Shown here: in pieces, positions 1 through 64,000 of the stretch | Numbering within the stretch: the stretch's first letter is position 1 | Layout of the letters: each line of letters opens with the position of its first letter | Assembly (NCBI GenBank): GCA_026770705.1 | Contig: JANJGN010000012.1 | Location: forward strand, 133,858,001-133,922,000 | DNA: 64,000 bases | Direction: 5' to 3' | DNA from: Isurus oxyrinchus | Taxonomy: Eukaryota | The notes under the pieces: generated by a model | Databases searched by the model: none | What the model saw: only the letters and a program-made list of their open reading frames with translations | Told to the model about the DNA's origin: nothing | Made by a program: the position numbers and the translations under genes

Positions 1-22
1 GAAGGAGGTTTTTTTTTTTACT

Positions 23-47
23 TTTATTGGAAAAGTGTCTTTTTATT
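23..47 (-). terminator. Candidate polyadenylation signals of ZNF341
   Basis: Two AATAAA hexamers on the minus strand (23-28, 42-47), about 220-245 nt after the stop codon; the UTR could extend beyond the window. Confidence 0.4.
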
Positions 48-199
48 TGTGATGGAAGGCCATTGCACACGGCGATTTAGTCCCGCTGTAATAAAACCAG
101 CTTTGTGTAACTCTATGCAAAGGATGCCAGGATGAAAAGATAACAAGATACCTTTTTACCAGTTTCTCTCAGTCAAAGTCTATCATCGATAGTTTTTTA

Positions 200-231
<32 letters not shown>

Positions 232-268
232 TATAAAAAAAAGTCTTTGCTGTAGTGATAAAGTCTCT

Positions 269-780
269 TTAATCCGAGGCTTGGATGTAAACTGGAACTG
301 TGACCATGGTGACGCCTTGGCTGGTTGGCAGCTCTGTCAAGCCGGCGCTAGCAGGCGCCGAGACAGCCAGCCAGGTCTGACTCGTGTTGCCGGTGGCGCT
401 CGCGTCCTCCGATTCAGACAGGACGATGACGGGCTCCTCCTCGCGCCCCTCAGCCCTCGGCGGCGCCGGCGGCGGCTGCTGCTGCACCTCGGCCTCTTGC
501 CTCAATGCCCCGGGAGCCGCGCGGCTCCCCACCGTGGCTCTCTTGGGTTTGTACGGCCCCCTGCGGGCCCCACAGCGCCGCTTCCTCGCCTGCCGCTCCT
601 CCCCTCGCCCGGCGAAGAGCCCGCACCGGTGCTGCTTGAGGTACTTCTCACGCGTGAAGCCTTTCCCACAGGGCCCACAGCGGATGGTGTAGGTGTCCGT
701 GTGCGAGTGCTGGTGTTCCATCATGTGAGCTCGCCGGCTAAAGCTCTTGCTGCAATACTGGCACTTGTACGGCTTGATTC
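269..780 (-). CDS. ZNF341: ZNF341 last coding exon (exon 15): two C-terminal zinc fingers and tail
   Basis: Acceptor gctgtag|GA; reads GIKPYKCQYCSKSFSRRAHMMEHQHSH...RCGPCGKGFTREKYLKQHRC...VPVYIQASD, then TAA; 512 nt, phase 1 start. Confidence 0.96.
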
Positions 781-2699
781 CTACAGCACCCCCCACCAGA
801 AAAAAAAAAGATAATTAAAAAGCCCCATCAGGAAACGCTCATCAACGCAAGAAAGCAATCCCAAAATGAAACCCGGCCCCATACGCTGCTGAAAAAGCAT
901 TAAAAATGGCAACACACATTGTACAAGGCAAGTGGCAATTTGATTGAAGATTTTTTCCTCTGGATTTTGGAAGGAATTGACGGGTTACTTTTTCCGTTGC
1001 TGGGGGAGTTTCGGACAAAGGGACATGACCTTAAAAAGCCAGAGTGTGACCACTCAGGAGAGAAGTTAGGAAACATTGCTTCACACAAAGGGTGGTAGAA
1101 ATGTGGAACTCTCTCCCACACAATGCCGTCGACGCCATCTCAAACAAAACCCTCAATTCTAAGGTCAAGGGATTTCTTTTTTTCCCTCTCCAGATAAGGA
1201 TATAAGAAAAGGATTTGGAGGCAAGGCTGCTGGACAGAATTAAAAGACGGATCAGCCACAATCTCACTGAATAGCACTACAGGCTGGAGGTAATGATGGG
1301 CCTCCTCCTGTGCCTACAGATTGAGTCTGCACCACAGAAAAAGGCCATTCAGCCCTATGCTCTACACGGGCCTTCTCTCCACCCCCCCCTCCCCCCCACC
1401 CCACGTTTATTTAGCTTCCGCTAATTGCATCCGTTATTCAGCTTAACCACTACTTCGAGCTCCATATTCTAACCACTCTCCTTGGTTTCTCCTGAATTTC
1501 CATACACGCTAGCACAGACCCAGCTGGGCTGTCAATGCTATGACTAACTCCTAACCATGTCAGGGGATTTGCAAAAGAAGCAGGAGAGGAGAGAATGAGA
1601 AGAATTCTTCCTTTCACACTAGACCACAAGTCCTGATGATCTGGAATGTGCTGCCTGAAAGGCTGGTGAAAGTAGATTCAACAGTAACTTTCAAAGCACA
1701 TCAGATCGATACATGAAGAGGTAACATTTGCAGGGTTGCGGGGGAAAGAGGAGGGGAGGAAAATAATTGGATAGTACTTTCAAAGGGCTGGCACGGGCAT
1801 GATGGGCAGAATGGCTTCCTTATGTATTGCATAATAAGAGTATAAGAACAGGAAAAGTCCATTAAGCTCAATCCCTTCCCTCTTGATTGATCCCAACGCC
1901 ACCAACCTGACATCTCACCAAATCAATGCACCCAACTGCGCACCTCTTCTGCCCCTCCCCACCTTCAGTTAGTACTATATGCTAGTGTTGGCAATTCACG
2001 CTGGAACTTTCTGCAGTTACCCGCTGATGTCTCAAACAAGTGCCTATTCTTTATATTTTGGATCTCAGACAGCAAGTGCTGGCAGGCAATTTGACCAAAG
2101 AGGGTATTCACAGTCATACCCCAATATTGTCCTTGTTCAAACCGCCAGACAAACATTGTATCCAGTTGAGGATAGCAATCTACAGCAGGAATCATGGCCG
2201 ATTATTCCATTTCCCTCAACCCGACCCGCAAGGGTCGACTATACCCCTGGCTCTGCAGGCTGGGAAAGTCAGAAGGGGCAAATAAACACCTAAACTCTGG
2301 TCCGACAGCATGAATCTGCAGCAAAGGGGTAGGGACTGCAGGAGATAAAGGGCGGGAGGGTTGGTGGGGGGAGGTGAAGGGAGTGCGGAAATTAACTGTT
2401 TTGATCAAAATTCTTCGTCGTGTTAATTTGAAGCACTTTTGAACAAGGTCACACATTCACTCATCTCCGTCACTCAATTCCTTCTTGAATCGAGACAGGG
2501 AGGTTTATTTTAATTCATTCACAGGATGTGGGCTTTGCTGGCTGGGCCCAGCATTTATTGCCCAACCATAATTGCCCTTGAGAAGGTGGTTGGTGTGCTG
2601 CCTTCTTGAACCGCTGCAGTCCCTGTGGTGTGGGTACACCCGCAGCGCTGAAGGAACATGTGACACTGACATGCTCACAAAGACAGAAATAAATTTGTA

Positions 2700-2964
2700 G
2701 GCAAGGGAGTGGATGAGACCAGAGGGTTTTTCCTATCTATCACAGTTTGCACCTTTTATCTGTGCTGAGCCAATTGTCCATTTTAAACCTAAGATTTATA
2801 GGTTTGCGTTATTCAAAGGTATTAAGGAAAATGGGGCAAAGGCTGGTATGTGGAGTTAAACCGGAGATGAGCCATGATCGCAATGAATGGTGCAACAGGC
2901 TGAAGGGGATGAATGGCCTCCTCCTGTTCTTGAAAAGCTGGTGACACAACTGAATACCTTGCTA
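2700..2964 (+). repeat. Local direct duplication, copy A (copy B at 5187-5450)
   Basis: About 265 bp with roughly 90% identity by eye to 5187-5450, including sequence on both sides of an embedded CR1 tail. Confidence 0.9.
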
Positions 2965-2999
2965 TTGGGAAACATGAATAATGCTTTCCCCTCACCTAC

Positions 3000-3070
3000 C
3001 TGAGTGGGCAATTATATGAGCCTTCAGCTTGTCAGGTCTATTGAATTCTTTTGTGCAACCCGAGTGTACC
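3000..3070 (-). CDS. ZNF341: ZNF341 exon 14
   Basis: cattcacag|G GTA...CAC TCA G|gtaggt; reads [23 protein letters not shown]; 71 nt; not in the ORF track. Confidence 0.95.
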
Positions 3071-3147
3071 CTGTGAATGATACAAAGCAGAGAGAATAAC
3101 CCAATCATTCATTCATACATCACAGTGCCACAGTTAGAAACTGCTTT

Positions 3148-3516
3148 TGGCCAAGACTAACCAATCACTTGGGATGGAACAGCTATTGGCCAATACTGAC
3201 CTATCACTTGGGATGGAACAGCTATTGGTCCACACTGACCTATCACTTGGGATGGAACAGCTATTGGTCCACACTGACCAATCACTTGGGATGGAACAGC
3301 TATTGGTCCACACTGACCAATCACTTGGGATGGAACAGCTATTGGTCCACACTGACCAATCACTTGGAATGGAACAGCTATTGGTCCACACTGACCAATC
3401 ATGTGGGATGGAACAGCTATTGGTCCATACTGACCAATCACTTGGGACAGAACAGCTACTGGTCAATACTGACCAATCACTTGGGATGGAACAGCTATTG
3501 GTCAATACTGACCAAT
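3148..3516. repeat. 39-bp minisatellite, about 9 units (ACTGACCAATCACTTGGGATGGAACAGCTATTGGTCCAC)
   Basis: Direct tandem units; 13-aa periodicity in four overlapping spurious ORFs. Confidence 0.97.
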
Positions 3517-3925
3517 GGATACTTCATATGATTCACGTGCAGTCAATTTAATTATTTATTCTTTAATTCTTCAGAAGGTATTCCTCTCTTTTCAGGCAGC
3601 TATTTTCTTCAGACTGGTCCTCTTCTGAAACAAGCACCTCCTTCAATCTGGGAGGGATCGACTGATCTATTGTTGAGTGACCGCCATTCCCAAACCAGCC
3701 GCTCAGGAGGTACAGCCAACACTGGGCCAAGTGAAGTCCCCTACATTCCCGCAACTACAATCAGAAACTGAAAAGTGTGTGGGTAGTGGGAGGGGTGTTG
3801 TGCGTTCGGGGGAGGTGAAAACACAAGGGATGGGGCACATCAAACTGACGTCACACCATGTAGGTGGTTATTATCAGTGATGGTCAATCTAATGCTCCTC
3901 AGCAAAGCCACAAGTCTATCCTACG

Positions 3926-4270
3926 GCAGGTGATGGTGTAGTGGTATTGGCGCTAGACTAGTAATCATGGGTAATGCTCTGCGGACCAGTGTTCAAATCC
4001 TGCCACAGCAGATAGTGGAATGAATTCAATAAAAATCTGGAATTAGAAGTCTTAATGATGACCATGAAACCATTGTCAATTGTTCTAAAAACCCATCTGG
4101 TTCACTAATGCCTTTTAGGGAAGGAAATCTGCTGCCCTTACATGTGACTCCAGGCCCACAGCAACGTGGTTGGCTCTTAAATGCCCTCTGAAAAAGGACA
4201 ATTAGGGATGGGTAATAAATGTTGGCCTAGTCAGCAATGGCTCACATTCCTTGAATGATTTAAAAAAAAA
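3926..4270 (+). mobile_element. tRNA-derived SINE
   Basis: A-box-like TGGTGTAGTGGT and B-box-like GTTCAAATCC; 3' end caattagggatgggtaataaatg...cacattcc shared with the LINE family at 59484-61415. Related copies at about 25105-25465 (-), 28070-28432, 39735-39990 and 44612-44940. Confidence 0.8.
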
Positions 4271-5186
4271 AGTCTGGAAGACTATACTTAGGTGCTAAAA
4301 GACCCTCTGGTCCCATCCAGGTTTTCCCTTACAATTGTGATCCCTTATGTATCATAATATCTACACTCTCCACCCCAGCTAAAACCTGGTGGTCTCCTGG
4401 GTGTGGTGGAAAACCTGATAAAAATCGGAGTCAATTCCAGGAATAAACATCTGGGAAATTCATCTCCGAGTCCCTTTAGGTATCAAAACTAATCCGGGAG
4501 ATCACTTTGATCCTGTTTGATGTTGTCCAGTATCTAATTCAAGAACAGGGTGATCTTCACTCCAGCCAGAAACAGGTCCAACTCTCTTCTGAATCAATTC
4601 AGCAAATCGGTATTCACTGCGTTAAGCCGGCAGCCTGTTCCACAGGTCCATTATTCTCCAGGAAAAGACTCACCTCCTGACAGCGAACGTAGTTCTAGCT
4701 TTTACAGAGCTTGAAAATGTCACCCCCCCTGGCCTCCCTTATTTAGTTGAAAAGCCTAATGGCCCAGTTTATTGGGGGACAGTGGGAAGAAGACCCAACT
4801 CCCAATGTGTCGTCTGGCATTCAGAAGTTGGGACAGATTCCTAAGGGATGATCCAGGCGAGGGGGAAGAGAAGGGGTCAAGACGCAAACAGAATGGCCTT
4901 TGGAGGTTACTCCCTTGGCACTGTTTCCCTGATGCTGGGGTATAGGACCCAGAGGCACATTCAGTCTCCGGGCTCCCAGGTCCAAACATGGCCCCAGCCA
5001 ATGAGAAAAAGGGACCGTTGCTGCTTCAACAGGCAGTGCCGGTAGATGGGCTGCTCAAAAAATCTCATCCTTGGGAGGTACAATTCACAGACAGGGCTGA
5101 CATTTATTGTCCATCTCCAATTATGGAACACTAATACACACAAAGTACTGTTTAAGTTTGGAACACTCTTCTACAATGTAGTTGTC

Positions 5187-5450
5187 GGCAAGAGAGTGGA
5201 TGAAACCAGAGGGTTTTTCCTGTCTATCATAGTTTGCACCTTCTATCTGTGCTGGGCCAATTGTTCATTTGAAGCTAAGATTTATAGGCTACCGTTATTT
5301 AAAGGTATTAAGGAAGATGGGGCAAAGGCTGGTATGTGGAGTTAATCCGGAGATGAGCCATGATTGCAATGAATGGTGCAACAGGCTGAAGGGGATGAAT
5401 GGCCTCCTCCTGTTCCTGAAAAGCTGGTGACACAACTGAATATATTGCTA
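5187..5450 (+). repeat. Local direct duplication, copy B (copy A at 2700-2964)
   Basis: Same sequence as 2700-2964, from ggcaagagagtggatga to gacacaactgaata. Confidence 0.9.
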
Positions 5451-5829
5451 GGCTACTTCAAAAATAGTTAATGATGTTGGTTTGGGACAGGGGTCACATG
5501 TAGGCCAGACTGGGGAAGTCCAGTTGGATTTTTACGACAATGAAGCAGCTTTGCAATCACTTTTACTGACGCTGGTATTTTACTTATAGATTTATTAAAT
5601 TGAATTCAAGTTCTCAATTTCCCGTAATGGGATTTGACATTCTCTCTCTGGGTTATTGGGTCTCAAACTAATTTGTAACTGGCTCGTAACAAGGCTCACT
5701 TATGCTTGCCAGAAGTGATGTATATTCATATGCATGTTCTCAGCAAACAAATGGAATATGTTCAAGCTTTGCACCTCTTTTGAATTATCCGGGAGCTTGG
5801 GGACCCTATAGTTCCCTGTTATTTTCCCC

Positions 5830-5995
5830 ATGGCAACACCTCAGCCAATCAGAGTCGATTTGCCAACCAATCAGCACCCTTCCCTTTTCCCCAGTACTAT
5901 AAATCATTGTGATTGTTTGAAATTTGGCATTCTTGCATTTGTCCTGATGAGTGCAAGATGAAAAGCTTTGGCAACATGTCTCCCTTTTCAACAAT
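5830..5995 (+). mobile_element. Penelope-like pseudo-LTR fragment (family B) with CCAAT, TATA and hammerhead motif
   Basis: CCAAT at 5845 and 5867, TATAAAT at 5898, then ttgtc-CTGATGA-gtgcaagat-GAAA-agcttt-ggcaa; related copies at 10808-10970 and 26203-26467. Confidence 0.6.
5939..5974 (+). ncRNA. Minimal type I hammerhead ribozyme motif (activity unknown)
   Basis: Canonical CUGAUGA and GAAA boxes, short stem II, palindromic AAAGCUUU in place of stem III, stem I UUGUC/GGCAA. Confidence 0.55.
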
Positions 5996-6227
5996 AATCA
6001 AAAACATTCTTACTAAACTTTACCGTTCTGATACTTTCATCCTCAGAAGCACCGGATTGTTCATTGCCAAGAGAGAGAGAATAATCCTTTCACCCACCTC
6101 GCCTAACTACAGTGAGAAAATGTTTCTCTGTCAGCTGACAGGACTAGCCACTTTCAATGAGCTGGCACAGGCACGCTGGGTCGAATGGCCTCCTGTGCTT
6201 GCAGATCCGCAATGAAGGGAAACCTAC

Positions 6228-6339
6228 CTGAAAGGGCACTTGAATTTCTTGACAGGGTCATGGGTTAGCATGTGCCTCTTCACTTTATCTTTGCGATTAA
6301 ATGCTGCTGAACACAACGTGCACTTAAATGGCTTTTCAC
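6228..6339 (-). CDS. ZNF341: ZNF341 exon 13
   Basis: ttgaacag|GT GAA...TTC AG|gtaggt; reads [37 protein letters not shown]; 112 nt. Confidence 0.95.
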
Positions 6340-6444
6340 CTGTTCAAAAACAACAAAAAAAGGAATAATATGAAGCAGTCTCTGAAGGATAAGTCACTGA
6401 GGTTGCGCTCCACTTGGCTGGCTGACTGCAGCTCTAACAACACT

Positions 6445-6830
6445 GAAGAAGCAACCCATCCACTACCTTCAATGTTCACCCCCTCCACCACTGACGCACA
6501 GTAGCAGCAATGTGTATCATCTGCAGCAACTCACCAAGACTCCATCCACAGCACCTTCCAAACCCATGACCGCTACCACCTAGAAGGACAAAGGCTGCAG
6601 AGACGTGGTAACAGCACCACCTGCAAGTCCCCCTCCACTATCCTGACTTGGAAATATATCGCCGTTCCTTCACTGTCGCTGGAACTCCCTCCCTAACAGC
6701 ACTGTGGGTGTAGCTACACCACATGGACTGCAGCGATTCAGGAAGGCAGCTCACCATCACCACCTTCTCAAGGGCAATTAGGGATGGGCAGTAAATAAAT
6801 CCTAGCCAACAACGCCCATGTTTGCAGATG
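6445..6830 (+). mobile_element. 3' fragment of CR1/L2-group LINE
   Basis: Colinear with 61000-61415 (cctgacttggaaatatatcgccgttccttcactg...aagggcaatta). Confidence 0.8.
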
Positions 6831-8749
6831 AGTAAACTTAAAAAAGGACAGACCAGGGTTGAACTTTGAACTTCTGTTGTGAAAACCTCAGCTCGTGACC
6901 GAGTAAACCACCAAGACAGTTTCATTGGATTATATTTCTGGATGAACAATACCCGGTGATATCAAAATGATTTAACAGCTCTTAATAAGCCTAATAAATA
7001 TTGTGCTGTGAAATATAAATAAAATTTCAGCACCGTTGGGAGTTATAAATATTCATTTTATATAATTTACATAGTAAATAGCTCTGCTATTGCTCATCTC
7101 TAGGGTCCTGTATTTACAATAAGCAGATTCCCATCCCAAAGGTATTGTAATTGTTGTTTTTACATAAAAATAGATTGTGTTAGTCACATCTACAGCCGTC
7201 AAGTTACTTCAGCTGTCTCATGGTTTCAGGATGAACAGCGAGAAACAGTCAGGTTGCGATTTTGTTGCAAGCGTGTTAAAGCTTCACAATATTCCAAAGC
7301 ATCCCACACAAAGTCACCACTGTAACGTAGGGATTGAGGCAGCCAATTTAAGCCCAGCAAAGTCCCCAAAAACAACAATGTGATAAAGTAGCTGGTCAGG
7401 ACACCTAGGAGAATTCCCCTGCTCGTCTTCAAAATAAAGCCAGGGAATCTTTTACCATCACAAGGGAGCAGGCAGGTCTCGCTTTAATAGTTCCCCTAAA
7501 GTTGGCACCGCGGTCGATGTTGCACATTGTGGGGGGGGGGGGGGCCAACACTGCCGTGTGTGCGCGAAGGGTTAAAGGTTACTCAATACATCTTGCCTAA
7601 CATTACAAACCCAGATCTGGTATCAGTCAATAATTGCACAGGGTCATAAGGGCTTTTTGTGGATGAACCTGTGTGTCCTATTAGACGAAGAGGAAGGAAG
7701 GCTTCTGCTGCATTTGGTGCCATAAAGTGCTCCCGGCGGAAGGACAGGACTGTTGTGATGCAGAATAAAAATGCTCTTCAACTGCGCTGATAATGACTTT
7801 TAACCACCAGCCCCCACCCACCTTTACCCCAGAAAGGCCACATCCAGCTGTACCAAGTGCAATGTTTACATTTCTCACATTACCCGCCCTTTCTACCCCA
7901 GGCCAGTTTGCAAAGACGCTGCCAGTCCTTACAGCATCACCAGGTTCGACTGACCAAGCACATTCCACACTGGATCCCCAGGGGGACTTCATTCCATTGG
8001 CCCTTAAACCTCAAATCCAAGGACGTTCTCCCCATCACCATTGGACAGTAAGTAAAAACCTACCATCACCCAGTCTGTATTCAAACGGTCACCATCATTA
8101 ATCAACCTCCATCCTCTGGTTCACTATGACTGCTTCTAAGTTAGCACTTAGTTAGCTGACAGACTTTATGGATATCTAGAATGGATGATCAATCTGTACG
8201 CAGAGAGGAGAGGTACGTTCAGATTTCCAGTTCTATCCTTCCAGTCCTTTAAAGAACATTCCCTCTTCGACTCCAGGTTCTGCCTACATTGAAGGTGCAT
8301 GTCACAACAACAACAACAACGACAACTTGTATTTATGTAGCACGTTTAATATAATTAAACATCCATGGCACTTCACAAAATTTGCCTTGCTTGGTTAAAG
8401 AGGTCGGTTTGAAGGTGGAAAGCAGGGTAGAGAGGCGGAGCGCTTTGCAGAAGGAATTCCGGAGGTGAGCATTTCGGTAGCTGAAGGCACAGTCAGTCAC
8501 CAAAGATGGAGTGACTGATGTCGAGGATGGTCAAGAGGCCCAGAATTAGAAGAGAACAGAGATCTCCAAGTCACAGTTAAGACCCAATGAAGTCTCTGTT
8601 CCCAAATTCTTTGAAAACAGTCTATTTCCATAAATGGCTGAGGTTACTTATTTCAAAGTTAACGCTGTCAAACAACACTTCCTGCCTTAATGGTTCTTAA
8701 ATTCTTCGAAGAGGCTTTATTAACAGCCTTACGGAAGCCGGACTTACCT

Positions 8750-9824
8750 TGTAGCCGAGAACAGAGTCGGGATTTTCCAAATCCCGGCGGACGTGAGTTT
8801 CCAGGCATGCGTGGACCGGGAGCAGGCTGCACATGCTCAGTTCAACATTAAGTTCTTTGGAACAAAAACAGAATTACCTGGAAAAACTCAGCAGGTCTGG
8901 CAGCATCGGCGGAGAAGAAAAGAGTTGACGTTTCGAGTCCTCATGACCCTTCGACAGAACTTAACTTCTTTGGGTCTCGCGCACTAGCCCGTGAAGGAAA
9001 ACGGGGTAAAAACCTGGGTCACGTGGCCAGAAGAGGTCCCAAAAAGGAGACAGGAACAGGAAGAGGTCCCAACTAAGTTGAAAAGAGAGGAGCAGAGAAA
9101 GAGGCTCCAAGCAGGAAAAGGGCTACAGTTAGCAGACTTTAAATGAAGAGGGCTCGGGAGAAGCCCTGAAGATCCAAGGCGGCAGGAGAAGATTCCGTGA
9201 TTGGTGATTCTGTGCTGCGGGCCGTCAGGACAAAGATGCCCCTTTACAGCAGTAGTGTTCTGCTCGGCGGGGCTAAAGAGCTGAAGTTATGCTTGCAAGT
9301 TGGTGCTTGAGCCCAGACTCGGGAATCCAGGGGAACGGAATCTCGAAGGAGGAGATTGAAACCCTGCGAGGTGGGCCATCGTTGGTGATGCCCGAGTTGG
9401 AGCAACTTGTGAAGAGAATTTCAACTGAGATCATTGAAGGTGAGAGAGACGGAGTATCAATGAGATTGGCTGATTCAGTGTTTACTGACGTTTGGGTGGA
9501 TTGTTGACAAATCCATGGACTCTGTCTTGGCTACATCGCCATTTTTTGTGCAGTATGGTGTATTTGACCACAGTTTGCCTGTTACTTCACATGTACCCTA
9601 TAAACTCTAACACTCAGGGTTAATAAGATAGATATTTTAAATCTTTTTTTCTTTCTGATCTCGCATAGTAAAGTTTATTTTTGTTGTTTAAAGCAGGTAG
9701 AATCTTGTGGCTTTCTTCACTGAGTAAATGCCTTGAATCTTAAACTTTGTCTACTTTAAATAAAACATTATTGGGCCCTAACTGGATCTTACTAACAACT
9801 TGGGGGGTCTGGTCTAGGATAACA
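8750..9824 (+). mobile_element. Possible solo LTR, interrupted by a Penelope-like mini-insertion
   Basis: TG...AACA ends and an AGTAAA/AATAAA region near the 3' end; no target-site duplication found and boundaries are uncertain. Confidence 0.35.
8861..8960 (-). mobile_element. 100-bp Penelope-like pseudo-LTR (family A) starting at the hammerhead motif
   Basis: Matches the arms at 52485-52688; flanked by ttaa[g/c]ttctttgg at 8848-8860 and 8961-8973. Confidence 0.8.
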
Positions 9825-10099
9825 ATATTTCCACACCATGGTTCATGGACTCCTCAGCGTACGTTTGTTACACCAGCCAATAAAGTTACACCTTAATTGC
9901 TCTGGCATCATTACTGTAACATATTCCATTGCACATGCAGCTCTCGTATATATCACTAACATTAAAATCAAAAGACAAGCCAGTGCTTTCCCCTCACGAC
10001 ACTCAGAAGCTATCCCTGTTATCTTGGAAAGTTTGTTGCTTCAAGATACAAAGAAGCTTGAATATTAACCCTTAGGTCTCCAGAAATAACAAAGGAAAC

Positions 10100-10760
10100 A
10101 ACTACTTGCATTAACACAGGTTTCAACTTGGGCAAAAACTTTCCAAGGTGCTTCAGATGAGGATAAGCAAACAAAATTTGACACTGAGCCACATAAGGAG
10201 ATATTAGAACATGAGCTCAGCCAAAAGGAGCAGGTTTTAAGAAGTGTCTTAAAGGAAGAGAGAGGGGGAGGTGAAGAGGCAGAGATGTTTACGGAGGGAA
10301 TTCCAGAGCTTAGGATCTATGCAGCTGAACTCATGGTCACCAATAGTGAGGCAAAGAAAACTGAGGTTACACAAGAGGCTAGAATTAGAGGGGTGCAGAT
10401 ATGTTGCAGGGTTGTGGGGTTGGAGGAGGTTCCAGAGATAGGGAGGGGTGAAGCCATGGAATGATTTGAAAACACGGATGAGAATTTTCAAAATGGAGTT
10501 GTTGCTGGACCGGAACCAAGGTAAGCCAGCGAGTACAGGGGTGAGGGGTGAACAAGGACTTGGTGCGATTTAGGATATGGGCAACAGAGCTTTGGATGAG
10601 CTCAAGCATATGTAGGGTGGAAAGGCTGGAAGCTGAACAGGAGAACATTGGGATAGTCAAGTCCAGAGTCTAGAAAGGCGTAGGTGGGGGTTTCAGCAAC
10701 AGATGAGTTGATGTGGGACGGAGATAGGAGATGTAACAAAAGTGGAAGTAGGTGAGTGAA
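10100..10760 (-). mobile_element. L2-type LINE 3' fragment
   Basis: Minus strand encodes a degenerate L2 ORF2 C-terminus (LELIQSSVAHIL...KILIRVFKSFHGFTPPYL...PKLWNSL). Confidence 0.7.
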
Positions 10761-10807
10761 GACTCAGGGCCAAAGAACAGCCCAATGCCCAAGACTGCAT
10801 GACATAC

Positions 10808-10970
10808 AGCCAACCAATCAGCACTCTCTTCTCATATAGTATAAATTGTTGTTCCCTTCACATTTGGTATCCTTGCAAATGATCCCGATGAGTGTAAAAT
10901 GAAAGGCTTCGGCAAAAACATGTCCTTTTTTTCAGCAATACTTAAGCTCTGTAACTGAAGTCCATTCAAC
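10808..10970 (+). mobile_element. Penelope-like pseudo-LTR fragment (family B), degenerate
   Basis: gccaaccaatcagcac...tataaat...cccgatgagtgtaaaatgaaaggcttc; homologous to 5830-5995. Confidence 0.6.
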
Positions 10971-11062
10971 CAATCAGTGCAAAGTTTTAAAACGACGCAG
11001 CAACCTTTTAAATTAAATTGCCAGAATAGAAGGTGCCAGAACAGAAGGTGCCATGCACTTAC

Positions 11063-11195
11063 CAGAATGAATGAGGAGGTGAAGTTTGAGATAGTGTTCA
11101 GTTTTGAATGACTTTTTACATATCTGACACTTGAATACGCCCCCTCCACCATGCACAGGGAGATGTCTCCGCAGATACCTCTCACTTGGGAAGAC
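11063..11195 (-). CDS. ZNF341: ZNF341 exon 12
   Basis: ttcacag|GTC...TCT G|gtaagt; reads [44 protein letters not shown]; 133 nt. Confidence 0.95.
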
Positions 11196-11250
11196 CTGTG
11201 AACACACAGCATGTCTGAGAAGGATTGATGAAGGAACGGCATCTACTAAG

Positions 11251-12006
11251 CTAAAGGCAAAATCCTGCGGATGCTGGAAATCCAAAACAAAAACAGAAAA
11301 TGCTGGAAAAACTCAGCAGGTCTGACAGAATCTGTGGAGGGAAAGACAGAGCTAACGTTTCCAGTCCGTATGACTCTTCTTCCGAACTAGAGGGAAGTAG
11401 AAATGTGGTGAAGTATGTACAGTTTAAGGGGGGGTGGACCAGGTGAAGCTGGACAGAAGGCCAGTGATCGGTGGAGGCAAAGAAGAGATTGCGGAAGGTG
11501 TCATAAACAAAAGGTCAAAGGGTTATTAATAGTGGTGGTGATACTGGCTAAAGGAGGTGCTAATGGTGACATTAAGAGTGGAAAGCAGAATGTGATAATG
11601 GCCAGACCAGAGTGAGCGCTGTGGAAAGAACAACATCAACAAGTGACAGATAGCCCTAGTGGGGGGTGGGGTAGGGGGAGGGGATGGTGGTGGGAAAATA
11701 ATTGAAAATAGGCTAAAAGCTGGGGATAAAACAATGAATAAAAATGGAAATAAATTTAAATAATAATAAAAATAAGTGGGGAAAAAATTAAAATGCATAT
11801 TGAAAAAAGAGGGGTGGGATCAAAAAGGGGTGAGGATGGAGGAGAGAGACTTCATGGTCTGAAGTTGTTGAATTCAATATTCAGTCCGGAAGGCTGTAAG
11901 GTGCCTAGTCGGAAGATGAGGTGCTGTTCCTCCAGTTTGTGTTGGGCTTCACTGGAACAATGCAGCAAGCCAAGGACAGACATGTGGGCAAGAGAGCAGG
12001 GTGGTG
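11251..12006 (-). mobile_element. Penelope-like element 3' fragment (GIY-YIG C-terminus plus pseudo-LTR)
   Basis: Minus strand reads HMSVLGLLHCSSEAQHKLEEQHLIFRLGTLQPSGLNIEF, typical of a PLE GIY-YIG end, followed by a degenerate hammerhead motif near 11350-11390. Confidence 0.8.
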
Positions 12007-13880
12007 CAGGACTAAACCCCTGTCTCTGATCTTCATTCAACTCAAACATGGTCTTTATTACTGACTTACTCAGTGAGTCTGATGTGGGGAGGTGGTGGGG
12101 GGAGGGGGGTGTTGGAAATGAGTCCAGAACAAGGGGCATCATCTTCAAATTAAAGCCATGCCATTCCAGGGAAATATCAAGAAGAGATTTTTCACACAAA
12201 CAGCAGTGGAATTCTAGAATTCTCTCCACCAAAAAGCGGTTGAGGTAAGGAATCAAGTGAAATCTTCAAAACTGAGGTTGACAGAGCTTTGTTGAGAAAG
12301 GGGATTAAGGGTTATGTAACCACAGTATGTAAATGAAGTTATGATATAGATCAGCCACATCTAATCAAAGAGCCGGCTCAAGGGGCTAAACGATCTCCTC
12401 CTGTTCCGACTGTCCATGTCCAAGAGCCCGCAGGGCTCCCGACTAAACCAGAGATGACATTGCATTGGTAATCGCCCCAAACTATGAAAGTCACAGGGCT
12501 CTGCATCAGAAGCTGGTTTTCCAGGACTCTCAGGGATATACAGACAATATGACTATACAGCACCTGTCATAGCCCCAGAATATCCCCAAACCACTTTATA
12601 ATCAATTCAGTACTCTGAAGAGTAGTCACTGTTGCAGTGTATGAAATGCATATGGACATTCTGGATTTCAGAGATCAGGGAATGTTTATGGAGGGGGTCA
12701 GCAGCGAAGCGGTAATGTTATTGGACCAATACTCCAAAGGTCTGGGTTAATTCTCCAGAGAGATAAGTTTAAATCTCATCAACGAAGACCTTGACAGGGC
12801 AGGCACCCACGTTGTTCCCCTGGATGGGGAATCTAGAACTAGAATTTAATACCGGGTCAAGGAGAAATTCCTTCACTCAGAGTTGTGAATCTTTGGAACT
12901 CTCTGCCCCAGAGGATTGTGGATGCTCCAATGTTAAGTATATTTAAGGCTGGGACAGACAGATTTTTGGTCTCTTGAAATCAAGGAGGTATGGGGGTGGG
13001 AGGGAGAATGGGCATGAAAATGAAGTGGAGGCTGGAGATCAGCCATGGTTGTATTGAATGGAGGAGAAGGCTCGAGAAGCTGTATGAGCTCCCCCTGCTC
13101 CTATTTCTTATGTTCTTACCATGGAAGCTGGGGGAATTTTAATTCAGTTAAGCAATACAACTGGAACAAAGAAGCCAGTCTCATTAATAATGAATTTTTA
13201 AAAAGGACTATAAACTTAAGGAGTAGAGTCCACAGTGAGATGGGATTAGGGACCAATAATCTTTCATTTTCTTCATTCCACGTTCTGACCAATGTTACAA
13301 ATTTCAGCAGAAGCAACAGTGTTCTGCACATCAAGGTTACATCCAGGCAAAGCAATACAGGACACAGGAGCTGGACCACACTGCCCGTTGCTATGGTGGG
13401 TGCCGCACGTCTTAGAGAAGCAGGTGGACTGAGGTAGACATTACATCTTATAGATGACAGGTCCTTGACAGCACCTGATCCACATGATTCCCGGACTGTT
13501 CCCCACCGCTTGACGGGATTGGGGGGGAGATTTTCCGGAATAGTTTATTCCTTATCGGCTCCGAATTTTCTTTTTCCTTTCCCAGGAGATTACATGCAGC
13601 AGGGCGGTGTGAGGGGTAAGTGAGGGATGAGGCATCTAGTCAGGACACTCCAGTCATTCTGGTGGAGCATAGGATTGATGCTGCTCTCTCCCAGCCCACA
13701 GTCGTCTGAGTCTTTGGAATTGAAAGTGTGCAAAATGACAAACAGTTTTCCCTCAGCAGCTGTTTCAGGGAATGTCTCGCTGGCTGGAGGCGAGTTGAAT
13801 GAAATCCCTTCGCTTTGGCTCCACATGCCCTATCAGGGCCAGTTGTTTGATGATGTTTGACACAGAATACCTGTACTCAC

Positions 13881-13977
13881 CTTCTGACAGTGTGGACAGG
13901 GGTAGTTGTGAGATGCTGTCTGGAGGTGATGCTCAAGGGCTTCGGGAGTGGAATATTTACTCAAACACCTCGAACAT
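13881..13977 (-). CDS. ZNF341: ZNF341 exon 11
   Basis: tttacag|A TGT...AAG|gtgagt; reads [32 protein letters not shown]; 97 nt. Confidence 0.95.
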
Positions 13978-14682
13978 CTGTAAACCAAATAAATAAGAGG
14001 AGGAATTAGGCTTTCAGATGCCTGAAGAGCAGCAACGAGGTTCTCCATGTTGTCCTGGCTAATATTTATCCATCACTAAAATGGATTATCTCTGGTCATT
14101 ATAATGGTCACTATCTCATTGCTGTTTGGGGATATCTTGCGGTTTGCCAATTGGCTGTTGCATTTCCTACATTACAATACACCGCCTGATTCAGATGCAA
14201 GTTTTTCTTTTTAACTTGAACAGTGACAATCAGTTACACAGCTGCTCCCTGCACCGACTTCACTCTTGTGTTCCCAGGTTGTTTTTTTTTTTTGCAAATC
14301 CAGCATTAAGACTGACGATGCAGGACACAGAAGTGAAGTGAATCAGCCGTGGCGAGGGGACAAGGTTACAAGGTTACCAACTTTGTGGACAGTAAAGGGA
14401 GGTGGGGGAATGCGACGGGTTGGGGAGGTGGGGATTGGGGGGGTGGGGGGTGTGCAGGTGAGGTGGGGAAGTCAAGAGGATGATGAACAATTTCAGTTCT
14501 AAGTCCTGAAAAGAGTGGGCAATGGTGAGACAAACCTCAGCTGTAACACAGTGAGGACTGCAGGGAGGGTTTACAGGATAGAACCCGGGAGCCTGAAAAT
14601 GAGCTGTGTTGCTTTGGGGGAACATGCAGTTGGGGGAAGCCGGGACATGGGATCTAACGACTGGAAAGTGCAGCTGGCTCAC

Positions 14683-14891
14683 CTGTAAAACGTGGGGCAC
14701 TTCTTAGGCGCCTGTTGGGGGTAGAGGTTGTGAGAATACTGGTGCACCCCCAACTCGTACAGAGATGGGAAGATCTTACTGCAGAGATGGCAGCGATAAG
14801 TTATCTCATCGTCGTGGTTCTTGATGTGTTCAACAAACTCCTCGAGCTTCACGAATGTCTGTGTGCAATTCTTCACCACACACTTGTACAC
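14683..14891 (-). CDS. ZNF341: ZNF341 exon 10
   Basis: ctgtcag|GTG...TAC AG|gtgagc; reads [26 protein letters not shown]...[23 protein letters not shown]...; 209 nt. Confidence 0.96.
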
Positions 14892-15374
14892 CTGACAGGG
14901 GAGAACATATAACAGCATAAGAAATAGAAGCAGGAGTAAGCATTTGGCCTCTTGAGTTTACTCCGCCAATCAACAAGATTATGGCTAATTTTCTATGTCA
15001 ACTCCATCTTCCTGCACTATCCCCATATCCTTTAATTCGCCCTGTGCCCAAAAACCTATCAATCTCTGTCTTGAATATACTCAACAACTGAACATCCACA
15101 GATCTCTGGGGTAGAGAATTCCAAAGATTCCCAATCCTCTAAGTGAAGAAATTTTAATTCATCTCAGTTCTAAATGGCCAACCCCTTCTTCTGAGGCTGA
15201 GAGTCAGTGATCTAAATTCTCCAGTCAGGTGCACCCAGGGGGTCTCTGTTTAACATCTCTTCCGAAAGATGGCACCTCTGACAGTGCGCACTCCCTCAGT
15301 ACTGCAGTGGGAGCGTCCGTCTGGATTATGGGCTCAAACCTCTTAGCTCTATTGCAAAGCAAAATTTGTTACTT

Positions 15375-15458
15375 GCATGGGAAAGCCTAATTCCTCTTAT
15401 TACTTATTTTATTTACAGGTGTTCGAGTAAATATTCCACTCCCAAAGTCTTCAAACAT
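15375..15458 (+). pseudogene. Inverted partial copy of the ZNF341 intron 10 / exon 11 junction
   Basis: gaaagcctaattcctc...tttacag gtgttcgagtaaatattccactccc matches the reverse complement of 13929-14021 with a 9-nt deletion; translates YRCSSKYSTPK versus [14 protein letters not shown]. Confidence 0.9.
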
Positions 15459-15685
15459 TTTTTCAACATTTACTCCTTTAGAATTTTATATTTTTCAATG
15501 AGATCATCTCTCATTTCTCTGAACTCTGGGGAATACAGGCCTAATCTCCTCAACCGCTCCTCACTGGACAATCCTTCCATCACAGGAAACAGATGAACGT
15601 TTCCTCGAGGGCAAATATGTCCTTCCTTAAGTAAGGAGACCAAAACTGCACACAGTACTGCATGTTTGGTCTTTTTAAAATTATT

Positions 15686-16305
15686 CATTCATGGGATGTA
15701 AGCGTCACTGGCTAAGTCAGCACTTATTGCGCATCCACAGTTGTCCTCAGGAAGGTGGTGATGAGCTGCCTTCTTGACCCGCTGCAATCCATGTGGTGTA
15801 GGTACACCCACAGTGCTGTTAGGGAGGGAGTTCCAGGATTTTGACCCAGCGACAGTGATATATTTCCAAGTCAGGATGGTGAGTGACTTGGAGGGGAACT
15901 TCCAGGTGGTGGTGTTCCCAGGTATCTGCTGTCTTTGTCCTCCTAGAGGGTAGCGGTCACGGCTTTGGAAGGTGGTGTGTAAGGAGGCTTGGTGAGTACC
16001 TGCAGTGCATCTTGTAGATGGTACACACTGCTGCCACTGTGCATCGGTGGTGGAGGGAGTGAATGTTTGTGGATGTGATGCCAATCAAGCAGGCTGCTTT
16101 GTCCTGGGTGGTGTTAAGCTTCTTGAGTGTTGTTGGAGCTGCACCATCCAGGCAAGTGGGGAGTATTCCATTACACTCCTGACTTGTGCCTTGTAGATGG
16201 TGGACAGGCTTTGGGGAGTCAGGAGGCGAGTTACTCGCTGCATAATTCCAAGCCTCTGACCTGCTCTTGTAGCCACGGTATTTATATGGCTAGTCCAGTT
16301 CAGTT
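15686..16305 (-). mobile_element. CR1/L2-group LINE 3' fragment
   Basis: Reverse complement of 60800-61415; ORF ATRAGQRLGI...STIYKAQVRSVMEYSPLAW. Confidence 0.85.
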
Positions 16306-16785
16306 TCTAATGCCTTGTTAGTTAGGAACTTGGCATAAAAATTAACACATGCCAAGGGCAATAGCGATTTAAATTCACTCCAGCACTGAAAGGAGTTCAG
16401 CTGGGGTTCAAATTATCTGAGCCAGGAGTTGTGGAGGAGTAGGGGGATTTAGGGACGAGGGTACAGAAATCATTAAAAGCTGGCTGGCAGACACAAAAAC
16501 AAATTAAAAAGGCAAATGGAATTTTGGCCTTTTTTGCCATGGAGCTGGAATTCAAAGAGGCAATGTCTATATTTACAATCCACAGAGCTTTGGTTAGAAT
16601 TCCCTTGGAGTAACTGAGTTCAGTTCCCAATCACGCCTCAGGAGGGATACACCAGCTGGGGAAGCCTGTACTCTCTTTTGAGAAGATAATGCACTGGGGA
16701 GTATTTTGAAAGATGGTTAATTAGTTTCCTGATTGTGACATCATTACATGCCAAGAAATGCCCATGTGACCTGGGGTTGTCATGT

Positions 16786-18678
16786 AGTGAATGGAATCTC
16801 CTGTTCATTCAAGAAGGAAATAGGGGGAGTACAGGGCCAACATATTCCAGTAAAGATAAAGGGTGGCACCAACAAATCCAGGGAACCCCGGATGTTGAGG
16901 GATATACAGGATTGGATAAAGAGAAAAAGGGAGGCTTATGGCAGATACCGAGGGTTCTAAACAGCAGAAGCCCTAGAGGAGTATAGAACACGTAGGAGGG
17001 AACTTAAAAAGGAAATTAGGAGAGCAAAAAGGGGGCATGAAAAAACAGCGGCAGGTAAAATAAAGGAAAATCCAAAGTTATTTGATAAGTACATTAAGAG
17101 TAAGAGGATAACTAGGGAAAGAGTAGGGCTCATTAAGGACCATTGTGGTAATTTGTGTGTGGAGCTGGAAGATGTAGGTAGGGTTCTAAATGAATACTTA
17201 GTGTCAGTGTTCACAAGTGAGAGGGACGCCATAGGTATGGAAATCAGGCAGAAGGACAGTGATGTAATTAAAGAAATTAGCAAAGAAAGGGAGGAGGTTC
17301 TAAATGCTCTGGCAGGATTAAAAGTAGATAAATCTCCAGGCCTGGATGAAATGTATCCCAGGCTGTTGAAGGAGCCAAGGGTGGAGACAGCAGGAATACT
17401 GGCAATAATTTTCAATACCTCTCTGGCAACAGGAGAGGTGCCAGAGGACTGGAGGACAGCCAATGTGGTACCATTATTTAAGAAAGGAGGAAGGGATAAA
17501 TCAGGGAACTACAGGCCAGTCAGTCTAACCTCAGTGATGTGGAAACTATTGGAAACAATTCTGAGGTACAGAATTAATCTACACTTGGAGAGGCAGGGAT
17601 TAATCAAGGACAGTCAGCATGGTTTTGTTAAGGGGAGAGCAAGTCTGAACAATTTGATTGAATTTTTCGAAGATGTGACCAGGTGTGTAGATGAGGGCAA
17701 TGCATCTGACATAGTCTACTTGGACTTCAACAAGGCTTTTGATAAGGTCCCACATGGGAGACTGATACCGAAGGTAAGAGCTCATGGGATCCAAGGCAAT
17801 TTGGCAAATTGGATCCAGAATTGGCTGAGTGGCAGGAAGCAGAGGGTGATGGTTGAGGGGTGCTTTTGTGACTGGATGCCTGTGTCCAGTGGGGTTCCAT
17901 AGGGATTGGTGTTGGGTCTTTGCTGTTTGTGGTATACATAAACGATTTAGATGTGAATGTAGGAGGCTTGATCAGTAAGTTAGCGGATGGCACGAAAATT
18001 GGTGAGGTGGTAAATAGTGAGGAGGATAGCCTTAGATTACAGGAGGATATAGACGGGCTGATCAGTGGCAAATGGACTTTAATGCGGATAAGCGTGAGGT
18101 GATGCAGGACAAACAAGGCACGGGAATACACGATGAATGGTAGGACCCTGGGAAGTACCTTGGTGTGCATGTCCACCGGTCCTTTTACGGTAGTGGGACA
18201 GTTAGGTAAGGTAGTTAAGAAGGCATATGGGATACTTGCCTTTATTAGCTAAGGCATAGAATATAAGAGCAGGGAGGTTATGCTGGAACTGTATTAAACA
18301 CTGGTTAGGCCACAGCTAGAGTATTGTGTGCAGTTCTGGAATCCACATTATAGGAAAGATGTGATTGCATTAGAGAGTGCAGAGGAGATTTACCAGGATG
18401 TTGCCTGGGCTGGAGAGTTTAGAGAGGATGTGAGGAAGAATTTTTTCACCCAGAAGGTGGTGGGAATCTGGAACTCACTGCCTGAAAGGGTGGTAGAGGC
18501 AGATACCCTCATAACATTGAAGTAGTATTTGGATGTGCCCTTGAGATGCCATGGCATACAAGGCTATGGGCCTAGTGCTGGAAAATGGGATTAGAATGGT
18601 TAGGTACTTGTTTGACCAGCGCAGACTCGATGGGCCGAAGGGCCTTTTTCTGTGCTGTAGACCTCTATGACTCTATGA
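16786..18678 (+). mobile_element. CR1 LINE, 5'-truncated, reverse transcriptase region
   Basis: ORF 17153-17902 contains KSPGLDEMYPRLLKE, PEDWRTANVVPLFKKG, NYRPVSLTS, YLDFNKAFDKVPH; continues LFVVYINDLD; ends in a (ctctatga)2 tail. Confidence 0.95.
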
Positions 18679-20051
18679 GCTAAGAAGCAAAGGGTAAATA
18701 GAAAGCTAATTGCAGTGGGTGGGGTCAGTCTACTTTTTTTTTTACAGTTTGGCAGTTCAGAACACTGGGAATTCACGCAAAGAGATGTTGCGGATGGAAC
18801 AGTTTTCTGTTCGGCAGTCTTTGAATTGATTCTGGTGTTGAAGCAGGTCTCTGAGAATAGAGCAGAAACTGTGTTACTATGCGTGTATCACAGTTGGAAA
18901 GGACAGAACACTGAAGACAGGGAGAAGCGAGGGATTGTGGATTGGACAATACCTATTGCTGCAAGCAATGTGCCAGAGCTCACCAGACCATTTAAAGGGC
19001 TCGGAGAAGGGATTCTCTGGGGATTGTGTGCCATCAGGACCATCATGGCCCAAGTGAGAGAGGATTTGTAAACATGCACCTTGTCAGTGGGTAACCATGC
19101 CAAGGACTTCGGATGGAATACGGCTGCTGGTGACTGCAAACTCAAGAGCCAAAATGATCGGCTGGAAAGTGAGAGATCCTACAATAAAAAGGCCGAGTTG
19201 GAAAGACTGAGACTACACATGATGCCACATTAGTGCGGGATGTAACGCAAGTGCTTGCAACGACGTGAGGCACATACTTGCTGCATTGGCTACTTAAAGC
19301 AAAGTTTACCTTTTTATTCGAAATATCCTCACCTGTTAATGAATGTTTGAGTAATGTTGATTTTAGTTGGTTTGTTACAGTAAAAGTTTTAAAAAGTGAG
19401 GTGTTGTCCAGCGGTTTTCTTTCAGTTGGTGTGTGGGGATTTATTTCTTTGTAAAAAGTTATCGGTCTCTATTGGGATTATAACAACAGATCCATCAGAA
19501 TGACACTGGGGGCTAAAAGGGTTAAATTGCAAAGACAAGTTGCATAGACTTAATCTTGTAATCCCTTGGGTACAGAAGATGAATTAGTGAGCTAAATGAG
19601 GTGTTTAAAATCAATAAAGGATTTGATAAACCCTATCACCTCTGGGGTGTGGAGTCCGGGACAAGAAAGTATAACCTAAACATTGGGGGGGGTAGGGTTT
19701 TTCAAGAAGAAATCCACACAAAGAGTAGTAGAAATCTTTAACTCTCTCCTTTAAAAAAGCGTTGAGGCTTGGGGGGGTGGTCAACTGAAAATGTCAAAAC
19801 TGAGAATAATAGATTAGGGAAGGGTATTAAGGCTTGCTGAACTGAAAGCAGATAAATGGAGTTAAAATACAGAGCAGTCATGATCTAACTAAGTGGTATA
19901 ACAGGTTCGAGGGGCTGAATGTCCTCACCCCAATTCTATGTTCCATGTGTGATTGTACTGACCCCATCAGGACTAGCCAGCCCTCTGTGTGAAGGTTGTT
20001 AGAGAATCGGCTTCCATCACACTTTAAGGGGCAACGCACAGGGACAGGTAC

Positions 20052-20239
20052 CTGTTGGTTCTTGTGTTGAATCATGTGTGACTTTAGTTGGAAATAAGTA
20101 ACGAATTTACAGGGGCAAAACTGACACTGGTATGAACTGTCGATCACCACCATCTTCTTCATCTCTCCGCCGCTGCTGTCACCCGCGTGGTTGGCAGAAT
20201 TCGGGTGTGGAGGCTGCTCGGAGTTTTCAGATAATTCCG
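20052..20239 (-). CDS. ZNF341: ZNF341 exon 9
   Basis: catttaaag|CG GAA...CAG|gtacct; reads ELSENSEQPPHPNSANHAGDSSGGEMKKMVVIDSSYQCQFCPCKFVTYFQLKSHMIQHKNQQ; 188 nt. The acceptor was chosen on phase and the absence of any other upstream AG. Confidence 0.9.
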
Positions 20240-20271
20240 CTTTAAATGTAAAGGAGAGAGAGTGGGAGGAG

Positions 20272-23020
20272 GGAAAGAGAGAGAGCGAGCGGGAGAGAGA
20301 GCGAGCGAGCGGGAGGAGAGAGAGAGCGAGCGAGCGGGAGGAGAGAGAGAGAGCGAGCGGGAAGAGAGAGAGAGAGCGAGCGGGAAGAGAGAGAGAGAGC
20401 GAGCGGGAAGAGAGAGAGAGAGCGAGCGGGAAGAGAGAGAGAGAGCGAGCGGGAAGAGAGAGAGAGAGCGAGCGGGAAGAGAGAGAGAGCGAGCGGGAAG
20501 AGAGAGAGAGAGCGAGCGGGAGGAGAGAGAGAGAGCGAGCGGGAGGAGAGAGAGAGAGAGCGAGCGGGAGGAGAGAGAGAGAGAGCGAGCGGGAAGAGAG
20601 AGAGAGCGAGCGGGAAGAGAGAGAGAGAGAGCGAGCGGGAAGAGAGAGAGAGAGCGAGCGGGAAGAGAGAGAGAGCGAGCGGGAAGAGAGAGAGAGAGCG
20701 AGCGGGAGGAGAGAAAGAGAGAGCGAGCGGGAGGAGAGAGAGAGAGAGCGAGCGGGAAGAGAGAGAGAGAGCGAGCGGGAAGAGAGAGAGAGAGCGAGCG
20801 GGAAGAGAGAGAGCGAGCGGGAAGAGAGAGAGCGAGCGGGAAGAGAGAGAGAGCGAGCGGGAGGAGAGAGAGAGAGAGCGAGCGGGAGGAGAGAGAGAGA
20901 GAGCGAGCGGGAAGAGAGAGAGAGAGAGCGAGCGGGAGGAGAGAGAGAGAGAGCGAGCGGGAAGAGAGAGAGAGAGAGCGAGCGGGAAGAGAGAGAGAGA
21001 GCGAGCGGGAAGAGAGAGAGAGAGCGAGCGGGAGGAGAGAGAGAGAGCGAGCGGGAGGAGAGAGAGCGAGAGCGAGCGGGAAGAGAGAGAGAGAGCGAGC
21101 GGGAGGAGAGAGAGAGAGAGCGAGCGGGAGGAGAGAGAGAGAGAGCGAGCGGGAGGAGAGAGAGAGAGCGAGCGGGAGGAGAGAGAGAGAGAGCGAGCGG
21201 GAGGAGAGAGAGAGAGAGCGAGCGGGAGGAGAGAGAGAGAGCGAGCGGGAGGAGAGAGAGAGAGAGCGAGTGGGAAGAGAGAGAGAGAGCGAGCGGGAGG
21301 AGAGAGAGAGAGCGAGCGGGAGGAGAGAGAGAGAGCGAGCGGGAGGAGAGAGAGAGCGAGCGGGAGGAGAGAGAGAGCGAGCGGGAGGAGAGAGAGAGAG
21401 AGCGAGCGGGAGGAGAGAGAGAGAGCGAGCGGGAGGAGAGAGAGAGAGCGAGCGGGAGGAGAGAGAGAGAGCGAGCGGGAGGAGAGAGAGAGAGCGAGCG
21501 GGAGGAGAGAGAGAGAGAGCGAGCGGGAGGAGAGAGAGCGCGAGCGGGAGGAGAGAGAGAGAGAGCGAGCGGGAGGAGAGAGAGAGAGCGAGCGGGAGGA
21601 GAGAGAGAGAGCGAGCGGGAGGAGAGAGAGAGAGAGAGCGAGCGGGAGGAGAGAGAGAGAGAGAGCGAGCGGGAGGAGAGAGAGAGAGAGAGCGAGCGGG
21701 AGGAGAGAGAGAGAGCGCGAGCGGGAGGAGAGAGAGAGAGAGCGCGAGCGGGAGGAGAGAGAGAGAGCGCGAGCGGGAGGAGAGAGAGCGCGAGCGGGAG
21801 GAGAGAGAGAGAGAGAGCGAGCGGGAGGAGAGAGAGAGAGAGCGAGCGGGAGGAGAGAGAGAGAGAGCGAGCGGAAGAGAGAGAGAGAGCGCGAGCGGGA
21901 GAGAGAGAGAGAGCGAGCGGGAGAGAGAGAGAGAGAGAGCGAGCGGGAGGAGAGAGAGAGAGAGCGAGCGGGAGGAGAGAGAGAGAGAGCGAGCGGGAGG
22001 AGAGAGAGAGAGAGAGCGGGAGGAGAGAGAGAGAGAGAGAGCGGGAGGAGAGAGAGAGAGAGCGAGCGGGAGGAGAGAGANNNNNNNNNNNNNNNNNNNN
22101 NNNNNNNNNNNNNNNNNNNNNNNNNNNNNNNNNNNNNNNNNNNNNNNNNNNNNNNNNNNNNNNNNNNNNNNNNNNNNNNNNNNNNNNNNNNNNNNNNNNN
22201 NNNNNNNNNNNNNNNNNNNNNNNNNNNNNNNNNNNNNNNNNNNNNNNNNNNNNNNNNNNNNNNNNNNGAGAGCGAGCGGGAGGAGAGAGAGAGAGAGAGA
22301 GCGAGCGGGAGGAGAGAGAGAGAGAGAGCGAGCGGGAGGAAAGTGAGAGAGAACGAGCGGGAGGAAAGTGAGAGAGAGCGAGCGGGAGGAAAGTGAGAGA
22401 GAGCGAGCGGGAGGAGAGAGAGAGCGAGCGGGAGGAGAGAGAGAGCGAGCGGGAGGAGAGAGAGAGCGAGCGGGAGGAGAGAGAGAGCGAGCGGGAGGAG
22501 AGAGCGAGCGAGCGGGAGGGGAGAGCGAGCGAGCGGGAGGGGAGAGAGAGAGAGCGAGCGGGAGGAGAGACAGAGAGCGAGCGGGAGGAGAGAGACAGAG
22601 AGCGAGCGGGAGGAGAGAGACAGAGAGCGAGCGGGAGGAGAGAGAGAGAGAGCGCGAGCGGGAGGAGAGAGAGAGCGAGCGGGAGGAGAGAGAGAGAGAG
22701 CGAGCGAGAGGAGAGAGAGAGCGAGTGGGAGGAGAGAGAGAGCGAGTGGGAGGAGAGAGAGAGCGAGTGGGAGGAGAGAGAGAGCGAGTGGGAGGAGAGA
22801 GAGAGCGAGTGGGAGGAGAGAGAGAGAGCGAGTGGGAGGAGAGTGAGAGTGGGAGGACAGAGACAGAGAGAGAGAGTGGGAGGACAGCGAGGGGGGAGTG
22901 GAAGGAGAGAGAGAGAGAGAGAAAGAGAGGGAGTAGGAGAGAGAGGGTAGGAGGAGAGAGAAAGAGAGTGGGAGGGGAGAGAAAGAAAGTGGGAAGAGAG
23001 AGAGTTGGAGAGAGAACAAG
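20272..23020. repeat. Purine-rich compound repeat (GA)n-GCGAGCGGGA(G/A), containing a 187-N gap at 22081-22267
   Basis: Directly visible; source of the 700-970 aa low-complexity ORFs. Confidence 0.97.
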
Positions 23021-25479
23021 AGATAACAAGGACCTGTTAAAGACATGTGGCAATGGTCTCATTCACCATCCTCCCAATTCACCCTCACCCCCGTCACCCC
23101 ATATTCCATTGATCTGATGCAGTTAGAATCTCGAAATACTGTCCACACTCCCCACTCTCACTTTCCCAAGTTTGCCATCCTGTAGGTTTTCCAGTTCTGT
23201 ACCCACTGTACAGCTGACAAGTACCACAGATGTAGGCCATTCAGGCCCTCAGGTCTGTCCCATCATTTAACAGCTGTTCTTTATCCTAACTTCATCCATC
23301 CGCTTTGGCTCCATATCCCTGAACCAACAAAACGCTAAGCATCTCAGATTTAAAGTGACTCCATGAACTCCGACACGATGCTTTTTGAGAGAGAGAGAGT
23401 TTCACATTTCTTCCAACCCTTTGCATGAAGAAGCTTTTCCTAATTTCTCTCCTGGACGGATTAGCTCTGGTTTTAAGGTTATATTATTTTGTCCTGCACT
23501 GTAAATAGGAACTGGAACGAGAGTGCTCATAAAACCCACTTCATGTGAAACCCCCACCCACAGATATAGAGACAACTTCCAACCACACTCCGCTGAAGCG
23601 GGAAGTGAATGGATATTGTCCAACCCAGTGTGTCACCCAGTCATTCACATTCAGAAAGTAATTAGAAATCCAGGCTAAAATAGCTCCCATCACATCCTCA
23701 AGGATGTTTTGCTTTGTAAGGTTCTATACAAATACAAATTATTGCCATGTTTTAAAACCAATTAAGTCAATGTTATAATGTAGGAAACATCTGCACACAG
23801 CAAGCTCCCACAAGTAATAAGATAACACCAGATAGCCTGTTGGTGGAAGGATAAGTATTGGCCAGGACACCAGGGAGAACTCCCCTGTTCTGTCTTCAAA
23901 ATAGAGCTATGGGATCTGGTATGGTCACCGGACGGACATGGCAGAGAGGGTCTCAGTTTAACATCTCATCCAAAAGACAGCAGCTCTGGCGGCGTAGACT
24001 CCCTCAGTCCTGCACTCGGAGTGTCAGCTTGGATTCTGTGCCACTCTTTTTAGCAGTATGGGCACCACAGCACAGAACTCAATTCAACACCAGTTGGCAA
24101 ACTGCATTCGAAGCACGGGAGGGCTGGTGCAAGAAAAGGAAATAAGTATCACTAGATCCTGTAAGAAGTGCTGGTCGGAGCTGAGGCAGGTTTTTTGGGC
24201 TGAGTACGGCAGCTTTATTACACAGAATTTACACAACAGTAACAGGCTTTTCGGCCTACATGATCCAAGCTGGTGTTTCTCCTCAATGTTAGCTCTCTTC
24301 CACCCGTCTTCATCTTATCCTATCGGCATATCCTTCTATTCCTTTCTACCTCATACGCTTGTTTAACTTTCCCTTCAATGTATCTATATAATTTGCCTCA
24401 ACCACTCGCTGTGGTAGCGAATTCCACATTCTCACCACTCCCTGGGTAAAGAGGTTTCTCCTGAATTCCCCACAATTTCTGCCTCTCTTATTTTTTACAG
24501 CCCCTTAATTTAGGATTCTCTCACAATTAAAAACAGCTTCTCCAAGTCTCCGCTGGCAAAAATCCTTTATAACCGCAAACATATAATAAGAAAGAGGAGT
24601 AGACCATAGGGCTCCTTGATCTATATTTCCTGCACTTTTCCAGCCGCTCCCTATAATGCCCCAAAATCTCTCTCTCTTGGCCTCGAGTATACTCAACGAC
24701 TAAGCATCCACAACCCTCTCAAGTGAAAATCCTCATCCCAGCCTTCAATGGGCAACCCCCTTATTCTGAAACTGTGGCCCCCCATGTTCTACATTCGCCA
24801 GCCGGAGGTGGGGAGGGGAGAAGAAACCCCTACGTCTACCCTGGCAAACCCCTTCGGAATCTTGCAAAGGAATTAGCCATTGTCCACAAGGAACAACCGG
24901 CGTCTCTCCCCATTGCAGAGACACGATTGGTTCTTCGCTTGAGGGGCAACACTCCACATCAAGCCTGGGGCAAGGCAAGGAGACAGGCCAGGCCTCCACG
25001 AGCTACCACAGAAGGGATAAGGGTTGAATTTGCTCCATTGTCATTCTGCATCACACTCTTGCCAACAGACTTAATGAGCCTCTAAGAATCTTGCATTCTT
25101 TATACTTTCATGGGATGTGGGTGTCGACGGCATTTGCTGCCCATACCTAATTGCCCTTGAACTGAGTGGCTTGCTAGGCCATTTCAGAGGGCAGTTACTG
25201 TGGTTCTGTATTCACGGGTAGGCCAGACCAGGTAAGGACAGCAGATTTCCTTCCCTGAGGGACATTAGTGAACCAGATGGGTTTTTATGACAAACGATGG
25301 TACCTTCGTGGTCACCATTAAGACTAGTTTTTAATTCCAAATTTTATTAATTGAATTTAAATTCCCCCAGCTGCCGTGGTGGGATTTGAACCAATGTCCC
25401 CTGGGCATTAGCCTGGGCCTCTGGGTTACTGATCCAGTGATAATACCACTACATCACCGTCTCCCCTTAAATAATTCTC

Positions 25480-26730
25480 CCCTGTATGGGTCAATGAGAT
25501 CATCTCTCATCCTTCTAAACTCCAGAGAATATCAGCCCCATTTACTCAGCTTCTCAACATAGGAGAACCCCCTCATCCCAGTGAACCATGTAAGGAAAAT
25601 TCTGCTGTACCATCTCCAATATCCTTCCTTAAATATGGAGGCCAAAACTGCAGACAGTGTTCCAGGTGCGGTCTCACCTGAGCCCTATACAATAGAGCAA
25701 GCTTCTTTATTCTTGTATCCAATCTCCTTGACATAAAGGTCAATGTACCATTCGCTTTCCGAATTGTTTGCACGCTAATTTTCTGCATTCCTTGCATGAA
25801 CACACCCCTGTCTTCTCTGGACATCAACACTGAAAGTTTCTCAGCGTTTAAAAAATATTCTGCTTTTCTGTTCTTCCTATCTCAGTGAATGACCTCACTT
25901 TTTTCCGAGATTATACTCCCATCTGCCATTTTGTGGGTTGAGAGGTCACAGACTTAACCTGTCTCGAACTCTTGGTTACCTCTGTGCCCTCACGGTTTAC
26001 AATACAAAACCAGGTGGGAATGTAAGTAAAACTTGGATACATTACTGTGTCTCTGCGTCTAAGTCATTACTATAGATTGCAGAGAGCTGAGACACCAGCG
26101 CTGATCCTTGGGGCACTCCAGTGGACGCAACTTGCCAATTTGAAAATGCCCCTTCACCCCTTTGCTTCCTGTCCATTAATAACCCCTCTATCCATGCTAA
26201 TACAGTCGTTAGGTGGTACAGAACTTGAGTATTGCTGAAAAAAAGAGACATGTCAAAGCTTTTCGTCTTGCATCCATCAGGACACTGTACAAGACCAATT
26301 CAAGGCAGAAAACAATTTATACTGTATGTGAAGAGAGTGTTTCTACCAGAGTCCATTTGCTAACCAATCATGGATTGTTACTTTCTCCTTAAATTGGCAC
26401 TCGTACAAAGTATCCTGATGAGTGTGAGATGGAAAACTTTGACATGTCTCTTTTTTCAGCAATACTGATGCTAATATATTACCCCCAACACCATAAGCCT
26501 TTATCTTGTGTAACAACCTTTTCTGTAGAACCTTGTCGAATGCCACTTGGAATTCCAAACATTCAACACCTTTATCTACACTTGATGATTACATCATCAA
26601 AAAGCTCCAATAAATTTATCGGATAATATTTCCTCTTCATAAAACCCCGTTGACTGTCTAAACACACGATGATTTTCTAAATGCCTTGTAAACAACTTCT
26701 CAGTATTAGGTTCCAACATTTCATCGACAG
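25480..26730 (-). mobile_element. Degenerate CR1 LINE interrupted by a Penelope-like insertion
   Basis: Minus-strand remnants AFDKVLQKRLLHKIKAYGVGGNILA, GVPQGSAL...NDLD and LYRAQVRPHLEHCLQFW. Confidence 0.8.
26203..26467. mobile_element. Fold-back Penelope-like insertion (family B) with two opposed hammerhead motifs
   Basis: Inverted arms at about 26229-26295 and 26402-26466; atgctaata duplicated at 26194-26202 and 26468-26476. Confidence 0.75.
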
Positions 26731-27075
26731 CTGAAGATCTCTATCAGGCAGTAACTGAGTCTGGTCGTTTCTACAGGAAAGAGCGTCAGTTCAATCCTTC
26801 CCGCCAGGTATAAACTTCAGTTCTGCTACTGTTTGCGTAAATCCTTTTGTGTTACGTGTTGGATCTATCAGTGACTTTCTTACAGAGGTGACCCTTGTTT
26901 TGGACTGTGCCTACGTTATTAACCTGAATCTGACCCTACTCTCATTGGTCTGGGGGGCTCAGAGTGATTCTGTCCTCCGGGATTAAGACACAAGCTTGGG
27001 AAGAGTTCAGGACATTTTGATTGCTGACACGTGCACAGGAACGCCGCTCGCTCGCGCCGCAGTCACATGGCTGAC

Positions 27076-27263
27076 CTGTGACCTCGTTCTCCTCTGGGTC
27101 CCCCGGCTCTTCCGAGTTGACAGTCACCACCTGGACGGAGACTGAGGATCGGGACACTCCCGCTGGCCACACCTTGTGGGTCTGCATGTGCTTCTTGACG
27201 TTCGATTTCTGAGCAAAGGCACGGCCACAAACAATGCACTGGAACGGCTTCTCCCCTGTGTGG
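27076..27263 (-). CDS. ZNF341: ZNF341 exon 8
   Basis: tttgcag|C CAC; reads [46 protein letters not shown]...ENEVT. The donor G|gtcagc was chosen on phase compatibility and is less certain. Confidence 0.9.
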
Positions 27264-27509
27264 CTGCAAATATAATAAAGGTGGGGGGGGGGGGGGGGGG
27301 GGGGGGGAGAGAGAGGGAGAAGAGGGTCAGAGGTCATTCAGGAGGACCAAGGGTGACAAAGGCATTCCAACTTCAAACAAGTTCAGCAAACTTCATTACC
27401 GTCAACAAAGGGAACATCACATCATGAGAGCTTCAAATCTAGACTTAGGGGGATGATTGTTCAGAGAGTTTTAATACAACTTTGTCAGATCCCTAATGAA
27501 AGAAAAAAA

Positions 27510-27915
27510 GGACTTGCATTTATATAGCACCTTTCACAACCTCAGGAAATCTAAAGTGCTTTACAGCCAATGAAGCACTTTTGAAGTGTAGTCACTGCTA
27601 TAACGTCGGAAACGCAGCAACCAATTAGCACACAGCAAACTCCACCCCCCAAACTGGAATATGATGATGAGCAGGTCACCTGTTTTGAAAATATCGGGCA
27701 GACACTGGGAGAACTCTCCTGGTCTTCTTCAAAATAGTATTGCTGAGTCTTTTACATCTACCCAAGGCAGCCGACAGGGCCTCAGCTTAACCTCTCGTCC
27801 CAAGGACGGCACCTCTGACAGTGCTGCACTCGTTCGATGCCGCACTGAGAGCGTCAGCCTGGATTTTCCTGTCCGAGGATTTTCCTGTCCGAGTCTTGGG
27901 AGTGCGGCCCACTGA
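27510..27915 (-). mobile_element. Deu-domain SINE (SacSINE1/AmnSINE-like)
   Basis: acttgcatttatatagcacctttcac tail and tttacagccaatgaag...gcacagcaa core. Related copies at about 14030-14180, 23770-24050, 30060-30435, 36090-36460 and 37440-37590. Confidence 0.65.
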
Positions 27916-28069
27916 GCCAAGACTGAGCTGAGTGCAGGGGAGTGTCTGATGTAAGCGCTCTCCCGAGCAGGGGTCATGCACAATGAAATCCCGTCAAAAC
28001 TGAGGGGGAGGACCCCGTGCCCCACACCCCTAGCGGTTATTGACTGAAAAATGGGGCCAAGTAGCCATT

Positions 28070-28432
28070 GAGGGAGATGGTGGTGTGGTGATGATGTCAC
28101 TAGACTACTAATCCAGAGGCTAAGGCTGTCCCAGGTCCCAGGAGGACACGGGTTCAAATCCCCACCATGGCAGCTGGTGGAACTTAAGTTCAATTAAATT
28201 AATCTGGAATTATAAAACTAGTCTCAGTAACGGTGACCATGACACGGTTCACTAATGCTCTTCGGGGAAGGAAATCTGCCATCCTTACCTGGTCTGGCCT
28301 ACATGTAACTCCAGACCAACAATAATACAGTTAACCCTTAACTGCCCCTGCAACGGCCAAGTGAGCCACTCAGTTCAAGTCAATTAGGGATGGGTAACAA
28401 ATGCTGGGTCAGCCAGTGACAGCCACATCCCA
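28070..28432 (+). mobile_element. tRNA-derived SINE
   Basis: GGTTCAAATCC B-box, gaaggaaatctgcc core and LINE-type tail ending ccacatccca. Confidence 0.8.
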
Positions 28433-29272
28433 TTACAGAGTATGTGGCAAATAGTGTGAGGGGGGGGTGTGGGGGGGGGTGGGGGCAGGGTGTAATAGGG
28501 AGGATAAGAAAATCAATCTTGCACAGAGACACGCACACATACAGTCCTGCAGATCAGTGAGTGTTAACGCTGAAGTAATCCTCATGGGAGCGAATGGGAT
28601 ATTGCCCACTATAAATGGCAATAGCTGAGAGGAGAATACTTGTTCATAGAAACACACATGTCCTAATACACAGGGAGAGGAGAGGCTGTACTGATGCTAT
28701 AAAAATATCTTCAATCAACACTTTCAGCATCTTTGCTAATCCTTTATGGGTCCCTGGTTCGCTCTCAGTTGGTGCAGTGTGGCCAGTTCTGGGCACCACA
28801 CTTTAGGAAGGATTTCCAAACCGTGGTGACGGTGTAGAAGAGATTTGTCAGAATGGTTCCAGTGGTGAGGGACTTCAGTCGGGTGAAGAGGCTGGAGAAG
28901 CTGGGGTTGTTTGCCTTAGGGGAGGTTAAGAGGGGGCTTTGATAGAGGTGTTCAAAATCATGAGAGGTTTTGAGTGAGTGAATAAAGCAGAAACGGATTC
29001 CAGGGACAGGAGGTTTGGTAACTGGAATGGGGGCACGGATTTAAGATAATTGGCAAAAGAACCAGAGGTGACTTGAGGGAAAGAGGAACGATTTGAAAGG
29101 GAAGGCCGGTGGAATAGGGTTAATTGGATAGCTGCACCAGCACAGGGACAATGGGCTGAATGGCTGCTTCTGTGCTGTATCATTCTATAAGGAGCTAGTC
29201 AGGAGAGGAGACAGACGCTCGGGTGATGGCTCTCGCTTAGACCAGGTCCCAGGAGGAAACCAACCCTCATAC

Positions 29273-29357
29273 CTTCTGATATGCTGCTGGAGGTCAAAGT
29301 TCTTGGCGAACATCTTGTTGCAATAGTGGCATTTCAGCTTCTGCAATTTTCCTTTCC
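29273..29357 (-). CDS. ZNF341: ZNF341 exon 7
   Basis: tatttcag|GG AAA...AGA AG|gtatga; reads [28 protein letters not shown]; 85 nt. Confidence 0.95.
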
Positions 29358-30528
29358 CTGAAATAGAGAGAAAAGAGTTTGCCACGCTCACTCAGGTTTC
29401 CATTCCTCGTTGCTCTTTCCTAACCAGCTGCATTATCGGCTTGTGCAGAAATGCTTTCAGGAGCACTGACCGACACTCCAACCCTTCACTTAGAGGAGGG
29501 ACCCAGAGCCCAAACAGCCCAGTCACAATTCAATGCAGGAGAGATGGTGAAAGAGGCTCTCCATGTGGAACACTGTCACCTGCACCCTACCCCCACCACC
29601 CGTGTCCCTGTTGCACTCACACGGACCAGACACAGGGTACAGATTTCCCATCCACTCTCTTGGTCCCTCACTCAAGTGGCCATTCTCCATTTACACAGTA
29701 AACGGCAGTAGGTTATTCAACTCCAGGAGGCATCACAGCTCATCTCAATCCGATCCTGGGCAGGAGGAGGAGTAATACTGACGATCAGGAACTGGGGATA
29801 ATTTTCCTTCACCCCATCCACGGATTGATGTCTGCACTATTGCACTAACTGAATCTGGGGAGCGGTGGTGGAGATGTTCCTGGGCTGTACCGGGATTTCA
29901 CAGACTCGATGATTGTTACTCGGAGATAAATCTCCCTCCCTCGCTCTCCTCCCAAACAGGCTTGGAAGTTACAAAGATTCTGTTCTCTTATGAGGAAAAT
30001 CCTAATAAACACAAGAGCAAGAGACCAGAAAGAATAACTTCTATGGATGGAACACATACAATTGCATTTCCATGACACCTTTCCCCTCCTCAGAATGTCC
30101 CACAGCACTTCACAGCCAATTAGGTACCTTTGAAGTTTAGTCACGGTTGTGAGGCAACACAGCAGCCAATTTATGCACAGCACGATCCCAAAACAAGGAA
30201 ATGACAATAACCAGGTGACCTGTTTTTGGGGGTTGGGTTGAAGATAAATCTTGGCCCAGGACTCCAGGGAGACCTCCCCTGCTCTTTTGGTGCCGTAGGA
30301 TCTTCTACATCCACCCAAGAGGGCAGATGGACCCTCAGTTTAACGTCTCATCCGAAAGGTGGCGCCTCTGACAGTGCAGCACTCCCTCAGTACCTCAGCC
30401 TGGGTTTTGTGCTCAGGGCTCCGGAGTGGGGACTTAAAATCAGCCAGCTTCTGACAGTTGAGTGGCGGGGGGGCAGGGGGGGGGAGAGACGACACGGGGT
30501 CACCTCCGACTCCTGCTGGGGCCCTCAC

Positions 30529-30721
30529 CTTCTGGAATGCCCACGGTGTCTTTGGGCTGCCTGTTCTTCTCGCTACCAGAATCGAAAGTGGGGAGCTCGT
30601 TGGTTCCAGGGTTCAGTGTTGAGGTGATGATGCTGCTAGTCTTGGTTTTGAAGCCTTGTTTTCCTGGACTATATACAGGCGGAGTGGTGAAGGGTGAACT
30701 CTCCACACACTGACTGGGAAC
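30529..30721 (-). CDS. ZNF341: ZNF341 exon 6
   Basis: ttctgcag|GTT...GAA G|gtgagg; reads VPSQCVESSPFTTPPVYSPGKQGFKTK...PTFDS..., matching recalled VPNQCVE...VYSPGKQGFK; 193 nt. Confidence 0.92.
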
Positions 30722-30780
30722 CTGCAGAAGCAGCACAAAGAGCCGTGACTGCAGACAACCGCAACAGAGTGTATAGCGCA

Positions 30781-31420
30781 GCTCAAACTCCCCCCCCCCG
30801 CAGCTCACACTCCCCCCCGGCCCGGCTCACACTCCCCCCCGGCCCGGCTCACACTCCCCCCCGGCCCGGCTCACACTCCCCCCCGGCCCGGCTCACACTC
30901 CCCCCGGCCCGGCTCACACTCCCCCCCGGCCCGGCTCACACTCCCCCCCGGCCCGGCTCACACTCCCCCCCGGCCCGGCTCACACTCCCCCCCGGCCCGG
31001 CTCACACTCCCCCCCGGCCCGGCTCACACTCCCCCCCGGCCCGGCTCACACTCCCCCTCCCTCTGTAGTTCAAACTCCCAGTCACCTCCCCCCCCACCCC
31101 ACCACCTGCTTCACACTCCTCCCCCTGCCCGCCTCAAACTGCACCCCCCCGCAGTTCAAACTCCCCCCCCACCACCGCAGCTCAAACTCCCCCCCACCCC
31201 CGCAGCTCAAACTCCCCCCCGGCCCGGCTCACACTCCCCCTCCCTCTGTAGTTCAAACTCCCAGTCACCTCCCCCCCCCACCCCACCACCTGCCTCACAC
31301 TCCTCCCCCTGCCCGCCTCAAACTGCCCCCCCCCCCGCAGCTCAAACTCCCCCCCGCCGCAGCTCACACACACCTCCCCCCCCGCCCCACCGCCCGCCTC
31401 ACACTCTTCTACCCCCCCCA
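30781..31420. repeat. C-rich ~23-bp minisatellite (CCCGGCCCGGCTCACACTCCCCC) followed by a ~120-bp direct repeat
   Basis: Tandem units from 30800 to 31060; 31038-31154 is repeated at 31221-31340. Confidence 0.93.
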
Positions 31421-32189
31421 CCACTCATAAAACCCAACAGGCAGCTGCTCTTCAGTAAAGAGATGACCTGAGGGGTGACCTGAGGGTAGAGGTAGCAACA
31501 ACCTTTGCGCCTATGGGGGTGGGGGAGTCCACAAGTAGGGGGCCATCAATATAAGACAGTCACTAATAAATCCAATCGGGAATTCAGGAGAAATGTCTTT
31601 ACCCGGAGAGTGAGGCGAATGTGGAACTGGCTCACACAGGGAGCGATTGAGGTGAATATTATCGATGGATTTAAGGGGAAGTTGGATAAGCAAGAGGGAG
31701 AAAGGGATAGAAGGACATGATGATGGGGTGAGACGAAGAGGGGGTGGGAGAAGGCTCGTGGGGAGCGGAACCTCTGATATAGACCAGCGAGGATCCTGTG
31801 TCTGTGCTTCAGAAACTGTAACTCTCCACTCCATAAGATTACAAGAGAAACAGGACAGGAAAGGGTTAATTCAAAATCACTTCAATCGAAACCGCGACAA
31901 ACAGAGCAGGTCAGTCAATTCTCCAACTGATGTACACCCTGCTTCCAAGAGTGAGAAACACAGAAAGAGGAGGCTCCCAGAGATCCCACAACTAGTGAGG
32001 AAAACAGTTGGAGTCTGTGACTTGGATCCGAACTGAACGGGAAACCCAAAATTCCGGGGCTCTGGGGAGTTAAAATGCACCATCACACAGGGATATCGGC
32101 CAATAGGGAGCAATGGGATTAGTCCGAGGGATAGGGAGGGAGTGCGGAAGGGATTTCATCAGAGGGAGAGAGAGCAGTGAAGTGGGATT

Positions 32190-33696
32190 TAATCACTGAG
32201 AGAAAGAGCGGGAGCAGTGGGATTTGGTCACTGGGAAAGGGAGGGGGGGCAGTGGGATTTAGTCACTGGGAGAGAGAGGGGGGGCAGTGGGATTTAGTCA
32301 CTGGGAGAGAGAGCGGGTGCAGTGGGATTTAGTCACTGAGAGAGAGAGCGGGGGCAGTGGGATTTAATCACTAAGAGAGAGCAGGGGCAGTGGGATTTAG
32401 TCACTGGGAGAGAGAGCGGGTGCAGTGGGATTTAGTCACTGGGAGAGAGAGTGGGTGCAGTGGGATTTAGTCACTGGGAGAGAGAGCGGGTGCAGTGGGA
32501 TTTAGTCACTGGGAGAGAGAGCAGGAGCAGTGGGATTTAGTCAATGGGAAAAGGAGGGGGGGCAGTGGGATTTAGTCACTGGGAAAGGGAGCGGGGGCAG
32601 TGGGATTTAGTCACTGGGAGAGAGAGTGGGGGCCGTGGGATTTAATCACTGGGAGAGAGAGCGGGGGCAGTGGGATTTAGTCACTGGGAAAGGGAGCGGG
32701 GGCAGTGGGATTTGGTCACTGGGAGAGAGAACGGGGGCAGTGGGATTTAGTCACTGGGAAAGGGAGCGGGGGCAGTGGGATTTAGTCACTGGGAAAAGGA
32801 GCAGGAGCAGTGGGATTTAGTCACTGGGAAAAGGAGCGGGGGCAGTGGATTTAGTCACTGGGAGAGAGCGGGGGCAGTGGGATTTAGTCACTGGGAAAAG
32901 GAGCAGGGGCAGTGGGATTTAGTCACTGGGAGAGAGAGCAGGGCAGTGGGAGTTAGTCACTGGGAGAGAGTGGGGGCAGTGGGATTTAGTCACTGGGAGA
33001 GAGCGGGGGCAGTGGGATTTAGTCACTGGGAAAGGGAGCGGGGGCAGTGGGATTTAGTCACTGGGAGAGAGAGCAGGGCTGTGGGATTTAGTCACTGGGA
33101 GAGAGAGCGGGGGCAATGGGATATAGTCACTGGGAGAGAGAGCGGGGGCAATGGGATATAGTCACTGGGAGAGAGCAGGGCAGTGGGATTTAGTCACTGG
33201 GAAAGGGAGTGGGGACAGTGGGATTTAGTCACTGGGAGAGAGCGGGGGCAGTGTGATTTAGTCACTGGGTGAGAGAGCGGGTGCAGTGGGATTTAGTCAC
33301 TGGGAAAGGGAGCGGGAGCGGTGGGATTTAGTCACTGGGAGAGAGAGCAGGGCAGTGGGATTTAGTCACTGGGAGAGAGAGCAGGGGCAGTGGGATTTAG
33401 TCACTGAGAGAGAGAGCGGGGGCAGTGGGATTTAGTCAATGGGAAAGGGAGGGGGGCAGTGAGATTTAGTCACTGGGAAAGGGACCGGGGGCAGTGGGAT
33501 TTAGTCACTGGGAAAGAGAGCGGGGGCAGTGGGATTTAGTCACTGGGAAAGGGAGCGGGGGCAGTGGGATTTAGTCACTGGGAGAGAGAGCGGGAGCAAT
33601 GGGATTTAGTCATTGGGAGAGAGAGCAGGGCAGTGGGATTTAGTCACTGGGAGAGAGAGCGGGTGCAGTGGGATTTAGTCACTGGGAAAGGGAGCA
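32190..33696. repeat. 33-35-bp minisatellite (GCAGTGGGATTTAGTCACTGGGAGAGAGAGCGGGG)
   Basis: More than 40 tandem units running into the assembly gap. Confidence 0.97.
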
Positions 33697-33796
33697 NNNN
33701 NNNNNNNNNNNNNNNNNNNNNNNNNNNNNNNNNNNNNNNNNNNNNNNNNNNNNNNNNNNNNNNNNNNNNNNNNNNNNNNNNNNNNNNNNNNNNNNN
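33697..33796. other. Assembly gap (100 N, probably unsized)
   Basis: Run of exactly 100 N between two different tandem arrays. Confidence 0.98.
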
Positions 33797-35050
33797 GAGT
33801 GAGGGAAGTGAGGAAGGAGAGGGGTGAGTGAGGGAAGGAGAGGGGTGAGTGAGGGAAGGAGAGGGGTGAGTGAGGGAAGGAGAGGGGTGAGTGAGGAGGA
33901 GAGGGGTGAGTGAGGGAAGGAGAGGGGTGAGTGAGGGAAGGAGAGGGGTGAGTGAGGGAAGGAGAGGGGTGAGTGAGGGAAGGAGAGGGGTGAGTGAGGG
34001 AAGGAGAGGGGTGAGTGAGGGAAGGAGAGGGGGTGAGTGAGGGAAGGAGAGGGGTGAGTGAGGGAAGGAGAGGGGTGAGTGAGGGAAGGAGAGGGGTGAG
34101 TGAGGGAAGGAGAGGGGTGAGTGAGGGAAGGAGAGGGGTGAGTGAGGGAAGGAGAGGGGTGAGTGAGGGAAGGAGAGGGGTGAGTGAGGGAAGGAGAGGG
34201 GTGAGTGAGGGAAGGAGAGGGGGTGAGTGAGGGAAGGAGAGGGGTGAGTGAGGGAGAGAGGGAGGTGAGTGAGGGAAGGAGAGGGGTGAGTGAGGGAAGG
34301 AGAGAGGGGTGAGTGAGGGAAGGAGAGGGGTGAGTGAGGGAAGGAGAGAGGGTGAGTGAGGGAAGGAGAGAGGGTGAGTGAGGGAAGGAGAGGGGTGAGT
34401 GAGGGAAGGAGAGGGTGAGTGAGGGAAGGAGAGGGTGAGTGAGGGAAGGAGAGGGTGAGTGAGGGAAGGAGAGGGTGAGTGAGGGAAGGAGAGGGATGAG
34501 TGAGGGAAGGAGAGGGTGAGTGAGGGAAGGAGAGGGTGAGTGAGGGAAGGAGAGGGTGAGTGAGGGAAGGAGAGGGTGAGTGAGGGAAGGAGAGGGTGAG
34601 TGAGGGAAGGAGAGGGTGAGTGAGGGAAGGAGAGGGTGAGTGAGTGAGGGCAGGAGGGGGAGTGAGTGAGGGAAGGAGGGGGAGTGAGTGAGGGCAGGAG
34701 GGGGAGGAGTGAGTGAGGGAAGGAGGGGGAGTGAGTGAGGGAAGGAGGGGGGAGTGAGTGAGGGAAGGAGGGGGGAGTGAGTGAGGGGAGGGGGGAGTGA
34801 GTGAGGGAAGGAGGGGGGAGTGAGTGAGGGAAGGAGGGGGGAGTGAGTGAGGGAAGGAGGGGGAGTGAGTGAGGGAAGGAAGGGGTGAGTGAGGGAAGGA
34901 GGGGGGGTGAGTGAGGGAAGGAGGGGGGGTGAGTGAGGGAAGGAGGGGGGGGTGAGTGAGGGAAGGAGGGGGTGAGTGAGGGAAGGAGAGGGTGAGTGAG
35001 GGAAGGGGGGATGAGTGAGGGATGGAGGTGGATGGAGTGAGTGAAGGAGG
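33797..35050. repeat. 20-23-bp purine-rich minisatellite (GAGTGAGGGAAGGAGAGGGGT)
   Basis: Directly visible; source of the PSLT/FPHS ORFs. Confidence 0.97.
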
Positions 35051-35842
35051 GGGGTGAAGTGGGTGGGTGGGGGAGAGGGGTGAAATCGCTCTCCAGTGGT
35101 AAAGGATTAACCCCCCCCCGCCCCAATCCCGCAGTTTTCGGAGACTCTGACAGAACACGAGGCCATTTGGCCCATTCCTGCTGAGTCAGCTCTCTGACCG
35201 GCTGGTTTCATGGATCCCGGTTCTCCCGCTCGGTCTCCCTCGGGCCTGAAAACTTGTCCTTTTGAAGCATTTATTCCACATCACAACAACTTACAGCATT
35301 TCCCCCACCGCCACCCACCCAAGCATTTATTCCACATCACAACAACTTACAGCATTTCCCCCACCACCCCCCCCCCCTCCTCCTCCACTTCTCCAACCCA
35401 CCCCCACCCCCCAAACTCGATTCTCCACCGGCCAAACACACTCCCCCGTGACCCCCAGGGCTGACCTTCCTTCTCAAAGACCCCCCCCACCCGACACAGA
35501 GAGAGAGAGAGAGAGATCCCATCAGGACAACCACACCAGACACTCTCCCAGCCTCAGCCCAGGCTGGACAGGGAGGGGGTCAAACATCCTCGACTGTTAC
35601 CAGGCCCTGGCCTTACATTTCAGCTTCTCTCTGTGGGTCTGGTTAATAGTAAAACCCCTCGGCCTACGACTCATCACCTATTGGTTCTCGGTTAAGTGTC
35701 AGCTTCAACTCATCACCCGTGTCTGTCTGCTCGCTGCCTTGGAGACAACACTGCGCACCGCAGCTCAGCATCTAACACGCTGGCCCGGGGACTGGAGTCA
35801 CGAAAACAGGCCGCTCGACCCCAGCCAACCCCTCTCACTCAC

Positions 35843-35953
35843 CCATGGCCGGCGGGATGCTGCTGTTGGTCACTGTGTGAGCTGAGGGGTCAGTGACAGA
35901 CCCCTGACTGTCCAGCAACGACTGAACAGCCAACACCGTCTGGTTGTCCATTC
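35843..35953 (-). CDS. ZNF341: ZNF341 exon 2
   Basis: ctgacag|GA ATG...ATG G|gtgagt; reads [36 protein letters not shown]; 111 nt; not in the ORF track. Confidence 0.95.
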
Positions 35954-36869
35954 CTGTCAGGAGAGGGAGGAAAAAAAAAAGCAGCGGTCAGAGCTCAACT
36001 CGAAACCTTCACCTCCGGGCAGCCCCTGGGAGGCAGCACTCACCTCAGCCGAAGGGGACGCTGAACGAGAGCCTGAGGGTAAAGTTCGAACAACTTGCAT
36101 TTACGTAGCGCCTTCAATGTCGTCAGAACGTTCCAAGATGCTCCCAAAAAGTAAGGCGGGCATTTTTCCAGCACTGGATGTCTCCGAGCGCTTTACAGCC
36201 AAATGAAGCTTTTTTTTTTGAGGTGTAGTTACTGCTGGAATGTCGGACACACAGCAGCCAATTTGTGCACAGCAAGATCCCACAACCAGCAATGTGACAG
36301 CTTCTGTCTTTTTTTTGCTCTGAGGGATAAATACTGGTCTGGACACTCGGGAGAAGTCCCCCATTCTTCTCCAAAACAGAGCCACAGGATCTTTTACACC
36401 CACCCGGGTAGGAAGACATCTCACCTCCGACAGGGCAGTACCCCCTCAATAACACGTCACAGGGGCAGCACCGAAACAAAACATGGCCACCAGCCAGAAC
36501 AGACCAAAGGTTTGGTCAAAGAGGCGGGTTTTGAGGGGTGTCTTAAAGGAGGAGAAATTTAGGGAGAGGGAATTCCAAAGTTCAGGGCCCTGGCAGCTGA
36601 AGGGAAATCTAATGGTAGTAGGGACTAAAACCAGGGATTCTCACAAGGCTAGAATTGGAGTAGCTTGGAGGGTTGTGGGGCTGCAATAAACAGACCATGC
36701 CCTTGATGGATTCATAACCACGTGTCACCAAATCCACTGGAGTACCAAGTGGGGCCAGAAAACAGCCTCGTTAAGCACATTTTTACCAGGACTACTCAAA
36801 GTCTAACTCACATCATTACACCAAGTCTGATACCCTTAACTCCAATCAGATTACTTCACCACCAGTGAA

Positions 36870-37172
36870 GGGTCTCTACCCAGCACCTTCCAAACTCACG
36901 ACCTTTACCATCTAGAAGGCCAAGGGCAGCAGATACATGGGAACACCACCACCTGTAAGTTCTCCTCCAAGCCACACACCATCCTGACTTGGAAATATAT
37001 CGCCGTTTCTTCACTGTCGCTGGGTAAAAATCCTGGAACTCCCTCCCTAACAGCACTGTGGGTGTACCTACACCACACGGACTGCAGCGGTTCAAGAAGG
37101 CAGCTCACCACCACCTTCTCAAGGGGCAACTAGGGATGGGCAATAAACACTGGCCCAGCCAGCGATGCTGAC
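36870..37172 (+). mobile_element. CR1/L2-group LINE 3' fragment
   Basis: Colinear with 61130-61410. Confidence 0.85.
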
Positions 37173-37935
37173 AAGGATAGAAAAAAATAATAGATTTTGT
37201 AAAGCAAGTGCCCACGGATGGCGATAGTGACCCATCTCCAGCTCCCGGTTTGGCAACGTCTCAACTTTAAAACCCTCATCCTCATTTTCAAATCCCTCCG
37301 AGGCCTCACCCCTCCCACTCATCTCTTCCGGCCGCACAACCCTTCCAAATCTCTGTTCTCCCCTAATTCCGGCCTCTGGCACATCCCTGATTTTCGTTTG
37401 CTCCACCAACACATACCCCTCTACCGACGTTTATTGAAAGGTTACCTGCTCGTTATCACATGGCGGTTTGCGGGATCTTGCTGTGCACAAGTTACCTACC
37501 ACATTTCAACAGTGACCACATTGCTTTTTAAAAAAAAAGTACTTGTCTGTAAACTTTTTGAAGACATCCTGCAATTGCACGAGGTGCCACCTACATAGGA
37601 ACATATGAATGAGGAGCAGGCCATTCAGCCCCTCAAACCTGCTGTACCATTCAATAAGATCAGGGCTGATCTGAATGTAACCTCAACCCCACATTCCTGC
37701 CTACCCCCGAAACACATTGCAAAGGGGCAGGATCCAAACGCAAAACAAATCCCTCTTTATTTTAGAATTCTGTACCTGTCTTGCTCCGCTTTAATTTTAG
37801 AAAAACTATTCAAGGGGATAACAGCAAAACTTTCATACAACTGAACCCATAATCCGAAGGAGCTCAACTCTCACTGTGGCAGTTTGAGAAATTGCCTTTA
37901 TTTTCGCAAATCTTGGTCTTAAAGTGACCACGAAG

Positions 37936-38036
37936 GTCTGAAAAAGGGTCATACGGACTCGAAACGTTAACTCAGTCTCTCTCTCTCCACAGAGGCTGCC
38001 AGACCTGCTGAGTTTTTCCAGCATTTTCTGTTTTTA
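37936..38036 (+). mobile_element. Penelope-like pseudo-LTR (family A) starting at the hammerhead motif
   Basis: ctgaaaaagggtcatacggactcgaaacgttaactc...gctgccagacctgctgag; shorter related copies at 39515-39595 and 58890-58985. Confidence 0.7.
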
Positions 38037-38599
38037 CCGGTGAAGCTGAGGGATTGTTTAAAAAACGACCGGTTCGCCGGTGCCCTTCCAACAACAGCAG
38101 CTGGCATTTACATAGCGCCTTGGAACACGGTAAAGCGCCTCCAAGCTGCTTCTCGGGCGCCTGGCAACCCCACCCCCACCCCTCCTCACCCCTCCTCCAC
38201 TCCCCACCCCTCCTCCACTCCCCACCCCTCCTCCACTCCCCACCCCTCCTCACCCGGTCCGGTCTCCACTCCGGACAGACCCTCTGGTCAGAAGCAGCCG
38301 GACATCCCAACGATCGTCTCCCCCCCCCCCCTCCTCCTCCTCCTCCTCCAAGACAACAAACACCCTCCGCATGTGTCTGTCGCCTCTGTTCGAACCCCCC
38401 CCCACACCACCCACCCCCCACTTTGGTTGCTGTCTGAGTGGCAGGTTGGCATCCCAGTCAATGACTTAACCCATCATCCAGGCCACAAATGCAACGAGAC
38501 CAAAAACTGACACATCCGCTGTATCGATTCTCAGCGACCTGAGTCATTCATTTAATGAAAAATATACATTACACCCACATGTATGTTTCTTTTTTTAAA

Positions 38600-39420
38600 C
38601 ATGCAGCCCTGCCCTGCCCTGCCCTGCCCTGCTTTGCCTTGCATTGCAAGCCTGTGAGTGAGCAGGAGAACTGGGCTCCTGCCTGGTTATTTTTTAAAAA
38701 GCCTCCCTGGCTTTTCCAACAAGCCCTGACCCTCCTGCCATCTCCCTCCAGCTTCCTTTACTCTGGGAGCTGCTGTTCCAGAGCTTCTCCCCCCGGGGGA
38801 AACTGCTCCACTCAGACCTGCAAACACCGCCTCCTCCTCCCCACCACCATTAATGCTAAGAAAGGAATATTTTTTTTTAAAAAAAAAGACCCTTAATACT
38901 GGGAGGGGCGGTGGGTTTTTTTTTTGGGGGGGGGAGAAAAATTAACTACAAAATGCAGAACAATAGTTTCCAGCTGCAGACATTGCAACAAAATAAGGAA
39001 ACAGCACAAGACGCTGCGCTGCAGAGGGGCAGGGGTCCCAGTGCAAAATGCAATGCCTGAGGGTGAAGCACCCCTTCTGGGAAGGTGGGAAATGTTGCAT
39101 TTTATTACCTGCCAACGCCTCGAAAATTGCTTGCGCCATCTTGGAGCTTCTCTGTTGTGTTTGAGGCTGGGACGATGGGAAATGGAAGAAGCTGAAATCC
39201 TCCCTGTCTGCAGAGAGCGGCCTGTCCACCAGAGGGAGCAGCCGACCACAAAAAAAAAATAAATCCTGACTTGCACTGGAGCGGGCCTCCTGCAGGGGGA
39301 GCTCGCAGCCCCCAGTTCCCCCAGCCCACACACCAACTTGTTAAAAATGACTTCTGTCAAAAGACAAGAGAATAATTTCAGATTCTAAAAGTAAAATAAC
39401 ATTCAGGACTTCTTGCCCCA
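38600..39420 (-). promoter_or_regulatory. ZNF341 promoter / exon 1 / start of intron 1 region
   Basis: Repeat-free segment around exon 1; YY1-type AAGATGGCG over the start codon; TGGAACAGC at 38772-38780. The transcription start cannot be placed. Confidence 0.5.
39109..39139 (-). CDS. ZNF341: ZNF341 exon 1 coding part
   Basis: aagATGG Kozak context; MAQAIFEALA G|gtaata; 31 nt, phase 1, joins exon 2 in frame. Confidence 0.93.
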
Positions 39421-40872
39421 TAACAACTCCCTTTGGCCTTGCAGCATGAACCCCGCCCTCATCCCTCTCACGAAACTGTTGCATCTCTTAGTTTTTTCCA
39501 GTTTCTGCTGATCAACCTGAAACATTAACTCTGTCTCTCTCTCCGCAGAGGCTGCCAGACCTGCTGAGTATTTCCAGCATTTTCTGTTCTTATTTGGGGA
39601 TGCCTGCAGTAATTTTCCTTTTGCGACATTTAGAACTCCAGTAGCCCCAACCACACACTAACACCCCATCACCAACACAACCAAACAAGCAGCCAGGACC
39701 CCTTGACCAATCACTCCCTAGCGCTGCAGTTTGATGGGGCAGTGGCAGAGTGGTATTGTCACTGACTAGTATTCCAGAGACCCAGGGTAAAGCTCTGGGG
39801 AGCTGGGTTCAAATCGCATGACAGTGAAATTTGAATTCAATAATTATAAGTCCAATAAGTAAAAACCCATCTGAATTCTGCCATCTTTACCCGGTCTGGC
39901 CTACATGTGACTCCAGACCCATGAAAGGACAATTAGGAATGGGCAATAAATGTTGGCTTAGCCAGTAACACCCACATCCCATGAAAGAATAAAATGCAGC
40001 CCTATCTTTACCATCCCCTCTCCTACAAAGCAATAACTTCATGTGCCATTTAAAGAGAGTAAACACTCATATACACAATTTACACCCCTTACACTAGCAC
40101 AGTAACCCTCCTCCAGTCCTACAACCCTCTGAGGTCTCTGCGTTTCTCCGGCTCTTAAGCTCTTGTCCATCACTGGCAGCTGAACCTTCCACTGCCTCAG
40201 CGCAAAGGTCTGGAACTTCCTCCCTAAACCTCACCTCTTCTCTACCCCTCTCCTGTTTTCAGGTGCCATCCTATAACTCATTTTTCCCGAGTGTTTGGCT
40301 CCCTGTCCTAATATCTCCTTTTTTGTCAGTTAAAGCTCCCATCTCTTGGAACATTTTACTATGTGAAATGCAAGTTGTTTTGTTTGTACACCTAGAATAA
40401 ATGTGGTGCCATGTTTTTCCTACATATTCCTGGAGGTTTCATCATATGACCCCCAACTGTCCCTCCCCCACACTCCCACCGCTGGCTCCAGCTTTAAAAA
40501 CTCCAACTTGTCGGGAACCCTGCTGGATGGATCCTGTTCCACCAGATGGTCTGCTGATCCGACACCTCTCCTCATTGATGCACACTAGTTCCAAGCTCCG
40601 CGGAGCATTAAACTTTGAATCTCGTTGCTTATCTTCAAATATCTTTCCTGGTCCTTCTCCTACTATATCTCTCTTTGAAGGAGAACCCTGCGATTTCCCA
40701 CCCACTCTGGTATTAGCCCACCTTCCTATTCATTTTCCCTCCTTGACGGCGGAACCTTCAGCTGTTTGAGCCTCGCTCCTTGGCAACCCCTCAGTCTCTC
40801 CATCTTCCCGACTGAGTTTTTGGTCAGCTCAGGTAACCTCTCCTTTCCCAGTTCGAGGATAGCTTTCCTTAT

Positions 40873-42144
40873 AAAAACAAAAACCTGCGGATGCTGGAAA
40901 TCCAAAACAAAAACAGAATTACCTGGAAAAACTCAGCAGGTCTGGCAGCATCGGCGGAGAAGAGCAAAGTTGACGTTTCGAGTCCTCATGGCCCTTCAAC
41001 AGAACTAAGTAGAAATAGGAAAGGGGTGAAATATAAGCTGGTTTAAGGAGGGGTGGGGGGGTGGTGGTGGTGGTCTGGTTGTTAGGACAAGCAAGCAGTG
41101 ATAGGAGGAGATAACCAAAAGATGTCACAGACAAAAGAACAAAGAGGTGTTGAAGGTGGTGATATTATCTAAAAGATTGTGCTAATTAAGATTGGAGAGC
41201 AGGACAAGCAAGGTAGCTCTAGCGGGGGTGGGGTGAAATAAACCATGGGCGGAATACATTTAAAAATAATGGAAATAGGTGGGAAAAGAAAAATCTGTAT
41301 AAATTATTGGAAAAAACAAAAGGAAGGGGGAAACAGAAAGGGGGTGGGGATGGAGGAGGGAGTTCAAGATCTAAAGTTGTTGAACTCAATATTCAGTCCG
41401 GAAGGCTGTAAAGTGCCTAGTCGGAAGATGAGGTGCTATTCCTCCAGTTTGCGTTGGGCTTCACTGGAACAATGCAGCCCGCAAGAATGACCCAAACCTC
41501 CCTGTCGCTTGCTATTTTAACTCTCCACCCTGCTCTCTTGCCCACATGTCTGTCCTTGGCCTGCTGCATTGTTCCAGTGAAGCCCAACGCAAACTGGAGG
41601 AACAGCACCTCATCTTCCGACTAGGCACTTTACAGCCTTCCGGACCGAATATTGAATTCATCAACTTTAAATCTTGAACTCCCTCCTCCATCCCCACCCC
41701 CCTTTCTGTTTCTTCCCCCTTCCTTTAGTTTTTTCCAATAATTTATATAGATTTTTCTTTTCCCATCTATTTCCATTATTTTTAAATGTATTCCACCCAT
41801 GGTTTATTTCACCCCACCCCCACTAGAACTACCTTGCTTGTCCTGCTCTCCAATCTTAATTAGCAACTTCTTTTAGATAATATCACCACCTTCAACACCT
41901 CTTTGTTCTTTTGTCTGTGACATCTTTTGGTTATCTCCTCCTATCACTGCTTGCTTGTCCCAACAACTCTTCCCCTCCCCCCACCACCCCCCCCCCCCCC
42001 CCCGCTCCCCTTAAACAAGCTTATATTTCACCCCTTTCCTATTTCTACTTAGTTCTGTTGAAGGGTCATGAGGACTTGAAATGCCAACTTTGTTCTTCTC
42101 CGCCGATGCTGCCAGACCTGCTGAGTTTTTCCAGGTATTTCTGT
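40873..42144. mobile_element. Fold-back Penelope-like element: two inverted ~600-bp 3' ends joined head to head
   Basis: 40913-41478 is the near reverse complement of 41563-42144; both arms encode the GIY-YIG C-terminus (EAQRKLEE.HLIFRLGTLQPSG.NIEF); tttccttat duplicated at 40864-40872 and 42145-42153. Confidence 0.9.
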
Positions 42145-44239
42145 TTTCCTTATGTTCATCCGTGGAGCAGTTTGGGACGTTTCGTTACAGGCTGTATCAA
42201 CAAGTTGTGGCTGTAGTGTTTGACCTTTGCATTACACCGTTCCCGTTGACATGTGGCAGGTCCCTCCTCAGTCTTTTCTCCAGTTGGTGTTCCTGATCTT
42301 TCCGAATAATTTGGGAGATGACACTCAACTAAGGTGGAAAATTGTTGATCATATTTATTGGCAAGAATTAAAATCTTGCGCAAAGCTGCCACAAAGTTAG
42401 ATTAAAAATGTAACATAGTTTGATCTTACAGTGCAGCAGGAGAATATTCAGCCCATCGTACCTGTGCTGTCTTTTTCAAAGAGCTATCCATCTAGTCCAG
42501 TTCCTGAGTCCGCAGTGGTTCCTAGGAACATTGCCAACCCCCACTCAGACCCCTATTGATTACAGACCAGCCTCCCCTCACAGCCTGAGAGCTGCCTCTG
42601 TTTGCATCACCCCTGTCTGCAGTGCACCAGCAATATGCTTATGGGAACCAATTTTGGGTGAGAGTCTGGATTTTGGCTGCTGGTGCTCTGTCCCAGCCCA
42701 CAGCCTGTGTCAGCCACGAAAACAGCTCAAACTGATTCTCTCCCTGATAGTTTGCAAACAACTCAGTGGGCTGCGAATTTCTAGCTTATCTCGGATTTTT
42801 TGAGGAGGAATGTCACACTTATCACTCTTCAATTCTCTGGTTCAAGGTTCCTTTCCATGGAATTTTGGGAAATGATAATCAGATCATCTGCTGTTTCTTC
42901 CCTAACTTCACCCTTCAGATGTTTAATGCCATTTGGCACTAAAAAATAACTTCCATTAACTGTATTGTCTTAGAAGCAGAGAATGGTCACTGTTGTAGGG
43001 TGTTGGATACCATTCAGTAGGTCTTAAAGTCTTCATAGTCTTAAGTAGGTTAACTCTATGTGTTTATTAACTACAAGAACAATGTACATATCTACAGTAA
43101 AGGGTTCAAGCTAAAAGCTATCTCCATGCTTGCTCATACACATGCTCAGTCCTACACTGGACTGTGGGTCATGTGAAGTGTGGGTCATGTGTTCTTTTAC
43201 ATCATTGTGTGGGCGGTACTGTGCTCAGTCCCATGTTAACCCTATATGTACCAGGCCCTTATACTACACTCCACCCCCCCCCCACCCCCAGCCAAGTCTT
43301 TATCCAATGTACTTCAAGTTATTCCAGTTTATGCTGTGTATTTACATCATTATTACTACCCCATCTCCCCACTTCAAGCCTCTGAGTTTGTGGATTCAGG
43401 TGATCTGGGAGCCTTATAACCCTTCCATATCACGACTGTCGGAAGAGTGCTATGCTCTGTCATTGCAGCTAAACTCTGTTGATTTGGAGGTTGTTTGGAA
43501 ATCTGGGTATCTTTTTATTCTCTTTCTCCATCGCTTGGCTTTGAACTACTCTTTGTCAGCTTAGCAACTGTGGTGACGGGTGCCTGGCGTTCCACCCCCG
43601 CTTCTTGCGGGCTGGACAAGGTATTGTGCTCGTTGTTTGTTTCCTCTTCTGCCTTTGTGGTGTGGGTCATCGCGACGCCCTCTGTGACAGGAGCTGGCCA
43701 TTCCTGTAAACAAGGATGTGGTTTTTTTAGTAAGCTCACCTTTGCATTTGGCTGTGTGGTGTGCTATCAGCAAGGGACAGCTGCTACTAGGTACCAGCAT
43801 CGTCTATGGCACTGCCCTGCTGGCCGGGGGTTGGGGGGTGTTGGTTTGCAGTGTTTGCTCTGTGGTCACAGTGTTGACCTCATCCATCTGTGCAATGGTG
43901 TTACAGCCGCTCGAAGGCTGCCAAGGCCACTGACCTTTTAGTGCCATTCTTCAAAGGACTGACCTATGTGTAGTTGCTTAAGGTTGTCCGCGAGTGGAGT
44001 GCTTACCATATTCCACAGCAGCCACCAGTCCCCTAAGCCACTGCACCTTCCAATGACAACGCCATTGTTAAGGTTGAAGTGGCTTGTGGTTTCAGCCGGG
44101 TCATTGTGAGATTTTGTGATATGTTAAAGATGACAAAATGGGTGTCGGATTGTTCCCTGAATCGAATCCTGAAGAGATCTATGCTCATAACAACTTGCTG
44201 TCACCTTATTCCTCCTGGACTCTTGTAGCTACAAGGTTA

Positions 44240-44405
44240 TCACTGGCACATTGCTGCATCTGCCCGTTATCCTCATGTCTGTGAATCCTGGCCCTCTTGA
44301 GGTTCACCCCCCTTCAAATTCCTCCTCATCCGGAGAGATGTCTAACTCTTCCATGTCTCCCTAAGGCAACATATCCCCCCTTTTGCAGCGTTAGGTTGTG
44401 CTGAA
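44240..44405 (-). mobile_element. PIF/Harbinger transposase C-terminal remnant
   Basis: Minus strand gives HNLTLQ..G...DMEELDISPDEEEFEG with frameshifts, resembling the LHN motif and acidic tail of HARBI1-like transposases; degenerate. Confidence 0.4.
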
Positions 44406-45029
44406 TTACCCTATCCCTTGACCAGCGAAGGCACCTGAGTGTCTGTCTTTCACTCATCTCCATGTATGAGCTGCTTCTTCTATAGACCCTTCACCATGCC
44501 AAATGTCTTTGTGGATTTAGCCCCTCATCAGCATCTGGGACTTCCTGGGCCTTTTCTAGCTCTTGTTCCCTGAGCTGTGCTAATTGGCGACAGGACCTTC
44601 TGCTCTTCAGGGATGGTGGTGTAGTGGTTGGTGTTGCTGGACTAGTAATCCCAAGGCCCAGGTCAATGCTGTAGGGACATGGGTTCAAATCCCACCACAG
44701 TGGCTGGCAGAATTTGAGCTCCGTTAAAAACAGAATTGAAAGCTAGTCTTGGTCATGGTGACCACGAAATTGTTTTTAAAGAACCAAGCTGGTTCAGTAA
44801 TGACCTTCAGGGAAGGAAATCTGCTGTCCTTGTCCAATCTACCTGCCCTACATGTGACTCCAGAACCACAGCAATGTGGTTGACTCTGAAAGCAATTAGG
44901 GATGGGCAACAAACGCTGGCAATGCCCACATCCCATAAAGAAATCAAAGCTGTCAGGAAGACAGTGCTCCCTGCATTCTCCACTCTTAGAGGCCCTTCAA
45001 GCCTGCTCTACCATTCATTATGATCATGG

Positions 45030-45675
45030 CTCCTGCTTTCTCCCCATACCCTTTGATCCCTTTCGTCCCAAGAGCTATATCTAACTCCTTCTTGAAAACA
45101 TACAATGTTTTGGTCTCAGCTACTTTCTGTGGTAACGAATTCCACAGGCTCACCACTCCCTGGGTGAAGAAATTTCTCCTCATCTCAGCCCTAAATGGTC
45201 TACCCCATATCCTCAGACTGTGACCCCTGGTTCTGGACTCCCCCACCATCGGGAACATCCTTCCTGCATCTACCCTGTCTAGTCCTGTTAGAATTTTATA
45301 GGTTTCTATGAGATCCCCCCTCATTCTTCTGAACTCCAGCGAATATAATCCTAATCGACTCAATCTCTCCTCATATGTCAATCCCGCCATCCCAGGAATC
45401 AGTTGGGTAAACCTTCCCTGCACTCCCTCTATAGCAAGAACATCCTTCATCAGATAAGGAGACCAAAACTGCATACAATATTCCAGGTGTGGTCTCACCA
45501 AGGCCCTGTAAAAATGCAGCAAGACACCCCTGTTCCTATACTTGAATCCTCTGGCTATGAAGGCCAACATACCATTTGCCTTCTTTATTGCCTGCTGCAC
45601 CTGCATGCTTACCTTCAGCGACTGGTGTACAAAGACACCCAAGTCTTGTTGCACATTCCCCTCTCTCAATTTATA
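45030..45675 (-). mobile_element. CR1 LINE 3' fragment
   Basis: ORF 44986-45714: DLGVFVHQSLK...YRALVRPHLEYCMQFWSP...RMRGDLIETYKI...TRGHSL...RRNFFTQGVVSLWNSLP. Confidence 0.95.
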
Positions 45676-47683
45676 GCCACTCTTCCTTGTATCTGAATGG
45701 ATACAATTGAGCAATCAATGGTAGTTCTGTGGAATGGCCTTTCTCCATATACAAGGCAGGAATGCAGTCTCCAGCCCTTGACTTTCCCTCAGTCTACACA
45801 TTGCATAGCAAGGCCTCCTGTATTATCCCAGAGTATGAGAGACAGCTGAGCTTTCACCTCAGATGTGACTGCGCATTCACAACAAGGGCCTTCATTAGGG
45901 TTAAAAGATCCAAGTCTTAGGAGCCACAGTCAGCCTCATGTTGTTCTTCAGTGACAATAACAATGGATACCCAATCCTTGTGTGCTTATGTCCTGACTGC
46001 AAGCAAGGTGCTAGAATGCCATGACCAGTGCACTGGGAACATGGAGCCTTGTAGAGACTAGGCTGCCTCTGTACAGCAGGCCCTTGACTTTTTGACTCTA
46101 CTTCCATTCTGACATGCCGCTTAAAGATCAGTTAAGACCATATACACCACAGCACCTAGGCTACATGAATTCTTGTCTGAAAATGCACCATTAGAAAAGG
46201 AGCCAAGCTCCTTCTCTGTACATTAGACTCTCGGGTCCAGCACTCAGCTGAGTCTATGCTCTCTAGGGTTTGAGCAGAACAATTATTGGCTGCCCCTTCA
46301 ACCAGCCAAAAATTGCTGTGCTGAACTCCTCCCACACGTCCCAAAGCCCCTCCCCCATCGATTCTTTTCTAGCTTGTTTCTCGAATGGCATTATTGTAAG
46401 TTGAAATGGTGCTGCCAACCTTTGTCTGGAGACTAGCTTCCAACCTCCCCAACCAAGATCCTCTCATCATCCTCCATCTCACTGTATCCTAATTCCCATT
46501 CCTCCTGTCACTATCCAGCCTGTTAAGCTTGACCCCATTGTTATCCAAGTGGATATTCCTGTTCTCCCCTTGAACCCTTTAATGTTGATGGCCCCATGCT
46601 GTGTGTCAACCTGATCCCTCCCCTTCTCGAGATCACATGCACCCTGACTTTTCAGGACTCATCCCCCCACCATGAGACCATCCAATCCCCTTCAGCGATG
46701 ACTCTTCAGCTACCGACATACAGGATCTAGATGCCTCCCTTGAATGTTACTGTGCCCCCTGCCTCACTATACCATGACTCGAACCCCAGGACCAAATGAC
46801 CATCATTGCCCAGACTCAGATGAAGACATGTGTGCCATGCAGAGCCATCTAACATAGCCTGCACAGCCCCAGGACAGACTCTTCAATATGCCCCCGACAG
46901 CATGCCCTCAGCCCCTGGACAGTCCTGACTTTTCCTTGGACAGACTTATAATTCACATCCCAGGACAGTCTTTCATAACTCCAACCCTTAGTCCCTGCTT
47001 AGTCTCTCCCCTCCCTTCCTATGTTCCACCAACCCCCCCTTTCCCCCGACCAGTCCTGCCTCCATCTTCCCCGCCCCTCGCTGGGATTGCCTCCCATGCA
47101 CAGCCTTGGCACAACTTGTCATAGAGACATGCAAAATCTCACAGCAACACTCTTAAAGGTAGGTGAAAGCAGCCTCTACTGACCTTGAAGTTGTTAATGA
47201 AGTGAAGCTCACCAGGTACCCCCCACTTATAAAGGAACATAGGACATAGGAGCAGGAGTAGGCTGTTTGGCCCTTCTAGCCTGCTTCACCATTCAATAAG
47301 ATATGGCTGATCTGTTGTGGTCTCAGCTCCACTTTCCTGTCGGGAAACAGACTGTTCTAATCATCCACTGATGGAGCATTAATTTGGAGGGGGAATGTAA
47401 TTCTGGTGAGTTGACCTTTAATGAGCATTCATGAGATGTTGGTTCCCAACATGGATCAGTAGGAAACGTGACCTGCCTTTAACCTAGCATCAAAGTTGAG
47501 AGATCAAAATTCCAAACTAATTTCCCACTGGCAGGAAACTGGCTTTTTCCATTACATCAAATTTAGTGCCATCACTCACCATGATGCCTGCTGCTGGCAG
47601 AAGTGGAGAATACCACCCACTGTCCTATCAATTACATTGCTAAGGATTGTTAATGTCAATTACATTGCTAAGTTTAAGAGAAC

Positions 47684-47755
47684 CCAGTGTCCCAGCTGTC
47701 CCCTGTTTCTATGTGTTTTTGAACAAATATAAATAGGGGACAGCTGGGACACTGG
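47684..47755. repeat. 72-nt near-perfect inverted repeat (hairpin)
   Basis: ccagtgtcccagctgtcccct pairs perfectly with aggggacagctgggacactgg (21 bp); pairing continues with few mismatches to a very small loop. Confidence 0.9.
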
Positions 47756-49036
47756 ATTGAATTGGAGGAGGGCTGTGAGACTGAACAAGTCAATAAACTC
47801 TCTCAGTAAAGGAAAGCTCTGTGTCTTGGCTTTAGCTTCACCAAGCAGCTTGGATCCTGTTCACATTTAGCATTAGCTGCCACTCCTCTCAACAGATATT
47901 GTGTCCTTTACAATATGGAGTAAATATTTGCTGCCTAATATCTAATGTGACCCAGAAACTCTGAGACCAGGAAGAAGCTTTAGTGTGGATTCTGGCACCT
48001 GCAATCTCCTGTCATGTGCATTATCCTTTTTGTATTGAAGTCAGGCAGAAAAGGACGTTAAGGGAGACGAAACTCAATTGTAAACCACCAAACTGGTTTA
48101 CTTTACATGAAATATATGAATAAATAAAATACAACTTCCACAGCACGGTTCCTCAAATTCCTATCACTTCACAGAAATGATAAAATGTATCTCTGCAAAA
48201 ACTCAGTTTCAGTCTAATGGCTCCTTAGCTAATTCAAGGAAGGTCCACCATGGAACTCATGCATTCATCTCTTGACAGGCTAGATTGAGCACTCTATTAC
48301 TGACAAAAGTACTTTTCTATTTTATTGACCTACTTGGTGGGAGAAGGGGGTTGTCACATTTTGCAGCATACTTGCAACTACTTTGGTCAAATGACCTGTT
48401 TCTACGGGAGGAGGTTTAACCTCCAAAAAAGGGTAGATTTGGGTCAGGTGGGATGTGAAAATCTAAAAAAAACCTCAAACCTGACCCCAACACACCCATT
48501 TTGCTTTAGTATAGGTGGGAAACCAACCAGCGGCTACAGGGAGGCAGAGCTGCTTCGTGGCAAAGGTGAGTGCCTTTACAGCACTGCTTGTGGGCCAGGA
48601 GAAGCACAATTGGACACCCACCGGGGCTGTATATCAAATCCCTCCCTACCAATCCACAACCCCCACTCAGCTGTAGGCTTCCTACTTGATCTAAGCCTGC
48701 AGCCCCCTGAGTATTGCCCACCTGACAGCAAGCAAAGTCTATCAGTCAGGTGGGCTTCCTCGCAATGAACTTGCGGGAAATAAAAACTGTACACTGTGAT
48801 GCTAAAACTGCACAGAATGTGGGAAACCCCTCCTTCCTGTCTTGCTCACAAAACCCATCCCATTAAATATCAAAATAAAATTAAAGAGTTATACATTAAC
48901 CATATTTCAGATATAGATGGGAACATGGGGGGAATACTGCTGGAAATATTTGTTCAATACTCAGTCAATTTGTTGCTATTGGAACAATGGAGGAAGGATT
49001 ACTGTGTCTGCTTCTGGGTAAAGTAAGGAAGCTGAT

Positions 49037-49586
49037 GGGCTGGATTTTGTGCGGCTGGTGGGGGTCTCACTCACTGATTGGAAAATCAGTGGGGAACCCT
49101 TGTCAATTATGTAGGGAGGTCAAGTGGAATCCATTGCCCTTCAGGCACTTAAGTGGCCACCTTTGGGCTTTCCTCATGATTGAGGTCTCCGGTGACAGAA
49201 GTCCCACCTGCCAATCAATGGAAGCAACAGTTGCTGTTGGCACTGCATCCAATAGAGGCCCAGGAACACCATGGGATCCCAGACCAAAGGTGAGTGAGGG
49301 TGGGATGGGTGTTGCAGGACTTGGGGTGAAGGGGGTTTGTAGTAAAGGCCAGAGAGATGGTTTTCAGCTGCTACCCCCTTCCTGATCCCAGGTCTCCTGA
49401 TCAGACACAGAATCTAATTTACATCCCGCTGCCATCAGCTGGGAATCCTGCATCATCCACTTCCACTCTCCAACTTAATCAGGGGAGGTTCTCCTGCCAC
49501 TGGGAGCTGACGTGAGGTCTCTCCTATGATTAGGAGGGCCTAGCCACCATGGTTCCCGCTGTGATGGGCTGCATACAATCCAGCTC
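49037..49586. mobile_element. Non-autonomous DNA transposon (Harbinger-type MITE)
   Basis: Imperfect terminal inverted repeats gggctggattttgtgcggc / gctgcatacaatccagctc; no clear target-site duplication. Confidence 0.55.
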
Positions 49587-49899
49587 TATATCTCTGGAAA
49601 ACTTTTGTATTACTCAAGTTTTTTTATCCTTAGTTTGATTTCATTTGCTTTCTTATCCTTTCTAATCCTTTCCTCTAAACCCTTTATCTTTGTCCTGCCT
49701 CTTACATTTTTTGTCTGCCTTGTAATTCGGAAATAATTGTTCTTTTTCCCAAAATTGATCCAATCTCCGACCTTCAATATTCAAAATACTTCCTATTTTG
49801 CTTACAGGAAATTATTTAACATGTATCCTTTTGATTTCCTGTTTTATATTCCCCCTTTTAACCTACGGTTCTATTTGCCAATTAATATTGACAAGGAAG

Positions 49900-50657
49900 T
49901 ATTCAATGAATGGCACGACACTAGGAAGTTCTGAGGAACAAAGGGACTTTGGTGTGTAAGCCCGTAGATCTCTGAAGGCGGAGGGGCATGTTAGTGGGGT
50001 GGTGAAAAAGGTATATGGGACACTTGTCTTTATCAATTGAGGTGTAGATTACAAAAGTAGGGAGGTCATGTTGGAATTGTACAGAACCTTGGTGAGGCCA
50101 CAGCTGGAGTACTGTGTGCAGTTCTGGTCACCACATTATAGGAAGGATGTGATTGCATTGGTGCTGGTGCAGAGGAGATTCACCAGAATGTTGCCTGGGA
50201 TGAAACATTTAAGTTATGAGGAGAGGTTGGATAGACTTGGGTTGTTTTCTTTGGAGCAGAGAAGACTGAGGGGCAACCTGATCGAGGTGTACAAGATTAT
50301 GAGGGGCATGGACAGGGTGGAAAGGGAGCAGCTGTTCCCCATACTTGAAGGGTCAGCCACAAGGGGACATAAGTTCAAGGTGAGGGGCAGGAGGTTTAAG
50401 GGGAATGTGAGGAAAAACTTTTTTACCCAGAGGGTGGTGACAGTCTGGAATGCACTGCCTGGGAGGGTGGTGGAGGCGGGTTGCCTCACATCCTTTAAAA
50501 TGTACCTGGATGTAGCACTTGGCACGTCATAACATTCAAGGCTATGGGTCAAGTGCTGGTAAATGGGATTAAGTAGGTAGGTCAGGGGTTTCTCACGTGT
50601 CAGTGCAGACTCAGTGGGCTGAAGGGCCTCTTCTGCACTGAGTAATTCTGTGATCTG
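49900..50657 (+). mobile_element. CR1 LINE 3' fragment
   Basis: ORF 50068-50532 MLELYRTLVRPQLEYCVQFWSPHYRKD...RKNFFTQRVVTVWNALP; tail ttctgtgatctgt. Confidence 0.93.
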
Positions 50658-52454
50658 TTTTTATCTTGCTTGCATTTTCCTAATCAAGTATCTTTGTCCT
50701 TATCTTTCACTTTCTGTTCTTACACTGTTTCCAATTATATTGTGATCACTCTTTTTCAAATACTCCCCTGCATTATGGTTATCAACCTGCTTCTCTTCTT
50801 CATCATGAAGCGGGTAAAGCAATCCTTCATTCCTTGTTGGAATAACAACAAACTGAACCAACCAACAACAAATAAAAATCCTCCTCCTTTTAGCCATCAA
50901 TGTTTCCCAAATCATGGTCTATTTTGGAATTATAACTCTATTATTAATCTACACTTTTTCAATTTTTCTATAAATAACATCCTCACCTTCTTTTCTAGAT
51001 AAATAAAACTGGAGTGTGATTTATGCAATCAATTTAGACCAGTGATAGTTTTTATGCCATTAAGCACACTCACTGATATTTAGTGTTTTGGACACTGAAG
51101 CAACAAATGATGCAACATCTGTGGTTGAACAGATTATCATGAATATTTTTATCTTAACAACAATTGTTGCACAAGGTCTTCATGGATTCAGGCATGGTGC
51201 CACTCCAGACATCACAAACATGATGACAATGTGCAATCCTCTCATACAATACCATCTGCAGAAGCATGAACATATCAATTGCGTAAAATGTGAGTCAATG
51301 TGTGAAGATTCTTTGTGGTGTGCTATATGCTGTATTTGTAGCTACCATACAAAACTCACCAGAACAGACTTATTTGAAAGCTATGAAAGATGAACCTGTT
51401 TGAAGATGGTTAGGGAGGATGGGCAATTTTTGGGGATATGATTAGTGATAGAGATAAAAAAGAATCATAGTAGCAAGCTCTATGTACCCCCCAAAAATAC
51501 ATGCAAATGCTGTTCTGAAAATGCAATTTGCAGCTCCCCAATTTTTAAAACAACTTGTAATTTCTATTTCCATCCTCAGTGGTGAAAGGGGGTGGCTGTG
51601 CCATTGGCAGATGCAAGGAGGCTGAGATCTTGTGAGGGACTATTCAACACCACAGCTTAATTTTCCTGACTCTGCACTGGCTCAGTGCCCATTCAAAACA
51701 CATCAGCAGAAACAACAACAACTTGTATTTATGTAGCTTAGGGAGGAAATTCCAAAGCTTAGGGCCTTAACTCCTGAAGGCAGTCACCAATGGTAGCAGG
51801 ATTTAAATCAGGAAAGCTCAAGGAGCTAAAATTAGAGGTGCGCAGAAATCATGGAGGGTTGTACAGAGAGGGGAGGTTACAGAGATTGGGGGGGGTGGTG
51901 GGGACAAAGGCATTGGACAAGCCAAATCTAGAAGTTACAAAGGCATTGACGAGGGCTTCAGCAGCTGCTGAGGAAGGGATGGAGTCAGGTGATGATCAGA
52001 GGTGGAAATAGGCAAACTCAGTTATGGTGTGGATATGGTGGCAGATTTGAAGGAAGTAGTACAATACTTGAAGACAGGGAACTGTTAACAAGATCAAATA
52101 ATATGGTAGCCATTAAGGGAATTTGGGTGGTTGACAGTTTTGTGGGAGTAGCTGGGGGAACTGTTTGGAGGGGGCAAGAGAGCTAGGAAAGAAACTCCTA
52201 GATATCGCCTGGACCAATATGGCGTTGGACACACTTCAAAGTGCATATGAGCACAGGACACAGCACTATGAAATTGGTGCTTCCCCAACACTCCCCCACC
52301 AAAAAACTAGTGTTGATGTTACTGAGGGGCAATATGTAGATGAGGTCAGAAGCTGGAAATATAGGAGGATTCAGATTATGTCAAGAAGGGTGCAATTACC
52401 CTGACCTGAGTCTGATGTAGGAGAAAGAGCAAAACAGAATCTAATTGAAGATGA

Positions 52455-52688
52455 AAACAAAAAAAACTGCGGATGCTGGAAATCCAAAACAAAAACAGAA
52501 TTACCTGGAAAAACTCAGCAGGTCTGGCAGCATCGGCGGAGAAGAAAAGAGTTGACGTTTCGAGTCCTCATGACCCTTCGACTGAGTTCTGTCGAAGGGT
52601 CATGAGGACTCGAAACGTTAACTCTTTTCTTCTCCGCCGATGCTGCCAGACCTGCTGAGTTTTTCCAGGTAATTCTGTTTTTGTTTTG
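52455..52688. mobile_element. 234-bp palindromic Penelope-derived mini-element (family A)
   Basis: 98-bp arms (52485-52582, 52591-52688) with one mismatch and an 8-nt spacer; tctaattgaagatga duplicated at 52440-52454 and 52689-52703. Confidence 0.92.
52584..52624 (+). ncRNA. Minimal type I hammerhead-like motif with a variant core
   Basis: GAGUU-CUGUCGA-A-GGGUC augag GACUC-GAAAC-GUU-AACUC: stem I, stem II and palindromic AACGUU present, but the core reads CUGU rather than CUGA. Confidence 0.45.
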
Positions 52689-54077
52689 TCTAATTGAAGA
52701 TGACTGTCCTCGTTCCGTAGCTCCCTAACTTCAACAATTTGCTTCCAGATGGGGCTTTGAGATGGGGTTCCAGGCTTGAAAAGATGTCCAAGTTATATTT
52801 TGAAAGATTCAGTACAACGATTCTGAAAAAGATTCTATGGTTTTGGACACCATTATTTTATATTTGGAAACATTTGAAAGTAGTATGCAAGTTAAACATT
52901 GTATTGCAAATAATCTGTGTATGTTCTTTGCTTGTGAGTGATTATAAATGTTATAAATAAATTTGACTTCTGTTTTAACCTCATAACCTGGTGATTCTGT
53001 ATTTTGAACAGGTAGGAGTGCCTGAGCAGCCTATGTAACCAATAATGTAAAATATCACAACAAATGTCTTTTTGATTATCAGAGACACAGCCCTATCATG
53101 AAAAGCTGCCTTTTCTGCAAACACAAAAATAGAAGAAAACCCCAATGATAAAACTCGACATAATGATTAAGTAATTAACTGAGCTTTCAATTTATTCGCA
53201 ATGATAATTAAGGTGACGTTCACCTTTAAAAGACACAAGAGAAAGAATATTCAGTACAGTAGCCAGGAATAGGAATCAGAATTCTGAAACTCTGTTTCGT
53301 TTAACATAATAATAAAAAAAACATAATCAGATTGCATTGATCCAGTCATTTTATCTTGACTCTGTTTGGTTTCTATATTTAATCAGAAATACATAGCCTT
53401 ATTTGTACAAATCAAGTGATTGCAGATCTCATCATTATACCCACACAGTGGCAGTATGTGTGACAGTCATTTCATGTGGAGGTGTTGGGGAGGGGTAGGA
53501 GGAGTCATTAGGAATAAAATCATCTAAGGCATCAACAGTTTGCTTATGTGGTTGCAAGCTAGAATGAATCCAGGTTTCATTCAGAGCTCTCTCTGGAATG
53601 CTGAGGTGGCTTCATTTCAAGTTCAATAGCGGCTGCGTGCAGGATCAACATCTTCATTTTTCTTTTCAGATCAGATTGACAGTGAATTAAAATTGAACAA
53701 ATCCACAGTTGGGACTAATACTGTTACCAGTTAACCTGGCAGTGAATATGATGATTTGATAGTTTGGTTTTATTTGTTTAATAACACGTTTACCATTAAC
53801 AAAATTGTATTTTTTTTAATGATGACCATGCAGGAGGAAGGGAGGGGACCAGTGATAGCGTAGTCACAATTTACACTTTATGCAAATCCAGTAGTATATT
53901 TACTGCCCAATTAATCATTTATCACATGTGCAGCACCATTTTTTGCACAAAGTGGTTGCAATGTGCACAAGTCACCTTCACAATTGCTTTGTTCAAACTC
54001 TAGATGGTGCTGCTGCATTCCTGAATTCTGTTACTGAGACTTAATTTCAAAAGGAAAAGCAGTTCACGCTCCAAAGA

Positions 54078-54290
54078 TATAAGCAAAATACTGCGGATGC
54101 TGGAAATCTGAAATAAAAACAGGAAGCGCTGGGAAAACTCAGCAAGTTTGGCCGCATCATTGGAGAGAGAATCAGAATTAATGTTTCCAGTCCAATATGA
54201 CTCATTGACTTTGACTCAAAACGTTAACTCTGATTCTCTCTCCATAGATGTTGCCAGACCTGCTGAGTGTTTCCAGTGCTTTGTTTTCAT
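54078..54290. mobile_element. Older palindromic Penelope-derived mini-element (family A)
   Basis: Diverged inverted arms of about 85 bp; ttcac[g/a]ctccaaaga duplicated at 54063-54077 and 54291-54305. Confidence 0.8.
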
Positions 54291-55372
54291 TTCACACTCC
54301 AAAGAGGTAGTTCACTTGTATAAATTCACCCCATACAAATCTGTGCAGCTATTCACAACTATAAGCAACGACCTATCAACATAATATATCCCCTCCTTCC
54401 TGGTATACATTTGGAAGGGGGTCAGGGGAGGGTAGAGGAAATGTTTTTAATTTTAATCTTGATCTATATTCTGAATCTCAGTCATCCATTTAAGCACATT
54501 TACTGCATGGTAAACACAAATCCAAACTAAGTTTGATAATCCAAAGTCTATCATATTTTAAATACAGTATAGGAATTCATTTTTATTAACATTTAGCATT
54601 TTTAAATTATTACATGCCATCTTTAAAAATAAAAATACATAAACTTTTCCATAATTTTTCTCACATTTTTTTCTCCCCTGTCACCTGGAGGCTATTTCCC
54701 ATCACGGATTGTCAAAATTTCTGCTTGCTCAAGAGAATTATTTGGAAGTGACAGCAAAGAAAGCAGCGACATAAAGGAGAGATGCTCCTTTCTCCTCATT
54801 AGACGCTTGACACCAGTCAATGTGGTCATGTGTTGACCTCTTCGAGCACAACCACTTCTAACACTAGGTTTTTTCATATATAACATATATATATCAAATA
54901 TATATATTTATATATATATTATATATATTTATATGGCTAATTCAAAACAATGGCATTTGATGACCATTTCAAATTCTTAAACATGTATAACTGAATAATT
55001 TCACTTGTTGGAAAGAAATAATCTTTTTATATACCAACAGACATTAGCAAAGTACAGTAAGGCATACACTTAGCGCCGTACTAATTAAACAGCAACCTGC
55101 CTTAAAACAGCAATCTAGGTCTTTCCTGAAGATGACCCACCAATTAGGGTTTCATCGAACTGGCCAATGTACCAGTATAACTTCTCCCCTCAGAAGGGCT
55201 GTTGCATTAGAAGGACTGGCTCGCTGTTCATGGTCATTAGAGATAACTTTCAAATGACGACTGACTTTCAGTAAAATTGATAGACGCTTCGAACTCCAAG
55301 GAGTAAATGATTCAGAAGAAGCGAATGACATTGGTCTTATCTTTAATTGCCCAGGCTGAAGGCTGGGATCTG

Positions 55373-55447
55373 TTAGCTTGTTTGTAGCTGGATAAAAGAT
55401 GCAGGGAAAAGACCTTTTCTGTGTGGCTGTCCATCTATGTAGCCATT
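55373..55447 (-). CDS. ASAP-family ArfGAP, last coding exon (end of SH3 domain)
   Basis: cttctggtag|AAT; reads NGYIDGQPHRKGLFPASFIQLQTS then TAA, similar to recalled ASAP1 IGHIEGQPERKGVFPVSFVHILSD; 75 nt. Confidence 0.9.
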   Translation of the reverse strand, partial: NGYIDGQPHRKGLFPASFIQLQTS

Positions 55448-58152
55448 CTACCAGAAGAGAAAAAAAAATGAATAGTCATTTAAATCAAGTCGAGTTGGAG
55501 AAAGTTGAGAATGCCCACTGTTTCCATTATTGAAACAGTGCAATGTAATATGCAAGGTGTGTCATTATTTCAAAGGATTTAGCTAATTAAAAATCCTCAA
55601 CATTGTGTCAGCTTAGTTCAGTACTCTCATCTCTAAGTCAGAATGTCGTGGGTTCAAAGCCCACTCCAGGACTTGAGCACACTGCTTGAATGCAGATCAG
55701 AATGAGTGCTGCATTGTTAGAGATGCTGGGGACAATTTTTGCCTACCGTTTTCTTGACAAAAAAAGGCAATCAACAGAGGAAAACCAGGTGGACACTTTG
55801 GACATCCCTTAACTGCCAAACGCCCGACTAATTCATCAAAAGGCTCTCTGTACCGTAATGACTTCATGACTAATTCAATTTTCAGGCAGGCTTTAAATGA
55901 ACACACTGCAATTCTGCTCAAAGCAGGAAGGAGTTCACATAAATATGCAACTTCATTGTAGGTTCATAATTACCAATTATCATGTACAAATGTGAAGAGC
56001 ATGCAACTGTGTACAATAGGTCGTTTGTACCAGGTTTGGAGCAATCTAAAAGACATACAGAAGCTGCTTCCAAAACAGCTTGGGGTTTTTTTTAGGGGAG
56101 AGTGGATTTGTGTGGGGCCCGTGAGGAACAAAATTACAGCAAGTCTATCCTCATCCTTCTGCTAGTCTATCCTCATCTTTGCACCCCAATCCAGATCACA
56201 TCTTCCTACCACTAGGCCTGACCTGCTGGCTGTGCAGAAGACAGCTGATTTCTGGCCTTCTGTGGCATGCTGCACCTGGGGAGCCATTTGCCAATTGCAC
56301 TTGCACTTAATTTCAGCTGAGGCCCAAACCTTAAAAGGGCTTTGAGACAAAGTTAAAAATTACACCTATTGTTTTTTGTTATTCATTATGGTCCCATCTG
56401 CCTGCTAAAATGGATGTAAAAGATCCCATTGCAATTTTTCTGAAGAATATCAGAGAACTTTTAAGGCTTTTTGGTCAAGTTTTCTGCCACTAACACAACC
56501 AAAGAAGATGAATTGGTCATACATCTCATTGCTTTTTTTTGTGGAATCTTGCTATGACAATATCTACAAAGCACCAGGACATGAAAAGCACTATATAACT
56601 GTGAACCTTTTTCTTATTTTAGCACCAGTTCCCTTCACTCATCTAATTATAGATTACTATATCCTTTGTGCTCTCTGCCCCATACCGTTTTTGGCCATCA
56701 CATCATTGCACTCTGGAAGATTCTCCCTCTACATCTTCATTTTGTTATCTTCCTCCCTTTCTTTAAACGCCTCTCGAAAATTTCCTTAACTTCTGCCTCA
56801 CTTCTTGCAAGATGTTCACTATTCCACCTGTAGAGTACTCTGAGGCATTTTGTTATATGATTGGTATCAAGTGGGTAACGGTTATGAATACAGTCAAAAT
56901 TAATCATAGATTTTACTGCTTTAGCTAATTCATAAAACTGGTTTGACAGCAAATTTTCCAGGTCACTAATCTGTTTCTAATCTATGAATCTGTCTAATAA
57001 GATTTTTTTTGCTAATTATATGCTGATTGGTTTGTTCACAGTATTTCTATTGCCTCATCACATCAAAGAACTTCCCACAACATCTCAGAATTACGTGGCA
57101 GTCACTCTTCACTAGCAACATGCCATAAGCAGCAAGGAATGACCAGTCAATCTTTGTTTAATGACACTGGTTGAGAGGAATTTTGATCAATACACTAAGA
57201 AAATTTCCTGCCGTTCTTTGAATTAGCATGGGAATGTCAACTTTCATCTGAAATGGCAGATGAACTTCAGTATTAAACAAAGAATATCTCTTCTGGCAAT
57301 GAAGCACTCTCAGTACCGCAGTTGACTATCAGCCTAGATTACATATTCAACTCTTGTTGTGGCACATGTACCTACAATTGTGATTCAGTGTAGCTATAAA
57401 CTGAGCTATATTGACATATTTATGATAGTAAAGATAAATTCATGCCCCATATGATTCCTTTATTATTCACAGCAGCTAGAATTATAAGTAATTATAGCAA
57501 AGTAAAGGACACTGCAATACTGAACATGCACTTTCTTTTGTCTCAGATGCAGCCCATTTCCAGCCACAGCACTCCACGTTTCCTGCAAAATAATTCTACT
57601 CCTGATGGTAATTGTGAGCAAATATAAGGTTTAGTTCTATGTTGCCAAGTGACCCTTGTGCCTGGGAATGAAGGGAAAGAAAACTTTGATATCTTGGAGG
57701 ATTGTGCTATTGATATTTAGTTTAGACAACAGACTGGGCACCAATTTGCATGCACCATATACTGCTCTGATCCCTATTATCCACTAAAATCTTAATGTTT
57801 AATGTGGGGCACCAACCTTGGCCCTGTGGAAATCACATTACCAGCTCAGAGGTCACGTACTTCATCTGCACTGAGCTTTAAATAATGCATGTCTCTCAAA
57901 TAGCATTCAAAACAAAAATGATTTAAAACATTAGGGATGCTATGGAACTACTCATTCTGATTTCACCTGAGTGACTATTTTCTGTCTTCTGCATTGCAAA
58001 TCAATGAAGGGGGTGAGAAAGGAATTATTATTCATTTCCGTGCAAAGTAATAAGTGCAACAAAGTAAAGAAAGCATTGGCACCAAACAGGCCGAGGGTTG
58101 ATGAATGCCTCCGTGTGGTAGCATAATCATAGATCATTAGATAGATACATAC

Positions 58153-58275
58153 CCACCACTCCTGATCTTCCTCTCCAATAACTACTATCACCTCTCCTTC
58201 CATGAATGTAAGTTCATCAGCATGATCTGCTGTACAATTGTAAATGGCTCTTCCTCTACGAATTCTGGGTTTTGT
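58153..58275 (-). CDS. ASAP-family ArfGAP, penultimate coding exon (SH3 domain)
   Basis: ttttacag|ACA...TGG|gtatgt; reads TKPRIRRGRAIYNCTADHADELTFMEGEVIVVIGEEDQEWW; DELTF.EG.VI.V.GEEDQEWW is the ASAP1/ASAP2 SH3 signature; 123 nt, phase 0. Confidence 0.92.
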
Positions 58276-58535
58276 CTGTAAAATAAATAATTAGGCATGA
58301 CGAGGCTTTAATTAACCAATTCTCTCTTTCTGCCTTTTACCTTTCTCTAAGCTGCACTGCTCTTCATCATCAGTTGGAGCCCACAGTATTGTCAAGTGAT
58401 AAGAACAGCAATGCAGCAGGGAGCGGCTGATTCATCTAAGTCCAGTTGATAAAGATAGAAGTGTTGACATTGATTTTAAAAAAATCCTACTTACCAAATC
58501 AAGGAATGATTAAAATAGAAACAGGAGTAGACCAT

Positions 58536-58724
58536 NNNNNNNNNNNNNNNNNNNNNNNNNNNNNNNNNNNNNNNNNNNNNNNNNNNNNNNNNNNNNNNNN
58601 NNNNNNNNNNNNNNNNNNNNNNNNNNNNNNNNNNNNNNNNNNNNNNNNNNNNNNNNNNNNNNNNNNNNNNNNNNNNNNNNNNNNNNNNNNNNNNNNNNNN
58701 NNNNNNNNNNNNNNNNNNNNNNNN
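58536..58724. other. Assembly gap (189 N)
   Basis: N run inside a CR1 tail fragment. Confidence 0.98.
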
Positions 58725-59483
58725 GCTGATCTCTACCTCAATTATATTTACCCATCTTTGATCCATGTCCCTTGATACCCTGAACTAACAAAAATCTATT
58801 GATATCATACTGCACACATCACCTCAGACTCTGATCCTGTCATACCTATTCAAATGTTTAACTCAACAGATACTGAAACCATAAATAAAATATGCTGGAA
58901 ATCTGAAATAAAAACAAAAAAATACTGGAAATACTCAACAGGTACGGCAGCATCTGTGAAGAGAGAAACTGTCAGTTCAATGACCTTTTATTAGAATTCT
59001 TGAAAGATGTGTAGCCCACATTTTTTCATTGTTTATTGAATTATTTCTATTAATTGACTCTAATTTATTATTTTTACCGAACATGTTTGAAAATCTCTTG
59101 GTCCTTTTTATTAAAAACCATAAATTAGAGTTCAGGTTGAAAAACAGAGCACCAGGGACCAGTTAAGTTCATACAGCAGTCTGGATTTCATCCACAGTCT
59201 CAAAACCTCAGTCCTAATATACCTGAGCTATGCTGAAATAACTAGTAGTGATTTCTTCTATATTTTGGGCCTGAGTGGTCAAGTTTTTGGGACTATGATA
59301 ATAAATGAAAAAAAATCTCTATTAGGATTATTATAACTGGCAATCCATGAGTATGCTGGCTAATTACCGGCCTTCTGTGTGCTGTAGCACGTTGTATATT
59401 GATTACTTAGTGCTAACCAGCATTATCAGCATAATCCTCCTGTATCAGATGCCCTGGAAAATATTTCTTAGTATTTAGGATCA

Positions 59484-61415
59484 ATCCTGGTTCAATGAAG
59501 AGTGCAGGAGAGCATGCCAGGAGCAGCACTAGGCACACCTAAAAATGAGGTGTCAACCTGGTGAAGCTGTAACACAGGGCTACTTGCGTGCCAAACAGCA
59601 TAAGCAGCAAGTGATAGACAGAGCTAAGCAATTCCACAACCAATGGATCAGATCTAAGCTCTGCAGTCCTGCCACATTCAGTTGTAAATGGTGGTGGACA
59701 ATTAAACAAATCACTGGGGGAGGAGGCTCCACAAATATCCCCATCCTCAATGATAGGGGAGCCCAGCACAGCAGTGCAAAAGATAAGGCTGAAGTATTTT
59801 TCAGTCAGAAATGCTGAGTGGATGATCCATCTCGGCCTCCTCCAGAAGTCCAGGTGATATCAAGAAACGGCTGAAGGCACTGGATACTGCAACGGCTATG
59901 GGCCCTGACAATATTCCAGCAATAGTACTGAAGACTTGTGCTCCAGAACTTGTTGTGCCCCTAGTCAAGCTGTTCCAGTACAGCTACAACACTGGCATCT
60001 ACTCGGCTACATGGAAAATTGCCCAGATATGTCCTGTACCCAAAAAGGACAAATCCAACCCAGCCAATTACCGCCCCATCAGTCTACTCTCGATCATCAG
60101 TAAATTAATGGATGGGGACATCAACAGTGCTACCAAGCGGCACTTGCTTAGCGATAACCTGTTCACTGGTGCCCAGTTTAAGTTCTGCCAGGGCCACTCA
60201 GCTACTGACCTCATTACAACCTTGGTTTATACAGGGACAAAAGAACTGAACTCCTGAGATGAGGTGAAAATGACTGCCCTTGACATCAAGGCTGCATTTG
60301 ACAGAGTATGGCATCAAGGAGCCCAAGCAAAACTGGAGCCAATGGGAATCAGGGGGGAAACTCTGCGCTGGGTGGAGTCATACCTAGCACAAAGGAAGAT
60401 GGTTGTGGTTGTTGGAGGTCAGTCCTCTCAGCTCCAGGACATCACTGCAGGAGTTCGGCAGGATAGTGTCCTCGGCCTAACCATTTTCAGCTGCTTCATC
60501 AATGACCTTCCTTCCATCTTAAGGTCAGAAGTGGGGATGTTCGCTGATGATTACACAATGTTCAGCACCATTCATGACTCCTCAGATACTGAAGCAGTCC
60601 ATGTCCAAATGCAGCAAGACCTGGACAATATCCAGGCTTGGGCTGACAAGTAGCAAGTAACACTTGTGCCACACAAGTGTCAGGCAACGACGATCTTTAA
60701 CAAGAGAGAATCCAACCATCGCCCCTTGACGTTCAACGGCACTACCATCACGGAATCTCCCACTATCAACATCCTAGGGGTTACCATTTACCAGAAACTG
60801 AACCGGACTAGCCACATAAATACTGTAGCTATAAGGGCAGGTCAGAAGCTACGAATCCTGCGACAAGTAGCTCCCTTCCTGACCCTCCCAAAGCCTGTCC
60901 ACCATCTATCTACAAGGCACATGTCAGGAGTGTGATGGAATACTTCCCACTTGCCTGGATGAGTGCAGTTCCCACAACAATCAGGAAGCTTGACACCTTC
61001 CAGGACAAAGCAGCCTGCTTGATTGGCACCACATTCACAAACATGCACTCCCTCCATCACTGATGCACAGTAGCAGCAGTGTGTACTATCTACAAGATGC
61101 ACTGCAGGAGTTCACCAAAGCTCCTTCGACAGCACCTTCCAAACCCATGACCACTACCATCTAGAAGGACAAGAGCAGCAGATGGATGGGGAACACCACC
61201 ACCTAGAAATTCCCCTCCAAGTCACTCACCATCCTGACTTGGAAATATATCGCCGTTCCTTCACTGTTGCTGGGTCAAAATCCTGGAACTCCCTTCCTAA
61301 CAGCACTATGGGTGTACTTACACCACAGGACTGGAGTGGTTCAAGAAGTCAGCTCACAACCACCATCTCAAGGGCAATAAATGCTGGCCCAGCCAGCGAA
61401 GCCCACATCCCGTGA
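59484..61415 (+). mobile_element. CR1/L2-group non-LTR retrotransposon, 5'-truncated and inactivated
   Basis: Consecutive RT fragments GPDNIPAIVLK, NYRPISLLSIISKL, LDIKAAFDRVWH, GVRQDSVLG...FINDL, FADD, broken by stops and frameshifts. Confidence 0.93.
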
Positions 61416-62726
61416 ATGGATAAAAACAAACTTAGTGACTCCTTAGAGACCCACAGTGAAAGAAAGAACAGGTGCACAATTTTTTCACTCCTTTCTTTTG
61501 TGCAGTTAATGTCCCATCGATTCTTCTTCACACATTACCCCCCTGCCAACATTCTCAAACACTCTCCCTTTTCTTCCTTCTGGCCCACCAGCCAGAAAGT
61601 TATGGGCAAACCTGCCTTTACTGGCCTGGAAGACACAACTCAATTTTATGTGGTGCAAGCAATCAGTTGTTAGAGTCGTGGTTTCTGTCCCTTCAGGCCA
61701 ATCAGAAGTCTGGTAGCTCTTCAGTCTCAACAGCACCACCAGAAGCAGTGGCCACTGCTGGGACTGCAGCAGGCCCCAGACCAGCAACGATGAAGCAGCA
61801 CCGGAACACAGGTAAGCGGGGGTGGGGCACTACGGGTCAATCAGAGAGACCTGGGAGGGGTGGGGGGGGGGGGGGGGGTGGTGGGAGGGGTGGGGGTGTG
61901 GTGGGAGGGTTGATCATGAGGGTGGGAGGGGACATCCAGTAGAGGCAACTCTTGCGATTGGTGGTGGGAAGGGGGGGGCGGGGGGAGGGGCCTCCACTGT
62001 CCACAGGGTGCCTGGTCAGGAGAACTCCTTGAGCCCATAGGGAGGCTGCCAGATTTTAACGGGCAGCATCCCTGCTGGTGAGATGTCCATCTGCCACTGG
62101 TAAAGTACCAGCAGTGCAGGAAGAAGCCATTAATTGGCCACTTTAGGGCCTCAATTGGCATAAAGGCAGATGGGTCACCTGCCACCTGTCCCCCCACTGG
62201 TAAAATACCACTTCCAGGGGGGTGTGGGCTGGGGTTGGGAATGAGTAAATTTTGGGCCATGCTGATGTTCATCTTTGTTGCTGCAGCTTGTTTGTAACCA
62301 TCTGTCTCTAAGTTATAAAGCAGTGCTATCTTGAACTAAGACATTCATAGAACACTTCAGCGATGACACAGCCTCCCATAATTTGTACTAAATACAAAAT
62401 GACTGCTGTATTCTATTTCCACATACCAAATGCATATTTCCATCTCACAGTATTACACCTGAAAATATTTAAATTAACACACAGTTTTTACTGATCTCAG
62501 TTAAGTCGAAATGGGGTAATACAACTGGCCTTGATTTCTTTGGGCTGAATAGTGAAGAGAAATAAAACTGAGCCAGTGTTCCTGCATCTGTGCAGTGATC
62601 TTTACCTGCATGGCTGCGTGAACAATGTGGCAATCACAGCAGCAAATTTAACAACGATTCTCATCCTTCACACCACTGGAATTGAATAGTAAAGTGACAT
62701 TGGAATCAACTTCAAAGGCAAATCTT

Positions 62727-64000
62727 GGATGGAATTTTCCGTGCCCACTGGCGTTGGGCGTGTTTGGTGGCGCGATAGGTAAAATGGCGAGAAGGTCAAA
62801 AATCGGTGAAAGCTTGCAGTCGGTTGCAATCGTCCACTCAGCTCATCAATGGCGGGCTGCATTTCCTACCATCGGATGTCAGGAACCTCATTGTAATACA
62901 TCAGCCTGTCATTACAAGGCCAGCCCAGTCCCCTGGCTGGATCGCCCACCCAAGTTGGCATTATTACATTCTGACATGTTTTACAAAAGCATATAAAAGG
63001 CGTGCACTTGGCAGGCTGCACTTTGTGGGGAACTCAGAGGTGAATGCACAGTAACGTTGCAGAGTGCTCGCGAGGGACGCTTGTTAGACTTAAAGGTTGA
63101 GGCGCGTTTGGGGAGGGGGGCGCAAAGGCTGCCCTGCAGTTAAAGGCAGCACACAAGTATGTTTGGGGTGGGGGGGGAGTGCCACATCTTAGGGACACCT
63201 TGTATAAAGTGACCATTCCTCTGTAGCTGAGACAGTTTAGGCACAGCCATTGATGTGATTGGAGTCAGGCCTCTAGCTTATCTGCCCACTCAAGCAACGC
63301 AGAGGTCTGAAAGTGCCACTAAGTGCTCCAGTGCTTCTCACCCCTCGAGCACAGACAGCAAACTAATAACTGCAGAACAGTTATTGGGCACATTGCACAG
63401 TCTCCTTGCTAAAGCTGGCCGTGGAACAGCCACTTATGGAGGTTCTCACAGCTCCTTGCACTTTCATCATCACAGCTTGGACAAATCTCCCCCATTGTTC
63501 AAACTAACAGTGCAGCCTTGCAGGGCAGGATAGGAGAATGCCAGTGCCCGAGCTGAGAGCACAGCATATGCCAATGGGCAAAGCTGCCGCCAATCGGTCA
63601 GGTGGAGTGGGGCGGAGGAAGGTGGGGTTTCGGGCAGCCATGCAGCACACTAATCTCCTGTTGTCCAAGTGGTGGCCAGCACTCTCCGGGATGCGTTGAG
63701 GGGCCCTCAGACTTAACCAAGAGAGGTTCTTAGTACAATCAAGCTAACTCATACGTCTTTCTCTTTCATCCTGCAGGAGGAGTACATCAGGAACATGGGG
63801 CCTGGTGAACTAGCTGTATGGCTCGTGGCGTACAGAGAGGGAAGACAGCGGAGAACAGAGCGATTGAGGTGCTTAGCTGCGCAGAGGGAGGAACAGCACC
63901 CTCATGAAGAAGGGATGGCTGCAGCTCCCACACCCACTGCTGAAGAGCCACAGTGAGCCGTCGCTGATCGGTGCCTAGATAGACTGAGGGTCTATAGAAG
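62727..64000 (+). mobile_element. Probable PIF/Harbinger element, left part, running off the window
   Basis: Starts with TIR-like ggatggaattttcc; near the end a splice acceptor (ctctttcatcctgcag) precedes a disrupted Arg-rich frame ending RLRVYR, like the N-terminus of Harbinger transposases. Confidence 0.45.

Follow-up and report, generated by a model that had tools for sequence, protein, structure and literature searches.

The ZNF341 gene of Isurus oxyrinchus holds, in an intron near its 3' end, a minisatellite whose repeated unit contains the core of the motif that ZNF341 itself likely binds. We regard this array as a neutral, lineage-limited intronic minisatellite whose partial ZNF341 motif is likely coincidental and has no selected feedback role, and would put the probability of this reading at roughly 0.7. 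It is favoured by a repeat-rich host gene, by a match of the units to the ZNF341 consensus at 9/11 positions, by the lack of the G-rich box that forms the other half of the two-part human site, and by the absence of measurable constraint on the motif.

The window, as we call the whole 64-kb stretch that was analysed, contains ZNF341 on the minus strand. Its last exon is 85% identical to that of Mustelus asterias ZNF341, and twelve exons were placed by tblastn with shark homologues (Table 1). The array sits between the third-last and second-last of them, which is intron 13 by the 15-exon count of human ZNF341 (PMC10620851). This agrees with the placement in the initial annotation; the intron number was obtained by counting back from the 3' end, with three N-terminal exons not found. 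With one query, exons 3-5 (~175 N-terminal residues, including finger 1) gave no match in the window or the genome. They were probably lost at a 100-N stretch between two satellites (33697-33796), in the interval 30730-35840. An assembly problem is likely, since the Mustelus model P0001 also lacks the N-terminal part. Elsewhere in the gene, a GA-rich, CpG-rich satellite (20240-23004) abuts the 5' end of exon 9, and this exon has no in-frame AG acceptor at its aligned start, the nearest lying 24-27 bases inside. Upstream of exon 1, at 41200-41680, two copies of a dispersed repeat appear by eye to lie close together in inverted orientation.

Table 1. Features of the ZNF341 window and of other loci in the same genome; plain numbers are window positions.
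Feature	Location	Strand	Remarks
ZNF341 last exon, coding part	269..780	-	
ZNF341 exon 14 (second-last)	3000..3070	-	acceptor 86 bases from first full unit
Decayed partial unit at left edge of array	3117..3155	+	2 mismatches in core; by eye
39-bp minisatellite	3156..3516	+	9.3 copies at one locus; free of CpG; inverted repeat formed by the unit ends
ZNF341 exon 13	6228..6339	-	upstream border of host intron
Intron-1 near two-part site	38710..38736	-	1 mismatch per half, 13-base spacer; 60 bases beyond the intron-1 core
Intron-1 ZNF341 core	38769..38780	-	10/11 to 12-mer consensus; ~330 bases into intron 1
ZNF341 exon 1, coding part	39109..39139	-	start codon at 39139
Exact two-part ZNF341 site in CpG island	G000 C14 ~55,062,890-55,062,920 (L088 ~7890-7920)		11.5 kb upstream of STAT1 first coding exon
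Predicted STAT3 promoter	G000 C23 ~17,235,350-17,235,510 (L093 350-510)		CpG island 25 kb upstream
Repeat family with reverse transcriptase, 8-10 kb	L061-L070, G000 C1		13 loci in first 107 Mb

TRF gives 93% matches and zero indels for the array, and its head-to-tail units fall in the 10-60-base range of minisatellites at one locus. Each unit carries CCAAT at positions 6-10, the ZNF341 core GGAACAGC at 21-28 and a reverse CCAAT at 30-34, with successive cores 31 bases apart. The counts first given for the motifs hold: TGGAACAGC is intact in eight of the nine full units (unit 8 is broken), and most units have CCAAT boxes on both sides, the forward (+) box being intact in 7/9 (broken in units 2 and 3) and the reverse box ATTGG in 8/9 (broken in unit 8). 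The seven intact forward boxes are of NF-Y type with purine flanks, a context we call good by what we take to be the NF-Y flank consensus. However, the two boxes of a unit are the arms of a single inverted repeat (DNA fold z = -2.9; RNA z = -5.9) and therefore do not count as two independent signs. Two other resemblances seen by eye were set aside as further post-hoc matches, namely a presumably ERSE-II-like word with one mismatch, and an inverted pair that we take to be oestrogen-element-like, whose spacer exceeds the expected length by one base.

Across the 4.98-Gb genome, a 23-mer taken from the unit has nine matches at up to two mismatches, all within the array. We rejected a dispersed-repeat origin of the unit, as 3100-3560 matches one locus in a genome word search (which can miss common words) and a pattern search agrees. 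A coding role for the 39-base period was likewise rejected; open reading frames span the array on both strands, and homologous proteins have nothing between exons 13 and 14. Local duplication of the self-complementary unit most likely made the array, and slippage or unequal exchange, helped by the inverted ends of the unit, may have driven its growth.

How surprising is a gene that holds an array of its own product's motif? The window contains 11 motif matches, against 0.91 in shuffles, but this comparison overstates the significance because eight of the matches are copies of one unit. The gene is also rich in such repeats, with seven minisatellites (period 20-50) in 39 kb, compared with seven in 200 kb of random DNA. 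Within the gene, 428 of the 65,536 possible 8-mers occur tandemly tripled (0.65%, or ~2.6% for the four allowed cores), as do 440 of the 262,144 9-mers (0.17%). Genome-wide, tripled TGGAACAGC (the core with its leading T) has 383 matches, with 6 loci in the first 1.68 Gb among those listed, and these genome counts give a chance of ~0.07% for ZNF341 after a fivefold correction for local density. The post-hoc chance of an own-motif array is thus about 0.1-3% per gene (0.07-2.6%), a small value that speaks against the neutral reading. On the other hand, random 40-kb blocks each hold 89-176 tripled 8-mers, so that the factor genes of the genome, which we presume to number about a thousand, would give one to ten chance matches. 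For a single gene such a match is unusual, but a scan of the genome would be expected to yield one. Binding of ZNF341 to its own intron is documented, however, which raises the prior for feedback.

The human ZNF341 core is GGAA[CG][AG]GC, and a G-rich box 13-14 bases upstream of it possibly marks a high-affinity two-part form (PMC10620851); a 12-mer consensus has been given as TGGAACAGCCNC (PMC9202446). We scored sites against these consensus strings as taken from secondary papers. The initial annotation had put forward the human motif and a regulation by ZNF341 of its own locus, and both are borne out in the accessible part of the review, where six sites lie beneath a ChIP peak in human intron 1, and ZNF341 mRNA is raised in deficient cells, indicating self-repression (PMC10620851).

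Would the shark protein read this motif? Over ten canonical fingers (finger 1 and two atypical C-terminal fingers being left out), its recognition residues equal those of the pig cluster and macaque at 35/40 positions; the fingers had been called well conserved with human, which holds for these rows, human itself being left out. The residues of fingers 2 and 3 are invariant across all 12 aligned rows, and under the recognition code that we assume, these are the fingers that would read the core. At 11063-11195, finger 9 has T at recognition position -1 in the cartilaginous and ray-finned fish rows but R or K in the tetrapod rows, and finger 8 has S at its position -1 in the cartilaginous fish rows only.

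We scanned 330 kb upstream of the shark STAT genes, including 140 kb at STAT5, for two-part sites, whose exact form has a background of ~0.2 per Mb. The exact site upstream of STAT1 lies near a GAS-like word and CCAAT boxes. The predicted STAT3 promoter has one core matching at 11/11 and another site whose G-box is perfect and 13 bases away. Beside them lies a CRE-like and STAT-like pair, which presumably resembles the mammalian one. The 140 kb upstream of STAT5 contain zero exact two-part sites. Both promoters are predictions based on position and CpG content, and the chance rate is higher in G-rich islands. Taken together with the conserved recognition residues, these sites make it likely that shark ZNF341 reads the human motif, and they suggest that the ZNF341-STAT circuit may predate the shark split, which would make it as old as jawed vertebrates.

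By the same measure, the array units are poorer sites. The allowed core is present in eight of nine, and in the match to TGGAACAGCCNC both positions of the CNC 3' tail differ. Of the seven sites in the window that have no more than one mismatch in each half, none falls in an array unit, so the G-rich box is missing there, as the initial annotation had cautioned, and no exact two-part match exists within the 64-kb window. The predicted STAT3 and STAT1 sites, which lie within CpG islands, are better: they reach 11/11 or have a perfect G-box 13-14 bases away. Better sites are also found in intron 1 of the shark gene (Table 1), where they stand against a background of 0.085 per kb for exact cores and 0.155 per kb for near two-part sites. 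This pair is the more likely shark counterpart, by position, of the human cluster, and any conserved self-repression more likely runs through it, as in humans, than through the array. Intron 1 does, however, hold only about two good sites versus six in humans, which counts against the neutral reading. Shark ZNF341 could plausibly bind the naked DNA of the array weakly, and methylation of the array's own sequence cannot block the site, as the array has no CpG.

The initial annotation proposed that the array may be a feedback enhancer, silencer or decoy tunable by copy number. As a feedback element on ZNF341, it would group weak ZNF341 sites into a homotypic cluster, made accessible by NF-Y at the CCAAT boxes, that most likely adds to self-repression of the gene. 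Eight intact cores in the gene's own intron, the low chance of the match (0.07-2.6%) and the invariant residues of fingers 2 and 3 all argue for this, as do the motif at the predicted STAT promoters, the self-repression of the human gene through six clustered intronic sites (PMC10620851), the precedent of MYB10 R6 in apple (PMC11321683) and the sharing of the array with a relative. Yet the units have neither the G-rich half nor the CNC tail, the start codon of ZNF341 is 35.6 kb away, the motif is under no measurable constraint and the core of the edge unit has decayed, and intron 1 holds better sites. NF-Y is also absent from the spaced partners of ZNF341 in human ChIP data, which in the accessible part of that study are only SALL4 and ZIC2 (PMC6868382). 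We consider such feedback unlikely, though an enhancer or silencer role keeps a small probability: the premises concerning motif, self-regulation and fingers stood up, while the inference drawn from them is weakened by the partial motif, the lack of measurable constraint and the intron-1 sites.

Constraint was assessed from the 11 distinct changes among the nine units. The core accounts for one of these, where 2.3 were expected (P=0.31), and the three motifs together account for three, where 5.1 were expected (P=0.17). Neither the core nor the motifs together are thus measurably better kept than the rest of the unit, in a low-power test that leans the 'conserved' way. About half of the sampled words are present in sequencing runs of a second, related organism. 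The close relative also carries the array, its contigs showing both array borders with several times the cover of the flanks (the left border in X16 and X18, X5 having no cover there; the right border in X6, X15 and X18). In its first unit, one base is deleted and the reverse CCAAT is broken. Its contigs list no core change, with one CCAAT and one spacer base changed, and this, together with the low power of the constraint test, weighs against the neutral reading. The flanks of the relative differ at ~3 positions in 470 bases, too few to test constraint. Contigs of four samples of the related organism with array cover show several copies, although contig depth gives no copy number.

The array might instead act on a different promoter. 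The nearest is that of the next gene, CHMP4B, whose start codon is about 7 kb (~7.3 kb) away and whose exon 1 and CpG island lie ~4.2 kb left of the window. An NF-Y-type enhancer of this promoter, with or without ZNF341, would fit the CCAAT boxes that 7/9 units keep in good context, one per 39 bases. But a change that destroys CCAAT has spread across two units, and one unit of this array, like one of the relative's, has lost its reverse box, which leaves this explanation quite improbable. We give still less credit to an effect on the pre-mRNA, in which stacked hairpins upstream of a candidate branch point would tune the inclusion of exon 14. The array starts just upstream of the exon-14 acceptor, a word that we take to be branch-point-like lies near 3133-3139, and the transcript strand folds at z = -5.9. 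However, tandem units with inverted ends yield low z-scores by construction, and the predicted fold leaves the last bases before the acceptor unpaired.

A decoy that titrates ZNF341 protein, also raised in the initial annotation and favoured by the eight clustered cores, can practically be dismissed on genome-wide numbers unless these eight are the only accessible ones and bind far more tightly. Tripled GGAACAGC has 11,666 matches in the genome, compared with 554 and 835 for CpG-free permutations. These permutations replaced reversed-pattern controls (160, 0 and 591 matches), which include a CpG and underestimate the background (0 in 200 kb); the genome-wide count of 993 two-part sites is uninformative. 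The single core occurs seven times in 200 kb of random DNA, or ~170,000 times genome-wide by extrapolation. Since most of the triple matches are better (10/11) than the array, its eight weaker sites cannot titrate ZNF341 amid such numbers.

Among the tripled GGAACAGC matches listed, 15 loci fall in the first 107 Mb, 13 of them belonging to one family. Ten of these 13 were compared, and all share kilobases of flank, mostly at 70-85% identity. Four family loci have a reverse-transcriptase match, three of them above the Pfam cut-off (35 frames scanned); searches of the family for endonuclease, RNase H and integrase gave no match. Its minisatellite has a 26-33-base unit with a 10/11 ZNF341 match and lies several kb upstream of the reverse-transcriptase frame, antisense to it and just behind a CCAAT box. 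Judged by these sequence features, this is an old retroelement family, presumably L1/Tx1-like in look, that extrapolates to ~600 loci carrying ZNF341-core arrays. Beside one retroelement copy there is a short open frame (L015 2512-2772), which we take to be NEDD8-like and which is possibly a processed pseudogene.

Returning to the array as a neutral minisatellite, one close likeness is to the ordinary minisatellites of vertebrate introns and to expression-linked VNTRs, which, as far as sources available in part describe them, it resembles in period, copy number, 93% homogeneity, single locus and repeat-rich gene; it differs in that its unit holds the host's own motif core. The human intron-1 cluster likewise places several cores in an intron of the same gene, but its sites are 4-30 bases apart, whereas those of the shark array are 31 bases apart, in intron 13, and arose by tandem duplication (PMC10620851, accessible part). 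The MdMYB10 R6 minisatellite of apple is also a tandem repeat in a transcription-factor gene with the factor's own site in its unit; it exists as alleles of one and six copies, and the accessible part of the source reports both binding and autoactivation as demonstrated (PMC11321683). R6 is, however, located in the promoter, while the shark array is not promoter-proximal but in a late intron, has a partial motif and is known from sequence alone. Literature searches outside subscription journals, covering shark ZNF341, ZNF341 with NF-Y or transposable elements and autoregulatory minisatellites, returned no description of the array, and for ZNF341 in sharks only unrelated review material.

If functional, the array would be an animal counterpart of apple MYB10 R6, a tunable feedback element upstream of STAT3 signalling. 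One shark lineage would then have gained a second feedback module atop an ancient circuit, built by tandem amplification of the factor's core site together with NF-Y boxes and able to tune ZNF341, and through it STAT3/STAT1 dosage, by copy number, which we hold to be a touch less probable even than feedback as such. If neutral, it offers a calibrated case of how frequently a repeat-rich shark gene would hold its factor's motif by chance. The by-products of this analysis, namely the STAT promoter sites and the retroelement arrays of the same core, may matter more than the array itself. The two-part sites at the predicted shark STAT1 and STAT3 promoters suggest that the circuit disrupted in human hyper-IgE syndrome is older than the shark split.

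Follow-up and report, generated by a model that had tools for sequence, protein, structure and literature searches.

The 64,000-nucleotide stretch of Isurus oxyrinchus DNA analyzed here (the window) carries the ZNF341 gene on its minus strand. In a protein search supporting this identification, 20 of 22 matches to exon 9 bear a name, most of them designated "zinc finger protein 341," with the closest matches in sharks and rays, and a shark ZNF341 homologue aligns to the locus exon by exon. The exon numbers 9–12 used below were obtained by counting backward from the final exon on the assumption of a 15-exon gene (PMC10620851), and they agree with those of the first-pass annotation. Large intronic tandem arrays of low complexity lie at 20254–23022, 30777–31409, and 32106–35083, and one of them, which starts 15 nt ahead of the acceptor of exon 9, acts as that acceptor's pyrimidine tract. 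Intron 9 also contains a longer coding fragment antisense to the gene (16795–18650), which we take to be LINE-like and which is covered by many repeat-derived RNA contigs.

Exons 10 and 11 together total 306 nt and, as the first-pass annotation of this DNA had stated, joining exon 9 to exon 12 keeps the reading frame and skipping either exon alone shifts it. By computation of the frame, a 9–11 join meets an immediate stop, and a 10–12 join, in which exon 11 is skipped, runs into a stop after 58 nt of exon 13, which is 112 nt long. Because this second stop lies upstream of two junctions, the 10–12 product is likely a decay substrate. Skipping both exons would remove 102 amino acids, comprising three complete zinc fingers plus half of one more. 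Exons 10 and 11 contribute exactly 102 amino acids in 39 of 42 homologues that span them, from chimaera to teleosts and caecilians; by this protein comparison the in-frame pair is ancestral and predates the copy described below, which makes its frame symmetry no sign of design. The end of exon 10 (14683–14689) and the end of intron 10 (13978–13984) share an identical 7 nt, such that the spliced exon 10–11 junction recreates the acceptor context and its alignment is ambiguous by 7 nt.

Table 1. Features of the ZNF341 exon 10–11 region and two low-copy inverted pairs (positions in the window unless prefixed by a locus).
Feature	Position	Strand	Remarks
Repeat fragment, intron 11	12865–13118		inverted relative to 14910–15154; 68% identity, 259 nt; predicted competitor duplex
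ZNF341 exon 11	13977–13881	(-)	97 nt; first ~43–49 nt form the exonic part of the template; spliced contig 13879–13977
Intron 10 3' end	14021–13978	(-)	intronic template: predicted branch point A 14006, pyrimidine tract, AG 13979–13978
tRNA-headed SINE-like repeat, 3' half, intron 10	14023–14213	(+)	consensus positions 270–422; 2 nt from template end
ZNF341 exon 10	14891–14683	(-)	209 nt; within 1.35-kb loop of predicted duplex; spliced RNA contig
Host repeat, left piece	14910–15229		continuous with right piece in intact copy 44991–45495
SINE-like repeat, 5' part, in insert	15230–15352	(-)	consensus positions 120–227; counterpart absent from intron 10
22 nt with no match elsewhere in window	15353–15374		probably ancestral intron 10 sequence
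Inverted copy of intron 10/exon 11 junction	15375–15452	(+), antisense in pre-mRNA	9-nt gap at AG/exon border
Host repeat, right piece	15453–15672		possible microhomology: its first ~6 nt match host as well as template
Low-copy inverted pair	L104:4923–5087		partner ~1.1 kb away
Low-copy inverted pair	L071:7399–7562		partner ~1.5 kb away

The presence in intron 9 of an inverted copy of the exon 11 acceptor, first reported by eye, was confirmed by blastn (13929–14021 against 15375–15458, E 1e-12); 14 of the 84 aligned positions are substituted, and the copy carries a gap of 9 nt. The template consists of the last 44 nt of intron 10 and the first 49 nt of exon 11 (13977–13929). Since the final ~6 nt of the match (15453–15458) fit the surrounding repeat as well, the copy proper ends near 15452 and differs from its template by 11–12 substitutions in addition to the gap, which falls at the junction and sits between two 9-nt near-repeats. 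The exonic differences read E>K, A>V, and L>F at residues that are invariant in 10 of 10 cartilaginous-fish representatives, and therefore the changes arose in the copy. Viewed as a coding cassette for the opposite strand, the copy has non-synonymous changes and is missing two conserved finger residues. A chance match is ruled out by the E value, and the best of 300 shuffled arms reached -36 kcal/mol. The arm was found at two places in its own 4.98-Gb genome by a DNA search that skips very common words, and a 19-mer common to both arms has exactly two genome occurrences, which rules out the arm as a transposon. The original description of unique sequence free of transposons thus holds for the 78-nt arm; it fails for the copied unit as a whole (~15230–15452), which includes half a SINE.

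The copy forms the right end of an insert of ~222 bp, made up of the SINE 5' piece, the 22 nt, and the arm. This insert interrupts an old repeat, presumably a LINE-like 3' fragment. Against the intact copy of that repeat (at 45243–45260), host sequence resumes within 0–2 nt, indicating that the insert entered at a single point and cost the host repeat little or nothing, and neither poly(A) nor a target-site duplication was seen at the insert borders. A retrocopy or processed pseudogene is ruled out by this lack of a poly(A) tail and target-site duplication and by the intron 10 sequence within the insert. The SINE piece in the insert and the one in intron 10 are consecutive and non-overlapping on a consensus of 29 genome copies that were picked on the intron 10 half (20 of the 29 being long enough for a divergence scale, 8.8–27.6%), and the same arrangement was obtained with a first consensus biased by the choice of copies for their resemblance to the piece in intron 9. 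In minus-strand orientation, the insert runs from template through the 22 nt to the SINE 5' part; in plus-strand orientation, intron 10 runs from template to SINE 3' part. The arm and the complementary SINE halves together point to inverted copying of nearby sequence. Possible microhomology at the junctions (5 nt on the left, 4 of 6 nt on the right) is short and is read through ~15% divergence. In a related shark (organism B), the intron 10 SINE has ~11–14 extra nt at 14180–14182, their placement differing slightly between two runs.

The insert likely stems from ancestral intron 10 and the beginning of exon 11, duplicated in inverted orientation from this local template. Intron 10 would once have carried a longer SINE, and a replication or repair template switch across ~1.3 kb, of the MMBIR/FoSTeS type, would have placed a near-perfect arm of ~220 bp in intron 9. 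The 5' half of the SINE may later have been lost from intron 10, which would have left ~78 bp of the possible duplex, and slippage between the two near-repeats may have deleted the junction segment of the copy. The insert would then preserve a piece of ancestral intron 10 that intron 10 itself has lost; the ancestral state, with the whole SINE in intron 10, is seen in no species in a comparison of two close ones. In the published account of microhomology-mediated templated insertions (MMB-TI), which are flanked by microhomology, inverted insertions of nearby template occur as germline variants and build up in the germline if harmless (PMC8421209). The ZNF341 insert is similar, but it is old and ~1.3 kb separate it from its template, whereas MMB-TI were searched for within 100 bp of the template (PMC8421209).

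The proposal that the copy could pair with the exon 11 acceptor and mask it was borne out in silico as far as pairing potential is concerned. The duplex of arm and template is predicted at -101 kcal/mol; a perfect copy would reach -175, and shuffled arms lie near -25. When 2 kb are folded, pairing with the copy has a mean probability of 0.77 over the arm, and this approaches 1 over the predicted branch point (assigned by consensus) and the greater part of the pyrimidine tract. The AG stays partly unpaired (0.53, 0.13), and the opening bases of exon 11 lie within the 9-nt bulge. Neighboring registers are within 0.7 kcal/mol, and one of these pairs the AG, with the first exon base adjoining the bulge. 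The helix appears in the minimum-energy fold of all three nascent-length transcripts (63–72 pairs). When 12865–13118 is added, it is displaced (0 pairs) by a 187-pair helix between repeats of introns 9 and 11, in calculations that allow nested folds only. This competing pair (14910–15154/12865–13118) brackets exactly exons 10 and 11, has a predicted duplex of -234 versus -87 when shuffled, and has a geometry like that of the Alu pair of TBXT (discussed below), suited to in-frame joint skipping or to an exon 10–11 circle; it belongs to a set of 83 inverted pairs counted over 464 kb. On nascent RNA, what remains of the helix is predicted to be able to close over the branch point and pyrimidine tract, but it would usually lose out to the removal of intron 9, to assembly of the spliceosome, or to the competing repeat pair. 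Any effect would then be a leak, whether exon 11 skipping, a decay substrate, or in-frame skipping of exons 10 and 11.

Splicing of these exons could be followed in organism B, in run X17, which is presumed to be RNA and shows a GT–AG joint; runs X15, X16, and X20 have too little exon cover. A 1055-nt contig from X17 (depth 103) contains the canonical joint of exons 11 and 10 and continues into exon 9, and an overlapping 1074-nt contig (depth 80) leaves exon 11 at its end, enters exon 12, and continues unbroken. At the point where the two contigs part lies an unspliced contig of intron 11 (depth 4.2). Inclusion of exons 10 and 11 is therefore the assembled form in X17, as seen in one informative run of one relative and in contigs rather than reads. 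As far as joints were listed, the X17 contigs show the canonical 9–10–11–12 order; a minor skip could be missed, because contigs drop rare forms and decay depletes a frameshifted skip. In a 9.2-kb comparison with four presumed RNA runs, repeat contigs dominate, and none of the 15 joints listed is an exon joint, with a further 182 lying beyond the listing; exon 9 has almost no cover in that comparison, which carries no weight either way. At the protein level, 47 sequences were examined, of which 42 span exons 9–12 and 5 are partial; all 42 have 100–110 amino acids between exons 9 and 12, and none of the 42 is an isoform lacking exons 10 and 11.

The arm has diverged at what appears to be the neutral rate. 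It differs from its template at 11 of 77 positions (14.3%), and the unpaired SINE piece in the same insert differs from its consensus at 16 of 107 (15.0%) and the intron 10 SINE at 21 of 142 (14.8%), so that the arm is no more conserved than its neutral neighbors (Fisher p = 1.0 for arm versus SINE pieces, a test of little power that sets a two-branch distance over 78 nt against a one-branch distance). The 78 positions hold 12 differences: 5 transitions that preserve a G–U pair, 3 transitions of A–C type, and 4 transversions, with no enrichment of G–U (p = 0.73). The observed duplex energy of -93.6 compares with -94.9 +/- 6.6 in 2000 neutral simulations, 58% of which were equally or more stable.

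The earlier suggestion that other sharks be checked for the copy was followed up in organism B, which shares about half of its words with this genome (organism A). The copy is present there with the same layout, in two of three DNA runs, the third having no cover at that place. Over 233 nt, the copy region differs at 2 positions, of which one (15379) belongs to the arm, and the template arm shows no difference in the two runs covering it, with no insertion at 14021. Between A and B, the arm has 1 difference in 78 positions against an intron background of 11 in 781 (p = 0.74, at low power), and no compensatory change was found between these two close species. Judged in substitution units, the insert would be older than the A–B split by a factor of 10–20, and its sharing is therefore expected without selection. 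Sequence comparison thus gives no sign of selection on the arm, in tests of little power.

These results favor, with a probability of roughly 0.7, the view that the copy is a tolerated fossil decaying neutrally rather than a kept splicing switch, since the one RNA assembly that covers the exons clearly shows them joined in the usual way. The functional reading of the first-pass annotation is not supported, and the outcomes it had named as refuting largely appeared: divergence is at the neutral level, compensatory change is lacking between the two sharks, and joins are canonical in a relative that bears the copy. Against a tolerated fossil stand the strength of the predicted duplex, which covers the branch point and is present in all nascent folds, and the persistence of the copy for 10–20 times the A–B divergence. 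If the fossil reading is correct, a predicted duplex of -100 kcal/mol over a branch point need not block splicing.

We also think it probable that the copy is a tolerated natural counterpart of the pathogenic inverted duplications of CHM and MANBA. In CHM, as in ZNF341, the gene's own exon and intron sequence, around exon 12, was inverted into a nearby intron, and the report describes junction microhomology, a proposed FoSTeS/MMBIR origin, and a predicted pre-mRNA hairpin over splice signals (PMC8756506). The CHM copy is 1,752 bp, recent, downstream of the exon, and family-specific, with skipping observed (PMC8756506), whereas the ZNF341 copy is ~222 bp with a pairing part of 78 nt at ~85%, lies upstream, occurs in two species, and accompanies observed inclusion. 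Likewise, the duplication of MANBA exons 8–11 is a template-switch inversion within an intronic repeat, with a hairpin proposed as the cause of the multi-exon skipping that was seen (PMC6549551); at 13.1 kb it is perfectly complementary and pathogenic, in contrast to the short, old, eroded, and tolerated copy in ZNF341. An inverted acceptor copy, a lesion behind some human splicing diseases, would on this comparison be able to become fixed and tolerated. In literature of incomplete coverage, we found no report on the ZNF341 locus or on a fixed natural inverted-acceptor copy.

A related but unlikely account is that the duplication was harmful and was then tamed, the fresh arm of ~220 bp having caused skipping, and the SINE loss and 9-nt gap having been favored for freeing exon 11. 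An early harmful phase of the original arm is plausible, because skipping accompanies the inverted exon duplications of CHM and MANBA (PMC8756506, PMC6549551) and was induced in mouse Tbxt by engineered perfect reverse-complement segments of 220–297 bp (PMC10901737; see also PMC13019027 and PMC10691357). Loss of ZNF341 in humans causes disease (PMC10620851). Both indels shorten or open the duplex, and the gap falls exactly at the AG/exon border. The near-repeats around the gap, however, mark a likely slippage site, the intron 10 deletion could have extended no further without removing the branch point, and the substitutions are no more destabilizing than the neutral simulations.

In humans, ZNF341 is a regulator of STAT3. 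A functional masking duplex, in which a hidden acceptor would yield decay-targeted skipping of exon 11 that tunes ZNF341 or an isoform without the 102 amino acids, is quite improbable. It has in its favor a strong predicted helix on splice signals, found in nascent folds and common to two species, and the stop that an exon 11 skip would place in exon 13 ahead of two junctions. The arms are ~1.4 kb apart, near the 1,448 bp of the AluY/AluSx1 pair of TBXT, which also acts in the pre-mRNA of a transcription factor with a possible in-frame skip (PMC10901737). In TBXT, however, the exon lies between two arms that are intronic repeats, and deletion demonstrated the skipping (PMC10901737, PMC13019027), while in ZNF341 the acceptor itself serves as one arm and no skipped product was observed. 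Against a masking function, the duplex shows no signal of conservation or compensation, inclusion is the assembled form, no such isoform occurs among the 42 spanning proteins, the frame symmetry is older than the copy, and in the longer nested fold the helix gives way to the repeat pair (187 pairs versus 0). We would place at similarly long odds a template-switch accident fixed long ago that now throttles ZNF341 by tissue- or elongation-dependent skipping. The outcome in that case would be decay or a four-finger-deleted isoform, and unique gene sequence would have supplied a splicing switch in one step, with thousands of local inversions as raw material; regulated skipping, if true, would show that long-range splicing structures can originate in one step with no need for a pair of transposons. 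It is extremely improbable that the copy guides ADAR editing of exon 11 or its first base, a reading suggested by the long bulged duplex and by the register that sets the first exon base next to the bulge, since the X17 exon 11 contig shows 0 differences over 99 nt and an X16 contig over the copy region 1 in 216 nt, in contigs that show majority changes only.

In 464 kb around the window, 83 inverted pairs of at least 50 nt were found within 5 kb of each other, and 4 of these were nearly single-hit locally in both arms: the ZNF341 copy, one repeat family (40 scored of 150 candidates), and two pairs that appear low-copy, with 2 and 1 genome matches. These two pairs have 188–200 aligned nt at 72–76% identity. 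Inversions of this sort thus occur about once per 150 kb here, in a search that skips common words, and an occasional one falling over an acceptor would be expected. The spacers of the three pairs, at 1.1, 1.35, and 1.5 kb, hint at a recurring template-switch distance in this genome.
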